A DNA stretch of 64,000 nucleotides from a plasmid (NZ_CP049149.1), one strand, 5' to 3'. Counted from the stretch's first letter, positions 1-64,000 are shown. Translations and numbers: made by a program. The notes: generated by a model from the letters alone, not told the origin.

Positions 1-1
1 G

Positions 2-1534
2 GAAGAGAGCCTCAACAGCCTGGACGAAAAGCTGACGGCGGCAGATCAGCGTCTGGAGGAAGCCCAGAACAGCCTTAAGACTGAGGTCGCTGGCACGCTG
101 GACAAGGTGGGGCAGGCATTACAACAGGTTGAAGGCTCCAACGCGGCGCTGGTTGAGTTGCAGAATACCGTTTCTGAGCAGGGTAAATCAGTGGCTGGTG
201 TTGTGGAAGCGGCTAACGCGGCGCTCGACAAGGCATCAGCACTGATAGCCGAAGAGCGCGAGGCGCGAGTCGAGGCTGACCTGGCCAACGCCAAACAAAT
301 TGACGCGATGAAATCCTCTGTAGATGACAGTGTGGCGGCCGTCGAAGAGATGAAGAGGACTGTGGCGGGCGTCGAGCAGGCCAGTACCGAAGTGACCACC
401 AGCTTAGAGGCGCTGGCGAAGGCCAATATCGATCTTGCACTCCGGCAGGACGAAGACCAGTACAAGCAGAGTGTCACTAACGCGAAAATCTCAACCACGC
501 AAAAGACGTTTGCCGACGATATATCGGCAATGGCTTCTAAGGTGGAAGAGATCCGCGCAGAAATCGGCGACAACATTCGGGCTTCCATCACCGAGGAGAC
601 AACCTCTCGCGTGGAAGCTGACAAAGCCATCGCTTCGCAAATTACCAGGCTTGAAGCCCGGTTAAACGACGATATCGCCGCGGCGCTAACGGAGGAGCAG
701 CAGGCGAGAGCGACAGCCGATGAGACGCTTTCGCGACAGATTACCTCGATGAAGGCTCAGACCGATGAGAATGTGAAAGCGGCGATTTCCGTGGAAACAA
801 AGGCGCGAACGGATGCCGACAGTGCGCTGGCCACGCAAATTAGCACGCTGAAATCCCAGACTGCGCAGGATATTCAGGCTGCGGTGGCCGCCGAGACCAA
901 AGCCAGAACTGACGCTGATTCTGCGTTGTCCGGGCAAATCACCAGTCTTCAAGCCCAGACAAAAGACATCAGTGCGGCAGTTACTTCCGAGTCTAATGCG
1001 AGAGCGAATGCTGATGGTGCATTGGGCAGCCGAATCGACACATTGAAAGCCTCAGTTGATGGGCATACGGCGACGATCCAACAGCAGGCACAGGCCATCG
1101 CCGATACCAACAAGAAGGTCTCTACCGCCTGGACATTGAAAATGGAAACCGCGGCCAGCGGTGGCCAACGATACGTTGCCGGTATCGCGTTGGGCATCGA
1201 CACTACGGGGTTATCTCAGTTTCTGGTGCAGGCAGACCGCTTTGGTTTGGTGAACTCGGTCAATGGCCAGATCACTACGCCCTTCGTGATCGAAAACGGT
1301 GTGGCGTATATGAATGGCGCCTATATCAAAGACGGCACCATTACCAATGCCAAAGTTGGCGATCTCCAGTCGACTAACTTTGTTTCTGGCCGTTCCGGCT
1401 GGCGGTTAGGGAAAAATGGCGTTCTGGAGATTAACGGCAGCAGCGGCGGCTACGGCCGTCTTGTGATTACCGGTCAGCGTATTGACGTGTATGACGACAA
1501 CAATGTGCTGCGGGTAAGGCTGGGACAGCTCTGA
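2..1534 (+). CDS. Tail fiber protein, 5'-partial (continues upstream of the window)
   Basis: The reading frame is open from window position 2. The protein is rich in coiled-coil repeats (TKARTDADSAL..QI(T/S)SLK). The C-terminus resembles the distal region of lambda J / side-tail-fibre proteins (GVAYMNGAYIKDGTITNAKVGDL). Confidence 0.55.
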   Translation, partial: EESLNSLDEKLTAADQRLEEAQNSLKTEVAGTLDKVGQALQQVEGSNAALVELQNTVSEQGKSVAGVVEAANAALDKASALIAEEREARVEADLANAKQIDAMKSSVDDSVAAVEEMKRTVAGVEQASTEVTTSLEALAKANIDLALRQDEDQYKQSVTNAKISTTQKTFADDISAMASKVEEIRAEIGDNIRASITEETTSRVEADKAIASQITRLEARLNDDIAAALTEEQQARATADETLSRQITSMKAQTDENVKAAISVETKARTDADSALATQISTLKSQTAQDIQAAVAAETKARTDADSALSGQITSLQAQTKDISAAVTSESNARANADGALGSRIDTLKASVDGHTATIQQQAQAIADTNKKVSTAWTLKMETAASGGQRYVAGIALGIDTTGLSQFLVQADRFGLVNSVNGQITTPFVIENGVAYMNGAYIKDGTITNAKVGDLQSTNFVSGRSGWRLGKNGVLEINGSSGGYGRLVITGQRIDVYDDNNVLRVRLGQL

Positions 1535-1645
1535 TGAGCTGTGGGGCGTTCGAGTTGCTCACAAGAATGCCCCATCCCTTTACAATAAATAGGCTATTTA
1601 TCAATAGGTTAAATAGTTAAATTATAGTGCATTAATGTTTTGTAG

Positions 1646-1933
1646 ATGGGTTTGGTTATTGGTATGAGTAAACAATTTGTTTATCCACTTATGATGGCGC
1701 TTTCGCTTACGGGTTGTGCGACAAGCAATGTAGAGAAAGTCGACTGTGTCGCGAAATACACCACCGGAACATGGCCATCGGAACAGCGTGTTGTTCAGAT
1801 TACCGAGCGTCGTGTTGATCGGGTTGGCAACGTCTGGGTTCATCCAAAAAGCGACCTGATTTTGCATTTTCATGGCCGCTGGCAGAAAGAGGATTTGTTC
1901 ACGGATTATCAGTGCAGAGATACGGTTAAATAA
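1646..1933 (+). CDS. Small lipoprotein, candidate superinfection-exclusion protein (Llp/Cor-like position)
   Basis: Signal peptide followed by the lipobox LTGC (MSKQFVYPLMMALSLTGC). 95 aa. Lies immediately downstream of a tail fibre / receptor-binding-protein gene, as T5 llp does. A terminator follows. Confidence 0.45.
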   Translation: MGLVIGMSKQFVYPLMMALSLTGCATSNVEKVDCVAKYTTGTWPSEQRVVQITERRVDRVGNVWVHPKSDLILHFHGRWQKEDLFTDYQCRDTVK

Positions 1934-1939
1934 TAAGTA

Positions 1940-1965
1940 AAGGGCGTCATATGACGCCCTTTTTA
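1940..1965 (+). terminator. Rho-independent terminator
   Basis: aagggcgtcatatgacgccctttttag: GC stem followed by a T-run. Confidence 0.5.
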
Positions 1966-2317
1966 GTAAGTATGTGAATACTTACTTTTTTGTGGTTTTA
2001 TGTTACAGTTCCCTGACTATCAAGGATGATACAGGGGGGCAATTTTGGCTTTTGGTGGAAGAGTGTGGAGCGAGAAGGGGACGAGCTGGGTCGACCTTGT
2101 CCAGCCAACCTGGGTTCTCGATTTCCGACACGGCATGTCAGGAAGAGGATCGTTGAAGTATGCCATAGACACTTCATTGTTTCATTTAAAAGTCGTGGTG
2201 CTTAATTACACCGTTGAGAGGAAACAGTCACAGCCGTCGTTCTCCATATCGGGCGGCACCGTCTCTTACTCTCTGCCGTCAAGTTGCACTTTCCTCGTTT
2301 GCATGGAGGCAAACTAA

Positions 2318-2965
2318 ATGGCGTATGGCATCAAAATAGTTAACAGCAACGGTAAGATATTCGCGACGCCGGAAACGCCGTTTATGCACATGGCGTACAA
2401 AAAGTCTTTCAGTGTGGGAGACATGGCCTTAGGCAACAAAGCAGTGGCCTACAACACAGGTATTCCTGCTAATGTGCGCATACTCTGCTATGCCAGATGC
2501 AGCACGCAGACGTTGTTTTTTGTCACCCCTTACCAGTCCGGGGGAACATGGTGGTTCAAAATCAACTCCTCCAAAGCCGTATCAGGGACATTTTACTTTT
2601 TTACCAATGAGATCCCCCCATCGTCAGGCGGCTGGGGTCTGGATATGTTTAATGCTTCCGGGCAGCGGGTATATTCAACTTCAACCAAGCCGTTGCAAAA
2701 TTTACAGACGTCGCTGAGCCGCAATGGGGTAAAAACCTTTCAGGCGGGCTTTCCAACAGCTGCCATAGCGACGCCTTGCGAGTATTGGGTGCAGCCCATC
2801 AAAGGCGGGCTTGAGGTGCAGCTTTTCGTCGCTGCGCCATGTGCGACCGGAAACCAGCTCGATCTTACAGCCGTGGGAACGGGGATTATGCCCTCTTCGG
2901 AAGGGTTTAGCTTTACGGCGTTTGGTGGGGTGGTTAACTACATCAACGCCTCTTTGTATGACTGA
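2318..2965 (+). CDS. Hypothetical protein, probably tail fibre associated
   Basis: 215-aa ORF between two tail fibre genes. RBS ggaggcaaactaaATG. Beta-rich composition. Confidence 0.4.
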   Translation: MAYGIKIVNSNGKIFATPETPFMHMAYKKSFSVGDMALGNKAVAYNTGIPANVRILCYARCSTQTLFFVTPYQSGGTWWFKINSSKAVSGTFYFFTNEIPPSSGGWGLDMFNASGQRVYSTSTKPLQNLQTSLSRNGVKTFQAGFPTAAIATPCEYWVQPIKGGLEVQLFVAAPCATGNQLDLTAVGTGIMPSSEGFSFTAFGGVVNYINASLYD

Positions 2966-3036
2966 TGCTGTAGGTAATGGACTGCCTACAAGTTTGTGTG
3001 AGTAAGCGAGCCTGGCTCGTGTAAAAAGGAGAAACT

Positions 3037-5565
3037 ATGTGGTACAGGGAAGGTACTATCACGTTTACGCAGGGAAGTAATATCCTAACCGGCACCGGTA
3101 CGTTCTGGAACGTCACCGCGAATGGCGTACTGCCTGGCATGATTGTTGTCGGCCCAGACAACAAGCTCTATGAAATTAAGCACGTTCTGGACGACACCCA
3201 TTTAACACTGGTAGAGCCGTATTCCGGCGAAACCCAGACAGATGTCCCGTGCCGCATTATCACCACTTATGAAGGCGATCTGACGCAGTTCAGTGCGCGA
3301 TTTGCAGCGCTCATGACCCGCATGTATGCGGATTCAAAATCGATGAGGGGTTGGCTGACCGCTCTTGATGCTGTCACCATTGAGCGAGAAGACGGTACAG
3401 AGGTAACTGTTAAGCCGCTTATGCAGATCGTCAATGAGCACAATGCCAACCTTGAGTGGTACAAGGAAAACAAGGAAATCCTTGACGCCTCGGCTGCCGG
3501 TGCCAAGAAATCAGCGGAAAGCGCAGCAGCAAGTGCGGCAGATGCTGCCGGGAGTTCCAGGCAATCAGCTGCGAGTGCTTCATTGGCTTCAGAGAAAGCG
3601 AATGCGGCTGACGCTAGTGCAGCCGCAGCTAAGTCGTCGGAAACGGTTGTCTCTGAGAAAGCTGACGCGGCAGAAGGTGCAAAACTGGCTGCGCAGACAG
3701 CTGAATCTAATGCTGGTAAGCAAGCAAACGCTGCCGCGGGAAGTGCCACGCAAGCCCAGCAATATGCCACCAATGCAAAGAGAGAAGCAGATCGGGCACA
3801 GACAATCTCGAATGAGATTAACTCAACAGTTGACAAATTCCTTCAGAAAGATCAGAACCTGGCCGACATCACCAACCCCGGCGCCGCTCGTGTAAGTCTC
3901 GGTGTTGAGCGTGTCACGCAAGGCCCGACATCGACCGCGCTTGGAAAATCTGGAGGCTCTCGCCTGTTTGTGTTCGATAACGGTACATGGGGTGCTCTGA
4001 ACGGTTCTGACGCCTATATTCCGCTTGGCGTGGCGCAGGGAGGAACTGGTGCTAATAATACAGCTGGAGCAAGGTCCAATCTCGGCGTAGACAGACTTGA
4101 AAATGCATCAGAAACCAGGACTGTACTTAGAACAACATCTGATGGGTCTTACTTGCAACTTGAAGCCGCTGGGCGTTGGGGGGTGTACAAGCCGGACTCA
4201 GGCTGGATTCCGCTGGCAATAGGTAACGGCGGTACAGGTGCCACAGATGTCAACGGTGCTCGCACCAACCTGATGGTTGACCGTATTGAGCAAGCGCCTC
4301 TTGAAACCCGCCTAAAAAACCAGGATGGGACGAAGTACCTGGTAACGACCAACAGCGGAGAATGGGGGGCGTACAACCGTGGCACTAACCCCGGCTGGAT
4401 TCCTCTCGGCATTGCGCAGGGTGGCACAGGCGCTAAGGATGTGGAGGAAGCCCGAGCAAATCTCGGTCTCGGTTCTACCAACAGTGTTGAATTTAATATG
4501 ATTAAAGGTCGTAGCGACATTGCCACAAGCAAGGTGTCGGATGACGCGGTTCGAAGTAATGCAATCTACACCAATATTGTCGGAAGTGATGGTACTGTTA
4601 AATCGCAGGCCGAACTGTGGTGCGACAGTGTCAACGGGGTTGTGTCACTCGTTAACCGAAATCCGAGCGGGCCGCGATTCTTTACCATTCGGTCTACCGG
4701 TGAGGTTGAGCCGTCTGGTCGCATTATGTCTGGCTATGGTGCTGAGTTTAAGCATAACGGTGAAGTTTTAACACTTCGGCCATCGGGTGATAATCAGGCC
4801 ACTTACATGCTTATACGTGCTAATGACGGTTCCAACGTTATGCTTATTGGAAAGCCTGGCGGAAATGATGACACGGTTCTTTATAACTACAAGCATGGAA
4901 CAAACATCTATATGCAGTCGTCATGGGGCGGCTGCAATAAAAACTGGTACGGGGCTACAGTAGAGTCAAGGAGTGGTTATCTGAACTCAAAAACCTCGGC
5001 ATCAAACGCCAACGCTCACGTCTACTTTATCAATAGCGATGGGCGAAATCGTGGCGTGATTTATGCACAGCCAATTGAGGTAAGTCAGTCGATCGTAATC
5101 AGGTCGGACAATAGCGCTACAGGTGCGGCTGGTCAGTATTTTTTATTCAATGGAGACACCGGAGAGGCAAGAGCGGCCAAGTTTACCGCGACCTCAGATG
5201 AACGTGCAAAATTCTGGATCAAGCCTGTTACCGGAGCGCTGGATAAGATTTGCCAGCTTAAAGGCGTAACTTATTCAATGCACACCACAATCCAGAACAC
5301 GGTGAGAAATGCTGGTTTGATTGCTCAGGATGTACAAAAGGTACTGCCTGAAGCCGTGTCTGTTGGGCAGACTGGAAGCACGCTTGATAAGAATTGCTTT
5401 GAGGTTGAAAACCCATTAACCCTCGACTACAACGCTCTGTCTGCGCTGTACGTGGAGGCATTTAAGGAGGTCAAAACCGAGATGGCGTCCATGAAAACAG
5501 AGATTGAAGCATTGAGGGCTGAAATCGCCGCGCTTAAAGGGGAAACCGGGACGCCTTCTGCTTAA
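3037..5565 (+). CDS. Tail fibre / tailspike protein with C-terminal intramolecular chaperone (peptidase S74-like) domain
   Basis: 842 aa. Ala-rich coiled region, repeated GGTGA..AR.NLG tail-fibre repeats, and a C-terminal TSDERAKFWIKPV...AGLIAQDVQKVLPEAV region matching the S-D-x-R-x-K autoproteolytic chaperone motif of the K1F endosialidase / T5 pb1 family. Confidence 0.65.
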   Translation: MWYREGTITFTQGSNILTGTGTFWNVTANGVLPGMIVVGPDNKLYEIKHVLDDTHLTLVEPYSGETQTDVPCRIITTYEGDLTQFSARFAALMTRMYADSKSMRGWLTALDAVTIEREDGTEVTVKPLMQIVNEHNANLEWYKENKEILDASAAGAKKSAESAAASAADAAGSSRQSAASASLASEKANAADASAAAAKSSETVVSEKADAAEGAKLAAQTAESNAGKQANAAAGSATQAQQYATNAKREADRAQTISNEINSTVDKFLQKDQNLADITNPGAARVSLGVERVTQGPTSTALGKSGGSRLFVFDNGTWGALNGSDAYIPLGVAQGGTGANNTAGARSNLGVDRLENASETRTVLRTTSDGSYLQLEAAGRWGVYKPDSGWIPLAIGNGGTGATDVNGARTNLMVDRIEQAPLETRLKNQDGTKYLVTTNSGEWGAYNRGTNPGWIPLGIAQGGTGAKDVEEARANLGLGSTNSVEFNMIKGRSDIATSKVSDDAVRSNAIYTNIVGSDGTVKSQAELWCDSVNGVVSLVNRNPSGPRFFTIRSTGEVEPSGRIMSGYGAEFKHNGEVLTLRPSGDNQATYMLIRANDGSNVMLIGKPGGNDDTVLYNYKHGTNIYMQSSWGGCNKNWYGATVESRSGYLNSKTSASNANAHVYFINSDGRNRGVIYAQPIEVSQSIVIRSDNSATGAAGQYFLFNGDTGEARAAKFTATSDERAKFWIKPVTGALDKICQLKGVTYSMHTTIQNTVRNAGLIAQDVQKVLPEAVSVGQTGSTLDKNCFEVENPLTLDYNALSALYVEAFKEVKTEMASMKTEIEALRAEIAALKGETGTPSA

Positions 5566-5654
5566 AATGAAGAGTAAGTAACAACTTACCTACTAAAGAT
5601 GGTTATGTTGTGATATAAATCTGCCATCCGATTTGACTATTCATGGAGGAAATA

Positions 5655-5978
5655 ATGTCGATCGAGATGGCAGGCGTAACGCCTGAGCAGGTTGAACGCA
5701 TCGCCGCTATTGTTGCGCGTGAAGTCGTTGGCAAATTAGGTAAAGAACTTCGGGAAGAAATTGGCCAGGAGGTCAATGATCAGCTCAAAACCTACTTTGG
5801 TGATATGACTCCAGCGCAACATAGCATCCAGCATTCCAACCTGGACAAACTTCTAAACCGGCTTGACGCGCTTTCCAGCGGGTTCTTTGGTGGCATTGTC
5901 TCAAAGATAACGTCGTTCCTGATTACCGCGCTGTTGCTGGGTCTTGCCGCTTATGGCGTTAAAAATGGACTTCAATAA
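5655..5978 (+). CDS. Putative holin (single C-terminal transmembrane segment)
   Basis: RBS ggagg 5 nt upstream of the ATG at 5655. C-terminal hydrophobic segment ITSFLITALLLGLAAYGV. Position directly upstream of the endolysin and spanin genes. Confidence 0.35.
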   Translation: MSIEMAGVTPEQVERIAAIVAREVVGKLGKELREEIGQEVNDQLKTYFGDMTPAQHSIQHSNLDKLLNRLDALSSGFFGGIVSKITSFLITALLLGLAAYGVKNGLQ

Positions 5979-5989
5979 GGAGAGCAAGG

Positions 5990-6682
5990 ATGAAAACTCC
6001 GAGAGGTATTCGCAATAACAACCCAGGCAACCTCGACCGAGGCTCGCCGTGGCAGGGTTTGGTAAACAACCATTCTGAGCCGCGTTTCTGTACGTTCAAA
6101 GACCCTGTGTGGGGAATCCGGGCGCTGGCAGTAACGCTCATCACCTATCACGACAAGCGCCGCGCCAAAGATGGCTCAAGCATCGATACGATCCGCGAAG
6201 TCATCGAGCGCTGGGCACCGCCGAACGAGAACGACACCGCTGCTTACATTCGCGAGGTCGCTAAAGCCGTTGGCGTCACCCCGGACATGGTTATCGATCT
6301 GCATGACTATGACACTCTGCGCCCGCTGGTGGAGGCAATCATTCGTCACGAGAACGGCCGCGGTCCACTAAAAACCCTGAACAGCTGGTACACATCCGAA
6401 GTCATCGAGGAAGGCCTGCGCCGTGCCGGGGTTGTTAAGGCTGTTAAGGCGGTCAAAGCCCTTCCTGTCACCAAAGAGACGGCTGGTGCCACCGTCACTG
6501 CCGGCATCGGTCTCGCGCAGCTGGCAGAGGTGATACCGCAAATCTCCGCAGCGATGGATAAAGCACAGGGCAACATCACCAGTGGAGACACGGTGCGCGT
6601 CATCTTCGGCATTGCCACCATCCTTGTGGCGGGGTTCATCGCCTGGTCGCAGGTGTGCAAATACAAGAAGGGGATAGCCTGA
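5990..6682 (+). CDS. Putative endolysin (muramidase-like) with C-terminal hydrophobic segment
   Basis: RBS aaggag. Conserved N-terminal RNNNPGNL motif. Lies between the holin and the spanins. C-terminal TM-like segment VIFGIATILVAGFIAW. Confidence 0.4.
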   Translation: MKTPRGIRNNNPGNLDRGSPWQGLVNNHSEPRFCTFKDPVWGIRALAVTLITYHDKRRAKDGSSIDTIREVIERWAPPNENDTAAYIREVAKAVGVTPDMVIDLHDYDTLRPLVEAIIRHENGRGPLKTLNSWYTSEVIEEGLRRAGVVKAVKAVKALPVTKETAGATVTAGIGLAQLAEVIPQISAAMDKAQGNITSGDTVRVIFGIATILVAGFIAWSQVCKYKKGIA

Positions 6683-6683
6683 T

Positions 6684-6935
6684 ATGTTCGGCAGCCTGTT
6701 TTTAAAGCTCAAAATTGCTCTGATTACTCTGGCTGCCGTTCTTCTGGTGCTTGTCGGCGCATACACAATGGGGGGACTCGCGGCCAGACGAGCGCTGGAA
6801 GAGAAGGCCAAGCAAGACGATAAAAAACGGCTTCAAAGCACGGTGGACGTCAAAAATGAGACTTTTAATGAAGTGCGACAAAAGGATGCTTCTGCTGTTC
6901 ATCGCGAGCTGCATGATAAGTGGCTGCGTGATTGA
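6684..6935 (+). CDS. i-spanin (Rz-like)
   Basis: ATGA start overlaps the endolysin stop. N-terminal TM (LKIALITLAAVLLVLVGA) followed by a charged periplasmic coiled-coil. Confidence 0.55.
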   Translation: MFGSLFLKLKIALITLAAVLLVLVGAYTMGGLAARRALEEKAKQDDKKRLQSTVDVKNETFNEVRQKDASAVHRELHDKWLRD

Positions 6936-7071
6936 CGCCCCGAAAACAGGGGTGTTGTTCTGCGATGGAGCAAATCCTATCTATGTCAGCAAAGAGGACT
7001 TCATGACGGAAGAAACGGAACGGGAGATCCTCTTACATAACACGATTGGCGAACGGTTGTGTAAATGGTAG
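6855..7071 (+). CDS. o-spanin (Rz1-like lipoprotein), overlapping the i-spanin gene in the +1 frame
   Basis: Lipoprotein signal with lipobox ISGC (MLLLFIASCMISGC). The ORF starts inside the i-spanin gene and extends beyond it. Confidence 0.55.
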
Positions 7072-7076
7072 TAGTA

Positions 7077-7102
7077 AATGAGCGCGTCAGCGCTCATTGT
7101 TT
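7077..7102. terminator. Bidirectional hairpin terminator between the lysis cassette and the convergent HEPN-like gene
   Basis: aatgagcgcgtcagcgctcatt: perfect 9-bp palindromic stem with T-rich flanks on both strands. Confidence 0.4.
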
Positions 7103-8298
7103 TCCATAAGGTAAGATAGTTCTTTGCTAATTGCGCGTTTGAGATATTTCATCGCTTTTATGCATAAAGCTCTATCTTGTGTGCTAATTTTGTTCATTCG
7201 GCCATGAACTAACTTAGATCTCAATTGATAGATGGCTTTAAATTCTTTTTTTATTTCGGCACGTTCTGCCATACCTTTACCAATGAGATATGCACAACGA
7301 TCCGTAAGCGTTAACGTTAGGCCAGCATCATTAGTGTTATCACCTAAAAGTGCCTCCAGCCCCATGCATATTTGCAAGAAACTCATTGTTTTATCATGGT
7401 TTATTTCTGACTGTATGCACCAGTCAATAGCGGAGACAATATTTTGAGCCTCATCTGAGGTGTCATCCAATAGTCTTGTTGCTTCTTCGAGAGCTTCTAA
7501 AGTTAAATTTCTAAGTTCATCTTCGTGCATTCCGCTGACCATCTCTAGTTCTTCCAAATACATGGCAGTAGGAATAGAAAAAGAATGTTCATCGATGCTT
7601 TGCGGATAGTCATTATTGATTATTTTCGCCCATAATTCAGTAATGTATTGTTTCCTATCAAAAATAGGCGACCAGTTTATTGTACGTTGAACTGATTTGT
7701 TGTAATTCCTCTCTATTACATTTTTTGCGCGTAAAGAGTAAATCAGTACATTAAGAACTATAGTAGCCTCCTTCATGAAGTAATCTTTTTCATAAATATT
7801 GTAATATCCGATAGAAGGTACGCAAATATTTGTTTGCGCCACTTCTGACTCACCAGACAAGGCAAATCCCATGGACGCTTTAGATTTTATCTTATGTTCA
7901 ATGGAAAATCTTTTGCAATCAGAAAAGGAAGGTAAAGAAAGATTGTTTAATGGGATGGTGATTTCATAAGAAAAAGGGATTGATAGTAAATAATTGCATG
8001 AGAAATCTACAAGATTATCTTTCTCTTTTGGTTGCAAATCTTGACAGGAGGTTTCTTCTTGGTCAAAACATCGTATGTGTTTGCCGTAATATTTTATGGA
8101 GTCGAGATAGGCAAACATTGCTGATATTTCATCGAACTGGTAACTTTTGTTTTTAGAAAGCTCCACTGCCAGTTTCTTAATATCATTACCTATATTTTTT
8201 GAAAAACAGGCGATACCATTTATCAAATCCGTGCCATCCACCAAAATGCGGATTTTATTCTTGAGGTTTTCTATTTTCCCTGGGTGATTATTCGCCAT
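7087..8298 (-). CDS. HEPN-domain-like protein (candidate abortive-infection / defence effector) in an AT-rich island
   Basis: 403 aa and about 33% GC, against about 50% for the flanking DNA. C-terminal helical region ends in YQLRSKLVHG (R-x4-HG, the HEPN RNase signature as in Abi/Apea-type HEPN). The N-terminal ~250 aa have no recognisable domain. Confidence 0.4.
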   Translation of the reverse strand: MANNHPGKIENLKNKIRILVDGTDLINGIACFSKNIGNDIKKLAVELSKNKSYQFDEISAMFAYLDSIKYYGKHIRCFDQEETSCQDLQPKEKDNLVDFSCNYLLSIPFSYEITIPLNNLSLPSFSDCKRFSIEHKIKSKASMGFALSGESEVAQTNICVPSIGYYNIYEKDYFMKEATIVLNVLIYSLRAKNVIERNYNKSVQRTINWSPIFDRKQYITELWAKIINNDYPQSIDEHSFSIPTAMYLEELEMVSGMHEDELRNLTLEALEEATRLLDDTSDEAQNIVSAIDWCIQSEINHDKTMSFLQICMGLEALLGDNTNDAGLTLTLTDRCAYLIGKGMAERAEIKKEFKAIYQLRSKLVHGRMNKISTQDRALCIKAMKYLKRAISKELSYLMENNER

Positions 8299-8436
8299 TT
8301 TTGCTCCAGCCAGCGGTTTATCTTTGTTTTTGTAAACACTTTCAGCTCTTATGTTATGCCATCCTCAGTCTACGGCAAAGCCTGTGATTAACACTTTACA
8401 CCGCAGCCGTAGGCATTTAGGCTATATCGCATATAA

Positions 8437-8451
8437 GAAAACAAGTTGTTT
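8437..8451. promoter_or_regulatory. Palindromic motif GAAAACAAGTTGTTT upstream of parA
   Basis: Member of the recurrent AAAACAAnTTGTTT family (see findings). Confidence 0.35.
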
Positions 8452-8487
8452 CATACGACAATAATTCACGCAAAGGGACTCTCTCCA

Positions 8488-9153
8488 ATGACCAAAATCA
8501 TTGTGGTTGGCGGCACCAAAGGCGGCCCAGGCAAATCGACCGTTGCCCAGCAAATTGCGGTGTGCCTAAAAGTTAAGAAGAAAAAGAAAACGCAGGTCAC
8601 TGACATTGATATTCAGCGCACCACGACGAGCTGGTGCGAAGACCGTCGCCAAAATGAAGACCTTGACCTTATCCCCTTCGCCTACGTTCAGGATGACATC
8701 GTTAAGCACCTTAAATCGCTTCAGGGGCGCGTCGACTATGTTGTAGTGGATGCTGGTGGCTTTGACTCCGAAATCCAGCGACAAGCGATGCTGATGGCTG
8801 ATGTCATCATTATCCCTCTGCGTCCTAAGCGTCGTGATTTGAAATCGCTGCGCGACATCGACCCGATTGTCGACAATGTGCGCACTGTGAACCACAAAGT
8901 GAAGATTCGCGCGGTCATCAACCAGTGTCCGTCTCTGCCTTCACAGGTATCACGTATTCTGGCCGCCAAAGAGATTGTCGAGACATTCGGCATCGAGGCT
9001 GCGCCGGTTAACCTGTACAACCGTAACGTTTATGACGACGCGGAAGAGGCAGGTCGTTCTATATTTGAAATGACTGGCGCTGAACGCGATAAGAAGGCAG
9101 AAGCCGAGTTCGAAGAGTTTGTAGATTACATCATGAGTCTGGAGGAAGAATAA
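8488..9153 (+). CDS. parA: ParA partition ATPase (small, type Ib)
   Basis: Deviant Walker A GGTKGGPGKST. About 220 aa. Followed by a small centromere-binding-protein gene with an ATGA overlap. Confidence 0.75.
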   Translation: MTKIIVVGGTKGGPGKSTVAQQIAVCLKVKKKKKTQVTDIDIQRTTTSWCEDRRQNEDLDLIPFAYVQDDIVKHLKSLQGRVDYVVVDAGGFDSEIQRQAMLMADVIIIPLRPKRRDLKSLRDIDPIVDNVRTVNHKVKIRAVINQCPSLPSQVSRILAAKEIVETFGIEAAPVNLYNRNVYDDAEEAGRSIFEMTGAERDKKAEAEFEEFVDYIMSLEEE

Positions 9154-9512
9154 TGTCCATGAGAATGGGAGACCTTGCAAAGCGCAAAGATCCGGAAGAA
9201 CCGGTAAAAAGCAGCACCCCAATGCGCCAGCCAGTCAGACCGCAGGGGCGTCCGACTCGTGGGAAAGAGAAGATTAAGAGCCGCACAATGTCGCTGGAAG
9301 ACGAGTACTTCGATCTGCTGGAGATGATGAAGTTCATCCCTCGTTTCGAGAAATTCACCCGTTCTGACGTGATTCGTGCAGCCATTTTCCATCTGGCAGA
9401 GAAGTCACCGCAGGAAATCGAGGACATCGTGAAACTGAACGAGGCGATCACCGCTGCCGACGTCACTATGCGCACCGATGAAATTAAGCGTGAGTTGATG
9501 AAAAAAAGTTAA
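9153..9512 (+). CDS. ParG/ParB-like small centromere-binding protein (ribbon-helix-helix)
   Basis: 119 aa with a basic disordered N-terminus and a C-terminal RHH-like segment (MSLEDEYFDLLEMM...). Translationally coupled to parA. Confidence 0.4.
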   Translation: MSMRMGDLAKRKDPEEPVKSSTPMRQPVRPQGRPTRGKEKIKSRTMSLEDEYFDLLEMMKFIPRFEKFTRSDVIRAAIFHLAEKSPQEIEDIVKLNEAITAADVTMRTDEIKRELMKKS

Positions 9513-9515
9513 TTA

Positions 9516-9544
9516 CAGGGGGTGCTTTGCACCCCCTGTTTTAT
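9516..9544 (+). terminator. Rho-independent terminator
   Basis: cagggggtgctttgcaccccctgtttt. Confidence 0.55.
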
Positions 9545-9589
9545 TGTGCTGACAATTACACCAATAAGGCTAATCGAGAAATATCAACC

Positions 9590-10369
9590 ATGGATTCGAT
9601 AACTGTCATTATAACATTGTTTCTTAGTGTTCTATCCTCGTTGGTAGAGAAAATTACTGACTATTTTTCTAGCGGAGTTAGAAGAAAGGATGTAGAAAGA
9701 AAGATTAAAGAATTAGAAGAACAAAGAAATAAAGCCTTGTATTATCACATCAGAAATATAAGATCGCATTCGACTTATGAAGCACTGAATAAATCGTTAG
9801 GAAGTGAGCTTACACATAAAATTATAATTGATACCATGCTGAAGAACGATGAGGTGATTACAAAATGGCAACAGTTGGATTACCTCGTTCAAGAAGATAG
9901 TAAACTCGATAAACTAACCTACGAAGAGTTAAGAGGCTTTATTCTGATTGAGAGAACTATGCGAGAGCGGTTAGAGGCCAAAAAGAAAAACAAAAATGAG
10001 ACCGTGGTTAATTTGTTTTTATTAAGTGAAAAAAACAAAATGCTAAAAACAAAGACCATTTCAGTTCTTACCATGATCCTGAGTGCGGTTGCGGTTGCGT
10101 TTCTTGGGTTACCAATCTGGACAATGTGCATAGGATTGGTGATCTTTCTTCTGGCAGAACTGAAGGATCAGATCGTGAGTTTTCGGGTATCCCGAGGTTT
10201 CTTTGGTACTACCACATCTGAGGCTATTCAGTTAATTAAATTTATCAGAGAAAACTCAGATAAGTTCGATTCCAACAACGGTGATGGGAGACGCAGGAAG
10301 ATTCTTAATCCGGAAAGATTAAACACGAAAGGCGTAAAAGAGGCTGATGGAGGTCTGCAAAATGTTTAA
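9590..10369 (+). CDS. Membrane protein (N-terminal TM, coiled-coil, two C-terminal TMs) in AT-rich island
   Basis: Start ATG at 9590 (MDSITVIITLF...). About 37% GC. Hydrophobic segments at the N-terminus and at ISVLTMILSAVAVAFLGLPIWTMCIGLVIFLL. Confidence 0.4.
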   Translation: MDSITVIITLFLSVLSSLVEKITDYFSSGVRRKDVERKIKELEEQRNKALYYHIRNIRSHSTYEALNKSLGSELTHKIIIDTMLKNDEVITKWQQLDYLVQEDSKLDKLTYEELRGFILIERTMRERLEAKKKNKNETVVNLFLLSEKNKMLKTKTISVLTMILSAVAVAFLGLPIWTMCIGLVIFLLAELKDQIVSFRVSRGFFGTTTSEAIQLIKFIRENSDKFDSNNGDGRRRKILNPERLNTKGVKEADGGLQNV

Positions 10370-10772
10370 TGCAGATACTATATCAAAACGAGTTAGTCAG
10401 TGTCTTGATATTCTATTTTTGAGACAACCATTACGCACCGCTTTCGGTTTTCTTGTGGGTTTTATTATTTATACCTGTGTATATTCATTTCGATTGATTA
10501 TTGCGGCAAACTGGTTTGAGGTTGACACGGTTCATTACACTGCATGTTTCGTGCTTGGCATCTTGCTGGTACACGGCAGGACGCTTGTTGATGTATATCG
10601 TGGTACTGCTATTGACGAAGAAATAAATACTCTTCTTAACGCTATAAGCCGACGTACAGATTTGTCAAAAGAGCAGAAAAGAATGATGATTGCGGAGGTT
10701 CTCCAGTCGGAAATTTCTAAGTTAGGCAAGAAAGGATTAGAACAGGTTGCCCAAAGTGTAGTTGAAAAGTAG
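10362..10772 (+). CDS. Small two-TM membrane protein, translationally coupled to the preceding gene
   Basis: RBS gatggagg. Overlaps the upstream stop codon. TM segments FGFLVGFIIYTCVYSF and ACFVLGILLV. Confidence 0.4.
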   Translation: MFNADTISKRVSQCLDILFLRQPLRTAFGFLVGFIIYTCVYSFRLIIAANWFEVDTVHYTACFVLGILLVHGRTLVDVYRGTAIDEEINTLLNAISRRTDLSKEQKRMMIAEVLQSEISKLGKKGLEQVAQSVVEK

Positions 10773-10790
10773 ATTTTCGATTCATTCAAG

Positions 10791-10850
10791 GACCTGCTTC
10801 TATATATATAAATACTAAGTTACTTATTATTATTTATACGGAAGCAGGTC
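10791..10850 (+). repeat. Large hairpin (10-bp GC stem, 40-nt AT loop containing TATAAATA) followed by a T-run; one of two related elements
   Basis: gacctgcttc...tatatatataaatactaagttacttattattatttatacg...gaagcaggtc ttttt. Related copy at 62250-62306. Confidence 0.4.
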
Positions 10851-10958
10851 TTTTTCTGTGCCAACTTCCCAGACACATTCCCTTCAGTTGCCACTTCCAA
10901 AAGCTGTCTCCAGTCGCTATGATTCGCCCACTATGATAAGTAAGTATCTACCTATCGA

Positions 10959-11693
10959 GTGGAGCACATGAGCCAGATCTTCTTTAAAACTATTAACAAC
11001 GACCAGTACGACTTCATGACCGAGTGGGACACCACAGTCATGGACAAGTGGGTGGCCGAGAATATTGGGATGTCACGCTGCAAGGATGAGGCGGAGCTGT
11101 TCGAGACAAAGTGGTTTGATTACCGCGACATGCACCCGCTTATGGCCACATGCCTCTTCACTGAGGCATACAAGCGCCAGTACTCATACATCATGCTGTC
11201 GCATGGCCGCGAACATTATGAGACGGCCCAATTCACTACCGGTTTGAAACGTGTGCCGTATCAGGAGCTGTCGACGGCCAACAAAACGTCTCTCTGGAAA
11301 GCACGCCAGTTTGCCGATCAGTACTGCTGCTCTTATGACTACTTCATTTCTACCGTTCTTTCCGCAGCTGCACGCCGTCTGTGGGACAAATTACCTCGCC
11401 CCCAGCATCTGTGGCAGCCCGAGCTGATCGAGATATTCGAAGAGAAGTTAGCCAAACGCGCTGTAACCCGTCTGGATGACTCTCTGGTGAGTTTTAAGCA
11501 TCTGGGAGACATGCAGCACGACCCGATTCAAGAACGCTATTTTGAGTGGGTTCTGGAGCGTCTGCGTGGCATTACCCGAGACAAACGTGTCCGCATCATC
11601 TTCTCCGCTGTCTGGTTGATGGAAATCGTGCCTGAGCGTGTGATTTACGCGCACTTTCCGGAAGAACTGGAAGAAGCACGGCGATTCTGTTGA
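10959..11693 (+). CDS. Hypothetical protein
   Basis: 244-aa ORF with good coding statistics. No recognisable motif. Confidence 0.45.
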   Translation: MEHMSQIFFKTINNDQYDFMTEWDTTVMDKWVAENIGMSRCKDEAELFETKWFDYRDMHPLMATCLFTEAYKRQYSYIMLSHGREHYETAQFTTGLKRVPYQELSTANKTSLWKARQFADQYCCSYDYFISTVLSAAARRLWDKLPRPQHLWQPELIEIFEEKLAKRAVTRLDDSLVSFKHLGDMQHDPIQERYFEWVLERLRGITRDKRVRIIFSAVWLMEIVPERVIYAHFPEELEEARRFC

Positions 11694-11719
11694 TCCCCTA
11701 TTTGGCTTTTTTATTATTA

Positions 11720-11734
11720 GAAAACAAATTGTTT
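11720..11734. promoter_or_regulatory. Palindromic motif GAAAACAAATTGTTT, 20 nt upstream of the helicase start
   Basis: AAAACAAnTTGTTT family. Confidence 0.35.
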
Positions 11735-11753
11735 AAGCACCAAAGGAAAGCAC

Positions 11754-13094
11754 ATGACCGAACTTTGCCACACAGGACGAGGGTTGTCTGAAGAGTTCGA
11801 CGACGACTTCCAGAATCGACTCGCAGCCTACTTCTGTCGCGACCATGAATTTCTGACTCGCGCCGGTGATCTGGTTGCGCCAAACCAGTTCTCCAATGCG
11901 GCCAACGCCATTCTGGTGAACATGGTGTCGGGCTACTACAGAATGTATAAGAGCGCACCTTCGTCGTCGGCCATCCTCGACATGCTCAAACGCGCCAAAC
12001 GCGATAAGACGATCCGCGAAGAGCTGTTCCCCGATGTTGTAGAGGCGTTTAAGCGGATTCTCGCTGAGAAGCTGTCAGACACGGCGTACATGGTCGACCA
12101 GGTGGCCACATTCGCAAAAAGCGTAGCTTTCGACGACGCGCTGATTAAAGCGGCCGAAATGAAGGAGAAGGGCGATTTTCAGGGCGCGATGGCGATCATG
12201 GCCAAAGTTCAGCAGATTGGCTCGAACGAAGCCACCGGCATCTACGACTACTTCACCGCGGCCGGGGAGCGATACAAAGCGCGCGAGTATGAAGCCTCTG
12301 ATGATTATGTGCCAAACAGCATCACTACCGGTCTCCCACTGCTCGACAAATTGCTTTATCAGAAAGGCTGGGCGAAGCGTGAAATGGTTCTTTTTATGGG
12401 ATTCGCCAAGTCGGGCAAGTCAACGGCTATGGGGGAGTTCTCCATTAACGCCACGCTGGCGGGTTACAACGTGCTTTACCTGTCACTGGAGGTTCACACA
12501 TCAATCCTCTCTGACCGTTTCGACGCCCGTCTGTCAGAAACCGAAATGTCCAGACTGGTTGAACGCCGCGACGATGTGCATCGTAAGCTGGCAGAGCTGG
12601 GCGCGACCAAAGGCATCGGGAGCTTGTGGATTGTCGAGCGCCCGTCCGGAAGCATGTCGCCGGCAGATCTGGATCGTATGCTGGGCAGTATGAAGGCCAA
12701 TGGCATGATCCCCGATATGGTGGTGGTGGACTATGCCGACCTGATGCGCGCCAGCTACGACCTCCGCGATGACCGCGCCAATATCCGCAGCATCTACACA
12801 GATCTGCGTGCGCTCTATGACAAGCACAACGTGGCCGGTATTACCGCGTCCCAGACGAACAGGGAGGGTGGCGCCTCTGAGGTCGCAACAATGATGCACG
12901 CAGCTGACAACATCGAGAAGGTTCGTATCGCTGACCTTGTCATTACGATTAACAAAACCGAAGAAGAGGAGGCTAAAGGCGAAGCGCGGCTGTTTTTCGC
13001 TGGCTCACGTAACCAGAGAGGTGGGGTGAGTATTCGCGTTAAGCAGAACCTGGAGCAAATGCGCTTTATTGAACGCATTATGGATGTGATTTAA
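11754..13094 (+). CDS. DnaB-like replicative helicase
   Basis: Walker A GFAKSGKST and Walker B VVVDYADLM. RecA-like C-terminal domain with the arginine-finger region. 446 aa. Confidence 0.7.
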   Translation: MTELCHTGRGLSEEFDDDFQNRLAAYFCRDHEFLTRAGDLVAPNQFSNAANAILVNMVSGYYRMYKSAPSSSAILDMLKRAKRDKTIREELFPDVVEAFKRILAEKLSDTAYMVDQVATFAKSVAFDDALIKAAEMKEKGDFQGAMAIMAKVQQIGSNEATGIYDYFTAAGERYKAREYEASDDYVPNSITTGLPLLDKLLYQKGWAKREMVLFMGFAKSGKSTAMGEFSINATLAGYNVLYLSLEVHTSILSDRFDARLSETEMSRLVERRDDVHRKLAELGATKGIGSLWIVERPSGSMSPADLDRMLGSMKANGMIPDMVVVDYADLMRASYDLRDDRANIRSIYTDLRALYDKHNVAGITASQTNREGGASEVATMMHAADNIEKVRIADLVITINKTEEEEAKGEARLFFAGSRNQRGGVSIRVKQNLEQMRFIERIMDVI

Positions 13095-13270
13095 GGATCA
13101 AAAAGGAAAAGCGTGGAGAGGCATTCGAACCACGCCCCTTCTCAACAGAGAAGTCACAGAGCAAAACTTCGCTGATTCCACCTGAGTGAAAACAGAGGGA
13201 TTTAATGGTATGCAAAAGGTAGGGGTTTTCAACATGTTGGTTTGTATGGCTTTGAAAAATACTGTAAAAA

Positions 13271-14386
13271 ATGAGCGATCTTAAAGAACTGCTAACCGAG
13301 CTGGATTTTGAACAATGGCTCGATACAGAAGGTGTGGTTTATCGTCGTGGCGGGATCAGCGCACGAGGAAGAGAAGTTAATATCAAAGAGTGCCCTGTTT
13401 GCGGTAGTTCTAACTGGAAAGTGTATTTCAACCTCACCCATAGCGTTGGAAAATGCTTTGCTGGCGACCACCCCGAAGAGATTCAATTCAACAAGCTGGT
13501 CTTCCTCAAGCATTACAGCGGCAAATCTCGCCGTGATTTTGAAGAGTACGTCCAGAACGCACTCATCTCGCAGGGCTGGGCACCAAAGAAAGAAGAGGTT
13601 GTGCTTGCCAGTACTGTAGAGCTGGAGGGGCCGGTTGCTCTTCCGCGACATTATGAGCTTCCTGTCGATGGGCGTCTCCCTGATTATCTGGTCGAACGTC
13701 AGGTCTCCGCTGAGATGGCCAGGTATTTTGATTTGCGTTATTGCGTTGAGGGTAAACACGCCTATGTCGACCCATACACCGACCAGGTCAAAGGACAGGT
13801 TTTTGATATGCGTATCCTGTTACCGGTTTATGATCTGGATGGCGTAATGAAGACGTTTCAGGGGCGCGATGTCACCGGAACCGCAGAACGTCGCTATCTC
13901 TTCCCCATGCAGCTGCCAGCATCCGGTAAGTTTCTCTACAACGGCCATAACGCTGTGGGGAAACAGACGGTCGTGGTGTGTGAAGGGGCGTTTGACGTGA
14001 TGGGCGTGAAGCGCGCCATCTTCGAAGAAGAGACGCTGCGGGATTACGTGGAGCCTATTGGCACGTTCGGGATGCACTTGTCCGGAAACACCACTGAGGA
14101 TGCTGAAGATCAGCTTGGCGCATTCCTGACGCTTAAAGCGCGTGGACTGCGCAACGTCATCATGATGTGGGATAGCGAAAAACAAGCGATCCGCAACACA
14201 ATGTCGGCAGCCAGACGACTTACCAGTCTTGGGTTAAACGTCAAAGTGGCTTGTCTTGGCGAGGAAGGATTAGACCCTGGCGATGCTACGCCAGAGCAGA
14301 TCCTGAAGGCCTATTACCGCGCCAAACCGTACACACGGCAGCTTGAGCTGAAAAGCAAAGTAATGGGGATTCAGGCGTTGTTATAA
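13271..14386 (+). CDS. DNA primase (zinc-binding domain plus TOPRIM)
   Basis: N-terminal CPVCGSS..KC..GDH zinc ribbon. TOPRIM VVVCEGAFDVMG. Acidic motif MMWDSEK. Confidence 0.6.
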   Translation: MSDLKELLTELDFEQWLDTEGVVYRRGGISARGREVNIKECPVCGSSNWKVYFNLTHSVGKCFAGDHPEEIQFNKLVFLKHYSGKSRRDFEEYVQNALISQGWAPKKEEVVLASTVELEGPVALPRHYELPVDGRLPDYLVERQVSAEMARYFDLRYCVEGKHAYVDPYTDQVKGQVFDMRILLPVYDLDGVMKTFQGRDVTGTAERRYLFPMQLPASGKFLYNGHNAVGKQTVVVCEGAFDVMGVKRAIFEEETLRDYVEPIGTFGMHLSGNTTEDAEDQLGAFLTLKARGLRNVIMMWDSEKQAIRNTMSAARRLTSLGLNVKVACLGEEGLDPGDATPEQILKAYYRAKPYTRQLELKSKVMGIQALL

Positions 14387-14418
14387 CTCAATAGTTAACA
14401 GAGTTCTTGGACTACAAC

Positions 14419-14835
14419 ATGAGCAAAAAGATATTTATTGCTGCCGCTTCTATATCAATGGCCTTTATGCTTTCTGGTTGCCAACCGAGTGATTCAAAGG
14501 CCATAAGCTTAGGTCAAAAGGAAATCACCTATGCGATGAAAGACCCCACGTCGGTGATATTCAGGAATGATAAGTTTGTCGGCCGCAAAGAGCACGATGA
14601 TGGCAAAGTCACAGGATATGTTTGCGGGGAAGTTAACGCCAAAAACGCTTTCGGGGCATACGCTGGCTTTTCCTCATATGTTGTTGAGCTTGAAATGAGA
14701 CCCAAAGACTATTCCCCCATCGGCGTAAACTACAAAGTAATAATGATGAGTATCGCGCCATCAGAGCCGCACGAGCTGCAACGATACAAGCAGTACTACA
14801 GAGAAATCTGCCAGGCAGAAGCCATCCGCATGTAA
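14419..14835 (+). CDS. Lipoprotein, hypothetical
   Basis: Signal peptide plus lipobox LSGC (MSKKIFIAAASISMAFMLSGC). Confidence 0.45.
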   Translation: MSKKIFIAAASISMAFMLSGCQPSDSKAISLGQKEITYAMKDPTSVIFRNDKFVGRKEHDDGKVTGYVCGEVNAKNAFGAYAGFSSYVVELEMRPKDYSPIGVNYKVIMMSIAPSEPHELQRYKQYYREICQAEAIRM

Positions 14836-14841
14836 CCCGCC

Positions 14842-14875
14842 CAGCCCGGTCTCGTGAAGATGCCGGGCTTCTTTT
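14842..14875 (+). terminator. Rho-independent terminator
   Basis: agcccggtctcgtgaagatgccgggcttctttt. Confidence 0.45.
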
Positions 14876-14962
14876 AGCCATTCTCCACTCTCGCCGATAA
14901 ATGTAAGTAGATACATACTTATTTTTTTGTAAAATATGCGCATTGGTGATTGAGGAAGACCG

Positions 14963-15757
14963 ATGAAAGAAGAAATCCAAAAAGCTGTCCTGGAACTGAT
15001 CAGCAAGTCAGCTGTAGAAATTGACAATGCAGATCGTCAAACCATCGTCGATGAGGCCATTCGCACCGCTCTGGAGCACATCGCAGAAACCGTTAACACA
15101 GTACCGCTGGCAAAAGGCTCGCCCTATATGAACATATGGGTTCGCTTCGGAATGTCACCGGAGCTGCCGGGCGTTGGGCAAAAGCGTGCTGCGATGGTGG
15201 CCTTTACCTCTAAAAATCAGGAGGGCATGAAGGTTATGAGAGCGGGTGCCTGGTATAACGGCCGCATCATCTTCACAAACGCCATTATGTGCCGACCGGA
15301 AGAGGAGCTGGAAAATTCCATCAACCTGACCATCAAATCTATAGCCAAAAGAGCAGACGTTGAAGATGACGCGGCGTGCGCAGCCCTCGTCAGCATTATG
15401 GAACAAGACGACCTTGAAGTGCGTACCACCGATCTGATTACGCCACCGGGTATTCTCGATCTGGTGGCCAGCGGCGAAACCAATAAAGCCATAGCGCGCA
15501 TCCGGGAGATGGAGTACGGCACCATTTGCGACATGTGCCGCAGCGATCTGGATCTGGTGCGTATCGTCGTTGATGCAGGCCAGGCCTGCGACGGTGTGAT
15601 GGCGAACTTCTCCTCGATGATTTCCCGCCTGGCCAACAACCTCCCAATGATTAAGCAGGAGGCAAAATCCTACGCCGTTCACCACGCAAACGAGCTACTG
15701 GCTCCGTACCGGTTTGAGGCCGCACAGGACAAGATGACCGGCTGGGCAACCTGGTAA
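14963..15757 (+). CDS. Hypothetical protein
   Basis: 264-aa ORF. RBS gaggaag. Confidence 0.45.
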   Translation: MKEEIQKAVLELISKSAVEIDNADRQTIVDEAIRTALEHIAETVNTVPLAKGSPYMNIWVRFGMSPELPGVGQKRAAMVAFTSKNQEGMKVMRAGAWYNGRIIFTNAIMCRPEEELENSINLTIKSIAKRADVEDDAACAALVSIMEQDDLEVRTTDLITPPGILDLVASGETNKAIARIREMEYGTICDMCRSDLDLVRIVVDAGQACDGVMANFSSMISRLANNLPMIKQEAKSYAVHHANELLAPYRFEAAQDKMTGWATW

Positions 15758-15838
15758 GCCTGAACAAATCTCTTAGCCCCCGCGTGGGGCTTTTTTAAAC
15801 TTTTCTCGTTAAGTAAGTACACGATTACGGTTTGAAAT

Positions 15839-16303
15839 ATGGCTTCAAAAACAGACTTTACGAAAATCCCCTCTATCTCCGGAAACAATGGCTACTCGCT
15901 GCGCTGTCCGGAAGTAAAAATTCAGGGGCAGGACGCGTATTGCAGCTACACCGTCTGTCAGCACACCATCCTTGCCTACAAAGAGAACCGCTTGCCCGTG
16001 ACTTCTTTCACATCCTGCGCCACTGCTATCGCAGCCGGGAAATGCCAGGCGCTCAAGATGATGGTGGAAGAGATCCGCAAAGGCGAGTCGATTTATTACA
16101 TCGATATGCCAGCGCTCATCCGAGAAATCGAAGAGCGCAACCTAAACGCCACCTCTCTCTCCCGCAAGCGCGAAGCCACCACGATAAGCAATCTGGTTCA
16201 GCGCGTGAAGAAGAAACCAGAAACCACATCCCCCGATTCGCTCGCGCCTGTCACTGACGTGTACGCGGCGCTGGTGGAAGCAGCAGTAAAAGAAAGCACA
16301 TGA
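15839..16303 (+). CDS. Hypothetical Cys-rich protein
   Basis: 154-aa ORF. A terminator at 15784-15806 precedes it. Confidence 0.4.
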   Translation: MASKTDFTKIPSISGNNGYSLRCPEVKIQGQDAYCSYTVCQHTILAYKENRLPVTSFTSCATAIAAGKCQALKMMVEEIRKGESIYYIDMPALIREIEERNLNATSLSRKREATTISNLVQRVKKKPETTSPDSLAPVTDVYAALVEAAVKEST

Positions 16304-16337
16304 GAACTCCTGATTGACCAGTGGAGGTTAACAAAAA

Positions 16338-17660
16338 ATGGAAAAACTAATCGTTTTAAAGCACAAGCTGGATGACATAAAGCCAATGGGAACCAACGCC
16401 AAACGAGAGGCGCTGGCCAATATGGATGACTTCGAGCAAAGCATGGTTGCTCTGATGCTCAACCCGTTCATTCGATTCGGGGTGAAAAAGTACAAAGTGG
16501 CCGCACCGCTTGAAGCGTCTGTGCCCAGCGATCAGACGGTCGTTGAGCTTCTCGAAAAGCTGGCCTCTCGTGAACTAACCGGCAACGCCGCCATTACTGC
16601 GGTCGAGTCTTTGGTTGCCTCAATGTGCGCGGATGGGCAGGACGTATTTCGTCGCTTTCTGCTGAAAGATCCGAAAGCCGGCTTCGGCATTAGCCTCTGC
16701 AACAAGGTTTTCAGGACGCCCATCCCCAAGTTCGAGGTACAGCTGGCGTCTGCGTATAAGGAGAAAGGCGATAAGTACCCTTTCAAGCCAAACCCCAAAG
16801 CCAGATGGCCAATGATTGGGAGCCTTAAACTCGATGGTCTTCGTGTGATCTGCGAAGTCATTGTGGATGAGGAAGAGGTTAACTTTCTGTCACGCACCGG
16901 CAATCCGATTACATCACTGGATCACCTGAAACCAGCCATGCTGGAGCTAGGCAGACTTTCTGGCCACAAACACATCTTTTTTGATGGCGAGGGCACAGCT
17001 GGCTCCTTCAATGAATCGGTGTCGGCGCTGCGGAAGAAAAACGTGAAGGCAATTGGCGCGGTCTACCACGTCTTCGACTTTTTCCTTCCGGAGTGGCGCG
17101 CGATGGCCAAGTCCAAAGAGTACCTGAAGACGGGCATGAAGCTTAAAGAACGTCTGGCTCGCCTGGTGGAGTGGTTCCGCAATACCCGCGGTGAGGACTA
17201 CGCGCCAGATATCCATCTACACCCTTTCTACATCATCCACAGCCATGAAGAGTTCATCGAGCGTTTCATGAAGCGCCTGGATGCGAACGAAGAAGGCGAG
17301 ATGGGCAAAGATCCGGATTCTGTCTATGAGTTCAAGCGCACCCGCAGCTGGTGGAAGTTAAAGGATGAGGATTCCGAAGATGGCGAGATTATTGACTTTG
17401 AGGCAGGCGATCCGGATTCTGGCTTTGCGCATACGCTCGGCAAAATCGTGATTCGTCTGGAGAACGGCGTAGAGGTACGCGCCAGCGGCATTAAGCACAA
17501 GTATCTGGATGAAATCTGGAACAACCAGGGCAAATACCTCGGTCGCATCGTTGAGGTTCACTGCCACGAGAAAACGCCAGACGGAAGCCTGCGCCACCCG
17601 CGTCTGAAATGGCCGAATTGTCTGCGCGATACCGAAGATCGGATTGGAGATAAAGACTGA
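16338..17660 (+). CDS. ATP-dependent DNA ligase
   Basis: Adenylation motif I SLKLDGLRV (KxDG). 440 aa. RBS ggagg. Confidence 0.65.
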   Translation: MEKLIVLKHKLDDIKPMGTNAKREALANMDDFEQSMVALMLNPFIRFGVKKYKVAAPLEASVPSDQTVVELLEKLASRELTGNAAITAVESLVASMCADGQDVFRRFLLKDPKAGFGISLCNKVFRTPIPKFEVQLASAYKEKGDKYPFKPNPKARWPMIGSLKLDGLRVICEVIVDEEEVNFLSRTGNPITSLDHLKPAMLELGRLSGHKHIFFDGEGTAGSFNESVSALRKKNVKAIGAVYHVFDFFLPEWRAMAKSKEYLKTGMKLKERLARLVEWFRNTRGEDYAPDIHLHPFYIIHSHEEFIERFMKRLDANEEGEMGKDPDSVYEFKRTRSWWKLKDEDSEDGEIIDFEAGDPDSGFAHTLGKIVIRLENGVEVRASGIKHKYLDEIWNNQGKYLGRIVEVHCHEKTPDGSLRHPRLKWPNCLRDTEDRIGDKD

Positions 17661-17836
17661 TGCTCGGCTGGATGCTGCTGTATTTGCTCATTGGCATCAT
17701 CATTGGCGGCCTCATTATGGCTGACCGCATCAGCGATTACGTGAAAGCGGGAGTGATGGAGAGAAGAGGGCGTATTTATCGCATCGTCGATGTGACTGAC
17801 ACGTTTAAGGAGATAAAGGATGATCATGTTAAGTAA
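17660..17836 (+). CDS. Small single-TM protein (58 aa), paralogue of 18032-18184
   Basis: ATGA overlap with the ligase stop codon. MLGWMLLYLLIGIIIGGLIM... ending in RIYRIVDVTD. Not in the ORF track because it is shorter than 60 aa. Confidence 0.35.
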   Translation: MLGWMLLYLLIGIIIGGLIMADRISDYVKAGVMERRGRIYRIVDVTDTFKEIKDDHVK

Positions 17837-18035
17837 ACGAGAAAGGGAAACACTAAGAGAAATCAGCAAATGGTCGCGCTTCTATGCGCACTGGCAACCA
17901 AAAACGCGCGCCAAACTGGAGCGGATGAACCTGGTGGCCAACGTAGAGCCGAACGGCAAACCCGAGAACTACCAGCTGACCAATAAAGGACGCCAGCTGC
18001 TGCAACAACTTATCGAGGCGGGGGTATACGCATGA
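17820..18035 (+). CDS. Hypothetical small protein
   Basis: RBS aaggag. 71 aa, basic. Confidence 0.35.
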   Translation: MIMLSKRERETLREISKWSRFYAHWQPKTRAKLERMNLVANVEPNGKPENYQLTNKGRQLLQQLIEAGVYA

Positions 18036-18184
18036 TTCCATACATCGTGTTGTCTTTTGCAATCGGCGCCGCCCTCGGCTTCATCATCTGTCATGACATG
18101 GTCAAGCAGGAACTGAAAACCAAAACGCTGCGCATCGGAAACCGAGTCTACCGCGTAGTTCACGAAACAGGAGTTAAAAAATGA
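18032..18184 (+). CDS. Small single-TM protein (50 aa), paralogue of 17660-17836
   Basis: MIPYIVLSFAIGAALGFIICHDM... ending in RVYRVVHETG. ATGA overlaps with both neighbouring genes. Confidence 0.35.
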   Translation: MIPYIVLSFAIGAALGFIICHDMVKQELKTKTLRIGNRVYRVVHETGVKK

Positions 18185-18381
18185 GTGAGACATCAACGCT
18201 GGATTTCTGCCTGGCAACTTATTTGATCGCTTCCGGCATCGCTGTAGCCGCAACCATCGGCCAATATATCGTTAAGTTGCTTCTCATAAAGTTCGCCAGC
18301 CATAAGCGAATTGAAGACACTCTGTGGCGTCTCGGCTCGTTACTGGAGTTGCGTTTTGGCGAGCTGAAAGAGGGTAAGTAA
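18181..18381 (+). CDS. Small membrane protein
   Basis: 66 aa. Hydrophobic N-terminus LATYLIASGIAVAATIG. Confidence 0.35.
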   Translation: MSETSTLDFCLATYLIASGIAVAATIGQYIVKLLLIKFASHKRIEDTLWRLGSLLELRFGELKEGK

Positions 18382-19230
18382 ATCACGATTCGGGCTAAGC
18401 GTTTTACGGCCACGTTCACCCGCACAGTGGAAGACAAGCCGGGGCTGATCAAAAAAATAGCAAATGAATGTTTAAACAAAAAATAAGTATTTACTTACTT
18501 ATTTTAGATGTATAAGATTGGCTTGTTTTCGTTGAGACGCGACTGTTTGAACGTTTAAAGATAACTGCAAACGACAATCAGTACCTGGCAGTAGCTTAAG
18601 AGGCCAAACACCAGCGAGGTCAGTTTCCAGCCTCGTCACCAAAGTGGAACACACTGAGCGAGTGTGATTACAGAACGCAGGAGAGGGCATGATACGGCAC
18701 CACCCATGCCCTCTCCGATGAAGTAACAGGATGGGCGGTTGGTTTCCTCATTCCATTCACCATCCCGGTTTCAACTATCGACCGTCCATCCTGTTACGTC
18801 ATTTTCATTACTTATGTCGTTTTGGCTTGGGTTAAAAGCGGCGACGTAGCCCGGCTGGCATGGTTAGCCAGCGCACAACGTTGAGGCCACTGTGTTCTTT
18901 CAATCACATAGGCGAATCAACAGAGGCTTGATAACTGATACGACATGTCGGGTATTCTTTATCGGTTCAGTGGCCTCACCGTTGTGAAATTAGGTTCAGT
19001 ACTCTCTGGTGAAACCGTTGTTGTCTATGTAGAGCCTGGTTTCACAACACTAATGATTCCATACATCCAATAGGATCGAAGAATCTAGCGGCCATCAGCC
19101 GCCGTGAAGAATTCCAGATCTTCGCTCTATGTGAGCAAGCCACAAGCCTCGTCTGGCACTAACGTAAAGTGCAAGTAGCGGGAAAATTCTTGGTTGCCTG
19201 GTTGTCCACGAACAAGTACCGCCGCGAAAA

Positions 19231-19305
19231 TGATGGTGTAGCTCAGTGGTAGAGCGGTTGACTGTTAATCAACTGGTCGGTGGTTCGAATCCACCCACCA
19301 TCGCC
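19231..19305 (+). tRNA. tRNA-Asn (anticodon GTT), CCA encoded
   Basis: Cloverleaf folds manually. Acceptor GATGGTG/CACCATC, D-arm GCTC-AGTGGTA-GAGC, anticodon stem GTTGA/TCAAC with loop CTGTTAA, T-arm GGTGG-TTCGAAT-CCACC, discriminator G, then CCA. Confidence 0.85.
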
Positions 19306-19753
19306 ACAACGGTAAGAGCATTTGGACGACAGCGAGGAAGGCGCGCTCTTTAGCTGCTAGCGACGGATCTGATTCCCTGAATGCTCTTACCGTTGTGATG
19401 AATTGCAGCTCTTTGAAGCAACCAGAAGATAATCACCTGGCGTCACAACAAGCTAAATTTTGAGGCACACCGCTGAACGGTTTGGTTTTCCATTCAACTG
19501 AAAGACTCCGCTAACGTCTCCAGACCGTTAAACGCTGTGATAGACATTACGGCAGACGTTCTTAACCATAGTGCTTCTTAGCATCGTAGTAACACTTTTT
19601 TCAGCGCAAAAATCAAAGGGGCTTCGGCCCCTTTTTTGCTATATTGTCTCTCCGTAAAATATCAAGGAGATCGCAGATGTTTTGACCTGCTCCCCGTTGA
19701 TTAATACACCGTGATGTTAGTAATGTCTTCATAAGCCACATGAGGACATCCCC

Positions 19754-20017
19754 ATGAAGAAGCGTTTTTCCGACGAACAGATCATCTGTATTCTCCGCGA
19801 GGCCGAAGCCGGCGTTTCTGCCCGTGAGCTCTGCCGTAAGCACGCCATTTCCGACGCCACCTTTTACACATGGCGTAAGAAGTATGGCGGTATGGAGGTG
19901 CCTGAGGTTAAGCGCCTGAAGTCGCTTGAGGAAGAGAACGCCAGACTCAAGAAGCTGCTTGCTGAAGCCATGCTGGATAAGGAGGCGCTTCAGGTGGCTC
20001 TTGGGCGAAAGTACTGA
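19754..20017 (+). CDS. IS3-family transposase OrfA (HTH)
   Basis: [44 protein letters not shown]: typical IS3 OrfA with helix-turn-helix and leucine zipper. Confidence 0.85.
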
Positions 20018-20040
20018 CGACAGACCAGAAGCGGGAAGCC

Positions 20041-20874
20041 GTGGAAGTCATGTGCGAGGCTAAGGGTCTGTCGCAACGTCGTGCCTGCAGGCTGGCAGGT
20101 CTGTCCCTGTCAACCTGCCGATATTCGGCTCAGCGTCCGGCTGCTGACGCGCAGCTGTCTCTACGCATCACAGAGCTGGCACTTGAACGCCGCCGTTTTG
20201 GTTACCGGCGTATCTGGCAGCTTCTGCGACGTGAAGGTCTTTGCGTTAACCACAAGCGGGTTTACCGCATCTATCAACTTAATGGCCTGAGTGTAAAACG
20301 CAGACGACGTCGTAAAGGGCTGGCAACAGAACGTCTGCCGCTGCTCCGCCCGATGGCGCCCAATCTGACCTGGTCAATGGATTTCGTCATGGACGCACTG
20401 GCCACAGGTCGCAGGATCAAGTGCCTGACCTGCGTGGATGATTTCACAAAGGAATGCCTGACGGTCACTGTTGCCTTCGGGATTTCAGGCGTGCAGGTCA
20501 CGCGTATTCTGGACAGCATTGCGCTGTTTCGCGGCTATCCGGCTACGATAAGAACCGATCAGGGCCCGGAGTTTACCTGCCGCGCACTCGATCAGTGGGC
20601 TTTTGAGCATGGTGTGGAGCTGCGACTTATCCAGCCCGGCAAGCCAACGCAGAACGGATTTATTGAGAGTTTTAACGGACGCTTTCGTGATGAATGCCTG
20701 AATGAGCACTGGTTCAGCGATATTGTTCACGCCAGGAAGATCATTAATGACTGGCGACTGGATTATAACGAGTGTCGACCACATTCATCACTGAATTACC
20801 TGACGCCGGCTGAATTTGCAGCGGGCTGGCGAAACGGGAAATATGAAGAAAAACCAACCGACATTACTAACTGA
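20041..20874 (+). CDS. IS3-family transposase OrfB (DDE integrase domain), -1 frame relative to orfA
   Basis: DDE catalytic region (..WSMDFV.., TDQGPEF, ..[12 protein letters not shown]). Its frame runs back into the orfA 3' end. Confidence 0.85.
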
Positions 20875-20903
20875 AGGTTGTATCTAACTCTGGGGGCAGG
20901 TCA

Positions 20904-21215
20904 GTGCCATTGCTGTTAATTGCAATATTTCTAATTACAATAATCCCTGGTTTTGTCGCAATGCTTTTCTCACCTTTAACAAAGCTGACGGCAAAGATTT
21001 TTGATATTAAAACTAGCAATTTACTTTGCCGCCTGTTTTCATTCTTATATTTCCTCTTGTACTGGTTTATAACACTAGCAGCATTTCATATTATAATTAG
21101 GTATGTATTAAATGTACATCCGATAGAAGATGGTATGAAACTTTGCTTTGCTATTGGATGCTTTATTGTTGCAGTAGTACAAACTAGAAGATTTTACTCT
21201 TTACTAATTAAGTAA
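20904..21215 (+). pseudogene. AT-rich small membrane-protein gene whose first two codons (19677-19682) are separated from its body by the IS
   Basis: RBS aaggagatcgcagATGTTT lies immediately 5' of the IS left end. The remainder of the ORF continues in frame from the first base after the IS right end (GTGCCATTG...). About 32% GC, three predicted TMs. Confidence 0.4.
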
Positions 21216-21279
21216 TTGAATATGCCCCGATAACATGAACTGTACAATACATTGGCCGTCCATGTATAGGGGCATTTTG

Positions 21280-21534
21280 TTAGAATGGTAGCTCTTCTTG
21301 CCCGCAGAACCAATCATCACCATTTTGTTCAAGCACACGTTGTTCAGCATGTAGATAGCTCACAGCGTCCAATACATCTTTGAATGGCGTTTCGCTAATC
21401 AGTACAAAACAATCCCTTTCAACCGTTCCCAGCCAGAACACCCCGCCTACAGAACCTTCAAATATCACACGATCCCTATCGTAGCAAGTATGCTTACGAA
21501 GCATTAAAGAGGACAATCGTGAAATCAAAACCAA
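21280..21534 (-). CDS. Hypothetical protein (AT-rich region)
   Basis: 84-aa ORF. Weak support. Confidence 0.3.
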   Translation of the reverse strand: MVLISRLSSLMLRKHTCYDRDRVIFEGSVGGVFWLGTVERDCFVLISETPFKDVLDAVSYLHAEQRVLEQNGDDWFCGQEELPF

Positions 21535-21629
21535 GAGGCAAGGTAGACAAGACTATTTCATGGTAGGTAATGACCTACTTATTTTTTTAATGTATAGTTC
21601 TTTCGGTTACTCACTTGAAAGGACTCAAT

Positions 21630-22403
21630 ATGGGAAACAAACGTAAACAGGCACGTCGCGCAGCTCGTCAGGCACTAAAGTCAAAATCACGTATCCACGG
21701 CTACGAAATTGACACAATCATCGTTGACGAGCTGGCCGACGCCCCTGCTCTGCCACAAAAACCTAAGCGCGACAACTCTCCCATCGAAGCGCGTAACGAG
21801 GCCCAGGCCCACTATCTTATCTCCCTCGATACTAAACCTCTGACGTTCGCCACTGATGAAGCCGGCTGCGGCAAAACTTACCTGGCTGCGGCCGTCGCAG
21901 CGCAGCGTCTGCTGGATAAGGAAGTCGGGAAGATCATCGTGACGCGTCCGGTATTGCAAGCAGAAGAAGATCTGGGTTTCCTTCCGGGTGACATGAGCGA
22001 GAAGTTCGCCCCGTTCTTTCGGCCCGTCTATGACGTACTACAGAAGCGTTTGGGTGGCTCATTCCTTGAATATTGCTTAAAGCCAGAAGTGGCCAAAGTA
22101 GAGATTGCCCCCTTCGCTTACATGCGTGGGCGCACGTTCGAGAACGCGGTAGTCATTCTGGATGAGGCGCAAAACGTTACAGCATCACAAATGAAAATGT
22201 TCCTGACTCGTATGGGCGAGAACGTAACCGTCATTGTTAACGGGGATGTGACGCAATGCGACCTACCAAGCAATGTTAAGTCTGGTCTGGAAGATGCACT
22301 GGAACGTTTTAAACCTTCGTCCCATGTTGGCTTTATTGAGTTTGCGACCGAAGACTGCGTGCGTTCTAAGCTATGCAAAGTCGCACTGGAAGCCTATCAG
22401 TAA
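21630..22403 (+). CDS. phoH: PhoH-like ATPase
   Basis: Walker A GCGKTYLA and the conserved PhoH core (IIVTRPVLQAEEDLGFLPGD..., VILDEAQN). Confidence 0.75.
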   Translation: MGNKRKQARRAARQALKSKSRIHGYEIDTIIVDELADAPALPQKPKRDNSPIEARNEAQAHYLISLDTKPLTFATDEAGCGKTYLAAAVAAQRLLDKEVGKIIVTRPVLQAEEDLGFLPGDMSEKFAPFFRPVYDVLQKRLGGSFLEYCLKPEVAKVEIAPFAYMRGRTFENAVVILDEAQNVTASQMKMFLTRMGENVTVIVNGDVTQCDLPSNVKSGLEDALERFKPSSHVGFIEFATEDCVRSKLCKVALEAYQ

Positions 22404-22414
22404 GAGACAGCCAA

Positions 22415-22572
22415 TGACCAAAGAGTACCTGCCACACCATAAACGTGTCATGGATGAACACGAAGAACTGTGTGGCCGCATCAAAAAACTGGAGGCGTAC
22501 ATTACCGCGACGAGTTTACTCGCCAGCTGTATGTCGACTGCATCATCCTCATTAAGCAGCTGGACACGATGA
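22415..22572 (+). pseudogene. Small ORF with an apparent frameshift near 22500
   Basis: The N-terminus (MTKEYLPHHKRVMDEHEELCGRIKKLEAY) reads well in one frame. Just after an AAAAAA run, the protein-like continuation (HYRDEFTRQLYVDCIILIKQLDTMKAYDLIPRARLARF) is in another frame. Confidence 0.25.
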
Positions 22573-22631
22573 AGGCTTATGACCTGATCCCTCGTGCCCG
22601 GCTCGCTCGTTTTTAACGTAAGGAAACCAAA

Positions 22632-22997
22632 ATGACCGATATGGATATCGAAAAAGAGATTGTGGCCAAAGGCAAAACGGCCGCGCGCGTTACCCCGGAA
22701 CGCATTGAAGCCGTTATCTCAGGCGAGTTTTACTTTACCGGCGCGGATGGATATCGCAGCTCCCCGTTATGGTTGAAGCAGGAAGAGCCTGAACCGGCCC
22801 CGCAATCACTCGAACTGCTGGCATTCTGCGTTCTCCTGCTGGAGAACGGCTTTACCGTAACCGGCGAGTCTGCGTGCGCAAGTCCGGAGAACTTTGATCT
22901 GGAGATCGGGCGTAAAATTGCACGCCAGAACGCGCTTGCCAAAATCTGGCCCCTGGAAGGCTATCTTCTCAAGCAGCAACTGCACGAGGTGAAGTGA
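22632..22997 (+). CDS. Hypothetical protein
   Basis: 121-aa ORF. RBS aggaaaccaaaATG. Confidence 0.4.
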   Translation: MTDMDIEKEIVAKGKTAARVTPERIEAVISGEFYFTGADGYRSSPLWLKQEEPEPAPQSLELLAFCVLLLENGFTVTGESACASPENFDLEIGRKIARQNALAKIWPLEGYLLKQQLHEVK

Positions 22998-23242
22998 TGA
23001 AGGTCGTTATCTACGGACGCGATAATTGCTCATTCTGCAAACGTGCGGTCGAGCTTGCGAAGCAGCTGCACGGTCACGGCTTTGGTGATTACGAATACAT
23101 TGACATCATGGCGGCCGGGATCGACAAAGAGAAGTTGACCGACCTGGTTGGCAAGCCGGTGGAAACCATCCCGCAGGTGTTCGTAAATGATGAGCCTATC
23201 GGGGGTTATACAGAATTTGCGACACTGGTGAGTACGCTATAA
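22997..23242 (+). CDS. Glutaredoxin / NrdH-like redoxin (T4 nrdC-like)
   Basis: CSFC active site in MKVVIYGRDNCSFCKRAVELAK. About 81 aa. Confidence 0.6.
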   Translation: MKVVIYGRDNCSFCKRAVELAKQLHGHGFGDYEYIDIMAAGIDKEKLTDLVGKPVETIPQVFVNDEPIGGYTEFATLVSTL

Positions 23243-23248
23243 AGAGAA

Positions 23249-23272
23249 AAGGCCGCATTAGCGGCCTTTTTC
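23249..23272. terminator. Bidirectional rho-independent terminator
   Basis: aaaaggccgcattagcggccttttt lying between convergent genes. Confidence 0.55.
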
Positions 23273-23284
23273 ATGAGAATCAGC

Positions 23285-23515
23285 TTAGATCTCGTTGAGT
23301 TCGCGAACAATGTGACCTTTCAGTTTTCTACGCAACATGGTCGCAGAAGAACGTTTTTTGGCCGACATTAAATTAGTTTTCAGAACCTCAACTTTGGTTT
23401 CCAGGTTCGCTGAATGAGCGATACGCTCGGAATTAATCAGAGTCTGAAACGCTTTCTTCTCACCGGCATTGGGGGTGAGAAGCGCGGAACGTTGCTGTTT
23501 ATTACAGTACTGCAT
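23285..23515 (-). CDS. Small basic hypothetical protein
   Basis: 76 aa. Overlaps the upstream gene by 14 nt. Confidence 0.35.
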   Translation of the reverse strand: MQYCNKQQRSALLTPNAGEKKAFQTLINSERIAHSANLETKVEVLKTNLMSAKKRSSATMLRRKLKGHIVRELNEI

Positions 23516-24068
23516 AGTTGGCCCTCCCCTCTATAACTGTTTTGTATGCACGTAAGTCTTCCGGCAATAATGAGCGTGGAGCTTTCTTATACATACCCGT
23601 GCGTTCATTATAGCGTGGTTCACTTTTTAACCCAAGTAAATAGTCATAGGTCTCTTCCAATGACACACGACGCCCGACATCGACGGCACCACCGGCAGCC
23701 GCCTGAAAAACAAACCCTCCCACGTCGAATTTTTCATAATGAGCGATGAGTGCCAGCGATACCTTTTGAAGAACTACCGCACTGCCGAGACCAGCAAAAG
23801 GAACATGATGAAAATCGCCTAAGTTGCCCATGCCGTCATATACGTCAAAGTAAACTTCGGCCATACCGTTTGGTGGAAACGGCACACCTTCTGGCAACTC
23901 GTATCCAATTTTCGTGAAAGTTCTCTCATCAACCAAGCTACCGATTATAACGATGTAAACTTCCTGACCGGCCGCGAAAATGTAGCCATGATGAATGCGA
24001 TGATCATATTCGAATTTTTTACGCCGTAAGCCGTAATCATCGAGGTATACAACTTCTTCGTCGCTCAC
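23502..24068 (-). CDS. Hypothetical protein
   Basis: 188-aa ORF. No recognisable motif. Confidence 0.4.
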   Translation of the reverse strand: MSDEEVVYLDDYGLRRKKFEYDHRIHHGYIFAAGQEVYIVIIGSLVDERTFTKIGYELPEGVPFPPNGMAEVYFDVYDGMGNLGDFHHVPFAGLGSAVVLQKVSLALIAHYEKFDVGGFVFQAAAGGAVDVGRRVSLEETYDYLLGLKSEPRYNERTGMYKKAPRSLLPEDLRAYKTVIEGRANYAVL

Positions 24069-24146
24069 TTACTGTCCTTAAAGGAGAATTAAATTATCTT
24101 GGAGATTATTGTCCTTCAGTTAAAAGAATCCGTCAAATCGCGCCTA

Positions 24147-24179
24147 AATGATTCCATACCTATTAAGTATGGAATCATT
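24147..24179. promoter_or_regulatory. lox/FRT-like recombination core site: perfect 13-bp inverted arms around a 7-bp spacer
   Basis: AATGATTCCATAC-ctattaa-GTATGGAATCATT, about 100 bp upstream of the tyrosine recombinase gene. Confidence 0.4.
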
Positions 24180-24230
24180 AGTAAAAACCCGCTATTTTGG
24201 TGTTGATCCTATAAAAATTTGTGCCTAATA

Positions 24231-24250
24231 TACTGTACAAACATACAGTT
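24231..24250. promoter_or_regulatory. LexA-box-like sequence (CTGT-N8-ACAG) upstream of the recombinase gene
   Basis: taCTGTacaaacatACAGtt, 28 nt upstream of the ATG at 24276. Confidence 0.3.
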
Positions 24251-24275
24251 AAAGGCGTCACTCAGAGAGTGAGCG

Positions 24276-25379
24276 ATGAAAAACACCTTTGATAAAGCAC
24301 GCGCAGCCGAAAACACCTCACGCGAGGCCATTGCTTATCTCGAACGGGCAGCAGGCCTGACGGCGGTATCGACCATTAACCTGGATGGGGACATGCGGTT
24401 CTCATCGGCATTCATGTTATTCACTCGCTTATCTTTATTGATAACGAGACGTCGACCGGAGATAGCCGTCCATTGTGTTTTGATACATGTTATGCCACAC
24501 ATTGCTGATGTTAAGGTAAGTGACATCAATAGGGTACTGGTCAACCAGCTGGTAAACCCGCTGATCCTGGAGGGCAAGATTGTCCAGGGCAGACGTGTGT
24601 TCTCGCTGATGAAGCAGTTTCTTGGCTGGTGTGCATTTCAGGGTGTAATTGAAACCTCTCCGCTTAATGACATCTCTCTGAACAAAGTCGCCGGTGGCGC
24701 TAAGCCTGTGCCGCGGGAACGGAAGCTGACAGATGCCGAAGTGTGGGTGTTCTGGAACGTCTGGGATTACTTCAACGTTTGCGAAGGGACGAAATGGGCT
24801 GCCAGACTCTGTCTTGTAGCTGCCAGACGCCCTGATGAAGTGCTCCGCGCGAAGAAGAGCGAGTTTAACCTTCAGCGTGATGTATGGAATCAAGGCACCC
24901 GCAACAAATCGGGCCGACAGCACAGTCTCCCGTTAAGCCCCTTAATGCGGCAATGTGTTGAGAAACTGTTTGAGTACGGAAAGGGGAGCCAATGGCTTGT
25001 CCCGTCGAACAAGAAGCGCGGCGAGGATGTGCCAATGTCTAAGGTGGCCATAGCGCAGTCATTGCGTAGGATTCTGGAGCGTCCTGAAATGATGGAGTTA
25101 GAGCCGTTCACCCCACGCGATTTGCGAAGAACCGCGCGCAGCTACTTTCCGGCTCTAGGGATCAGTCAGGAAGTCGCTCGTAAGATAATGAACCACAGCC
25201 TTGAGGGAATCGACCGTGTCTACGACCGCCACGACTATATTGAGGAGATGCGAGACGCCTTAGACAGTTTCTCGGCGCACATCGCATCCATCGTGGAACA
25301 GCCAGACCTGGACGAAATTGACCACAAATTTAAAGGTGATCGTCTTGCCACTGAGCTTATTCGCGTGAATTTCTCATAG
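24276..25379 (+). CDS. Tyrosine site-specific recombinase (Cre/XerD-like; probable dimer resolvase or integrase)
   Basis: C-terminal catalytic R..H-x-x-R..Y pattern (PRDLRRTARSYF, HSLEGIDRVYDRHDY). 367 aa. Confidence 0.7.
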   Translation: MKNTFDKARAAENTSREAIAYLERAAGLTAVSTINLDGDMRFSSAFMLFTRLSLLITRRRPEIAVHCVLIHVMPHIADVKVSDINRVLVNQLVNPLILEGKIVQGRRVFSLMKQFLGWCAFQGVIETSPLNDISLNKVAGGAKPVPRERKLTDAEVWVFWNVWDYFNVCEGTKWAARLCLVAARRPDEVLRAKKSEFNLQRDVWNQGTRNKSGRQHSLPLSPLMRQCVEKLFEYGKGSQWLVPSNKKRGEDVPMSKVAIAQSLRRILERPEMMELEPFTPRDLRRTARSYFPALGISQEVARKIMNHSLEGIDRVYDRHDYIEEMRDALDSFSAHIASIVEQPDLDEIDHKFKGDRLATELIRVNFS

Positions 25380-25760
25380 AGACTTGATGGCCTCAACAAC
25401 CTTCTCTGAAGCCCCTTGCTGGCCATCGAAACGCTTGCGGAAAGCCTCTAATACGAGTTTCTCATCTGCGGTTAGCGGAGCTGTGCCTTCTTCGCGGAAG
25501 AACTGGAGGAGTTCAGGCTGGCGTTCTTCCAGAACCATCAACATCAGTCGAACCGGGTCTGCGTCAAGCGCGTTCGCCAAAAGACGAACCTTGTCAATTG
25601 GCAATGGGATTTTGCCGCTTTTTATAAGTGAAAGGTTATTGGGGTTTTTGTATCCAATTTCTTTCGCGATCACTGCCTGACTTTTGGGGGAAATTGTAAT
25701 CAGTGAGTCAATGTATGCCGCGTAGCGGCTTACTTTCGCTTCGGTTTCGTTGGTAGCCAT
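25374..25760 (-). CDS. XRE-family HTH transcriptional regulator (candidate prophage repressor)
   Basis: HTH in SPKSQAVIAKEIGYKNPNNLSLIKSGK. 128 aa. A divergent AT-rich control region lies upstream at 25761-26017. Confidence 0.55.
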   Translation of the reverse strand: MATNETEAKVSRYAAYIDSLITISPKSQAVIAKEIGYKNPNNLSLIKSGKIPLPIDKVRLLANALDADPVRLMLMVLEERQPELLQFFREEGTAPLTADEKLVLEAFRKRFDGQQGASEKVVEAIKSL

Positions 25761-26017
25761 GTTTTTCGACCTTGCGTGTTTTGATTTTCTCTGGTAAGTG
25801 CTTATCGATATTACAGCAAAGGTTAGGGTTGTAAAGACTTATCTATCCTTTTTACAAGGCGCTTTCGTAAATTTAATCAGGCATTACAGTGCGTTGCGAT
25901 AATCTCTTCTTCCTAACCACAAAATATTTTAAGTTATTTCTGATACAGAACTGTTCCGTATTGATACACTAGGTAGTAATATTGTGAGCTTCAAACGTGA
26001 TAATTGGATAATGCCAA

Positions 26018-26230
26018 ATGAAAAAAATAGCTTCTAATTTGACCGCTCTTGATATTGGTGATGCCTATGTGATGGAAGAGGATGGTGCTGCAAAAATCTT
26101 AACTGAACTATCAACTAAGCAACTCGATTTTAGTCTCAAGGATGCCACCGCGTTCAGCTTTACACTCGACAGTATGCACTTCACTTTATTCAACACCGGC
26201 TCCGGCTCCTTCGCTGTCCGTACCATTTAA
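26018..26230 (+). CDS. Small hypothetical protein, divergent from the regulator
   Basis: 70-aa ORF after an AT-rich intergenic region. Possibly a Cro/Coi-like partner, but no HTH is evident. Confidence 0.3.
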   Translation: MKKIASNLTALDIGDAYVMEEDGAAKILTELSTKQLDFSLKDATAFSFTLDSMHFTLFNTGSGSFAVRTI

Positions 26231-26302
26231 GCCTCAATACCTCTTCTTGCCTGTACGAGCAGCTTAGCTCCCTGTTCGTACAGTGATAATTTATAAGCAT
26301 CA

Positions 26303-26318
26303 GAAAACAAATTGTTTT
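26303..26318. promoter_or_regulatory. Palindromic motif GAAAACAAATTGTTTT upstream of the cobT-like gene
   Basis: AAAACAAnTTGTTT family. Confidence 0.35.
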
Positions 26319-26336
26319 AACAAACAAGGGATACTC

Positions 26337-28667
26337 ATGTCTAAACCCCACAAAAGAGCTGTACTGAAGGAGGTACAGGATTTTCGCGACTGTGTTAAAC
26401 GAGTGGTGGCAATGCTCTCTGGCAAAAGAATTCCTGTCGCTGAACGAGGCAATGAAGCGTTTGTTCGCTACAACAAACGTGGGGAGCCAGTACTCGTTAA
26501 CATTCCCTCCATTCCTGACGACGCCACTCCGACGCTCATGAATGCGGTACGCGGCTTCCTTGACCATGAGGTAGCCCATATCCTGTTTACTGATCCCAAA
26601 GTCGCCATGAACATGCGTAACAAGGGCAAAGCCCCATCGACAGGCCTGTGGAACGCGCTGGAGGATGTTTTTATTGAGCGCAAGATGGGGCAGGTGTTTG
26701 GCGGAACACGCCGCAATCTGCTGGCGACGCAGAAGCTGATCATTGAGAAATACTTCCAAACCAACGTGGCCAAAGCAGTAGCCGTCTGCAAAGGCGATCA
26801 GCGTGATTTGTTCCTGAAATTCTTTCTGTGCCCCGTCGTTCGAGCCTGGGATGGCCAAAGCCCTTTTGTTGAGTTTATGGAAGACCATTGGCATTACATC
26901 GCCAAGCCTGTAGCGCTGCTTAAAGAGCATGGTATTGATGTAGCGGTACGCAACATGTCCTGTACTGAGGATTGCGTAAAAGTGGCCGCAGCCATCGCTC
27001 TGCTCATGAAAGACCTGAAAGAAGAGACGGAAGGAAAGCTTCCGGAGAAAAAGTCTTCGGCCAAGAAACCATCTGGCAGCAAGGAAAAAGACGATGAGCC
27101 CGGACGTGAAGATGGCAACCCAGCAAGCCCGGAAAGCGATGACGAAGAGCCAGAAAATGGAGAAGATGAGCTGGGCGCAGCCGACCATAAAAGCGAGCCG
27201 AAGGATGATGAGTCTGGGGAGTTTGATGCGCCAAAATCATTAGATAAGTACTTACCTACTGACGATAAAAATATAAGTGATACAGATATTAATAATACGG
27301 AAGCAGGCTCTGATGGCATAAAAAACTCGCCAGATGAGGATTGTGGCGGTTCAGATGGTGAACATGACCAGAACGAGGAGAGCGCGCCAGCGCCGGGCGA
27401 TGGGATTCGCGAGGATGCAGACGAATCGGACGGATATGGCAGCGGCGAGGGTGATGCGTCAGAAGATGATCGTTCGGCCACAGGTGGTGGAAGCGATGGC
27501 GAGCCAGACAAAGACGGTGAAGAATCGGGTGAAGGAAGCGAGACGGAGGAAGGTGCCGAAGACTCACAGGATGACGACTCCGGGTGTGTGGCTTCTCCGG
27601 ACGATATGACGCTTGACGATGCACTCAAGGCACTGGACGAGGTTGAAGATGAGGTCGGGGAAGTAACAGAAGACGCGCTCTCTTCGACAATCAGCAGCGA
27701 ACTGAAAAGAACCTCTCTTGAGGAATATCGCCCATACGACCGCTCTTACGACTTTATCGGTCCAATCGACGAGGCAGAAGACCACATCAGGCGTACCAAA
27801 AAAGTCTTTGGAGCCATTCCGATGTACTCACCCATTGACCGTTATCGCATGGTTCCGGAAGGTCGCAAGCTGTTTGAGTTGTCCATCGAGCGACACCTGT
27901 CGGCCGGTGTATCTGCAACCCTCGCCAAAGATCTGGAGCGTGCGATTGCCAGCAGAAACCGGGTGCAGTTTATACCGGGTCAGCGTCGTGGCCGCATTCA
28001 TGGCTCCAGTCTTTATCGCCTGGCGATGAACGATGATCGCGTATTCCGTCGCAAGGAAGATCACCGTGCAGTTAACGCGTGCGTCCAGCAGGTTATCGAC
28101 TTATCAGGTTCAATGAGCGGCAAAAAGATTCACCTGGCACTGGCCAGCGCATACACCATCGCCGATGCACTCGACCGCATTAACGTGCCGAACATCATCA
28201 CCGGCTTCACCACGTTCGGAAATCCGGACTACTCGACAATGTCGAAAGCAGGGTTCTCACGTTTTGAAGCGCTGATGCTGCCAATCATCAAGAACTGGAA
28301 TGAGAAAGCGAACTCTCCGGAGATCCGCGCTCGTATGGGTTGTGTGGGCGAGACGTTCCCCCTGCTCAACAACGTTGATGGCGAGAGTATCGCGCAGCTG
28401 GCATCACTGTTTTCGGGGCGCATGGAGGACAAGAAAATCATGATGGTCATGAGCGATGGCGCGCCGTGTGCTGCTGGCGATGGGTTTGCTCCACATTTGA
28501 GATCTGTCACTAACGAGATCGAGACCTTAAGCGACATTGATCTCATGGCCATAGGCATCCTTACTGACGCTCCGAGACGCTATTACAAAAACTACGCCCT
28601 CGTGAACAGCGTTGAGCAAATCGGGCCATCGGTCGTTAAAGAGCTGTCTCGTATCATTCTCGGGTAA
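26337..28667 (+). CDS. CobT-like vWA-domain protein with long acidic linker
   Basis: C-terminal vWA MIDAS motif DLSGSMSG. Very acidic, low-complexity central region (D/E/S/G-rich). RBS aaggga. Confidence 0.6.
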   Translation: MSKPHKRAVLKEVQDFRDCVKRVVAMLSGKRIPVAERGNEAFVRYNKRGEPVLVNIPSIPDDATPTLMNAVRGFLDHEVAHILFTDPKVAMNMRNKGKAPSTGLWNALEDVFIERKMGQVFGGTRRNLLATQKLIIEKYFQTNVAKAVAVCKGDQRDLFLKFFLCPVVRAWDGQSPFVEFMEDHWHYIAKPVALLKEHGIDVAVRNMSCTEDCVKVAAAIALLMKDLKEETEGKLPEKKSSAKKPSGSKEKDDEPGREDGNPASPESDDEEPENGEDELGAADHKSEPKDDESGEFDAPKSLDKYLPTDDKNISDTDINNTEAGSDGIKNSPDEDCGGSDGEHDQNEESAPAPGDGIREDADESDGYGSGEGDASEDDRSATGGGSDGEPDKDGEESGEGSETEEGAEDSQDDDSGCVASPDDMTLDDALKALDEVEDEVGEVTEDALSSTISSELKRTSLEEYRPYDRSYDFIGPIDEAEDHIRRTKKVFGAIPMYSPIDRYRMVPEGRKLFELSIERHLSAGVSATLAKDLERAIASRNRVQFIPGQRRGRIHGSSLYRLAMNDDRVFRRKEDHRAVNACVQQVIDLSGSMSGKKIHLALASAYTIADALDRINVPNIITGFTTFGNPDYSTMSKAGFSRFEALMLPIIKNWNEKANSPEIRARMGCVGETFPLLNNVDGESIAQLASLFSGRMEDKKIMMVMSDGAPCAAGDGFAPHLRSVTNEIETLSDIDLMAIGILTDAPRRYYKNYALVNSVEQIGPSVVKELSRIILG

Positions 28668-28761
28668 AAATTTACCCGATAAAATAAGTAATCACTTACT
28701 ATACACCCTAATATATTTATATAAGATATACGCCACTAACGACAACGAGTAAGGAAAGCAC

Positions 28762-29997
28762 ATGGCCGCTAATGCACTGAATCAAGAACAGCAACTGCCT
28801 GAAACCATCGTCTGCAAATGGTGTGGCAAATCCTTTCACCACCTCAAATCTCACATTTCTATGGGGCGCTGCGAAAACCTTCCGGAAGCAGCGAAAGGCC
28901 TGGATGTCGATGAGGTGGTGAAGATGTACACCACGGAGTTTCCGGACGAACCGACCATTTCCAGCACCGCGCTGGCCAAACTCAAAGAGAAGCGTGCCGA
29001 ACTGCATACCGGAGATAGCAAAGTCGCGGAGATCAGCGCGCACCCAGGCTATGTGGGTTCTGTTGAGTACAAGACGGAGCTGGTAGCCGCGCACGAGCTG
29101 CTTGGCGTAACGCTGAAAGAGCTGGGAACGCCACGAGGCAGACCCCTGCAGGTAACGGTGAACGTCAATACGCCATACCCGGAGTTCATACCGGAAGTGA
29201 AGAAGAACTATGTGTATGGCGATTTCGATCTGATTAAAGACGTCTTCATGATGCTGGAGATTGGCATCCCTGGCTATCTCTGGGGTCACGCTGGCACCGG
29301 CAAATCCTCACTGCCAACGCAGCTCTGTGCTCTGCTCAATCGCCCGCTTATCCGCGCACAGCACACCGCTTCGATGGAGGAAAGCCATGTAACGGGTCAG
29401 ATCCTCGCGCGCGACGGCTCCACCTACTTTGAGCCTGGGCTGCTGGCGCTGGCCATGAAAAACGGTTGGGTTTACCTGGCTGACGAATACGACTTCGCTT
29501 TCCCGCAGATTCTTGGCGTGTACCAGCCGGTACTGGAAGGAGAGCCGCTCATCGTTAAAGAGGCGACTCCGGACTGGCGCCGCATTACGCCACATAAGCG
29601 CTTCGCCTTCATCGGAACAGGTAACACCAACGGATCTGGCGACGAAACCGGTCTCTATCAAGGCACGAACATCCAGAACGCCGCGAACTTCTCACGCTTT
29701 GGCATCGTGTCCAACGTGAAATACATGAGTCCGGAGGCAGAAACAAACATGTTGGTTCAGGCGGGCATCATTCGCGAGTACGCCGAGAAAATAGTGAAGT
29801 TCGCCAATCTCGTTCGCGAAGGGTACGAACAGCACCTCATCAGTCAGCCTATCGGTCCTCGTGAACTGCTGCTGGCTTCAAAAATCGGAATGATGCGCGG
29901 CGACTTTGCTGCTGGCATCGAGAAGGCGTTCATCAACAAGCTGCCATCCACGTCTGCCCAGGCTTCACGTGAGGTGGTTCAGAAGATCTTCGGTTAA
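28762..29997 (+). CDS. CobS/MoxR-like AAA+ ATPase
   Basis: Walker A GHAGTGKSSL and Walker B VYLADEYD. Paired with the vWA protein, as in CobS/CobT-like phage gene pairs. Confidence 0.65.
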   Translation: MAANALNQEQQLPETIVCKWCGKSFHHLKSHISMGRCENLPEAAKGLDVDEVVKMYTTEFPDEPTISSTALAKLKEKRAELHTGDSKVAEISAHPGYVGSVEYKTELVAAHELLGVTLKELGTPRGRPLQVTVNVNTPYPEFIPEVKKNYVYGDFDLIKDVFMMLEIGIPGYLWGHAGTGKSSLPTQLCALLNRPLIRAQHTASMEESHVTGQILARDGSTYFEPGLLALAMKNGWVYLADEYDFAFPQILGVYQPVLEGEPLIVKEATPDWRRITPHKRFAFIGTGNTNGSGDETGLYQGTNIQNAANFSRFGIVSNVKYMSPEAETNMLVQAGIIREYAEKIVKFANLVREGYEQHLISQPIGPRELLLASKIGMMRGDFAAGIEKAFINKLPSTSAQASREVVQKIFG

Positions 29998-30177
29998 TCG
30001 TGCGTAAAGGATGCTTTGGCTCACTTATCGCAGCGTCTGAAACTGGCCGGGCTTGCTCAATGTGTCCTGAGAAGCCCGCGTGCCATGCGGCAGCCAGAGA
30101 GGTTGCGATTTCGCTGTATGGGAAGTTCGTAGGCTTCCCCAATGACAAAATCAAAAAAACCAGAAAGGTAAAAACAC

Positions 30178-32541
30178 ATGAAGGCTCTGATGGTCAGAAC
30201 TGACTTCTCGCTGGGGGAGTCAGCGCTAAAAGCAGAAAAGGCGGTCAAAATTGCAAAGGAAGCTGGCTATACCGCTGTCATTTCCGCTGACAGCATGAAT
30301 ATTGCCAGTGTCATCCCCCTCCAGCGCGCCGCGGGTGACGATATGGCGGTGATCTGTGGTGTTAAGCTGAATATTGTCGACGACCCCACATACGAGCACC
30401 GCGCCCGAATGGCGAAAGAGTCTGATAGATGTATGGAATCATTGGTGCGTGACCGTAGTTACAGCTTCACTGCACTCATCAAAAATGAGCAAGGTTATCG
30501 CGATGTTTGCGAGCTGATGACCTTAGCGAACAAGCGCGAGCAATTTTACTTCGTACCACGTCTGGCTCTCGACCAGCTGGCTACCGTTTATGCCAAAGGC
30601 AACATCATCCTGCTGACGTCCGACATGGGCAGCGTATTCCAGCGCCGCGACTTCGCGAAGATCATTAGCACGTTGGTTTCTGCGGGTGGGCGCGACAACT
30701 TCTACAGCGTGGTTTATCCGCACCCTACGCCATTCTACGACCAGATTAACGTCCGGGCGATGAAAGTGGCGAGCGCATTGAAAATCGAGCCAGTGGCGTT
30801 CTATCCCGCTTATTACGAAGCTGTCGAGGATGCAGACATTAAAGACATTGCGCACATGGTGACGAACAACATCAAGATCGACCAGCCGCATCGTCTCCGT
30901 ATTCCCCACCAGCGTGACAACGCCATCAATGGGCGCCGGCATCTGCTTGAGGCGCTCAAAGCATTCTCCGTTCGGATGGGTGTACCAGTGACGGCGGCTA
31001 TGGTATCGACGACACAGGACGCGATCATCGAAGCCTGCACCTGGCGCTGGCACGAACTGCCACCGGCATTACCAAAGATGGCCGAAGACGAACCTGCTGC
31101 ACTGATGAAACTTGCGGTTGCTGGCCTGCGCAAGCGTCTCACCACCAAAGAGTTTGGCTATACGCCACCAGCGTCTGAGCACCGTGTATATGTTGATCGT
31201 CTCAAGTATGAAATGGATACGCTGACCCGCCTGGGCTTCTGCGGTTACTTTCTGATGGTGCGCGATTTGATGAATCACAGTCGCGAAACCGGTATTCCAG
31301 TTGGCCCCGGTCGTGGTTCATCTGCTGGCTCTCTGGTGGCCTGGTGTATCGGCATCACCAACGTTGACCCAATCCGCCACGGTCTTCTGTTTGAGCGTTT
31401 CATTAACCCTGAGCGTCTCGACCTTCCGGATGCAGATCTGGACTTTAGCCAGGCACGTCGCCATGAGGTGATCGAGTATCTGAATGAGCGCTATGGCGAG
31501 GACTATGTTGCCGGTATTCCTAACTTCACTTATCTGGGCGCGGCTTCCGCGCTGCGCGATACCGCTCGTATTTATGGCGTCGACGCCGCGGATATGGCGG
31601 TGTCCAAAGAGTTCAAGAATCTGGAAGACGATAGCCTGTCACTGGAAGAACTGCGCGAGCAGCTGGCCAGCCTGGACAAATACGCTAACAAAAACCCGGA
31701 AGCGTTTAAGGCGGCGTGCAAGCTGCAAAGTCTGATGCGTGGCTTCGGCCGCCACGCTGCGGGCATGATTGTCGCTGGCGTACCACTGGTTGAGCGCACG
31801 CCCGTAGAGCTGCGGGGTAATGCGCGCTGCATTGCGTTCGATAAGCGTTACTGCGAGGCAATGGGGCTGATTAAGCTGGACGTACTCGGTCTGGCCACGC
31901 TCGATCTGCTGGATAGCGCAAAGCGTTACATCAAAGAGAGCACTGGCAACGATATCAACCTCGACGCCATTCCACTCGACGACCGCAAAGTTCTGGATGG
32001 TTTCGCAGCTGGCTACACACAGGGCGTCTTCCAGCTGGAATCTGGCCCAATGCGCAAGCTGCTTAAAGATCTGGGTAGCGGTATCGAGCCAATGAGCTTT
32101 AAAACGGTTGTCGCGACCACCGCGCTCTTCCGCCCCGGCCCCATCCAGTCAGGCATGTTGGATGACTACGTTTCTGTGGCCAAAGGCTTCATGCCACCAC
32201 ATTCCTTGCACCCAATGCTAGACGATATATCTCGCGATACAAACGGCGTACTGATTTATCAGGAGCAAATCATGGCTGCTACGCGAATCCTGGCGGGGTT
32301 CTCAATGGCGGAAGCAGACTCGGTCAGGAAAGCGATCGGGAAAAAAGATATGGAAAAAATGAAATCCATTGGTGGCGACTTCATTAAGCGAGCGGAGAAA
32401 GGCTGGGTGACAGTGTCACTTGATGATGGTTCTACGCGGAAAATTCATAAAACGGCACGTTTGCTTTGCGCTGATGGTGAGCGTCGTACTTACGCCGAAG
32501 CAATGGCTGTAAATGCCGACATAACGAGCTTCGATATTTGA
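30178..32541 (+). CDS. dnaE: DNA polymerase III alpha (DnaE-type) N-terminal fragment: PHP and polymerase core
   Basis: PHP domain followed by GSSAGSLVAWCIGIT and catalytic aspartates in RLDLPDADLDF. The fragment ends at ...FIKRAEKG plus a 45-aa unrelated tail, about 25 aa before the conserved FNKSHS motif. Confidence 0.8.
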   Translation: MKALMVRTDFSLGESALKAEKAVKIAKEAGYTAVISADSMNIASVIPLQRAAGDDMAVICGVKLNIVDDPTYEHRARMAKESDRCMESLVRDRSYSFTALIKNEQGYRDVCELMTLANKREQFYFVPRLALDQLATVYAKGNIILLTSDMGSVFQRRDFAKIISTLVSAGGRDNFYSVVYPHPTPFYDQINVRAMKVASALKIEPVAFYPAYYEAVEDADIKDIAHMVTNNIKIDQPHRLRIPHQRDNAINGRRHLLEALKAFSVRMGVPVTAAMVSTTQDAIIEACTWRWHELPPALPKMAEDEPAALMKLAVAGLRKRLTTKEFGYTPPASEHRVYVDRLKYEMDTLTRLGFCGYFLMVRDLMNHSRETGIPVGPGRGSSAGSLVAWCIGITNVDPIRHGLLFERFINPERLDLPDADLDFSQARRHEVIEYLNERYGEDYVAGIPNFTYLGAASALRDTARIYGVDAADMAVSKEFKNLEDDSLSLEELREQLASLDKYANKNPEAFKAACKLQSLMRGFGRHAAGMIVAGVPLVERTPVELRGNARCIAFDKRYCEAMGLIKLDVLGLATLDLLDSAKRYIKESTGNDINLDAIPLDDRKVLDGFAAGYTQGVFQLESGPMRKLLKDLGSGIEPMSFKTVVATTALFRPGPIQSGMLDDYVSVAKGFMPPHSLHPMLDDISRDTNGVLIYQEQIMAATRILAGFSMAEADSVRKAIGKKDMEKMKSIGGDFIKRAEKGWVTVSLDDGSTRKIHKTARLLCADGERRTYAEAMAVNADITSFDI

Positions 32542-32560
32542 TATTTAATTTATAAGATAA

Positions 32561-32575
32561 GAAAACAATTTGTTT
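32561..32575. promoter_or_regulatory. Palindromic motif GAAAACAATTTGTTT upstream of the HNH endonuclease gene
   Basis: AAAACAAnTTGTTT family, lying inside the dnaE split. Confidence 0.35.
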
Positions 32576-32589
32576 AGTGAGTTTAAGTA

Positions 32590-33324
32590 ATGCCGGGTAC
32601 GAAGTACAAAATCACAGAAGAATGGTTACGTCAGCGTTACATGGTTGACCTGATGAGAAAAGAAGACATTGCAGCCGAAGCTGGTTGCAGCAAGGCAAAT
32701 ATTGACCGCCTATTGGCCAAGTGGGGGATTAGACGCGGGAGCGCTCGGATATCCGCTACCCCAGCTTGGAACCAAGGCAAAAATAAAAACAACGACGAAC
32801 GCATGAAGCGACTCTCCGAAGCCCGGACTGGCGCTGGCAACCCTATGTATGGGAAGACCGCGTGGAATACTGGTCTGCGTGCTGATACCGATGAGCGAGT
32901 GTCCGCCGTATCGAAAAAACTGCTCGGCAAAACAATCAGTGCGGATACGAAGGAAAAGCTTGCGGCTGCCAAACGCGGAAAGTTGGGTGATGAAGCGAAC
33001 AACTATAAAGGTGGCGTCATCTTAAAAACTAACGGCTATCTGATGCGGCTGGTTGGTAACAACGGCGTTTCGCAATACGAATACGTTCATCGGTTGATAG
33101 CGAAAGAACGGCTCGGCCGAGCGCTACGTGACAATGAACATGTACACCACATTAACCGCAATACGGTAGACAACGCTCCTGGGAATCTGGTGGCACTTCC
33201 AGAAGACGCCCACATTCGCCTGCATCATGACATGCGTGATGAGGTATGGAGCTGGGAGCGTCAGCGAGAATGGCTCATCGCCAATGGGTATGAGTTCGTG
33301 AAGATTGATGAGGTGACTGCATGA
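32590..33324 (+). CDS. Free-standing HNH homing endonuclease inserted within dnaE
   Basis: HNH motif HHINRNTVDNAPGNLVALPEDAHIRLHH. In the same frame as dnaE-N but separated from it by two stop codons. Has its own RBS (agtttaagtaATG). Confidence 0.75.
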   Translation: MPGTKYKITEEWLRQRYMVDLMRKEDIAAEAGCSKANIDRLLAKWGIRRGSARISATPAWNQGKNKNNDERMKRLSEARTGAGNPMYGKTAWNTGLRADTDERVSAVSKKLLGKTISADTKEKLAAAKRGKLGDEANNYKGGVILKTNGYLMRLVGNNGVSQYEYVHRLIAKERLGRALRDNEHVHHINRNTVDNAPGNLVALPEDAHIRLHHDMRDEVWSWERQREWLIANGYEFVKIDEVTA

Positions 33325-34490
33325 AAATTACCGGTGTTGTTGAAGAGAGTAATGGCCTGACGCATGAACGAGCCGAAGAAATCTGGAATATGTTTGAAAA
33401 ATCCGGCGCGTATGCCTTTAACAAATCGCACTCTGTTGCTTATTCTTTAATCAGCTATCAGTCCATGTGGCTAAAAACGCACTACCCGGCTGAGTTTTTT
33501 GCTGCTGCGCTCACCATTCTGGGCGAGGACAAACATCAGGGGCTTGTGAAGGATGCGCTGACCTATGGCATTCGCGTACTGCCACCAGATGTGAACATAT
33601 CGTCTAATCGCATTGAGATCCGCACGCTGGAAGATGGCAGCCAGGTTCTTTACGCGCCCTTCTCTGCCATCAAAGGATGCTCTGAGAATGGTTGCCAGGC
33701 CATCATGCGAGCACGAGAAAAGGTCGGTGGCGCATTCGAGTCACTGGCGCAGTTTGAAGAAGCGGTAGAGAAGCGTGCCTGCAATAGCCGAGTACGTGAA
33801 TCGCTGGACAAAGTTGGGGCGTTTGCATCCATTGATCCGGGCAGCTTGCCAGCCACCGCTCCGGAACGTCTGCGCGACCAGGCGGAGCTGATGGGCAATC
33901 TGGTAATCGACGCAGTGAAAGCCTCACGTCCGTTTGAAATGAACCCCAAGCGCTCTGCTGAGGTCAATTTGCTTATGACGCGCATGGCGGCCGAAATGGG
34001 CTTAGGAGATGAGCTGATCCGCCCAAGCATCGGCATTAAACCGAAAATCATGGTCATTCTGGATAACGCGAACGGCAATGATGGGCGTACCGGTTACTTC
34101 ATGGAGAACGGCTATGACGACTTCAAGGCCAAACTGCTTACTGCAGGCGACTTACGCATGGGCGATCTGTATGTCACCGGCGTATGTAAAAAGGTGAAGG
34201 ACAAAGAGAAAGACTACACCAAAGATGAAATCGGCCAGTTCACCGACTTCATGCGTGAAGAGATAAACCTGGTACGTCCGACTTATGTGCTGACGTGTGG
34301 CAGCCGGGCGACATCACTCTTCAATAACAAGAGCAAACCGTCAGATCTGGTTGGTCGTAAAGAGTATCTGCCGGAGCTGGATGTCACCGTCTTCTACGGG
34401 TTTAACCCGAACATTTTGTACTTCCGTCCAGAGGAAGGAGAAAAGCTGGAAGCGATTCTGGCAGAGGTAGCGGAGACTATTAACAAATGA
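33321..34490 (+). CDS. dnaE: DNA polymerase III alpha (DnaE-type) C-terminal fragment
   Basis: Begins ...ERAEEIWNMFEKSGAYAFNKSHSVAYSLISYQSMWLKTHYPAEFFAA, matching E. coli DnaE around the FNKSHS motif. ATGA overlap with the HNH stop codon. Different frame from the N-fragment. Confidence 0.7.
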   Translation: MKITGVVEESNGLTHERAEEIWNMFEKSGAYAFNKSHSVAYSLISYQSMWLKTHYPAEFFAAALTILGEDKHQGLVKDALTYGIRVLPPDVNISSNRIEIRTLEDGSQVLYAPFSAIKGCSENGCQAIMRAREKVGGAFESLAQFEEAVEKRACNSRVRESLDKVGAFASIDPGSLPATAPERLRDQAELMGNLVIDAVKASRPFEMNPKRSAEVNLLMTRMAAEMGLGDELIRPSIGIKPKIMVILDNANGNDGRTGYFMENGYDDFKAKLLTAGDLRMGDLYVTGVCKKVKDKEKDYTKDEIGQFTDFMREEINLVRPTYVLTCGSRATSLFNNKSKPSDLVGRKEYLPELDVTVFYGFNPNILYFRPEEGEKLEAILAEVAETINK

Positions 34491-34930
34491 GCAAAGACAC
34501 CACCATGAACGAGGCACAGAAGATTGCACAAGAGCTGGCGAGCATCCCAGATGAGTTTCGAGATAAAGCAGTGGCGGCCACGCTGAAGTCGCAGTTCTGG
34601 GAAATTATTGATTGCCCGGTCACGTTAGATCTGGCGCTCGCGTTCGCCAGACTGGATGGGGTCGACAACACCAGCCGCTTGCGTAAATGCGCCAGAGCTT
34701 TGGCGCTAAAAACACAAGATCCCAAAGCGTGCGGTTATCTGCTGGCGATATACGAAGCTGACGATCCGCAGACGCAGCTGGAAGCATTCAAAACGTTCCG
34801 CGACCGCCTGGTACTTAAGGTGGCCAAAGAGTTTAAGGAGGTGAACAAGATTGGAGATGTACGGCAGTACAGATTAAAACGCCAAACTAGGGTAACTCTG
34901 TCGAATATTTTCGGTAGGAAAGTAGCATAA
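34487..34930 (+). CDS. Hypothetical protein
   Basis: 147-aa ORF coupled to dnaE-C. A bidirectional terminator at about 34927-34950 follows. Confidence 0.4.
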   Translation: MSKDTTMNEAQKIAQELASIPDEFRDKAVAATLKSQFWEIIDCPVTLDLALAFARLDGVDNTSRLRKCARALALKTQDPKACGYLLAIYEADDPQTQLEAFKTFRDRLVLKVAKEFKEVNKIGDVRQYRLKRQTRVTLSNIFGRKVA

Positions 34931-34957
34931 AGAAAAACCCGCCAAATGGCGGGTTCT

Positions 34958-35539
34958 TTATGCGTAAACTTCTTCTTCGTGGTCATGCGGGCGAAGGAGT
35001 GAGTGCGCGATTGACTCCACTTCCTGAATGTCGCCAAATGCTCTTAAACGCAGGGCAAGGTTCCACTTGTTCAATGTGTACGCGTTACGCACCAGCTCTT
35101 CCCGCGCTTTTGCGTCTTTGCTGTCGAGACGACCGCAATCATTCAACCATTTAGCGACGTCTGACCAGTCCCAGAGTGGAGACTGACCGCTGATGCGCTG
35201 AATTGGGCAAGGGAAATCACCTTTGCCACGTAAACCGTCTTTAAGCAGAGTGATAGCCTGGCGAGTTAAGCCGGAGAGTTGAGCAATATCACTCAAGCCT
35301 ACCAGTGCTGAATCTACTGATTCAACCACTGCGCCGATACCTGCTGTTTCAATATTATCGATCGCCGATTTAATTGCCTCATCTAAAGATTCGGCTTCTC
35401 GGTCAAATTCTACATACACTGAGCTGCCGTAATAACAGATGAGCGCGTCATCGCAACCGTTGGTGTACAGCGCGTCTGCAAGACCTTCAGTCTCCATCTG
35501 CACACCCGATAATGTCAGTGTAAAATTATAGAGTTCCAT
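34958..35539 (-). CDS. HicB-like antitoxin candidate
   Basis: Downstream partner of a HicA-like small gene. N-terminus YNFTLTLSGVQMETEGLADALYTNGCDDALICYYGSSVYVEFD loosely resembles the HicB RNase-H-like fold. Weak. Confidence 0.3.
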   Translation of the reverse strand: MELYNFTLTLSGVQMETEGLADALYTNGCDDALICYYGSSVYVEFDREAESLDEAIKSAIDNIETAGIGAVVESVDSALVGLSDIAQLSGLTRQAITLLKDGLRGKGDFPCPIQRISGQSPLWDWSDVAKWLNDCGRLDSKDAKAREELVRNAYTLNKWNLALRLRAFGDIQEVESIAHSLLRPHDHEEEVYA

Positions 35540-35591
35540 TTGGATCTCCTCGTCAAAAAGGCGGTTGCCCGCCTTGGCTAAAACTCCCGAA

Positions 35592-35828
35592 TCAGTCCTT
35601 TCTTGATTTCGGGTTACAGCGGTCGACCAGTCTGCGGATCTGCTTTGCGTGCGTCCCCGGGTCTTTAGGCGTGCTGTTTACGCTCATGGCGTGAGTACGT
35701 CCATGTTCGGCAATTCCGCATTTGATGGTACAGAATGGATGCCCTGTCGCTTCTTCAACGATCCAGCCTTTTTCTTCTGCATAGCGGAGTGCTTCACGTA
35801 CTTCTTTATTAGGGTGCTTCTTGCTCAT
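35592..35828 (-). CDS. HicA-like mRNA-interferase toxin candidate
   Basis: 78 aa and basic. Contains GWIVEEATGHPF...HAMSVNSTPKDPGTHAKQIRRLV, resembling the HicA (YcfA) GSHH...P.H...gtl..I pattern. It is the first gene of a two-gene minus-strand operon. Confidence 0.35.
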   Translation of the reverse strand: MSKKHPNKEVREALRYAEEKGWIVEEATGHPFCTIKCGIAEHGRTHAMSVNSTPKDPGTHAKQIRRLVDRCNPKSRKD

Positions 35829-36041
35829 CAGCCTCCTAGTGCGCTAATAATAGACAGGGTGTTAACACGAGTCAACACTCTTTGACGATGCCGAGTGTGA
35901 CGGATTAACACCCCCATACAGGCGCATCTACGGCTACGCAGTACTGACATTAGGTTATCAGATTAATCCTCGTTTTTTGTCACTTGCCACCCGACAAACC
36001 TTGTTTTTCTTGTGTCATAAATTTCTGCGCCTGAACGCTTC

Positions 36042-36515
36042 ATGGTAAAATTGATACAAAATAGTAAGCAGGCAATTAACACTATGAGCACCGAAATCTA
36101 CGAAAAAATCATGTCCGATCTGGAGTTTGACCGGGACAATCTTGAAGACGTCTGGCGTCAGCAACCACGCCTTTTAATGGAGTACGGCTCCAGACTCGCC
36201 CAGGCAGAGCGAGAGGTGGCTGATGCGAAGCTGTCACTGGACGCTATTGAGGCAAAGATTTACGACAACGAGCGTAAGAACCTGAGTATGAACGGCATTA
36301 AGTTTAATGAGTCCGTGCTGGAGGCGAAGGTCAGAACCAACCCACAGTATCTTTCCAAACGTCAGAAACTGGATGATGCGCGGTATAAAGCAGACCTTTA
36401 TAAGCACGCTGTGGCCGCCTTTTCACACCGCCGTGACATGATCATCCAGGCATCGAAAATGGCCATCATGGAAATTGAGCGGCTGGGTGCCGAACGCTTC
36501 CACTCTCCCCGTTAA
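36042..36515 (+). CDS. UvsY-like recombination mediator candidate
   Basis: Helical protein of about 150 aa immediately upstream of the gp32-like SSB gene. Loose collinear similarity to T4 UvsY. Confidence 0.3.
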   Translation: MVKLIQNSKQAINTMSTEIYEKIMSDLEFDRDNLEDVWRQQPRLLMEYGSRLAQAEREVADAKLSLDAIEAKIYDNERKNLSMNGIKFNESVLEAKVRTNPQYLSKRQKLDDARYKADLYKHAVAAFSHRRDMIIQASKMAIMEIERLGAERFHSPR

Positions 36516-36634
36516 TTTATGCTGGATCGTAAGTAAGTACCGATCTATCATTCATCTCGCTCGAAAGAGCCACGAACAAACGAACGCCCAAAGCGCACAG
36601 CGCCAATGGCCACATAAACAACAAGGAGAAATAC

Positions 36635-37645
36635 ATGTCTAAGTCATTACTTGATCTGCTTAACAAGACTCGTGGCGATATTGCTTCCAAACGTGGCAAT
36701 AACGTTGACCTGACCCGTCTGAAAGACGGCAACAACTTTCTGCGCATTTTTCCGAACAAGGATGACCCGAACGGGGTGTTCTTCCAGACTTTCGGTATGC
36801 ACTACGTTAAGCATCAGAATGAGGAAGGCAAAGAAGTTACCACTGCTTATGTCTGCGAACAGCACACCCACGGCCGCGCTTGCCAACTGTGTGAGATGGT
36901 GATGGAAGGTCGTGTCCGCCACAAAGGCAACAAGGCGATGGAAGAGCGCATTAACTCCATGCGTGCTACCCCGCGTTATCTGGTGAATGGTGTACTGTCT
37001 GCCCGCGAAGACTTTGGCGATGCAGAGAAATGCCAGCTGATCGAGCTGCCGTCCACCGTCTTCGATGACATCTGCAAAGTCATGTCCGAAGACATTGCAG
37101 ACGACATCGGCAACCCGCTGAGCAAGGAAGAAGGCTACGCGTTCCTGATTAAGCGCACCGGCTCTGGTCGTGATACCAAATATGACGTATCGCCGAAGCG
37201 CAAAGTCTACAAAGGCGACATCGCTGAGAAACTCTGGACTACCCAGCATGATCTGATCGCATACGCGAACCAGGCCGACGAGACCCGTCTGCTCTCTACC
37301 GCGCGCACGATGGGTCGCCTGATTGGCATCGCAGCGCCAGCTGCCACCATGTCTGCACCGGCGATTTCGTCTTCTGCTAAATCCGCTGCCGCCGCCCTGC
37401 CGGGTTTCGGCTCCATCACTGGCCATACGGAAGGCGCCGCTGCTGTCGCTACAGCACACACCCCAGCGCCGGAATCCTCCAGCCTGGTTGATGAAGAAAT
37501 TCTGCGTGCCGCGGAAGCTGAGTTTAAGCCAGAACCCGAAGCGGCTAAGGCACCGGAAGCAGCGATCGAACCGACTGCTTCCGCCACCGCTGCTCCGGCC
37601 GAAGAAGGTCTCGATGACCTGCTGGCTGAACTGGACGCTCTGTAA
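36635..37645 (+). CDS. ssDNA-binding protein, T4 gp32-like
   Basis: TRLKDGNNFLRIFPNKDDPNGVFF aligns with T4 gp32 [26 protein letters not shown]. His/Cys zinc ligands (HTHGRACQLC). Acidic C-terminal tail LDDLLAELDAL. Confidence 0.65.
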   Translation: MSKSLLDLLNKTRGDIASKRGNNVDLTRLKDGNNFLRIFPNKDDPNGVFFQTFGMHYVKHQNEEGKEVTTAYVCEQHTHGRACQLCEMVMEGRVRHKGNKAMEERINSMRATPRYLVNGVLSAREDFGDAEKCQLIELPSTVFDDICKVMSEDIADDIGNPLSKEEGYAFLIKRTGSGRDTKYDVSPKRKVYKGDIAEKLWTTQHDLIAYANQADETRLLSTARTMGRLIGIAAPAATMSAPAISSSAKSAAAALPGFGSITGHTEGAAAVATAHTPAPESSSLVDEEILRAAEAEFKPEPEAAKAPEAAIEPTASATAAPAEEGLDDLLAELDAL

Positions 37646-37663
37646 TCCCATCTCGTAACCAAT

Positions 37664-37690
37664 AAGGCGTCTACGGACGCCTTACTTTTT
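37664..37690 (+). terminator. Rho-independent terminator
   Basis: aaggcgtctacggacgccttacttttt. Confidence 0.5.
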
Positions 37691-37705
37691 GGAAGGAGTG
37701 TACCG

Positions 37706-38650
37706 GTGAATTATCTCTTAGTGGACGGTAACAGCCTGGGCTATTACCACCAACAATCAGACAAGTTGCACAACGGCGAAATGGAAGTTCAGGCAGCGTT
37801 TGGCTTCGTGAAAAACGTTCGTCGTTACGCATCCATCCTACATGCCAGACCGATGATTCTGTGGGATGGCTTTAGCGACAAGCGTCGTGATTTTTATCCG
37901 GAATACAAAGCGAACCGCGATGACGATCCGGATATGAAGAAGATGAAAGAGGGCTTCGCTCTCCAGAAGCCTTACATCATGAAAATGATGACCGCGCTGG
38001 GCGTTAACCAGCTCGTTGCGAAAGACGCAGAAGCGGATGACCTGGCTGGAATGCTGGTCTCGCGCCTGGCTCCGCAGCCCACTGTCGACCACATCTACTT
38101 ACTGACAGGTGATGGCGACTGGCTCCAGCTGGTGCGCGAAAACGTGAGCTGGGTAAGCCTTCGTGAAGACGCCAAGCACAAACAGGTGAACTTCGAACAA
38201 TTCGCAGAGCTAACCGGTCTGCCAACGCCTCGCGCATTTCTGGAAGCGAAAGCGTTACAGGGTGACACATCGGACAACATCAAGGGTGTCGGTGGTATTG
38301 GCGACGGCGGCGCTAAAGAGTTGCTGCATGAATGGGGAAGCGTGGCCGCAATGGTACGCGGTATCAATGACGGCTCCATCGTCATCGACAAAGGCCGCTA
38401 TAAGACCGCATTCAACAAGCTGGCAAAGAACGCGTTTAACGAAAAGACGGGCTGCCGAATGCTGGAGGCGTTCAAACGCAACATGACACTGATGAACCTC
38501 ATCGAAACGAAATTTCCGCCCAGCGAAATCGAGTCCATTAAAGGCGCGCGCGATGTTAAGGCGTTCGAACAGCTTTGCTACGAACTGAACTTCCGCTCGT
38601 TTCTGGAAGACCTGGACGTGTTCATCCTGCCATTTGAAAGGTACTGCTGA
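37706..38650 (+). CDS. 5'-3' exonuclease / flap endonuclease (T4 RNase H / T5 D15-like)
   Basis: LLVDGNSLGYY (PIN-like N-terminus) and GDTSDNIKGVGGIG (helix-hairpin-helix motif). Confidence 0.7.
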   Translation: MNYLLVDGNSLGYYHQQSDKLHNGEMEVQAAFGFVKNVRRYASILHARPMILWDGFSDKRRDFYPEYKANRDDDPDMKKMKEGFALQKPYIMKMMTALGVNQLVAKDAEADDLAGMLVSRLAPQPTVDHIYLLTGDGDWLQLVRENVSWVSLREDAKHKQVNFEQFAELTGLPTPRAFLEAKALQGDTSDNIKGVGGIGDGGAKELLHEWGSVAAMVRGINDGSIVIDKGRYKTAFNKLAKNAFNEKTGCRMLEAFKRNMTLMNLIETKFPPSEIESIKGARDVKAFEQLCYELNFRSFLEDLDVFILPFERYC

Positions 38651-38916
38651 TGCTGAAATCCATTATCAACGGTGGCGCTACCACCCCAACCATGCTGGCT
38701 AAAGAGATCGTGTTTTGCCACGGCGAGCACGCTGTTGTAGCGCTGCGCAGCATTCTGGGTACTGCCGGTATTTCTGCCACTGAACGTGAGTATGCGTTGT
38801 TGAGTGAGCAGGTTGTGAAAATCCTTGCTCGTATCGCAAAGCACCTCAACCACGACGTAATCAATTTTGACGAAGCCGCTGCTTCGAAGCGTATTAACGA
38901 AACTAAAGGAATCTGA
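38650..38916 (+). CDS. Hypothetical protein
   Basis: 88-aa ORF. ATGA coupling to the exonuclease gene. Confidence 0.35.
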   Translation: MLKSIINGGATTPTMLAKEIVFCHGEHAVVALRSILGTAGISATEREYALLSEQVVKILARIAKHLNHDVINFDEAAASKRINETKGI

Positions 38917-38918
38917 TC

Positions 38919-41264
38919 ATGGCAAAAGGAAAATCCGCTCTTGCGCTGGCACTGAAAAAGAAAATTGGCAGCAACGACGAAATTCAGAAGGTCACGCACT
39001 GGATTGACAGTGGCTACCCTCCGCTGAATAAAGCGATCTCCGGACGTTTCGACGGCGGCTTCCCATGTGGGCGCATCGTTGAGGTATTTGGGCCACCAAG
39101 CGCGGGGAAATGTGTTACCGCAGACACCATGCTGCTGACGGAGCGTGGAATGGTAACAGTGAAAGAACTGTTTGAGATTGAGGGGCACAAAGCAACATGC
39201 ACTACTCGCGATGTAGAGCATAACGTTGGACTCATCAATGAAAATGGCGTGATAGAGAAGACCTCACACCTGACATGGAACAACCGTCGCAAATTCAAGC
39301 GCATTAAGCTGGCATCAGGGGGTTACATCGAGGCTACGTTCCGTCACCCAATTCGTGTGGTTGACGACTTAGGCAATATCGTCTGGCGGTATGCTGAAAA
39401 AATCAGTGTAGGCGACACGATTCCTTCAATGGTTGGCACACATCAATTCGGCGATCAGCACTTGGACGCCAATATCGCAAAACTGATGGGCTATTTAATT
39501 GCTGACGGATACGTGGCCTCTGAAAATTCTGTGCATTTTTCTAACACAGATCCATTCATCAAGGATGAGTACTACCGCCTCATTTCGCTGGTATCAGACA
39601 AGATGCCAGTTACGAGAAAACATAACGGCTCGGAAGACCATGTGCTGTTTAGCAAAGAGGTGCGTTCGCTGCTTTTTAAAGAATATGGTCTGGAGTATGA
39701 GAAAGCTGCTGGCAAGCAGGTTCCGTTGAGTGTGCGTCGCGCCAATAGCGAGGCTCAAATTGCATTCCTTCGCGGCTACTTTGAGCTGGAATGCCACGTC
39801 AATGATGGTCGCTGCATTGAGGTTGTGAGCGCGAGTGGGCTGCTGCTACAGCAAATTCGCCTCATGCTCCTGAATCTGGGGATTACGTCAACTATCTCTG
39901 AAAAACACGTCGCAGGTTATAAAAACATATATTACCGGCTGTCATTCAGTGGCTCTAACTACGACCTTTTCCTGTCAACGATTGGGTTCGAGTCTCCGGC
40001 TCGTTTAGCAGTGGCAACCAAACGGGACATTAGTTTTGACCGCACTTATTTAGGCTACGTTCCGCACATCAGCGGCTTAGTGAAATCACTCTACGAGTCA
40101 CTCACCAAGACCTCTCGTAAAGACTACGTTCTGGTAGATCACGTTATTGGCCGCGGCGATCGTGTCGGAATAGACAAACTACGAGAAATCTATGTCTCCT
40201 TCATTGGCAGAAAGAATCGTTTTAACGAGCATCTGTTTGCACAACTGGCAGCGGTAATTGACTCTAACTTGTTCTACGACGAAGTCGTGGCTATTGAGGA
40301 AGGTGAAGCACCAACGTTCGACGTAGCGATGCCGGAAACACACTCTTTCTGGTCTAACGGGATTATCAGCCACAACACATTCCTCGCGACGGCTGCAATG
40401 GTGTCAGCACAGAAACAGGATGGTCTGGCCGTATTCCTCGACCACGAAAACAGTTTTGACGTTGGCCTGGCAGTGGCTAACGGTCTGAACGCAGATGAAG
40501 ATGACGGCCAGTGGGTCTACAAACAGCCTGACACCTTCGAAGATTCGGTTGAGCTTATTGGCACCATCCTCAAGCTGGTGCGCGATGAAGAGTTAATTCC
40601 GGAAGACGCACCAATTTGTATCGTGGCCGACTCGCTGGCGTCTATGGTGCCGAACTCCAAAGCCGAGAAGTTCGACAAGATGGCGGATGGCACCGCGAAG
40701 GACAAAGACCAGCTGAATATGAACGACAATACGGCGCTGGCGCGCGCGACGAGTGCGAACTTCCCTACTCTGGCGCTCTGGGCGAGAAAATATAACGCCT
40801 GCATCATTTTCTTGAATCAGGTGCGTACAAAGATTGGTGTGATGTTTGGCGATCCGACAACGTCTCCGGGCGGCGACTCGCCAAAGTTTTACGCGTCAGT
40901 GCGCATCCGTCTGGGTGCATCTGTCATGAAGGACGGCAAAGACAAGATTGGGCAAGACGTGGGTGCCGAGTGCATCAAAAACAAAGTGGCGACGCCATAC
41001 GGCAAATGCTCATGGAAGTTTTACTTCGACCCGAGCCGCGGTCTCGACGTCATCGAGTCTTTAGTTGAGTACATGCTGGAAGAAGGATACCTGCCAAAGA
41101 ACGCCAGCGGCCGAGTAGAGATTGGCGACAAGAAGTTCACCAAATCGCAGATCGTCGACATGTACCGCGAGAAGCCCCTTTCGGAGATCATCGCAGCGCT
41201 GCAAGCGATTGACGAAAGACGTGCCAAAGAAACGGCACCAGAAATCGAAGAAGAAGTTGAGTAA
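38919..41264 (+). CDS. RecA/UvsX-like recombinase containing an intein in the P-loop
   Basis: The exteins reconstitute the Walker A motif GPPSAGK|TFLATA. Total extein length is about 359 aa. The C-extein carries the RecA-fold core (..IFLNQVRTKIGVMFGDPTTSPGG..). Confidence 0.75.
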   Translation: MAKGKSALALALKKKIGSNDEIQKVTHWIDSGYPPLNKAISGRFDGGFPCGRIVEVFGPPSAGKCVTADTMLLTERGMVTVKELFEIEGHKATCTTRDVEHNVGLINENGVIEKTSHLTWNNRRKFKRIKLASGGYIEATFRHPIRVVDDLGNIVWRYAEKISVGDTIPSMVGTHQFGDQHLDANIAKLMGYLIADGYVASENSVHFSNTDPFIKDEYYRLISLVSDKMPVTRKHNGSEDHVLFSKEVRSLLFKEYGLEYEKAAGKQVPLSVRRANSEAQIAFLRGYFELECHVNDGRCIEVVSASGLLLQQIRLMLLNLGITSTISEKHVAGYKNIYYRLSFSGSNYDLFLSTIGFESPARLAVATKRDISFDRTYLGYVPHISGLVKSLYESLTKTSRKDYVLVDHVIGRGDRVGIDKLREIYVSFIGRKNRFNEHLFAQLAAVIDSNLFYDEVVAIEEGEAPTFDVAMPETHSFWSNGIISHNTFLATAAMVSAQKQDGLAVFLDHENSFDVGLAVANGLNADEDDGQWVYKQPDTFEDSVELIGTILKLVRDEELIPEDAPICIVADSLASMVPNSKAEKFDKMADGTAKDKDQLNMNDNTALARATSANFPTLALWARKYNACIIFLNQVRTKIGVMFGDPTTSPGGDSPKFYASVRIRLGASVMKDGKDKIGQDVGAECIKNKVATPYGKCSWKFYFDPSRGLDVIESLVEYMLEEGYLPKNASGRVEIGDKKFTKSQIVDMYREKPLSEIIAALQAIDERRAKETAPEIEEEVE
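39111..40376 (+). mobile_element. Intein (422 aa) with LAGLIDADG homing-endonuclease domain
   Basis: Starts with Cys immediately after GPPSAGK and ends with ...IISHN followed by Thr. Contains LAGLIDADG motifs LMGYLIADGYV and LRGYFELECHV. Confidence 0.7.
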
Positions 41265-41267
41265 ACA

Positions 41268-41296
41268 AAGGGCGTCCAATGGACGCCTTTTTATTT
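41268..41296 (+). terminator. Rho-independent terminator
   Basis: aagggcgtccaatggacgcctttttatttt. Confidence 0.55.
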
Positions 41297-41315
41297 TCAT
41301 TATTATCACCATTAA

Positions 41316-41331
41316 GAAAACAATTTGTTTT
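41316..41331. promoter_or_regulatory. Palindromic motif GAAAACAATTTGTTTT
   Basis: AAAACAAnTTGTTT family, 70 nt upstream of the ATG at 41401. Confidence 0.35.
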
Positions 41332-41400
41332 CTAACTCAAAAGACAAAGTGACAGTGCAACGCCACCAGTGGCGACCCGCTGTAAATCAGGACAAAAGCA

Positions 41401-41820
41401 ATGAAGAACGTGAAAAAGCTATATATCGCGGCAAACGCTGCGCTGGACGTAGTTGATAAGGAGATTGCAGAGGGTTATGCGCAGCCAGATTGGGCGCATC
41501 AGTTAAGAGAGGCGATAGCGGAAATGAATACGCCGGAGCCAGCGGAAGATGAAGCTGACTGGCAGCGATTTATTCGAATGTATGCAGAAGAGATTGGCCC
41601 GACTCCTACAGCGGAGCAGGCGATGTTGCTTAAGTACTTTAAAGAAGCTGGCGACGAACTGCCGGTGGACGATACCCCGTACTGGTTTCACGCCGCCTGG
41701 CGAAAAACAGACGTGCTCTTCAGCCGGTCGCTGGGCAGCAAAGACATGGTTGTCTGGCACCTGATGCACATCGATGAGGCCATTGACCGCACGCTGGAGA
41801 AGTTCTTTCAACCAACCTGA
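41401..41820 (+). CDS. Hypothetical protein
   Basis: 139-aa acidic ORF. Confidence 0.4.
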   Translation: MKNVKKLYIAANAALDVVDKEIAEGYAQPDWAHQLREAIAEMNTPEPAEDEADWQRFIRMYAEEIGPTPTAEQAMLLKYFKEAGDELPVDDTPYWFHAAWRKTDVLFSRSLGSKDMVVWHLMHIDEAIDRTLEKFFQPT

Positions 41821-41886
41821 ACAGGATGTTGTGCGCCGCATGGCGCACGTTAAAATAGATAATCACTTACCAACAAGGAGGAGCAC

Positions 41887-42162
41887 ATGAGAATTTTGGT
41901 TCGCATCTCAGCCAGTACTGACTATGACGTTTATCCTTTGTTTATGGTTAGGTGCGACGGTTTGAACGACGAAGAGATTCAGGCGGCTATACAGCGAAAC
42001 CTTGTCGAATATACCGGTCAGTCAGCGGAAACTGTGTTTGTGGATGAAGATGGGATCTGCTGGCATGACGGCTGCTGCTGGTACATCGATGAGACAAGAG
42101 CCATCAGCGACGACGATGCTGCCCACCTTGAGCGCATATTGGGCATCAGCACGTTTGACTAA
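41887..42162 (+). CDS. Hypothetical protein
   Basis: 91-aa ORF. RBS aaggaggagcacATG. Confidence 0.35.
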   Translation: MRILVRISASTDYDVYPLFMVRCDGLNDEEIQAAIQRNLVEYTGQSAETVFVDEDGICWHDGCCWYIDETRAISDDDAAHLERILGISTFD

Positions 42163-42202
42163 TATTTACAGGTTCATTTGTATAAGTTAGCATTTACCTA
42201 TT

Positions 42203-42382
42203 ATGAGCAATTTAACAAACACCCTTTTACTTATCGTGTCGGTCTCTTTTTTGGTCGACTGTCTTTTCATCGGAGCCATCAGAAAGGCATTAGCCCCTGT
42301 TAATGGCACGGTGGTTAAAATGCTGGCGATCATGCTTGCCTTTGACTCGGCGCTTGATGTAATCAGTGGAGTGGCAGCATGA
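42203..42382 (+). CDS. Small two-TM membrane protein (about 59 aa), not in the ORF track
   Basis: MSNLTNTLLLIVSVSFLVDCLFIGAIRKALAPVNGTVVKMLAIMLAFDSALDVISGVAA. ATGA-coupled to the next gene. Confidence 0.3.
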   Translation: MSNLTNTLLLIVSVSFLVDCLFIGAIRKALAPVNGTVVKMLAIMLAFDSALDVISGVAA

Positions 42383-42717
42383 AAACACGGCTTGCTCTGG
42401 CTGTTTTGCTCTTATCCCATTCCATTTCTGCTGACACTCGCATTTATGAGTGCGAGATGTCTGTGGCCGAAACAAAAAAAGACACGCTGACAAACGTCGT
42501 TAAAGCGCCCTATGGAGCGATGGTTGTGGATAGCGGGGAGCAATTTTACATCGTTCGCGATGACCGCGTTTTGTCCTCTCCTTACCTTACAAGACGCGAC
42601 AACAAACTGACCGGCGTCGGTGAGGACAAGCTTGTTTACAACAAATCAGGTGATAGCTACGGCGTTCACGCAAAGGACGCCAGTTACCTTTTCGATGACT
42701 GCAAGGAGGTTGGTTAA
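42379..42717 (+). CDS. Secreted hypothetical protein (signal peptide)
   Basis: MKTRLALAVLLLSHSISA signal peptide. 112 aa. Confidence 0.4.
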   Translation: MKTRLALAVLLLSHSISADTRIYECEMSVAETKKDTLTNVVKAPYGAMVVDSGEQFYIVRDDRVLSSPYLTRRDNKLTGVGEDKLVYNKSGDSYGVHAKDASYLFDDCKEVG

Positions 42718-42929
42718 TGGCGATGACACTGACAGGTCTGGAAATCGAAAAAACGAGCGGCTACTGGCGCGCCAAAGGATTCAGAAAGTCCGATGTGATG
42801 GAGCGCCTGGAGCGTGAAGACGGCTTTATAGTCCACCAGCGTCGCGAATGGCGCATGTACGATCCGGAAAGCGGAAAGCTCACATCCAAAGCACAAACCC
42901 TCTGGGGGCTGCTGAAAAAAATCATCTGA
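42717..42929 (+). CDS. Hypothetical protein
   Basis: 70-aa ORF coupled by ATGA. Confidence 0.3.
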   Translation: MAMTLTGLEIEKTSGYWRAKGFRKSDVMERLEREDGFIVHQRREWRMYDPESGKLTSKAQTLWGLLKKII

Positions 42930-43001
42930 TCCATTATCCACTATGGGAAGAACCACTTCCCATAGTGGTTATCTTGCCCGTAATAGCAACATCATAGCGC
43001 C

Positions 43002-43165
43002 TACCGCTGACAGCATACGTTTGTCTAAATTCGCCCCATTTTTACCGCTGACAGCATATCTTTTAGTCGCTCAATTTACCGCTGACAGCATACGTTATGA
43101 CCACAAGACAAGGTTTACCGCTCACAGCATATCCAAACATCACCTCATACCGCTGGCAGCATATC
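43002..43165. repeat. Iteron array (5 copies of the 18-bp TACCGCTGACAGCATA(T/C)(C/G) unit, 32-41-bp spacing): distal copy-control (incA-like) repeats
   Basis: Copies begin at about 43002, 43043, 43077, 43116 and 43148. Confidence 0.7.
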
Positions 43166-43369
43166 GACGTTTTTCGCCTCTGTGGGCGCTCTATCAGGAC
43201 GAGAAAAACAATCAAGTTAGTGAGTGCAAACCCTTATTTCATGCGGCTTGCGGGGTTAGTGACCACTGGGGAAGTTGTCGCGGGAAATGGGATCGAAGAG
43301 GCGCGCAGACCAGATAACGGCGGGCTAATGAGCAAAATCGCCCGCTGATATCATACATTTTCTAAAAAT

Positions 43370-43481
43370 TACCGCTCACAGCATATCTTTTTGCCGCTGA
43401 CAGCATACTTAATGTGAAAAATACCGCTGACAGCATATCTTGTACCGCTGGTAGCATACGTTTTACCGCTGACAGCATATC
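43370..43481. repeat. Iteron array (5 copies, 21-30-bp spacing) immediately 3' of repA (incA-like)
   Basis: Copies begin at about 43370, 43392, 43422, 43443 and 43464. The last copy overlaps the repA stop codon. Confidence 0.75.
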
Positions 43482-44580
43482 AAAGGAGTTTCAGGCTGTT
43501 GGAGAGAATCTCGATCAGCTTGATGTTTTCGGGCGTCAGGTTCTGCGATAACTCGGTGATTTTGTTCACGAGGTTTTGTTTTGCATCGACACCAGAAGAC
43601 GTGCTCTCGACCGGCTTATCCGGAAGCGCGGGCATTTCCTCTTTGACCGAAGAGGCTTTGAGCTTGGGATTGCGGCTGTGGATCTGAATGTAAATCGAGC
43701 GGCCACGCTTAATCTCGCTGTATTCGAGATAGCCCAATTCCTCCAGCGTTTTTAAGCCGTTGCGGATGGTCTGATTCTGCGAGCTGACGTTACGACTACT
43801 CAAATTAAGTCTGGCTCGAAGCCTTGCCAGCGATACTGGTGCCGGTTTGGCTGGAAGACTTTCGATGAACGTATACAGCGCCTGGGCGGTCTCTTTGCGC
43901 GGCAGCTTGTTAATGACTTTTAGCTGGAGCAGCACTTTGTGGTCGAAGCGATAGAGTTCGGCCAGCTTCGGCTCTGCGTGAAAGATGATGGAGTCTTTTT
44001 GCTCGTTGTAATCGACGCTGTTCACCAGGTGAACCATCAGGAGCGAGATTTTGTTCGAGCCGTCGACGTTCTTTTCTTCATACGTGCGCTGGAAAGAGAG
44101 CGTGGTGCGCATGATCTTCAGGAGGCTGTTGGTGAGCCTGTCACGCAGCGTCTTGCGGATCTGCGACGACGGATAGCCGCAGAATTTGGCGAACTTGGTA
44201 ATGCTCAACTCGACGCGGCCACTCGGCTCCCCGTACTCGGCCAGAGAGCGAACGACGCCGACCCACGTTTTAAAATCGTGATCCATATCCAGGCGTGGAC
44301 CTGTTATCTTGATGTCGGAATACCCTTCTGAACGAGCAACCTCCAGCTGAACCAGTTCTTTTGAGGCGTCGATCTCATTAGGTCTGTTCCGCTTGCTGTT
44401 CTTTGTTCCCTTTAGCGTGGGCACGAACAAACCAAGCCTCATCAACGCTATAGGCTGAACAGTATTGTTGCTGTTTGGAACAAGATCGCCTGTGTATAGT
44501 TCGAGGGATTCTTCTTCAAAATTATCTATACTGTCGTCTAACACATTGTTTTTGGTTTCTTTTTTCTTTCGAGTGGGCAT
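43480..44580 (-). CDS. repA: RepA replication initiator (P1 RepA / RepFIB-like)
   Basis: Flanked on both sides by iterons. By recollection of P1 RepA, NSNNTVQPIALMRLGLFVP...DIKITGPRLDMD...YTFIESLP...HSRNPKLK correspond to P1 RepA segments. Start taken as MPTRKKK (44580). Confidence 0.75.
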   Translation of the reverse strand: MPTRKKKETKNNVLDDSIDNFEEESLELYTGDLVPNSNNTVQPIALMRLGLFVPTLKGTKNSKRNRPNEIDASKELVQLEVARSEGYSDIKITGPRLDMDHDFKTWVGVVRSLAEYGEPSGRVELSITKFAKFCGYPSSQIRKTLRDRLTNSLLKIMRTTLSFQRTYEEKNVDGSNKISLLMVHLVNSVDYNEQKDSIIFHAEPKLAELYRFDHKVLLQLKVINKLPRKETAQALYTFIESLPAKPAPVSLARLRARLNLSSRNVSSQNQTIRNGLKTLEELGYLEYSEIKRGRSIYIQIHSRNPKLKASSVKEEMPALPDKPVESTSSGVDAKQNLVNKITELSQNLTPENIKLIEILSNSLKLL

Positions 44581-44600
44581 GTTGACACCTTTCCGCTTCC

Positions 44601-44704
44601 AACCGCTGACAGCATACGTTATTTGCCGTTGGCAGCATACCAAAAACAGATGGCAGCATATCGCTTACCGCTGACAGCATATCGCTTACCGCTGACAGCA
44701 TACG
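44601..44704. repeat. Origin iterons (5 copies, about 21-23-bp spacing) upstream of repA
   Basis: AACCGCTGACAGCATACG, a degenerate TTGCCGTTGGCAGCATACC, a degenerate GATGGCAGCATATCG, then TACCGCTGACAGCATATC and TACCGCTGACAGCATACG. Confidence 0.75.
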
Positions 44705-44743
44705 CGAATACCCGTTGAGGCCAGGCGTGGCGCGGTCTGCGAG

Positions 44744-44816
44744 GATCGGGGATCTCTTTTGATCTATATAGGGATCTATACGGGATCTAATTAATAGGAT
44801 CTACCCTGTGGATAAT
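44744..44816. promoter_or_regulatory. Origin-associated GATC cluster (six GATC in about 55 bp as (G)GATCT(A) heptamer-like repeats) followed by a consensus DnaA box TGTGGATAA
   Basis: ggatcggggatctcttttgatctatatagggatctatacgggatctaattaataggatctaccctgTGTGGATAAtg. The layout parallels P1 oriR. Confidence 0.6.
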
Positions 44817-44902
44817 GTGAATAACTAAAACAGGCGTTTGCGAACATTGCCGTACTTCATGCGCTATGTTTGCGGCGAGCAACAATAACGTGAATTAAGA
44901 AT

Positions 44903-45547
44903 ATGGATCTAAAACGCACACGCTGGGTACGCCGCCTTGAGGATGGCTCCTACACCATTGAGTCAAACACCAACCTGAACAAGCAGAAGCTCCTCTGTGA
45001 ACTGTGTGGCATTGCTTCCAAATGTCCGATTAACGAAGCGCGCATAAAACTACATGAGGCAGGCGCCCACTTTCACCTGAATAGCTGCATCAGATACGTG
45101 CCTCTGCTGGCATTTCGCAAACCGATCATCGGATTAGACGCGCCCTACTTCAACACGCTGCGCTCTGGCGTGACATGGCGAGACCGCGTCGAACCAGGAA
45201 AGCTTGTTTGTCTGGTGGAGGCTGATACTGGAAAGATCATCCGGTTTGGCAAAGTGGACAAGGTCTATTCCGGGCCGGTGGATGAGATGCTGCGTAAACA
45301 CAGCCGGTTCAACCATCTGTGTATGGGCGGAGAGAAGATCGAGAAGGTGAGCGAAGTTATCCGCAAATCTTACGGACACTTTCTCAAAGACGACAGCCTG
45401 CTGACGGCCATTTACGTCAAACACCTCGACCGGGAGTTCGACACCGAATATCACAGCGAGGAAGAGCTACATCTCGTTGACCCACGTCCAAAAGCAGGGG
45501 TGATCGACATCAACATAGCGCGTCAGAAGCCCTCAGAGACGATTTAA
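44903..45547 (+). CDS. Hypothetical protein
   Basis: 214-aa ORF with a CxxC pair. The first gene after the origin. Confidence 0.4.
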   Translation: MDLKRTRWVRRLEDGSYTIESNTNLNKQKLLCELCGIASKCPINEARIKLHEAGAHFHLNSCIRYVPLLAFRKPIIGLDAPYFNTLRSGVTWRDRVEPGKLVCLVEADTGKIIRFGKVDKVYSGPVDEMLRKHSRFNHLCMGGEKIEKVSEVIRKSYGHFLKDDSLLTAIYVKHLDREFDTEYHSEEELHLVDPRPKAGVIDINIARQKPSETI

Positions 45548-46157
45548 TTACAAAGCCATGTCTTTGGGTGGCAAGAAAACATCGCGTCTCACAGAAGCGT
45601 TTAGCGCTACGGGAATTTGAAACGGGAGCAACCCATACGGGTTGCCCTGAAACTTTAATCGCAGGTGGTTTTGCCAGTTCCATCGGGATAGGTGATGGCT
45701 TCACAAGATTTGCCATTAAAAAGCTGTAGCTCCGAATCGTTCCGTCAGGGTCTCTTTCCGTATAGGACTCCAGTTTTTTCGGATCAGCGTTCCTGCGGCG
45801 CGCTTCTTTCAGTCTGTATTGTGCCTTGTACATCTCCTTGTAGGCTTGTTCTGTGCGCTTCATCTTGATCTCATATGCCTCTTTACTGCCGAGATAAGCG
45901 GCCATTTCGAGGTCACAGTTGAAGCTAATTTTTGGATCTGGTGAGGCATATTTGCCCAGCACTTCCTTTAAGTCATTGTCGTTAGAGACAAAGTAGGCAT
46001 GGCTTCCACACAATTTGTCGGCTCTGTCCTGGGCAATGGCGACGCTTGAAGTGGAATAAATATCGACATTGCCACCAATGTACTTCTGATCTTTCGGTGG
46101 TGTGGACGCGCACCCAGCCAACCCGATTGCCAGTGTCGCCAAAATCACGCGTTTCAT
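45510..46157 (-). CDS. Lipoprotein, hypothetical
   Basis: RBS aaggag. MKRVILATLAIGLAGC lipobox. Confidence 0.45.
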   Translation of the reverse strand: MKRVILATLAIGLAGCASTPPKDQKYIGGNVDIYSTSSVAIAQDRADKLCGSHAYFVSNDNDLKEVLGKYASPDPKISFNCDLEMAAYLGSKEAYEIKMKRTEQAYKEMYKAQYRLKEARRRNADPKKLESYTERDPDGTIRSYSFLMANLVKPSPIPMELAKPPAIKVSGQPVWVAPVSNSRSAKRFCETRCFLATQRHGFVIKSSLRASDALC

Positions 46158-46382
46158 TGTTCTTCTCCTTGTTTCCATCAGCTTTGCTGAATGGCTGCGA
46201 TTATAGAGTGCGCTTTAACGGATATGAATGTTTGATACCATGTAAAAATAGGTATGTAATTACTTATATCTTTTGCGATAATCATGCGCCTATACATTTC
46301 CTTATGTGCCGTGCTGACCAGATTGTTCGCCTCTCAAGCACGCTTAGAATTTGTATCAAAACAACCACAAAGGAAAAGACAC

Positions 46383-47468
46383 ATGACTGTTCCATACGGG
46401 GTGATTTCAGATCCCCATTATCATCGTTGGGATGCTTTTGCGACAACTAACTCTGACGGTCTGAACTCCAGACTGGAGATTCAACTCGACGCAACCAAAG
46501 AAGCGGCGAGAGCCATGAAAGCGGCAGGATGCCAGTACATGCTGGTGGCTGGCGACACGTTCCATGTACGAGGCGCAGTATCACCTTCCGTTCTGCACTT
46601 TGTCACAGAAACCTACGAGTGGATCATCAAAGAGCTTGGCCTTGAAGTGGCTATGCTGGCCGGGAACCACGACCTCGAAACTAACGACTCTGTCTACAGC
46701 GCCAACGCTGCGGCGTCGTTGCGCTCGATTGGCGTGGAGATCGTCTGCGGCAAGCGTGCCCACTCCATCAAAATGGGTGACGTTACCGTTCATATGATGA
46801 GCTGGCGCAACAACCACGCGGAGCTTATCAGCGACCTCAAGACACTGCGTTCCGGGCTGTCTGGCGACAAGCATGACGTTGTAGTGCATACCTCGATCAA
46901 CAAAGCAATCCCAACGATGCCAGATGTGGGCATCGATGCGCAGGAGCTGAAAGACATTGGCTTCCGCCTGCTCTTGTCTGGCCATTACCACAATCACAAA
47001 GAAGTGCTGCCGGGTGTGGTGAGCATCGGCGCTCTGACACATCAGAATTGGGGCGATGTGGGGTCGCTGGCCGGTTTCATGATCGTGAACCCAGACGGCA
47101 CTTTCACCCACCACGAAACCTCGGCGCCCAAGTTCGTGAACCTGGAAGACGACGTCGACGATTCGCTGATCCGCGGCAACTACGTGCGCTTCCGCGCCGT
47201 CGTCGAAAGTGATGAAGAAGGCATCAAAATCCAGAACGTCCTTAAAACGATGGGAGCCAAAGGCGTCGTATGCAACTTCATCCGCAAGGCCTCAATGATG
47301 GAAGGCACTGCCAGCACCGCAGAGACCAGCAAGATTGACAGCCTGGGCGAGTCCGTTGCGGCCTACTGCAAGATCGTCCACGACACAGACGGCGGCTTCG
47401 ACCTGAGCAAACTGGACATGTTGTGTCAGGAAATCCTGACCGAAGCAGAGAGTGCGGAGGCAGTGTGA
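46383..47468 (+). CDS. SbcD/Mre11-like nuclease (T4 gp47-like)
   Basis: Calcineurin-like phosphoesterase motifs DPHYH, GDTFH and GNHD. Confidence 0.7.
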   Translation: MTVPYGVISDPHYHRWDAFATTNSDGLNSRLEIQLDATKEAARAMKAAGCQYMLVAGDTFHVRGAVSPSVLHFVTETYEWIIKELGLEVAMLAGNHDLETNDSVYSANAAASLRSIGVEIVCGKRAHSIKMGDVTVHMMSWRNNHAELISDLKTLRSGLSGDKHDVVVHTSINKAIPTMPDVGIDAQELKDIGFRLLLSGHYHNHKEVLPGVVSIGALTHQNWGDVGSLAGFMIVNPDGTFTHHETSAPKFVNLEDDVDDSLIRGNYVRFRAVVESDEEGIKIQNVLKTMGAKGVVCNFIRKASMMEGTASTAETSKIDSLGESVAAYCKIVHDTDGGFDLSKLDMLCQEILTEAESAEAV

Positions 47469-47701
47469 TGACGACCGGTTCTGCGGGCTTTTACGACTAT
47501 GCGAGCGCAATGGAGAGGCTTGCTCGTGGGCAGACCGTGATGGTTCACAAGCCCTACCCGTCTGGTGGGAATCCCCTGGCGTTTTATCTGGGAAGACTGA
47601 CAGAACAAGGTGTGTTGAAGCGCCAGTCTTTTCCGGCTCACACAGAGTTCAGATTACAAAAAGGTCAAAAACTGACGCGTAAGATCAGAGGCGTTAAATG
47701 A
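47468..47701 (+). CDS. Small hypothetical protein between sbcD and sbcC
   Basis: 77-aa ORF with ATGA overlaps at both ends. Confidence 0.3.
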   Translation: MTTGSAGFYDYASAMERLARGQTVMVHKPYPSGGNPLAFYLGRLTEQGVLKRQSFPAHTEFRLQKGQKLTRKIRGVK

Positions 47702-49614
47702 AATTTTTAAAGCTCACCGTTGAGAATTTTATGGCGCTGGCCATCGCCGAAGTCGAACTGGATCAGCGCGGGCTGGTGCTCATCCAGGGCGTTAACAGCG
47801 GCGACTCTTCCGCAGCCAGCAATGGCGCGGGCAAATCGACCCTGATGAACAGCTTGATGTGGTGTCTTTATGGCGAAACAGCGCATGGCGTAAAGGGTGA
47901 CGATGTGCTGTCGACGGGGCATGAGAAAAACTGTCGAGTCATGGTCACAATCGAAGACGAGGGTAAGCGTTACGCCATCATTCGTCATCGCAAACACAAA
48001 GAGTTCAAAAACCGGCTGATCGTGCGTGGCGAAGACGGCGACATGACCAAAGGCAAGGATACGCTGACGCAGGAGTTTGTAGAGCGTCTGATTGGCGCGT
48101 CAAAAGAGGTCTTCATGGCTTCCATATACGCCAGTCAGGAAGCCATGCCAGATCTGCCAGGCATGTCCGATAAAAACCTCAAAACCATCGTGGAGGAAGC
48201 TGCTGGTGTCGACCGCCTGACTCGGGCCTATGCCATCGCTCGCGAACGTGCCAACGCGGCCGCAGCGCGCATGGACGTCACCAAATCCAAAATGGATGCC
48301 TGTCTCACACTTATTGAGACGGCGCAGGCGGAAATTGAATCTGCCAAAACCTCATCTGAAAGCTGGGAGCGTGAGCGTGGCGAACGTCTGGATAAGGCTC
48401 GCGTCGACTTGGCCGGTGCGGAAGTCACGCTGGCCGAGGTCGTGATGGAAATGCGCACGCTGCCAGAGCAAATTCGCGATACAGAAAACGCTATCGCCAC
48501 CGAACGAGAGAAGCTGGCCTCTAAAGAAGAGCATGATGCGAAGCTACTGAAGGTGCGTGGCGCTGTCACTGAGATCCGCGCCAATATCCGCACAGCAGAG
48601 GCCGCACAAAATGACGCCATGAGTCGTGCTCGTGCATTCAAAACCAAAGCGGAGGAGGTTAACACCAAAGTTGGAGCGCCCTGCTCTACGTGTGGCAAAC
48701 CTTACTGCGAAGAAGATTTATCAACCGTGAAGGAGGGGTTAATTGAACAGGCTCGCAATGAGATCAGCCAGGCGCAGGCATTTGCAACGGCAGTGGCTCA
48801 ACACAAAACGCGTCTTGAAAAGGCGCTCGGAATCGAATCCGCTCTTGTCGCAGCAACCCCCGACGTGTCTGCCATCATTGCCAAAATCGAACGACTGACA
48901 AATGAGCTGAGTGCATTACGCCATCGCGAACGCGAACTGTCGGCTGTTGAAGCGCTGGTCGCGAGAGCGCGCAATGAGGTCAATCGCATTATCGCTGAAG
49001 CCAACCCATTCATTGCGGTCATTAAACGCCATGAAGAGAACCTGGCTGCCAATAAATCTAATTATGCAGTACTTAAAACTGAGTTAAATAATATTCAGGA
49101 GCAGGCTTTGCTGTTAGAGAAAGCTCGCCAGGTTTACTCACCAGCTGGCGTTCGCTCTCACATCCTGACCTCCGTCACGCCTTTCCTGAACGTCAGGACA
49201 GCGGAATACCTCAACACGCTTTCAGACGGCAATATCGTGGCTGAATGGTCAACGATGGAGACAACCAAGAAAGGTGAATATCGCGACAAGTTCAATATCA
49301 GCGTGACGAAAACAGGTTCCAGCAAATCCTTCCAGACACTATCAGGTGGCGAAAAACGTAAGGTGCGCATTGCGTGCTCGCTGGCTCTGCAAGATCTGGT
49401 TGCCAGTCGCGCGAGCAAGAGCATAGAGCTGTTTATCGGCGACGAGATCGACGACGCGCTCGATACAGCGGGGCTGGAGCGTCTCATGGGGATTCTGGAG
49501 TCCAAAGCGCGCGAGCGCGGCACAGTCATGATTATCTCGCACAAAGAGATGAAGTCCTGGTTCCGGGAAACCATTACTGTCGAAGTGAAAGAGGGGCGCA
49601 GCTATGTCGTTTAA
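47698..49614 (+). CDS. SbcC/Rad50-like ATPase (T4 gp46-like)
   Basis: Walker A NGAGKSTLMNSL. Coiled-coil with a CxxC zinc hook (CSTCGKPYC). Signature LSGGEKRKV. Walker B DEIDDALD. Confidence 0.7.
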   Translation: MKFLKLTVENFMALAIAEVELDQRGLVLIQGVNSGDSSAASNGAGKSTLMNSLMWCLYGETAHGVKGDDVLSTGHEKNCRVMVTIEDEGKRYAIIRHRKHKEFKNRLIVRGEDGDMTKGKDTLTQEFVERLIGASKEVFMASIYASQEAMPDLPGMSDKNLKTIVEEAAGVDRLTRAYAIARERANAAAARMDVTKSKMDACLTLIETAQAEIESAKTSSESWERERGERLDKARVDLAGAEVTLAEVVMEMRTLPEQIRDTENAIATEREKLASKEEHDAKLLKVRGAVTEIRANIRTAEAAQNDAMSRARAFKTKAEEVNTKVGAPCSTCGKPYCEEDLSTVKEGLIEQARNEISQAQAFATAVAQHKTRLEKALGIESALVAATPDVSAIIAKIERLTNELSALRHRERELSAVEALVARARNEVNRIIAEANPFIAVIKRHEENLAANKSNYAVLKTELNNIQEQALLLEKARQVYSPAGVRSHILTSVTPFLNVRTAEYLNTLSDGNIVAEWSTMETTKKGEYRDKFNISVTKTGSSKSFQTLSGGEKRKVRIACSLALQDLVASRASKSIELFIGDEIDDALDTAGLERLMGILESKARERGTVMIISHKEMKSWFRETITVEVKEGRSYVV

Positions 49615-50350
49615 TCTGAGCCGCTCGCAGTTCCTGCAAATGTTCGCTGTGATGCAGTCGATTAAGCTGATAAACAGCCACACCGCGATAAACAGGCCGC
49701 TGGGGCTTTGCTGGCAAAACAGCAATATCAGTGAAGAGCAGTTCTCGGCACTGGTAGATCTGCTGTCGAGAACGCCGGTGATGCCAAATCTTGATGAGCT
49801 GCCGTCAGGAAGCACAGCCCCAATCCTCATCAACCCATTCGCGGAAGGTGGATACCTTCCGCACACAGGGCCAGGTTTTGTGGTTATCCCTGAAACTGAT
49901 GGTCTGAACATCACAGAGAATGCGCTCTTCGGGGCGATAGCGGCGCACATTAGCACTGCCTTCGCCAACATGACACGTTACGTCAATATGCGCGCAACGC
50001 ACATCACCATGCCTGGTGAGGCGTTTTCCAGCTTCGACATTGAGCTGGACACCTCTCACCCTGTAGTGGGGAGCGCCAGGCTATGTTTTGGCTGTGAGGA
50101 TGGCAGTGTCGCAGCGGTGGAAGTTGTGCTGCCCTATGTGTTTCAAGCGAACAAAGAGGATGCGCGCCAGCTCATCGATATCATGCGCCATTTTATCGGG
50201 CAGAGCATGATCGACTCTGATATTGCTGCCGGTGTGCTGACCAGTGACAGCGTTAGTGTGATGGGTGGTGTTTATGAGCCTGTTCGTCGTGAACCGGTAA
50301 AGACTCTTGAGCAGAAGTTAATGGAATGCCCTATGTGGGCAACATGGTAA
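49604..50350 (+). CDS. Hypothetical protein
   Basis: 248-aa ORF. Confidence 0.4.
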   Translation: MSFNLSRSQFLQMFAVMQSIKLINSHTAINRPLGLCWQNSNISEEQFSALVDLLSRTPVMPNLDELPSGSTAPILINPFAEGGYLPHTGPGFVVIPETDGLNITENALFGAIAAHISTAFANMTRYVNMRATHITMPGEAFSSFDIELDTSHPVVGSARLCFGCEDGSVAAVEVVLPYVFQANKEDARQLIDIMRHFIGQSMIDSDIAAGVLTSDSVSVMGGVYEPVRREPVKTLEQKLMECPMWATW

Positions 50351-50359
50351 GGAGACTAA

Positions 50360-50929
50360 ATGAGTAAAGTGATTCGCGTGGTCGGTGTCGACCCGTCAAT
50401 GAGCAACTTCGGCCTGGCGGTTGGCACGCTGGATCTGGAAACAGACAAGCTCAACATTCACGGCCTGACGCTGGTAGAAACCAAAGCTGGCGGCAACAAA
50501 AAGACCGTTCGCGTTAACAGTGACGATCTGCGCCGCGCCAATGAAATCTGGCGCACAGCCAAGCCCATCATTGAGCAGGCGCATATGGTGTTCTGTGAGC
50601 TGCCGGTTGGCAGTCAATCCTCGCGCGCCCAGACCTCATACGGTGTCTGTATTGGCGTGCTGGCGTGCGTGGATAAGCCGCTGATTCAGGTTACGCCAAA
50701 CGAGATCAAGCACTACGTGGGCAACAAGCTGACCACGTCTAAAGAGGAAATCATTCAGTGGGCGGTTCAGCAGCAGCCAGACGCCCCGTGGCTCCGCAGA
50801 AAGCAATCTGGCAGGGATGTCATGGTCGCCAAAAACGAACATCTTGCGGATGCCGTCGCTGCGATCTACACCGGTATGCAGACCGATCAGTTTCGTCAGG
50901 TTCGTGATGTTCTCTCCGGCATTTTATAA
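50360..50929 (+). CDS. RuvC-like Holliday junction resolvase candidate
   Basis: N-terminus VIRVVGVDPSMSNFGLAV resembles the RuvC ILGIDPG..GYGV motif. 189 aa. Confidence 0.45.
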   Translation: MSKVIRVVGVDPSMSNFGLAVGTLDLETDKLNIHGLTLVETKAGGNKKTVRVNSDDLRRANEIWRTAKPIIEQAHMVFCELPVGSQSSRAQTSYGVCIGVLACVDKPLIQVTPNEIKHYVGNKLTTSKEEIIQWAVQQQPDAPWLRRKQSGRDVMVAKNEHLADAVAAIYTGMQTDQFRQVRDVLSGIL

Positions 50930-50967
50930 GTCCGATATTGATAGATAAGTGCTTATCTAATAACATT

Positions 50968-50998
50968 AAGCCACTACATATAGTGGCTTTTTTTTTTG
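50968..50998 (+). terminator. Rho-independent terminator
   Basis: aagccactacatatagtggcttttttttttgg. Confidence 0.55.
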
Positions 50999-51006
50999 GA
51001 GGACAC

Positions 51007-53355
51007 ATGATAACCATCGTTAAACGTAACGGTTCAACTGAGCCGCTGTCAGAGGAAAAATATAATCGCGTTGTGATGTGGGGCGTAGAGAACATTCGCA
51101 ACGTTAGCGCGTCTGCCATCGCTATGGGCGCAGCCGCAAGCATTTTTGATGGTATGACCACCAGCCAGCTGCATGAGGCTCTGGTGAAGTCAGCTGCCGA
51201 TTTAATCTCTAAAGAGACTCCGAACTATTCCCAGGTTGCGGCGCGTCTGAGCCTGTTCAAGATCCGCAAAGATGCGTTCGGCCAGTACGCTTACCCACAC
51301 TTCTATCACCACATTGTGAGCAACGTTAGCCGCAGTGTTTATGATGAAGAGCTGCTGAAATCCTACACTCGTGAGGAAATCGACGAGCTGGGTGCCTACA
51401 TCAAGCCTATGCGCGACGAGTTTTTCAGCTATGCCGCCACCGTTCAGCTGGCCAGCAAGTACCTTGTTCAGAACCGCGTTACTGGTCAGGTTTATGAGGC
51501 GCCGCAGCAGCTCTATATGCTGGTGGCCATGTGCCTGTTCCAGAATTGGGAAGATGGCTGTGCGGGCAAATCTCGACTGGAGATGGTCAAAGGCTTCTAT
51601 GACGTCACCAGTACCTTCAAACTCTCTCTGCCAACACCCATCATGGCCGGTGCTCGTACTCCGACTCGCCAGTTCTCCAGCTGTGTGCTGATTGAGGCAG
51701 AAGACAGCCTGAAAGGGGTTAGCGCTGCATCTGCTGCGATTATTGACTATGTATCGCGCCGTGCAGGTATTGGCATCGGCTTTGGTCGTCTGCGTGCGCT
51801 GGGCAGTGAGATCCGCAATGGCGAAGCTATCCACACTGGCGTTATCCCGTTCCTGAAACATTTCCAGACCGCAGTGAAGTCTTGCTCCCAGGGCGGCGTT
51901 CGTGGCGGCGCGGCGACAGCGTACTACCCAATCTGGCACCTCGAAGTTGAGAGCCTTTTGGTAGTGAAAAACAACCGGGGTGTTGAGGAAAACCGCGTCC
52001 GTCACCTGGACTATGGCGTGATGATAAACCGTCTGATGTATCGCCGTCTGGTACGCAACGAAAACATCACTCTTTTCAGCCCACATGATGTACCGGACCT
52101 GTACGATGCGTTTTTTGCCGATCAGGACAAATTTGAAGAGCTGTATGCACAGTACGAAGCAGATGAGAGCATTCGTAAGAAGTCGATTCCGGCTGTGGAA
52201 CTGTTCTCTACGCTGTTGCAGGAACGTGCTTCTACTGGCCGCGTGTATATCGCCAACGTTGACCATATGAACGAGCACGGGTCTTTCGATCCGGAAGTTG
52301 CGCCGGTTCGCCAGTCCAACCTCTGCGCGGAGATCACGCTGCCAACCAAACCGCTGGCTTACACTGACGATCCGAATGGTGAAATCGCGCTTTGCACCCT
52401 GTCTGCCTTTAACCTCGGGGCAATCGACTCTCTGGACAGCCTGAAAGATGTCGCGTTCTATGCGGTTGCGGCTCTGGATTCACTGCTGGACTATCAGGAC
52501 TACCCGCTGGCTGCTGCCGAAGTTCCGGCAAAAGCACGTCGTAGCCTCGGCATCGGCGTAACCAACTTCGCCTACTATCTGGCCAAGAACGGCTTCAACT
52601 ACTCCGACGCCGCTGGCAACCAGCTGGTGCATGAGACGTTTGAAGCGATCCAGTATTACCTCCTCGATGCAAGCTGCCGCCTGGCTGAAGCCAAAGGCGC
52701 GTGTGAGTGGTTCTCCCACACCAAGTATGCGAAGGGGCTGCTGCCTGTAGACCATTACCGCAAGACGCTGGACGCCAATCCAGAAACGTCCTTCGAACTG
52801 AAAATGCCGTGGGAAGAGCTGCGTGGCCGCATTCTCAAGCATGGTCTGCGTAACTCGACGCTGTCTGCCCAGATGCCTTGCGAGACTTCCAGCCAGATCA
52901 CCAACTCCACCAATGGCATCGAGCCGCCGCGCGGTCCGGTTTCCGTCAAGTCTTCAAAAGACGGCATTGTGAAGATGGTTGTTCCGGATTTCGAGCAGCT
53001 GAAAGACCAGTACGAGTACCTCTGGGATATGCCGGACAACCACGGCTATCTGACGAAGGTGGCAATCATCCAGAAGTTCTTCGATCAGTCTATCTCGGCC
53101 AACACCAACTATGACCCGACTCGCTTCCCTGGCGACAAGGTTCCAATGATGAAGCTGCTTGAAGACTTGCTCTACGCGTACCAGCAGGGCGTCAAGTCCC
53201 TCTACTACCACAATACGCGTGATGGCGCTGGCAAGCGCGACGATGAAGAGTCTGCCTCTCCGGAGCCGACTGTGGTGGTCAAGCCCGAACCAGTGGCTGA
53301 ACCAGAACCCGTTGTTGAGCGAGAAGAAGAATACGACTGCGGTTGCAAGATCTGA
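51007..53355 (+). CDS. nrdA: Ribonucleotide reductase class Ia alpha subunit
   Basis: N-terminal ATP cone (MITIVKRNGSTEPL). Catalytic core (NLCAEI, PCETSS). C-terminal CxxC (YDCGC). RBS ggagg. Confidence 0.85.
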   Translation: MITIVKRNGSTEPLSEEKYNRVVMWGVENIRNVSASAIAMGAAASIFDGMTTSQLHEALVKSAADLISKETPNYSQVAARLSLFKIRKDAFGQYAYPHFYHHIVSNVSRSVYDEELLKSYTREEIDELGAYIKPMRDEFFSYAATVQLASKYLVQNRVTGQVYEAPQQLYMLVAMCLFQNWEDGCAGKSRLEMVKGFYDVTSTFKLSLPTPIMAGARTPTRQFSSCVLIEAEDSLKGVSAASAAIIDYVSRRAGIGIGFGRLRALGSEIRNGEAIHTGVIPFLKHFQTAVKSCSQGGVRGGAATAYYPIWHLEVESLLVVKNNRGVEENRVRHLDYGVMINRLMYRRLVRNENITLFSPHDVPDLYDAFFADQDKFEELYAQYEADESIRKKSIPAVELFSTLLQERASTGRVYIANVDHMNEHGSFDPEVAPVRQSNLCAEITLPTKPLAYTDDPNGEIALCTLSAFNLGAIDSLDSLKDVAFYAVAALDSLLDYQDYPLAAAEVPAKARRSLGIGVTNFAYYLAKNGFNYSDAAGNQLVHETFEAIQYYLLDASCRLAEAKGACEWFSHTKYAKGLLPVDHYRKTLDANPETSFELKMPWEELRGRILKHGLRNSTLSAQMPCETSSQITNSTNGIEPPRGPVSVKSSKDGIVKMVVPDFEQLKDQYEYLWDMPDNHGYLTKVAIIQKFFDQSISANTNYDPTRFPGDKVPMMKLLEDLLYAYQQGVKSLYYHNTRDGAGKRDDEESASPEPTVVVKPEPVAEPEPVVEREEEYDCGCKI

Positions 53356-53416
53356 TAAGCGTGGGGAGAAATCCCCACTTTTTCATTTTGTTGCACGCCT
53401 TATTTTCACCAATAAG

Positions 53417-53458
53417 ATAACAACTTGTTTTGATAGTCATTAAAACAAATTGTTAAAA
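53417..53458. promoter_or_regulatory. Two tandem copies of the palindromic motif (GATAACAACTTGTTTTGA and TAAAACAAATTGTTAAAA) upstream of nrdB
   Basis: AAAACAAnTTGTTT family. Confidence 0.35.
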
Positions 53459-53486
53459 CCATTCGATAACATTCAAAGGGAAACAC

Positions 53487-54629
53487 ATGAGCTATTCCAC
53501 TTTCCGTTTGGGCGCTAACGACGCAACAAAAGAGCCAATGTTCCTCGGGCAGTCCGTGAACGTGGCGCGCTACGATCAGCAGAAATACCGTGACTTCGAA
53601 AAGCTGATTGAAAAACAGCTCTCTTTCTTCTGGCGTCCTGAAGAGGTCGATATCACCACTGACCGCATCGACTTCAACAATAAGCTGCAAGAGCACGAGC
53701 GTCATATTTTTCTGAGCAACCTGCGTTACCAAACGCTTCTGGACTCCGTTCAGGGTCGCAGCCCAAACGCGACTCTGCTGCCGCTGATCTCCATTCCTGA
53801 GCTGGAAACGTGGGTTGAGACCTGGTCGTTCTCTGAAACTATTCACAGCCGTAGCTATACGCACATCATCCGCGGCATGGTGGACGATCCGAGCACCGTC
53901 TTCGATGGCATAGTGGCTGATGAAGAGATTATCAGCCGGGCTATCAGCATCTCTTCCGAGTATGACAAGCTCTATGACATGACCTGCGCGCGCCAGCATC
54001 TCGGCGAGGATGAGTTCGAGCGCCTGTATGCTGCGGATTTCGACGGAAAGCCCTACCCTCTTCACCGTCAGCTGTTCCGTACACTGGTCTCCATCAATTC
54101 GCTTGAGGCGATCCGCTTCTATGTGAGCTTCGCGTGTACGTTCGCTTTTGGCGAGCGAAAACTGCTGGAAGGTAACACCAAAATCATGCGCTTCATTGCG
54201 CGCGATGAGGCACTTCACTGTGAAGGTACTGAGCGTATGCTCCGCTTCATGCGCACCGGCCGTGAGGGGCTGCTGTGGAAGCAAATCGCTGCTGAGGAGG
54301 AGAATTACATCTATCAGACCATGATGGATGTGGCAGGACAGGAAATGCGCTGGGCTGACTATCTGTTCAAAGATGGTTCGATGATTGGTCTGAACGCGGA
54401 AATCCTCAAGACCTATGTAAAATACCGCACCAACCTGGCAATGCGTCGCCTGGGTCTGAACCCACTGTTCCCGGAAATCAAAGACGATCCGCTGGTGTGG
54501 ATGAACAAATGGCTGTTCTCCGACACGCTGCAAATTGCCCCGCAGGAAGCAGAGCAAAGCACCTATCTCGTTGGTCAGATTGACTCGACTGTCGACCGCG
54601 CAGGTCTGAACCAGTTCGCTGACCTTTAA
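53487..54629 (+). CDS. nrdB: Ribonucleotide reductase class Ia beta subunit
   Basis: Di-iron ligands and tyrosyl radical region (...[19 protein letters not shown]..., ...RDEALHCEG...). 380 aa. Confidence 0.85.
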
Positions 54630-54710
54630 AATCCGCTCTCATCGTTTTGTGGCCTGGCTGAGCTGGGTCACAATCCATGCATCAAATGAAGTTCTAAGGA
54701 AAGAAAAGAC

Positions 54711-55586
54711 ATGACATTCACGAATCTGACCGATCATCTTAAGCTTGCTGCCGACAAACTGGTCGGCTTCAAACCTGAGCCTTATGAATTGAATCCGGGC
54801 TACGCTATGGCGACAGAAAGCATCTACAAGATGGTTGACCAGTTCCACGAGCTGTTTCAGCACCCGCGTCGTGCCATGCCGGAGCCGTCGTTACTGCGTC
54901 TGCGCGCCAAGCTGATCCACGAAGAAGCTGTCACTGAAGGCATCCCAGCTGCCAGGAACGGCGACATGACTGCTCTGCTGGATGCGATGGCTGACTTTCT
55001 GTATGTGGGCATCGGCTCAATGGTGGCGATCAAAGGCGGCATTTCTACCGGGATGAGCTATTACACCCAGGAACAAAGCGTAGATCGCTTCTTCGAAACC
55101 ATCATGGTTCCGGGCAACACCGTCTTTGACGATATGGCCATTCCGTTCCGGGAAGCAGAAGAAGCGGTCGACATGCTGAATGCGCTGGCAGACAGACTGG
55201 TAAAAACGAAAGTCAGTGATGCCGAACTCATTCAGGCGCTGCGCCGCGTAATGAACAAAATTTATGTGGCCTGCATGATGACCTACCGCCTTGCAGACTT
55301 TCTGGGTATCGATGTCGTCGAGCTGGTGGCTGAGATCCACCGTTCAAATATGACGAAGCTGTGGCCAGCTGATGCCGAGGAGCGTCGTGTAGCGGTAGAG
55401 AACTGCAAGTACGACAAAAATGATCTGGGCTTCCGTCATGCAGACGGCACCGAGATGATGATCGGCTTCCGTTTGTCCGATGGGAAGATCCTCAAATCCC
55501 CCACCTACAGCGATGTTGACCTGACTCCCTTCGTTGAAAAGGCAAAAACTTCTGCATTGTACGAAGTGGTTAAAAATCATTTGTAA
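54711..55586 (+). CDS. MazG-like NTP pyrophosphohydrolase candidate (two tandem helical repeats)
   Basis: Two EE..E...D..AD.L(Y/V) segments (IHEEAVTEG...DAMADFLYV and EEAVDMLNALADRL). Confidence 0.3.
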   Translation: MTFTNLTDHLKLAADKLVGFKPEPYELNPGYAMATESIYKMVDQFHELFQHPRRAMPEPSLLRLRAKLIHEEAVTEGIPAARNGDMTALLDAMADFLYVGIGSMVAIKGGISTGMSYYTQEQSVDRFFETIMVPGNTVFDDMAIPFREAEEAVDMLNALADRLVKTKVSDAELIQALRRVMNKIYVACMMTYRLADFLGIDVVELVAEIHRSNMTKLWPADAEERRVAVENCKYDKNDLGFRHADGTEMMIGFRLSDGKILKSPTYSDVDLTPFVEKAKTSALYEVVKNHL

Positions 55587-55654
55587 GTACAAGCTTATCA
55601 AGTTATATTGACTGGGCGTGTTTTATTGTCCAAGTTCTTAATATCTTTTCCTGT

Positions 55655-55682
55655 GGTGGCCTCTGTGCCACCATTTTTTTTG
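55655..55682 (+). terminator. Rho-independent terminator
   Basis: ggtggcctctgtgccaccattttttttg. Confidence 0.55.
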
Positions 55683-55767
55683 CCCCAATTTCTAGCGTTG
55701 AAGGCTTCTGCCGGATAAACTTGCATAAGTAGATATGTATGTACTTACCTATTAATGCGAGGTTGAT

Positions 55768-56871
55768 TTGTCTCTTTTACTGAATCGTGAGCATACCAAC
55801 GGTCAACTTACCAGTACGTCGTATGCCAAAATTGTTGAAACCGTACTCAAAACTGGCGTCCATGCGGGTGATCGCACCGGCACCGGCACGATGAGTGTCT
55901 CTTATGTCCCGTCTTACTACATGCTGACGGGTGGCTCTGTGCCGCTGATCTCCGGCAAGTCCGTTAATCTCAAACCGCTGCTGGTAGAGCTGGAGTGGTA
56001 TCTGAAAGGAACCGGCAACATCCAGTTCCTGAAAGACCACGGTGTAAAAATCTGGGATGCATGGGCTGATGAAAATGGCGATTTAGGCCCGGTGTATGGC
56101 AAGCAGTGGCGTCGCTGGAACGACACCCGCATCGTTGCGCACAGCGACTATCTGCGCCAAATCGACACCTTTCGCGAACGAGGCTACAAGGTTGAGGGCT
56201 ATCTGGGCGTTGAAGAAGATCGGGTGGTTTTATCCCGCGAAATTGACCAGCTACAGCGCATTGTCGACAAGCTCCGCACCAACCCTACCGATCGTCGAAT
56301 CCTGCTGAATGCCTGGAACGTCGGCGAGCTGGAGGACATGAAGCTTCCACCCTGCCACTTTGTCTTCTCACTATGGAGTCGCGAGCTGGACTTTGAAACC
56401 CGTCTGGCAATGGCAACCGAGATTGGCGTGCAGCATAACCGTCACGGCCATGAGTCTGTTTACACACAGATGCTCTGCATTCTGGAACAAGATGGCGGCA
56501 TTACCGAAAGCGTGCTGGACGCGTTGGGCATCCCGAAACGCATCCTGAACTCTTGTCTGGTGCAGCGCAGCGTGGACACCTTCGTTGGGCTTCCCTTCAA
56601 CATTGCAGGCTACGGCATCCTCACCCATTTCCTCGCGAAGATCACCGGCCATATGGCTGGCGCCTTTGTGCATTTTGGCTTTGACGTTCACCTCTACGAC
56701 AACCACATGGACGGCGTTAATGAGCTGATGGGGCGTGAAGTGCCGGCACATTCCGATCCTGTCGTCATTTTCCCGCATGAGTGGGCAGAGCTGGATGATT
56801 TTAAGTGGGAAGGGGTGCAGGTCTGCGGCTATGACCCGCTTCCGTGGATCAAGGTTCCAGTGGCGGTGTGA
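55768..56871 (+). CDS. thyA: Thymidylate synthase (ThyA family), probable TTG start
   Basis: DRTGTGT near the N-terminus, WADENGDLGPVYGKQWRRW, active-site LPPCHFVFSLW, and GLPFNIA. Contains an insertion of about 45 aa relative to E. coli ThyA. Confidence 0.8.
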   Translation: MSLLLNREHTNGQLTSTSYAKIVETVLKTGVHAGDRTGTGTMSVSYVPSYYMLTGGSVPLISGKSVNLKPLLVELEWYLKGTGNIQFLKDHGVKIWDAWADENGDLGPVYGKQWRRWNDTRIVAHSDYLRQIDTFRERGYKVEGYLGVEEDRVVLSREIDQLQRIVDKLRTNPTDRRILLNAWNVGELEDMKLPPCHFVFSLWSRELDFETRLAMATEIGVQHNRHGHESVYTQMLCILEQDGGITESVLDALGIPKRILNSCLVQRSVDTFVGLPFNIAGYGILTHFLAKITGHMAGAFVHFGFDVHLYDNHMDGVNELMGREVPAHSDPVVIFPHEWAELDDFKWEGVQVCGYDPLPWIKVPVAV

Positions 56872-56872
56872 T

Positions 56873-57286
56873 ATGGCCAGAGGAATGTATGTGCTGTGTG
56901 AAATCGAAGGTGTGCTGGCGCGGGCCAGCCATCGTGAATCGGTGTCTGATGCAGATGCAGGCGCTCTCATTGCAGGTGACGAACTCATCTTTTCCACCAG
57001 CCGCATGTTGCGCGGTTTTGCTCGCTCCGGCGCTGAAGTGGTGCTTATCAGCAGCCGCCCGGAGACGCTTGAAGAGCCGACCAAACGCTGGTTGATAGAT
57101 TTTGGGATTGATTACGACTGGCTGCACCTGGCTCCGCGGGGTGTCAGCTTCGATACCCACGTCAAACGCACGTTGGCGGCGCACAAAGGCGACTTACTCA
57201 TCGCCGCGCTGATACACGACCCAAGATTGCGTGCCGTTCTGGCAGAGTCCCATCAGCGACCGACGATTTATGAGGTGAGCCAATGA
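56873..57286 (+). CDS. Hypothetical protein
   Basis: 137-aa ORF between thyA and the DHFR gene, coupled at both ends. Confidence 0.35.
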   Translation: MARGMYVLCEIEGVLARASHRESVSDADAGALIAGDELIFSTSRMLRGFARSGAEVVLISSRPETLEEPTKRWLIDFGIDYDWLHLAPRGVSFDTHVKRTLAAHKGDLLIAALIHDPRLRAVLAESHQRPTIYEVSQ

Positions 57287-57759
57287 AGATGATTGCAGCT
57301 GTCGGCCGCAATTATGAGATCGGCATTGGCAATGATCTCCCCTGGCGCTGCCCGGCCGATTTGAAGCTGTTCAAACAGCTCACCAGAAACGCCACCGTCG
57401 TGATGGGGCGTAAGACGATGGAAAGTCTCAAGCGCCCGCTTCCGGAGCGCCACAATCTCGTTTTGACGCGTTCTCGTGGCTATATGCCCAATGGGTTTTA
57501 CCCCGCGAGCGTGGAGGATGTGCTGGCGTTGCCAGATCCGGTGTGGGTTATTGGCGGCGGCCAGATTTACTCCGTGATGATGCCGCATGTGGAAGAAATT
57601 TGGCTCTCACACATTGGCGTGGACGTGCCAGAGGCTGACGCGTTCTTCCCGGCGCAGATGATGCGCGCTTTAGGCTTTGTGCCCGTGGATACGGCTTATA
57701 CCCAACGTGCGAGTGAGGATGAGCCTGGCTTTTTGCAGATCGTTTACAGAAGGTCGTAA
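57283..57759 (+). CDS. folA: Dihydrofolate reductase
   Basis: MKMIAAVGRNYEIGIGNDLPWRCPADLKLFKQLT..VVMGRKTMESL aligns with E. coli FolA. 158 aa. Confidence 0.8.
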   Translation: MKMIAAVGRNYEIGIGNDLPWRCPADLKLFKQLTRNATVVMGRKTMESLKRPLPERHNLVLTRSRGYMPNGFYPASVEDVLALPDPVWVIGGGQIYSVMMPHVEEIWLSHIGVDVPEADAFFPAQMMRALGFVPVDTAYTQRASEDEPGFLQIVYRRS

Positions 57760-58403
57760 TGGATTACCGGATTGGGATCACTGGTGCCCAGGGCAGTGGA
57801 AAAACAACCTTGGCCAATTTTATCGATCGGCATTACGGCATCCCCTATGTGGATGCCGGTGTCGGCAAGCTGATGAGCGAGCTTGGCGTAAAAGTGGGAG
57901 AGCAGCTGCCGCTTTACGAACGCCTGCAAGTGCAAATGGAGATTGCCAAACATATCGAGCTGATTACCCGCGGCATGGAAGGCTTCGTGATTGACCGCAC
58001 ACCGCTGGATGTCGTGGCTTACACGTTAGATCTGGCAGGCCAGACCAATGAAGAGCGCTGCATCGAGCTGGCACTTGAAATCGAGCGGTTTTGCCACCGT
58101 GCTGCCGTCAGCAACTTCAACGCGATTGTCGGGCTTCGACCCGGCGTGGCATTGAGCAATGCCGATCGAAGCCGGGAGCAGCGTGCTTCTCTTGACCGAC
58201 TCTATGTTGCGCGTATCGATGCGCTGATGTGTGGCGAACTCACCAAGATTAACGCCATGCCCAGAATTGGCGACCTGCAAGTCTTCGTCATCTCAGAGAA
58301 ATGCAAAACGATAGATGCTCGGGCCAGGTCTGTTATGCGCGTGCTGGATGGTGCCGTCGAGCGGATCGAGCGCCGTGCTATTGGGCGAGTTACCTATCAC
58401 TGA
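57759..58403 (+). CDS. P-loop kinase, probable (deoxy)nucleoside monophosphate kinase
   Basis: Walker A IGITGAQGSGKTTLA. Lies in a thyA / DHFR nucleotide-metabolism operon. Confidence 0.4.
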   Translation: MDYRIGITGAQGSGKTTLANFIDRHYGIPYVDAGVGKLMSELGVKVGEQLPLYERLQVQMEIAKHIELITRGMEGFVIDRTPLDVVAYTLDLAGQTNEERCIELALEIERFCHRAAVSNFNAIVGLRPGVALSNADRSREQRASLDRLYVARIDALMCGELTKINAMPRIGDLQVFVISEKCKTIDARARSVMRVLDGAVERIERRAIGRVTYH

Positions 58404-58466
58404 AACTTGCTCGCCTGTTACGCGATGCGACAATCCACCACGCAGAATCATTTCAGGAAAAACAGC

Positions 58467-58886
58467 ATGATAGATGAACTACCCCTGACTGATGAGTTAG
58501 ATCGCAAAGTTGTCGAAGCGCTGATCCGCATTGCGGATGAACAGGATCGCTCACTCATGACAGAGCGCGAAGCGCGGCTGGCAATCCGCGCTATTTTCGA
58601 GTCAGCGCAGGGTCTTGTTGGGGAGGAAGTTGGCGAGGCCATTAACGTGGCCATGTCGCAATTTAACCACGGCACCAAACGCCCGCTCTTTCCTCTGCAT
58701 CTCCAGTTGGCTGGCGGATCGGTGCTCTATGTCTCCGTCTGCCTCGAAACGAACCAGATTAACGTCCTCAATACCACGACGGGTGAATGGCGAGCGCCAG
58801 TCGTCTGTGAAAGTGGTGAGGAAGCCTTGAAGAAGGCCGCTCAGTTTGTGCGTGGCGCACTGCTGAAAGGCGCGAAGAAGCTGTAA
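58467..58886 (+). CDS. Hypothetical protein
   Basis: About 139-aa ORF. Confidence 0.35.
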   Translation: MIDELPLTDELDRKVVEALIRIADEQDRSLMTEREARLAIRAIFESAQGLVGEEVGEAINVAMSQFNHGTKRPLFPLHLQLAGGSVLYVSVCLETNQINVLNTTTGEWRAPVVCESGEEALKKAAQFVRGALLKGAKKL

Positions 58887-58895
58887 GGAGTAGCA

Positions 58896-59453
58896 ATGAC
58901 CACGATTGTCGGTGGTATCGATATCGAGTCCACAGGGCTGGATTTCACATCCGGCCATAAAATCATTGAAATCGCCATTACGCGTTACGATCTGGACACC
59001 CAGACCCACATCGACAGCCTTGAAATGCGTTTCAATCCACGCCGCAGTATCGACCCAAAAGCCCAGGCGGTGCATGGCATTTCGCTGGAGGCGCTGGCCG
59101 CGGAGCCGCTGTTGTCTGACCATGCCAAAGAGATTGCTGCCTACATGGGCGCGTGCAGTGTATGGGTGGCGCACAACGGCGAAGCTTTCGATATTCCGTT
59201 CATCCGCCACGAGTTCGCCGGGTATGGGGTGACACTGCCAGATGTGCCGCTGGTGGATTCCATGTTATCAGGCCTCTGGGCGACCGAAGACGGCAAACGC
59301 CCACGTCTGGAAGAGCTGGCGTTCTCTCTGGGCTTCGTATATGACCGAGAGAAGGCGCACAGCGCGCTCTACGATACAGAACTCATGATGCAATGCTTCT
59401 TCAAAGCGCGTGAAAAATACGGCTTCTTTAAACTCCCCTTCGAAAGCGCCTGA
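58896..59453 (+). CDS. DnaQ-like 3'-5' exonuclease (Pol III epsilon-like proofreader)
   Basis: Exo I GIDIESTG, Exo II HNGEAFDIPF, Exo III HSALYDTE. Confidence 0.65.
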   Translation: MTTIVGGIDIESTGLDFTSGHKIIEIAITRYDLDTQTHIDSLEMRFNPRRSIDPKAQAVHGISLEALAAEPLLSDHAKEIAAYMGACSVWVAHNGEAFDIPFIRHEFAGYGVTLPDVPLVDSMLSGLWATEDGKRPRLEELAFSLGFVYDREKAHSALYDTELMMQCFFKAREKYGFFKLPFESA

Positions 59454-59574
59454 TGGCGCTTTCTTTTTCCCTCAAGTCATTCTAACTGCCTGCATTTATC
59501 TCTTTTCCGCCTAATAGGTCTTGTCAAAATACGCTCATCAAAACGCAGTACGCGATTAACGAAAGGAGATAAAC

Positions 59575-60378
59575 ATGAGCACTATTAATAACGCAGTTAA
59601 GAACGATGACCTGGACGAACTGACCGCCATGCTCCAGTCACTGGATGAGCCAGTGGCAAAAGCGGCGAAGTCGAGCGGCAGCGATGACATTGACGATCTG
59701 CTGGCTGGTCTGGATGACCATATCACTCGTCCGGTTGAAGCTGTTGCGGATGAGGTTATGCATAGCGTGGCAAATGACGACATGAGCAGCGTCTTTGAAG
59801 AGCTGGAGGTAGAGCACGAGTCCGTAAAGGTTGTTGAGACGGCGCACGATATGGCATCCGAGCCAGCAACTGAAAACGAACCTGTGATTGAAGCGCACAA
59901 CAATGAGTTTAAAGGGACCGATCCAACTCCTGCGCCTGAAGTGCAAACGGCCAAAACAGAGCGGGCGCCAGCCAAGCCTCGCTTCACTCTGGAAGGCAAG
60001 GGTGAAGAGTTCTTTAGCAGTGCGGGTCTGGATCGCGAGGCTTTTACCAGTGCCTTCGAGAAGGCGCCTGTGAAAGCGAAGGATAAGATCTTAAACCTTC
60101 TCAACTGGTTCAGTGGCGGTCCGGAAATTAGCGTTTATACGGTGATTGCTGTGCGCCACATTCTTGAAACCAAGACGGTGACCAGTAACAGCATCAAGCT
60201 GGCACTGATGAGCAATCCGGAAAAGCCGTATCCGCTGAACACTGCCTCAACACAGGCTGGTCAGATGATGGCGCTGTTTCCTGCTGTCGGCATCGCGACG
60301 CGTGATGGTGGAACGCTGACGCTGAACGAAGCGTCCCCGATCATCAAGAAATTTGTAACGGAGTACACTATTGGATGA
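59575..60378 (+). CDS. Acidic hypothetical protein
   Basis: 267-aa ORF. A terminator precedes it at 59445-59469. Confidence 0.4.
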   Translation: MSTINNAVKNDDLDELTAMLQSLDEPVAKAAKSSGSDDIDDLLAGLDDHITRPVEAVADEVMHSVANDDMSSVFEELEVEHESVKVVETAHDMASEPATENEPVIEAHNNEFKGTDPTPAPEVQTAKTERAPAKPRFTLEGKGEEFFSSAGLDREAFTSAFEKAPVKAKDKILNLLNWFSGGPEISVYTVIAVRHILETKTVTSNSIKLALMSNPEKPYPLNTASTQAGQMMALFPAVGIATRDGGTLTLNEASPIIKKFVTEYTIG

Positions 60379-60498
60379 CCTCTTCCAGCCTAAAGAAGAG
60401 TCCTTTCTAAGATTAAACTGTATACCGCTGTTGATTTGGGCGATTTTAGCCATATCGCCCAAATCGTTGTGCAGGCCTGTCTTGGAGTTCACGCGGAT

Positions 60499-60741
60499 TT
60501 AGATATTCCGATCCTGTTTCGCGCTATTCCCCTTCACAAGGTCGGCCGCCCAGGCGACGAGGTAAGCCAGAGCAAAAAAACCGACGAAACCGGCTAGTTT
60601 CATCAACCATCCATCGAGGATAAAAAGGCAACCAAAAGCCGCAAAAGCGCATAGACAGGTTGAAACCGCTTCGACCATATTTGCCGAATAAACCCTCAGG
60701 GATTTGAAAATACTATTTCGCGAGGAGTTTGCAGATTTCAT
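60499..60741 (-). CDS. Small two-TM membrane protein (downstream gene of a low-GC two-gene cassette)
   Basis: AVSTCLCAFAAFGCLFILDGW and LAGFVGFFALAYLVAWAA. Overlaps the upstream gene. Confidence 0.35.
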   Translation of the reverse strand: MKSANSSRNSIFKSLRVYSANMVEAVSTCLCAFAAFGCLFILDGWLMKLAGFVGFFALAYLVAWAADLVKGNSAKQDRNI

Positions 60742-61357
60742 TTTCAATCCCTTTGCACTGAACCGGATGGCTTTCAATATACATTAGATAAGGTTCAAGT
60801 TCACTTTCAACGAGAAAGTAAACCATATCCAGATTCATGTAGACGACCTTATAATAGGTAATCGGGTATTTTTGCTGCATACGTCGAGATGCTCTTGCAG
60901 CTTCTTCGATCAGGCCTTGTATCATAACGATGTTGAGAGTAAAGGCTGACGCTACGCGAGTGACACGCATCATGATGTCGCTCATTTTTACCCGATTTAT
61001 TATACGTTTAGCAATATACTGGGAGATGAACGCGTTTGCGCCCATACGGCTGCCCAACTTTGCATCTGAGTAATGAAGCTTATCGTTAATCGCTTTCTTA
61101 CCCGCATCATCTAGTTTCTCATAGAAATCACTGATCACCATCGTAACCAGTTTCCTGACCGGTTCTTCATTCGATGCAAGATCTTTGAACGCTCTCATAA
61201 ATCGCTCGGTTTCATACTCATTACGTACTTTCATCTCGCGACCAAAGGCGCCTGACCCTTCAGCCGTTCTTACAATGGTTAAATAAAGCCCTTGTGGAAC
61301 AGCCGCCAGCCCGTCAACAATTCCTTTAGCTACTAGTTTTGCATCCATAAAATCCAT
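60713..61357 (-). CDS. Hypothetical cytoplasmic protein (upstream gene of the low-GC cassette)
   Basis: About 215 aa and about 42% GC. No recognisable motif. Confidence 0.35.
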   Translation of the reverse strand: MDFMDAKLVAKGIVDGLAAVPQGLYLTIVRTAEGSGAFGREMKVRNEYETERFMRAFKDLASNEEPVRKLVTMVISDFYEKLDDAGKKAINDKLHYSDAKLGSRMGANAFISQYIAKRIINRVKMSDIMMRVTRVASAFTLNIVMIQGLIEEAARASRRMQQKYPITYYKVVYMNLDMVYFLVESELEPYLMYIESHPVQCKGIENEICKLLAK

Positions 61358-61524
61358 CTCACGAAATATGCCGATTTTGTAGGTTATCAAAACTGTATTG
61401 CTGAATAGCTAACCATCATTCTATTTCAGAAAATTCCCAGATCGTTGAACTAAGCAGTGTAGATTTTAATGACTCTGAGTGTTTAATACGCTACATAAGA
61501 CCATCCATAACCAGCACCCAAAAA

Positions 61525-61572
61525 ACGCGTCAGAATGCATTTCCTTTGCAAATTCTGGCGCGTTTTCTTTTG
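61525..61572 (+). terminator. Long-stem hairpin terminator
   Basis: aacgcgtcagaatgcatttcctttgcaaattctggcgcgttttctttt. Confidence 0.45.
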
Positions 61573-61619
61573 TTTGCGATTTGCTGTGCCAAATGAAACA
61601 ATAGGTAAGCAGTTACCTA

Positions 61620-62225
61620 ATGGAAAGAGCAATGATTGCAGCTGAAAAAATCAAAAAGCGAGAGCGAGATGCCTCTCTTCGAGACCTTTGGCGCACTCCC
61701 AAATGGTTGTTTATCGCCATCCAACGATATATAGGCGCCGAGTTCGATGTGGACGTCGCCTGCAACAAGGATAACGCGTTACTGCCCAACTACATCGGCG
61801 TTGAACGTGATGCCCTGAAAAGCAGCTGGGGTGAGCCTGGCACCGTGGCATTTCTAAACCCGCCCTACTCCCGGATATCTCCTTGGATCGACGCGGCCAT
61901 TCGGGAGCAGGCGCGTGGCGTAACGACAGTCATGCTGATCCCACAGTCCCTCGATACCCAATGGTATGAACGCGCCACTGAGTGCGCCAACGAGACCGTT
62001 ATTCTGTCTGGCGGCCGTGTGGCGTTTGTGGAGCCGGATGTCGAGCTGGGGCTGGTGGAGGTCAACGTGAATCCCGGTGGCAGTATGCTGGTCATCTTCC
62101 GTGGGTTTTGTCAGGAAGCTGGGCATGTCATCAGCAAGATACCGCTGGCGGTGATGAAAAAGCTGGGTGGTTATGATCCTGCCAATGTCATCAGAAAGAA
62201 AAGACCAGTTAAGAAGGCAGCTTGA
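61620..62225 (+). CDS. dam: Phage-type DNA N6-adenine methyltransferase (Dam family)
   Basis: FLNPPYS (N/DPPY catalytic motif). About 200 aa, typical of the phage Dam family. Coordinates are taken from the ORF track; counting sequence lines by hand puts the ATG at 61621, one base later than the track, which I could not reconcile. Confidence 0.6.
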   Translation: MERAMIAAEKIKKRERDASLRDLWRTPKWLFIAIQRYIGAEFDVDVACNKDNALLPNYIGVERDALKSSWGEPGTVAFLNPPYSRISPWIDAAIREQARGVTTVMLIPQSLDTQWYERATECANETVILSGGRVAFVEPDVELGLVEVNVNPGGSMLVIFRGFCQEAGHVISKIPLAVMKKLGGYDPANVIRKKRPVKKAA

Positions 62226-62249
62226 TACCAGTCTGAGAGTGTTTCAGAA

Positions 62250-62306
62250 CCTGCTTCCGTATATATAAATAACTAAGTACTAATTATTAATATATACAGA
62301 AACAGG
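62250..62306 (+). repeat. Second copy of the TATAAATA-loop hairpin element
   Basis: cctgcttccgtatatataaataactaagtactaattattaatatatacagaaacagg. About 75% identical to 10797-10848. Confidence 0.35.
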
Positions 62307-62424
62307 CTTTTAAAGTCTGTGTTTCTGAACCCACTCCCAGACCGATTTACACCTCCAGAACTCTCTGGAACCCCTCTCCAGACGCTCTAGAATCGTTTTT
62401 AAAGACACAGTAAGGAAAACTATC

Positions 62425-62655
62425 ATGGCATACCCGACGAACGTCGTAGCGCTCGTTGAGAGCGATTTTCTGGCCAAAGCCCGTGACATGATGAAAGATC
62501 GCGAAAAGGCTTTCAGTCTGTACGAATGGTCACTCAAATGCCTGCACGCAGGCGAGCATCGCGAGTTGCTGGAGCAGCTCTTAGGCGAACTTATCAATGA
62601 GGTGTTTGCACTCAATGTCCAGCTTCATGGGCGAGATAATAACCAAACAGTTTAA
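62425..62655 (+). CDS. Hypothetical protein
   Basis: 76-aa ORF. Confidence 0.35.
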   Translation: MAYPTNVVALVESDFLAKARDMMKDREKAFSLYEWSLKCLHAGEHRELLEQLLGELINEVFALNVQLHGRDNNQTV

Positions 62656-63240
62656 TAGGTAAGTACAAACTATTTTAAGCCGTGATCGCCAGTGATAAAA
62701 TCTCCGCGCTGGCAGATGTATCTGCCAGCTCGACCTGATGGGTGGGGGATAGCGTCACTGGCGTCAGGTTTAAAAAAGCCCACTACCAGCGTAGAACCGG
62801 CACCGTTTAGGGGTTGGGGAAGGGGGAACCAAAGTGGGCAGAGACAAGGGTCACTTTATGATTGTCGAGTCTGGGATGTTTCGAGAGGTTGAATCCAGTA
62901 CTCCCCTTCATAGAGTGTGGGAAGATCTCGGTTCTGGGGTGCTGTCATCCATAACTTCCCAAGCCTAAGCTGGCAGTAGACTTAGGTCATAACTTTTCAG
63001 GTTATGTAACGACCAGGTTGGTGAGGAATTTTTGTACTCACCTCCCTGGGAGAGTATTACCTGAAAAGACAACCTCTCACTTCGTTCGAGGTGAACTTCA
63101 CTCACTTCGTTCGTTCAGTTCAGGGGATTTAACCCCTGTTCTGGGAAGTAAGTTTTTTTATTAATTTAAATACTTTACACGCACGCGTGCGCACACGCGC
63201 GAGGAAAAAAATCGTCGCGGCGCGCGTTTCTGGAGCCACC

Positions 63241-63834
63241 ATGACGACGAAGACACCAGCCCGACAAAAAACTGGCTGCCGGCCAAAGTCCAAACGAAAC
63301 CATCCCCAGACCCGATTCAAAACTCCCGCAGTCGACTTCAATCCCCAGCTTAAAACCGTAAAAGTGTTCAGTGACGGCTCCTGCCTCAAAAATCCGGGCG
63401 GGCCTGGTGGCTACGGCATTGTTCTCCAGTATCGCGATGAAGAGCGCGAGCTTTCTGATGGCTTCCACAGCACCACCAACAACCGCATGGAAATGATGGG
63501 CGCGCTGATGGCTCTGGAGCGGCTCAAGTACCCCTGTAACGTCATTCTGTATTCGGACAGCCAGTATCTCAAAAACGGCATGACGCTCTGGATGAAAGGC
63601 TGGAAGCGCAACGGCTGGGTGACGTCAGAGAAGAAGCCAGTGAAGAATGTTGATTTGTGGAAACGACTCGATGCAGCGGCCAGTCGACATAACGTTCGCT
63701 GGCAATGGGTCAAAGGCCATGCCGGACATCGCGAGAATGAGATCTGCGACCGGCTGGCAAAGATAGCTGCTTTCGCCGCAGCGGATACCCCACACAAACG
63801 AGATATCGGTTTTTTGGCTCAAAATGATAAGTAG
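63241..63834 (+). CDS. rnhA: Ribonuclease HI with basic N-terminal extension
   Basis: [73 protein letters not shown] matches E. coli RnhA almost collinearly. Confidence 0.8.
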
Positions 63835-64000
63835 GTATTTACCTATCATATTAAATCAGGTATCTTATCCATCGTCAGGATGACGAAGCGTCGGTAAGGC
63901 GCTGTTCCACGGATGGAACGCCCAAAGGCGGCTGGCAATGCCAGCCGCAACTCTTTCTGACATTGAATGGATTTCACATGGCACACCAAACGCCTCTCAC

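Follow-up and report, generated by a model that had tools for sequence, protein, structure and literature searches.

The region at positions 42990–44820 of the window, a 64,000-nucleotide stretch of plasmid NZ_CP049149.1, is very probably the replicon by which an SSU5-like siphovirus phage-plasmid of Cronobacter is maintained as a plasmid prophage, and a member of the P1/RepFIB iteron family. It is a textbook kind of replicon on an element of a published family, and it leaves the understanding of iteron replicons unchanged. Our results give an origin map that is fuller than the published accounts of the clade, which report four iterons, no RepA domain, or just an IncFIB subgroup. They also bear on how this Cronobacter phage-plasmid persists, which would be as a low-copy plasmid prophage kept by a P1/RepFIB-type replicon. 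The features on which this reading is built are listed in Table 1.

Table 1. Features of the replicon and the methylase gene encoded outside it (positions counted from the first nucleotide of the window)
Feature	Position	Strand	Remarks
Distal control iterons, 5 direct	43002–43165	-	Spacing 32–41 bp, like P1 incA
Gap inside the control array, ~200 bp	43166–43369		One degenerate iteron and one conserved non-iteron element
repA-proximal control iterons, 5 direct	43370–43481	-	Spacing 21–30 bp
repA, 366 aa, iteron-binding initiator (by homology)	43480–44580	-	Intact ORF
Five direct origin iterons (equivalent of P1 incC)	44600–44704	-	19-mers GATATGCTGTCAGCGGTAA
Candidate repA promoter within the origin iterons	44616–44643	-	TTGGTA, 16 nt, TAACGT; weak match
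GC-rich spacer at the boundary of heptamers and iterons	44720–44742	-	TCGCAGACCGCGCCACGCCTGGC on the repA strand
Six GATC sites in heptamers	44741–44804	-	TAGATCC (three), TAGATCA, GAGATCC, CCGATCC
Two tandem DnaA boxes at the outer origin edge	44807–44824	-	TTATTCACA then TTATCCACA on the repA strand
Dam-family N6-adenine methyltransferase, outside the replicon	61620–62225	+	Pfam PF05869, E 7.4e-38

The element that carries the replicon

Nine circular plasmid records, of which eight have 100–111 kb and one 51.6 kb, match the 2-kb replicon region at 97–99.6% identity; their hosts are Cronobacter sakazakii, C. malonaticus, Citrobacter and Enterobacter. Among the nine are pH322_1, pGK1025B_1 and pCS1, and the window is ~99% identical to pH322_1 and pCS1. 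These three plasmids have been published as SSU5-like phage-plasmids, with their repA genes put in IncFIB subgroups (PMC9169379), and the SSU5 supergroup of phage-plasmids has itself been described (PMC7969092). The preliminary description of this DNA, made from its sequence alone, had claimed that the element is maintained extrachromosomally, and the deposition of near-identical DNA as circular plasmids of 100–110 kb supports this.

Gene content of the window includes a tail-tip protein, a tail fibre, a DnaB-like helicase, an ATP-dependent ligase and PhoH, as well as a tyrosine integrase and an IS3 transposase; an annotated relative also codes for DnaE, NrdAB, ThyA and a recombinase. On both sides of the replicon, the encoded proteins share 78–92% identity with their counterparts in phage SSU5. 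This likeness, taken with the phage genes, makes the element a member of the SSU5 supergroup, all the marks of which (an SSU5-like backbone, phage structural (tail) genes and circular extrachromosomal records) were found. Since the element codes for its own DnaE, DnaB-like helicase and ligase, a separate lytic origin must exist in it, and that origin may have some role in the plasmid state.

RepA is homologous to the initiators of P1, SSU5 and IncFIB plasmids

The replicon region contains a single long ORF, on the minus strand (43480–44643). As repA it likely starts with the ATG at 44580, 5 nt downstream of an AAAGGTG ribosome-binding site, and the same 366-aa CDS is annotated in CP078107, a 97% identical relative. 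It should be noted that automatic annotation often begins repA at an upstream TTG and so reads through the iterons. No strand was given for repA in the preliminary description, whose upstream and downstream wording fits the minus strand.

A BLAST comparison of RepA with related initiators had been proposed there, and we ran it against those of P1, SSU5 and IncFIB plasmids. RepA is homologous to all of them: it shares 47% identity with P1 RepA over 277 aa (BLASTP, E 2e-86), 45% with SSU5 RepA and 45–51% with IncFIB initiators, the last on more than 5000 PLSDB plasmids, mostly IncFIB. In tblastn searches with RepA, the RepA proteins of P1 and P7 were found at E about 5e-65, and P1, P7 and SSU5 together at E 1e-65 to 1e-79. 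PF01051 is present in all 120 homologues listed out of the 478 found in a large protein collection, and Pfam Rep3_N (WH1) matches residues 119–239 of RepA itself above the curated cutoff (E 7.7e-9). A search of NCBIfam gave no family for RepA. A search of PDB by RepA sequence gave no match, so that a fold search was needed instead. We used an AlphaFold model built with 40 homologues (pLDDT 74; core residues 70–300 mostly above 80), whose best fold matches in PDB are domains 2–3 of RctB, F RepE, TrfA and isolated WH1 domains. The model thus predicts RepA to be a tandem winged-helix (WH1-WH2, Rep_3-type) iteron initiator.

All seven close relatives have an intact RepA of 366 aa. Between the window and its E. 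coli relative the protein is 89% identical and the DNA about 78%, which is what purifying selection would give. P1 RepA is shorter, with 286 aa; RepA of the window continues for 58 aa past its end, in a predicted helical C-terminal tail that is common to RepFIB-type proteins.

The origin core

Upstream of the origin iterons a perfect DnaA box and six clustered GATC sites had been noticed earlier, and both are present. The perfect box, TGTGGATAA at 44807–44815, is the sole perfect one within the window, and a second box, TGTGAATAA at 44816–44824, directly abuts it. A relaxed DnaA-box consensus finds 6 sites against 5.1 expected, i.e. not above chance, so the weight of the two boxes comes from their position and conservation and not from such a count. 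Their columns are kept in eight of eight aligned replicons, one of which is P1, whose record marks the site as bound by DnaA. The six GATC sites lie within 58 bp (44744–44801), while no other 60-bp stretch of the window holds more than three; when an equal number of sites was placed at random, a cluster of at least six arose in 1 of 2000 trials, which puts the cluster beyond chance. The heptamer stretch has 59% A+T and lines up with the part of P1 oriR in which five Dam sites are annotated; it is likely the Dam/SeqA-sensitive opening region. The GC-rich spacer next to it, TCGCAGACCGCGCCACGCCTGGC, is alike at 20 of 23 positions to TTGCAGGCCGCGCCACGTCTGGC of P1.

The alignment (MAFFT) comprised eight origins, namely those of the window, its E. 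coli and Klebsiella relatives, SSU5, P1, Cronobacter phage JK004 and two IncFIB plasmids. DnaA boxes, heptamers and GC spacer align at the nucleotide level across all eight, with invariant columns. The 106-bp core formed by these parts is 74% identical to P1 oriR and 57–85% identical to the six other family members. Given this identity to P1 and the aligned columns, the core is homologous to oriR, and not only alike in plan.

The methylase encoded outside the replicon (Table 1) does belong to the Dam family, as had been proposed from the sequence, and the counterpart of its gene in pH322_1 is annotated as a phage N-6-adenine-methyltransferase. With a PF05869 protein encoded by the element and six GATC sites at the origin, one could imagine that the phage enzyme keeps these sites methylated and so frees plasmid replication from host Dam. 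We consider this quite unlikely, and independence from host Dam is speculation: that the methylase is specific for GATC and is expressed in the plasmid state are assumptions that go beyond the sequence, and across the window GATC is neither enriched nor depleted (258 sites versus 273 expected). Enterobacterial hosts have both dam and seqA, which counts against such independence, as does P1, which encodes a Dam-like enzyme and yet needs host Dam at its plasmid origin.

Iterons at the origin and the candidate repA promoter

A search of the whole window with the 18-mer TACCGCTGACAGCATAYS, allowing at most 3 mismatches and with shuffled sequences as control, gave 14 matches, all on the plus strand and all within 43002–44704. 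In shuffled sequence 0.16 matches are expected, and none of 100 shuffles reached 14. A 15th, degenerate copy at 44645–44662 completes an origin set of five, with starts at 44601, 44624, 44645, 44666 and 44687 and spacings of 23, 21, 21 and 21 bp. The five iterons at 21–23 bp that had been described directly upstream of repA are therefore all accounted for by these matches and the degenerate copy. Counted in the direction of repA, the third and the fourth are degenerate, the third being the most so, as it is in P1 incC.

A scan for consensus promoters and terminators found no sigma-70 promoter in or near the origin iterons. The candidate TTGGTA-16-TAACGT was placed by position only, to match the mapped PrepA of P1; it is a weak match and is poorly conserved in the Klebsiella relative. 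The promoter, suggested by analogy with P1, is the weakest point of the P1-like picture.

Control iterons downstream of repA

Downstream of repA there are 10 clear iterons and one degenerate copy, all direct, in two clusters. The proximal iterons start at 43370, 43392, 43422, 43443 and 43464 (spacings 22, 30, 21 and 21 bp), and the one nearest repA (43464–43481) overlaps the repA stop codon at 43480–43482 by 2 nt; the distal ones start at 43002, 43043, 43077, 43116 and 43148 (spacings 41, 34, 39 and 32 bp). The earlier account of this array, with five tightly packed iterons after repA at 21–30 bp, one of them over the stop codon, and five looser ones at 32–41 bp, holds in every part. The degenerate copy lies in the gap between the clusters, at about 43341–43358, together with a non-iteron element of ~60 bp (43215–43267) that contains two GTTAGTGA motifs. 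This element is conserved in the relatives from E. coli and Klebsiella, whereas P1, SSU5 and IncFIB lack it. A scan of 42600–45000 against Rfam at E<=1 gave no RNA family, for the gap element or elsewhere, and there is thus no sign of antisense-RNA control. An 83-aa ORF at 43097–43348 and other small ORFs overlapping the iterons were rejected as genes, as they start inside the repeats and indels occur there in relatives.

Among relatives that are 97–99% identical, the proximal cluster gains or loses 21-bp units, which brings the control totals to 9, 10, 11 or 12. In the same relatives neither the origin set nor the distal set, of five iterons each, varies, and the six GATC sites and the DnaA boxes are invariant too. 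Invariance of the origin parts bears on the possibility that the RepA/iteron unit is vestigial and that the plasmid state is kept by another origin, served by the replisome genes of the element, which does encode DnaE, a DnaB-like helicase, a ligase and an RNase H. We hold this to be extremely improbable, given that repA is also intact and conserved in every close relative and that the arrangement as a whole is kept across SSU5 and the E. coli and Klebsiella relatives.

What the downstream arrays do is a separate matter. They might be a passive sink that titrates RepA, or two clusters with different jobs, in which case P1-like handcuffing would not be the means of control. The split of the array by ~200 bp with a conserved non-iteron element in between, the restriction of copy-number variation among close relatives to the proximal cluster, and the direct orientation of all copies, unlike in P1, all speak for such a reading. 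We nevertheless find it unlikely: titration need not exclude handcuffing, the distal cluster shows the spacing of P1 incA, and RepA and the origin are homologous to those of P1, whose record describes RepA pairing sites. That the gap element is a site for a phage or host regulator coupling copy control to lysis-lysogeny is very doubtful; if true, variation in the number of proximal iterons would be a natural copy-number dial.

Proposed control of replication

We infer all biochemical steps proposed here, handcuffing, Dam/SeqA dependence and autoregulation among them, from P1. The workings of P1 oriR are well established (work of Abeles, Austin, Brendler, Chattoraj and Wickner), and the proposal draws on them, on the feature notes of the P1 record and on the general iteron literature (e.g. 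PMC5397158, PMC6090056). RepA monomers would bind the five direct origin iterons and host DnaA the two tandem boxes, and the two proteins jointly would open the GATC-heptamer region between them, where the host replisome would be loaded. Firing would need all six GATC sites to be fully methylated by Dam, and just after replication SeqA would hold the hemimethylated sites and thereby limit re-initiation. RepA bound to the origin iterons would repress its own promoter. The 10–11 downstream iterons, on the P1-like handcuffing model that we prefer, would lower copy number both by titration of RepA and by RepA-mediated pairing with the origin iterons, in cis or on the sister copy.

Comparison with P1

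The reference map of P1 (AF234172) consists of a DnaA site, five Dam sites, five incC iterons with PrepA, repA, nine incA iterons from the stop codon on, and parAB. A P1/RepFIB architecture had been proposed for the window replicon, and the order and spacing of its parts match this annotated oriR-repA-incA map almost position for position. Both replicons have tandem DnaA boxes, GATC heptamers of the TAGATCC type (six in the window, five in P1) and a GC spacer. The five direct iterons of P1 incC are spaced 21, 21, 21 and 22 bp, versus 21, 21, 21 and 23 in the window; the incA array likewise begins at the repA stop codon, which it overlaps by 1 nt in P1 versus 2 nt in the window, and its spacing of 31–41 bp resembles that of the distal cluster.

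The differences are also clear. The P1 iteron is GATGTGTGCTGGAGGGAAA versus GATATGCTGTCAGCGGTAA in the window, and since the two are unlike, P1 (IncY) specificity is not expected. P1 has 9 contiguous downstream iterons, 3 direct and 6 inverted, whereas the 10–11 of the window are all direct and split. Three DnaA boxes that lie between the iterons and repA in P1 are absent in the window. A tblastn search of the window with P1 ParA and ParB found no partition genes, while P1 has parAB after the array. Finally, P1 is a myovirus and the carrier of the window replicon an SSU5-like siphovirus. The different iteron core, the all-direct copies and the result for ParA/ParB in the window together argue that this is a member of the family and not a replicon of P1 specificity (IncY).

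Comparison with RepFIB, SSU5 and its relatives, and RctB

RepFIB (IncFIB) replicons have the same order of DnaA box, GATC cluster, iterons, repA and downstream iterons. However, they have their own iteron sequence, their origin core is just 57–63% identical to that of the window, and their carriers are enterobacterial F-type, conjugative plasmids and not a phage-plasmid. The Klebsiella sister clade is typed as IncFIB by MOB-suite. For this sister group, IncpKPHS1, a published account mentions four iterons downstream and no known domain in RepA (PMC6735626).

Iteron sequence tracks the divergence of RepA. In E. coli pSLy3-type and Klebsiella pKPHS1-type ('IncpKPHS1') elements, where RepA is 84–90% identical to that of the window, the iteron core is the same, and it is different in SSU5, P1 and IncFIB. 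The core in SSU5 is CCACTGTAGTGAG, and some of its downstream copies are inverted; P1, JK004 and IncFIB(S) also have some inverted copies, unlike the window. Nucleotide homology to SSU5 (77–82%) spans a divergent 214-aa ORF, the DnaA boxes and the heptamers and ends at about 44741, to resume exactly at 42929, the stop codon of a convergent 70-aa ORF. Because homology breaks at these two points, and RepA between them is 45% identical and the iterons differ, the iteron-repA-iteron cassette is a swapped specificity module in a conserved SSU5 backbone, with one junction inside the shared origin core.

A cassette that can be swapped in this way predicts compatibility among related phage-plasmids. 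One would expect the element to be compatible with SSU5/pHCM2 and with P1, but probably incompatible with elements of the E. coli pSLy3 and Klebsiella pKPHS1 types.

In structure, the RepA model is closest to RctB of Vibrio cholerae chromosome 2 (Foldseek E 4e-8). The ori2/RctB system is an iteron origin with Dam-methylation-dependent initiator binding and control by handcuffing (PMC6090056). RctB differs from RepA in that sequence similarity between the two is not detectable, and it is much larger and uses 39-mers and crtS.

The replicon cassette and its variation

The cassette of iterons, repA and iterons (42930–44740) is a swapped specificity module relative to the corresponding SSU5 locus. 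RepA is 45% identical between the window and SSU5, the flanking proteins 78–92%, and nucleotide homology stops at about 44741, within the shared origin core, to be picked up again at 42929. Among relatives that are 97–99% identical, variation takes the form of whole 21-bp iteron units gained or lost, and these differences are confined to the repA-proximal control cluster (43370–43481). Control iterons total 9, 10, 11 or 12 across the window and these relatives; the iterons of the origin and of the distal cluster do not vary among them, nor do the GATC sites.

The gap in the control array holds a conserved element whose two motifs are 39 bp apart. It is common to E. coli pSTEC409_1 and the Klebsiella relatives; none was seen in the P1, SSU5, JK004 or IncFIB loci, and comparison with Rfam gave no match.

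Features of the window around and beyond the replicon
Feature	Position	Strand	Remark
DnaB-like helicase	11754–13094		
ATP-dependent DNA ligase	16338–17660		
IS3-family transposase	20041–20874		
Tyrosine integrase	24276–25379		
Convergent 70-aa ORF	42717–42929		
Hairpin	42935–42971		16-nt arms; immediately 3' of the stop codon of the 70-aa ORF
Conserved non-iteron element	43215–43267		inside the gap 43166–43369 of the control-iteron array; two GTTAGTGA motifs
214-aa ORF	44903–45547	+	divergent from the origin

Start and annotation of repA

In two relatives automatic annotation places the start of repA at an upstream TTG, giving 404–407 aa, and the gene so extended runs through the origin iterons (corresponding window region 44581–44643). 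More plausible is a start at the ATG at 44580, which has a ribosome-binding site and yields 366 aa. The PLSDB gene tables omit repA altogether for several of the RefSeq records that belong to the closest relatives.

Neighbouring features and other phage genes

The hairpin beyond the control iterons has the look of a terminator; within it is TTATCCACT, which differs from a DnaA box by one mismatch, and there is also a resemblance to the SSU5 iteron core, TATCCACTGTAG. On the other side, the 214-aa ORF, with 92% identity to SSU5_070, occupies this place beside the origin in SSU5 too and in the E. coli and Klebsiella relatives, whichever type of RepA they carry; no Pfam family was found for it, and it may be a replicon accessory.

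The helicase and ligase of the window, together with DnaE, NrdAB and ThyA encoded in a relative, mean that, apart from the plasmid replicon, the phage possesses its own extensive replication module. Homologues of P1 ParA and ParB were not found in the 64-kb window (tblastn, E ≤ 0.01); the partition system of the element is either of another type than that of P1 or situated outside the window.
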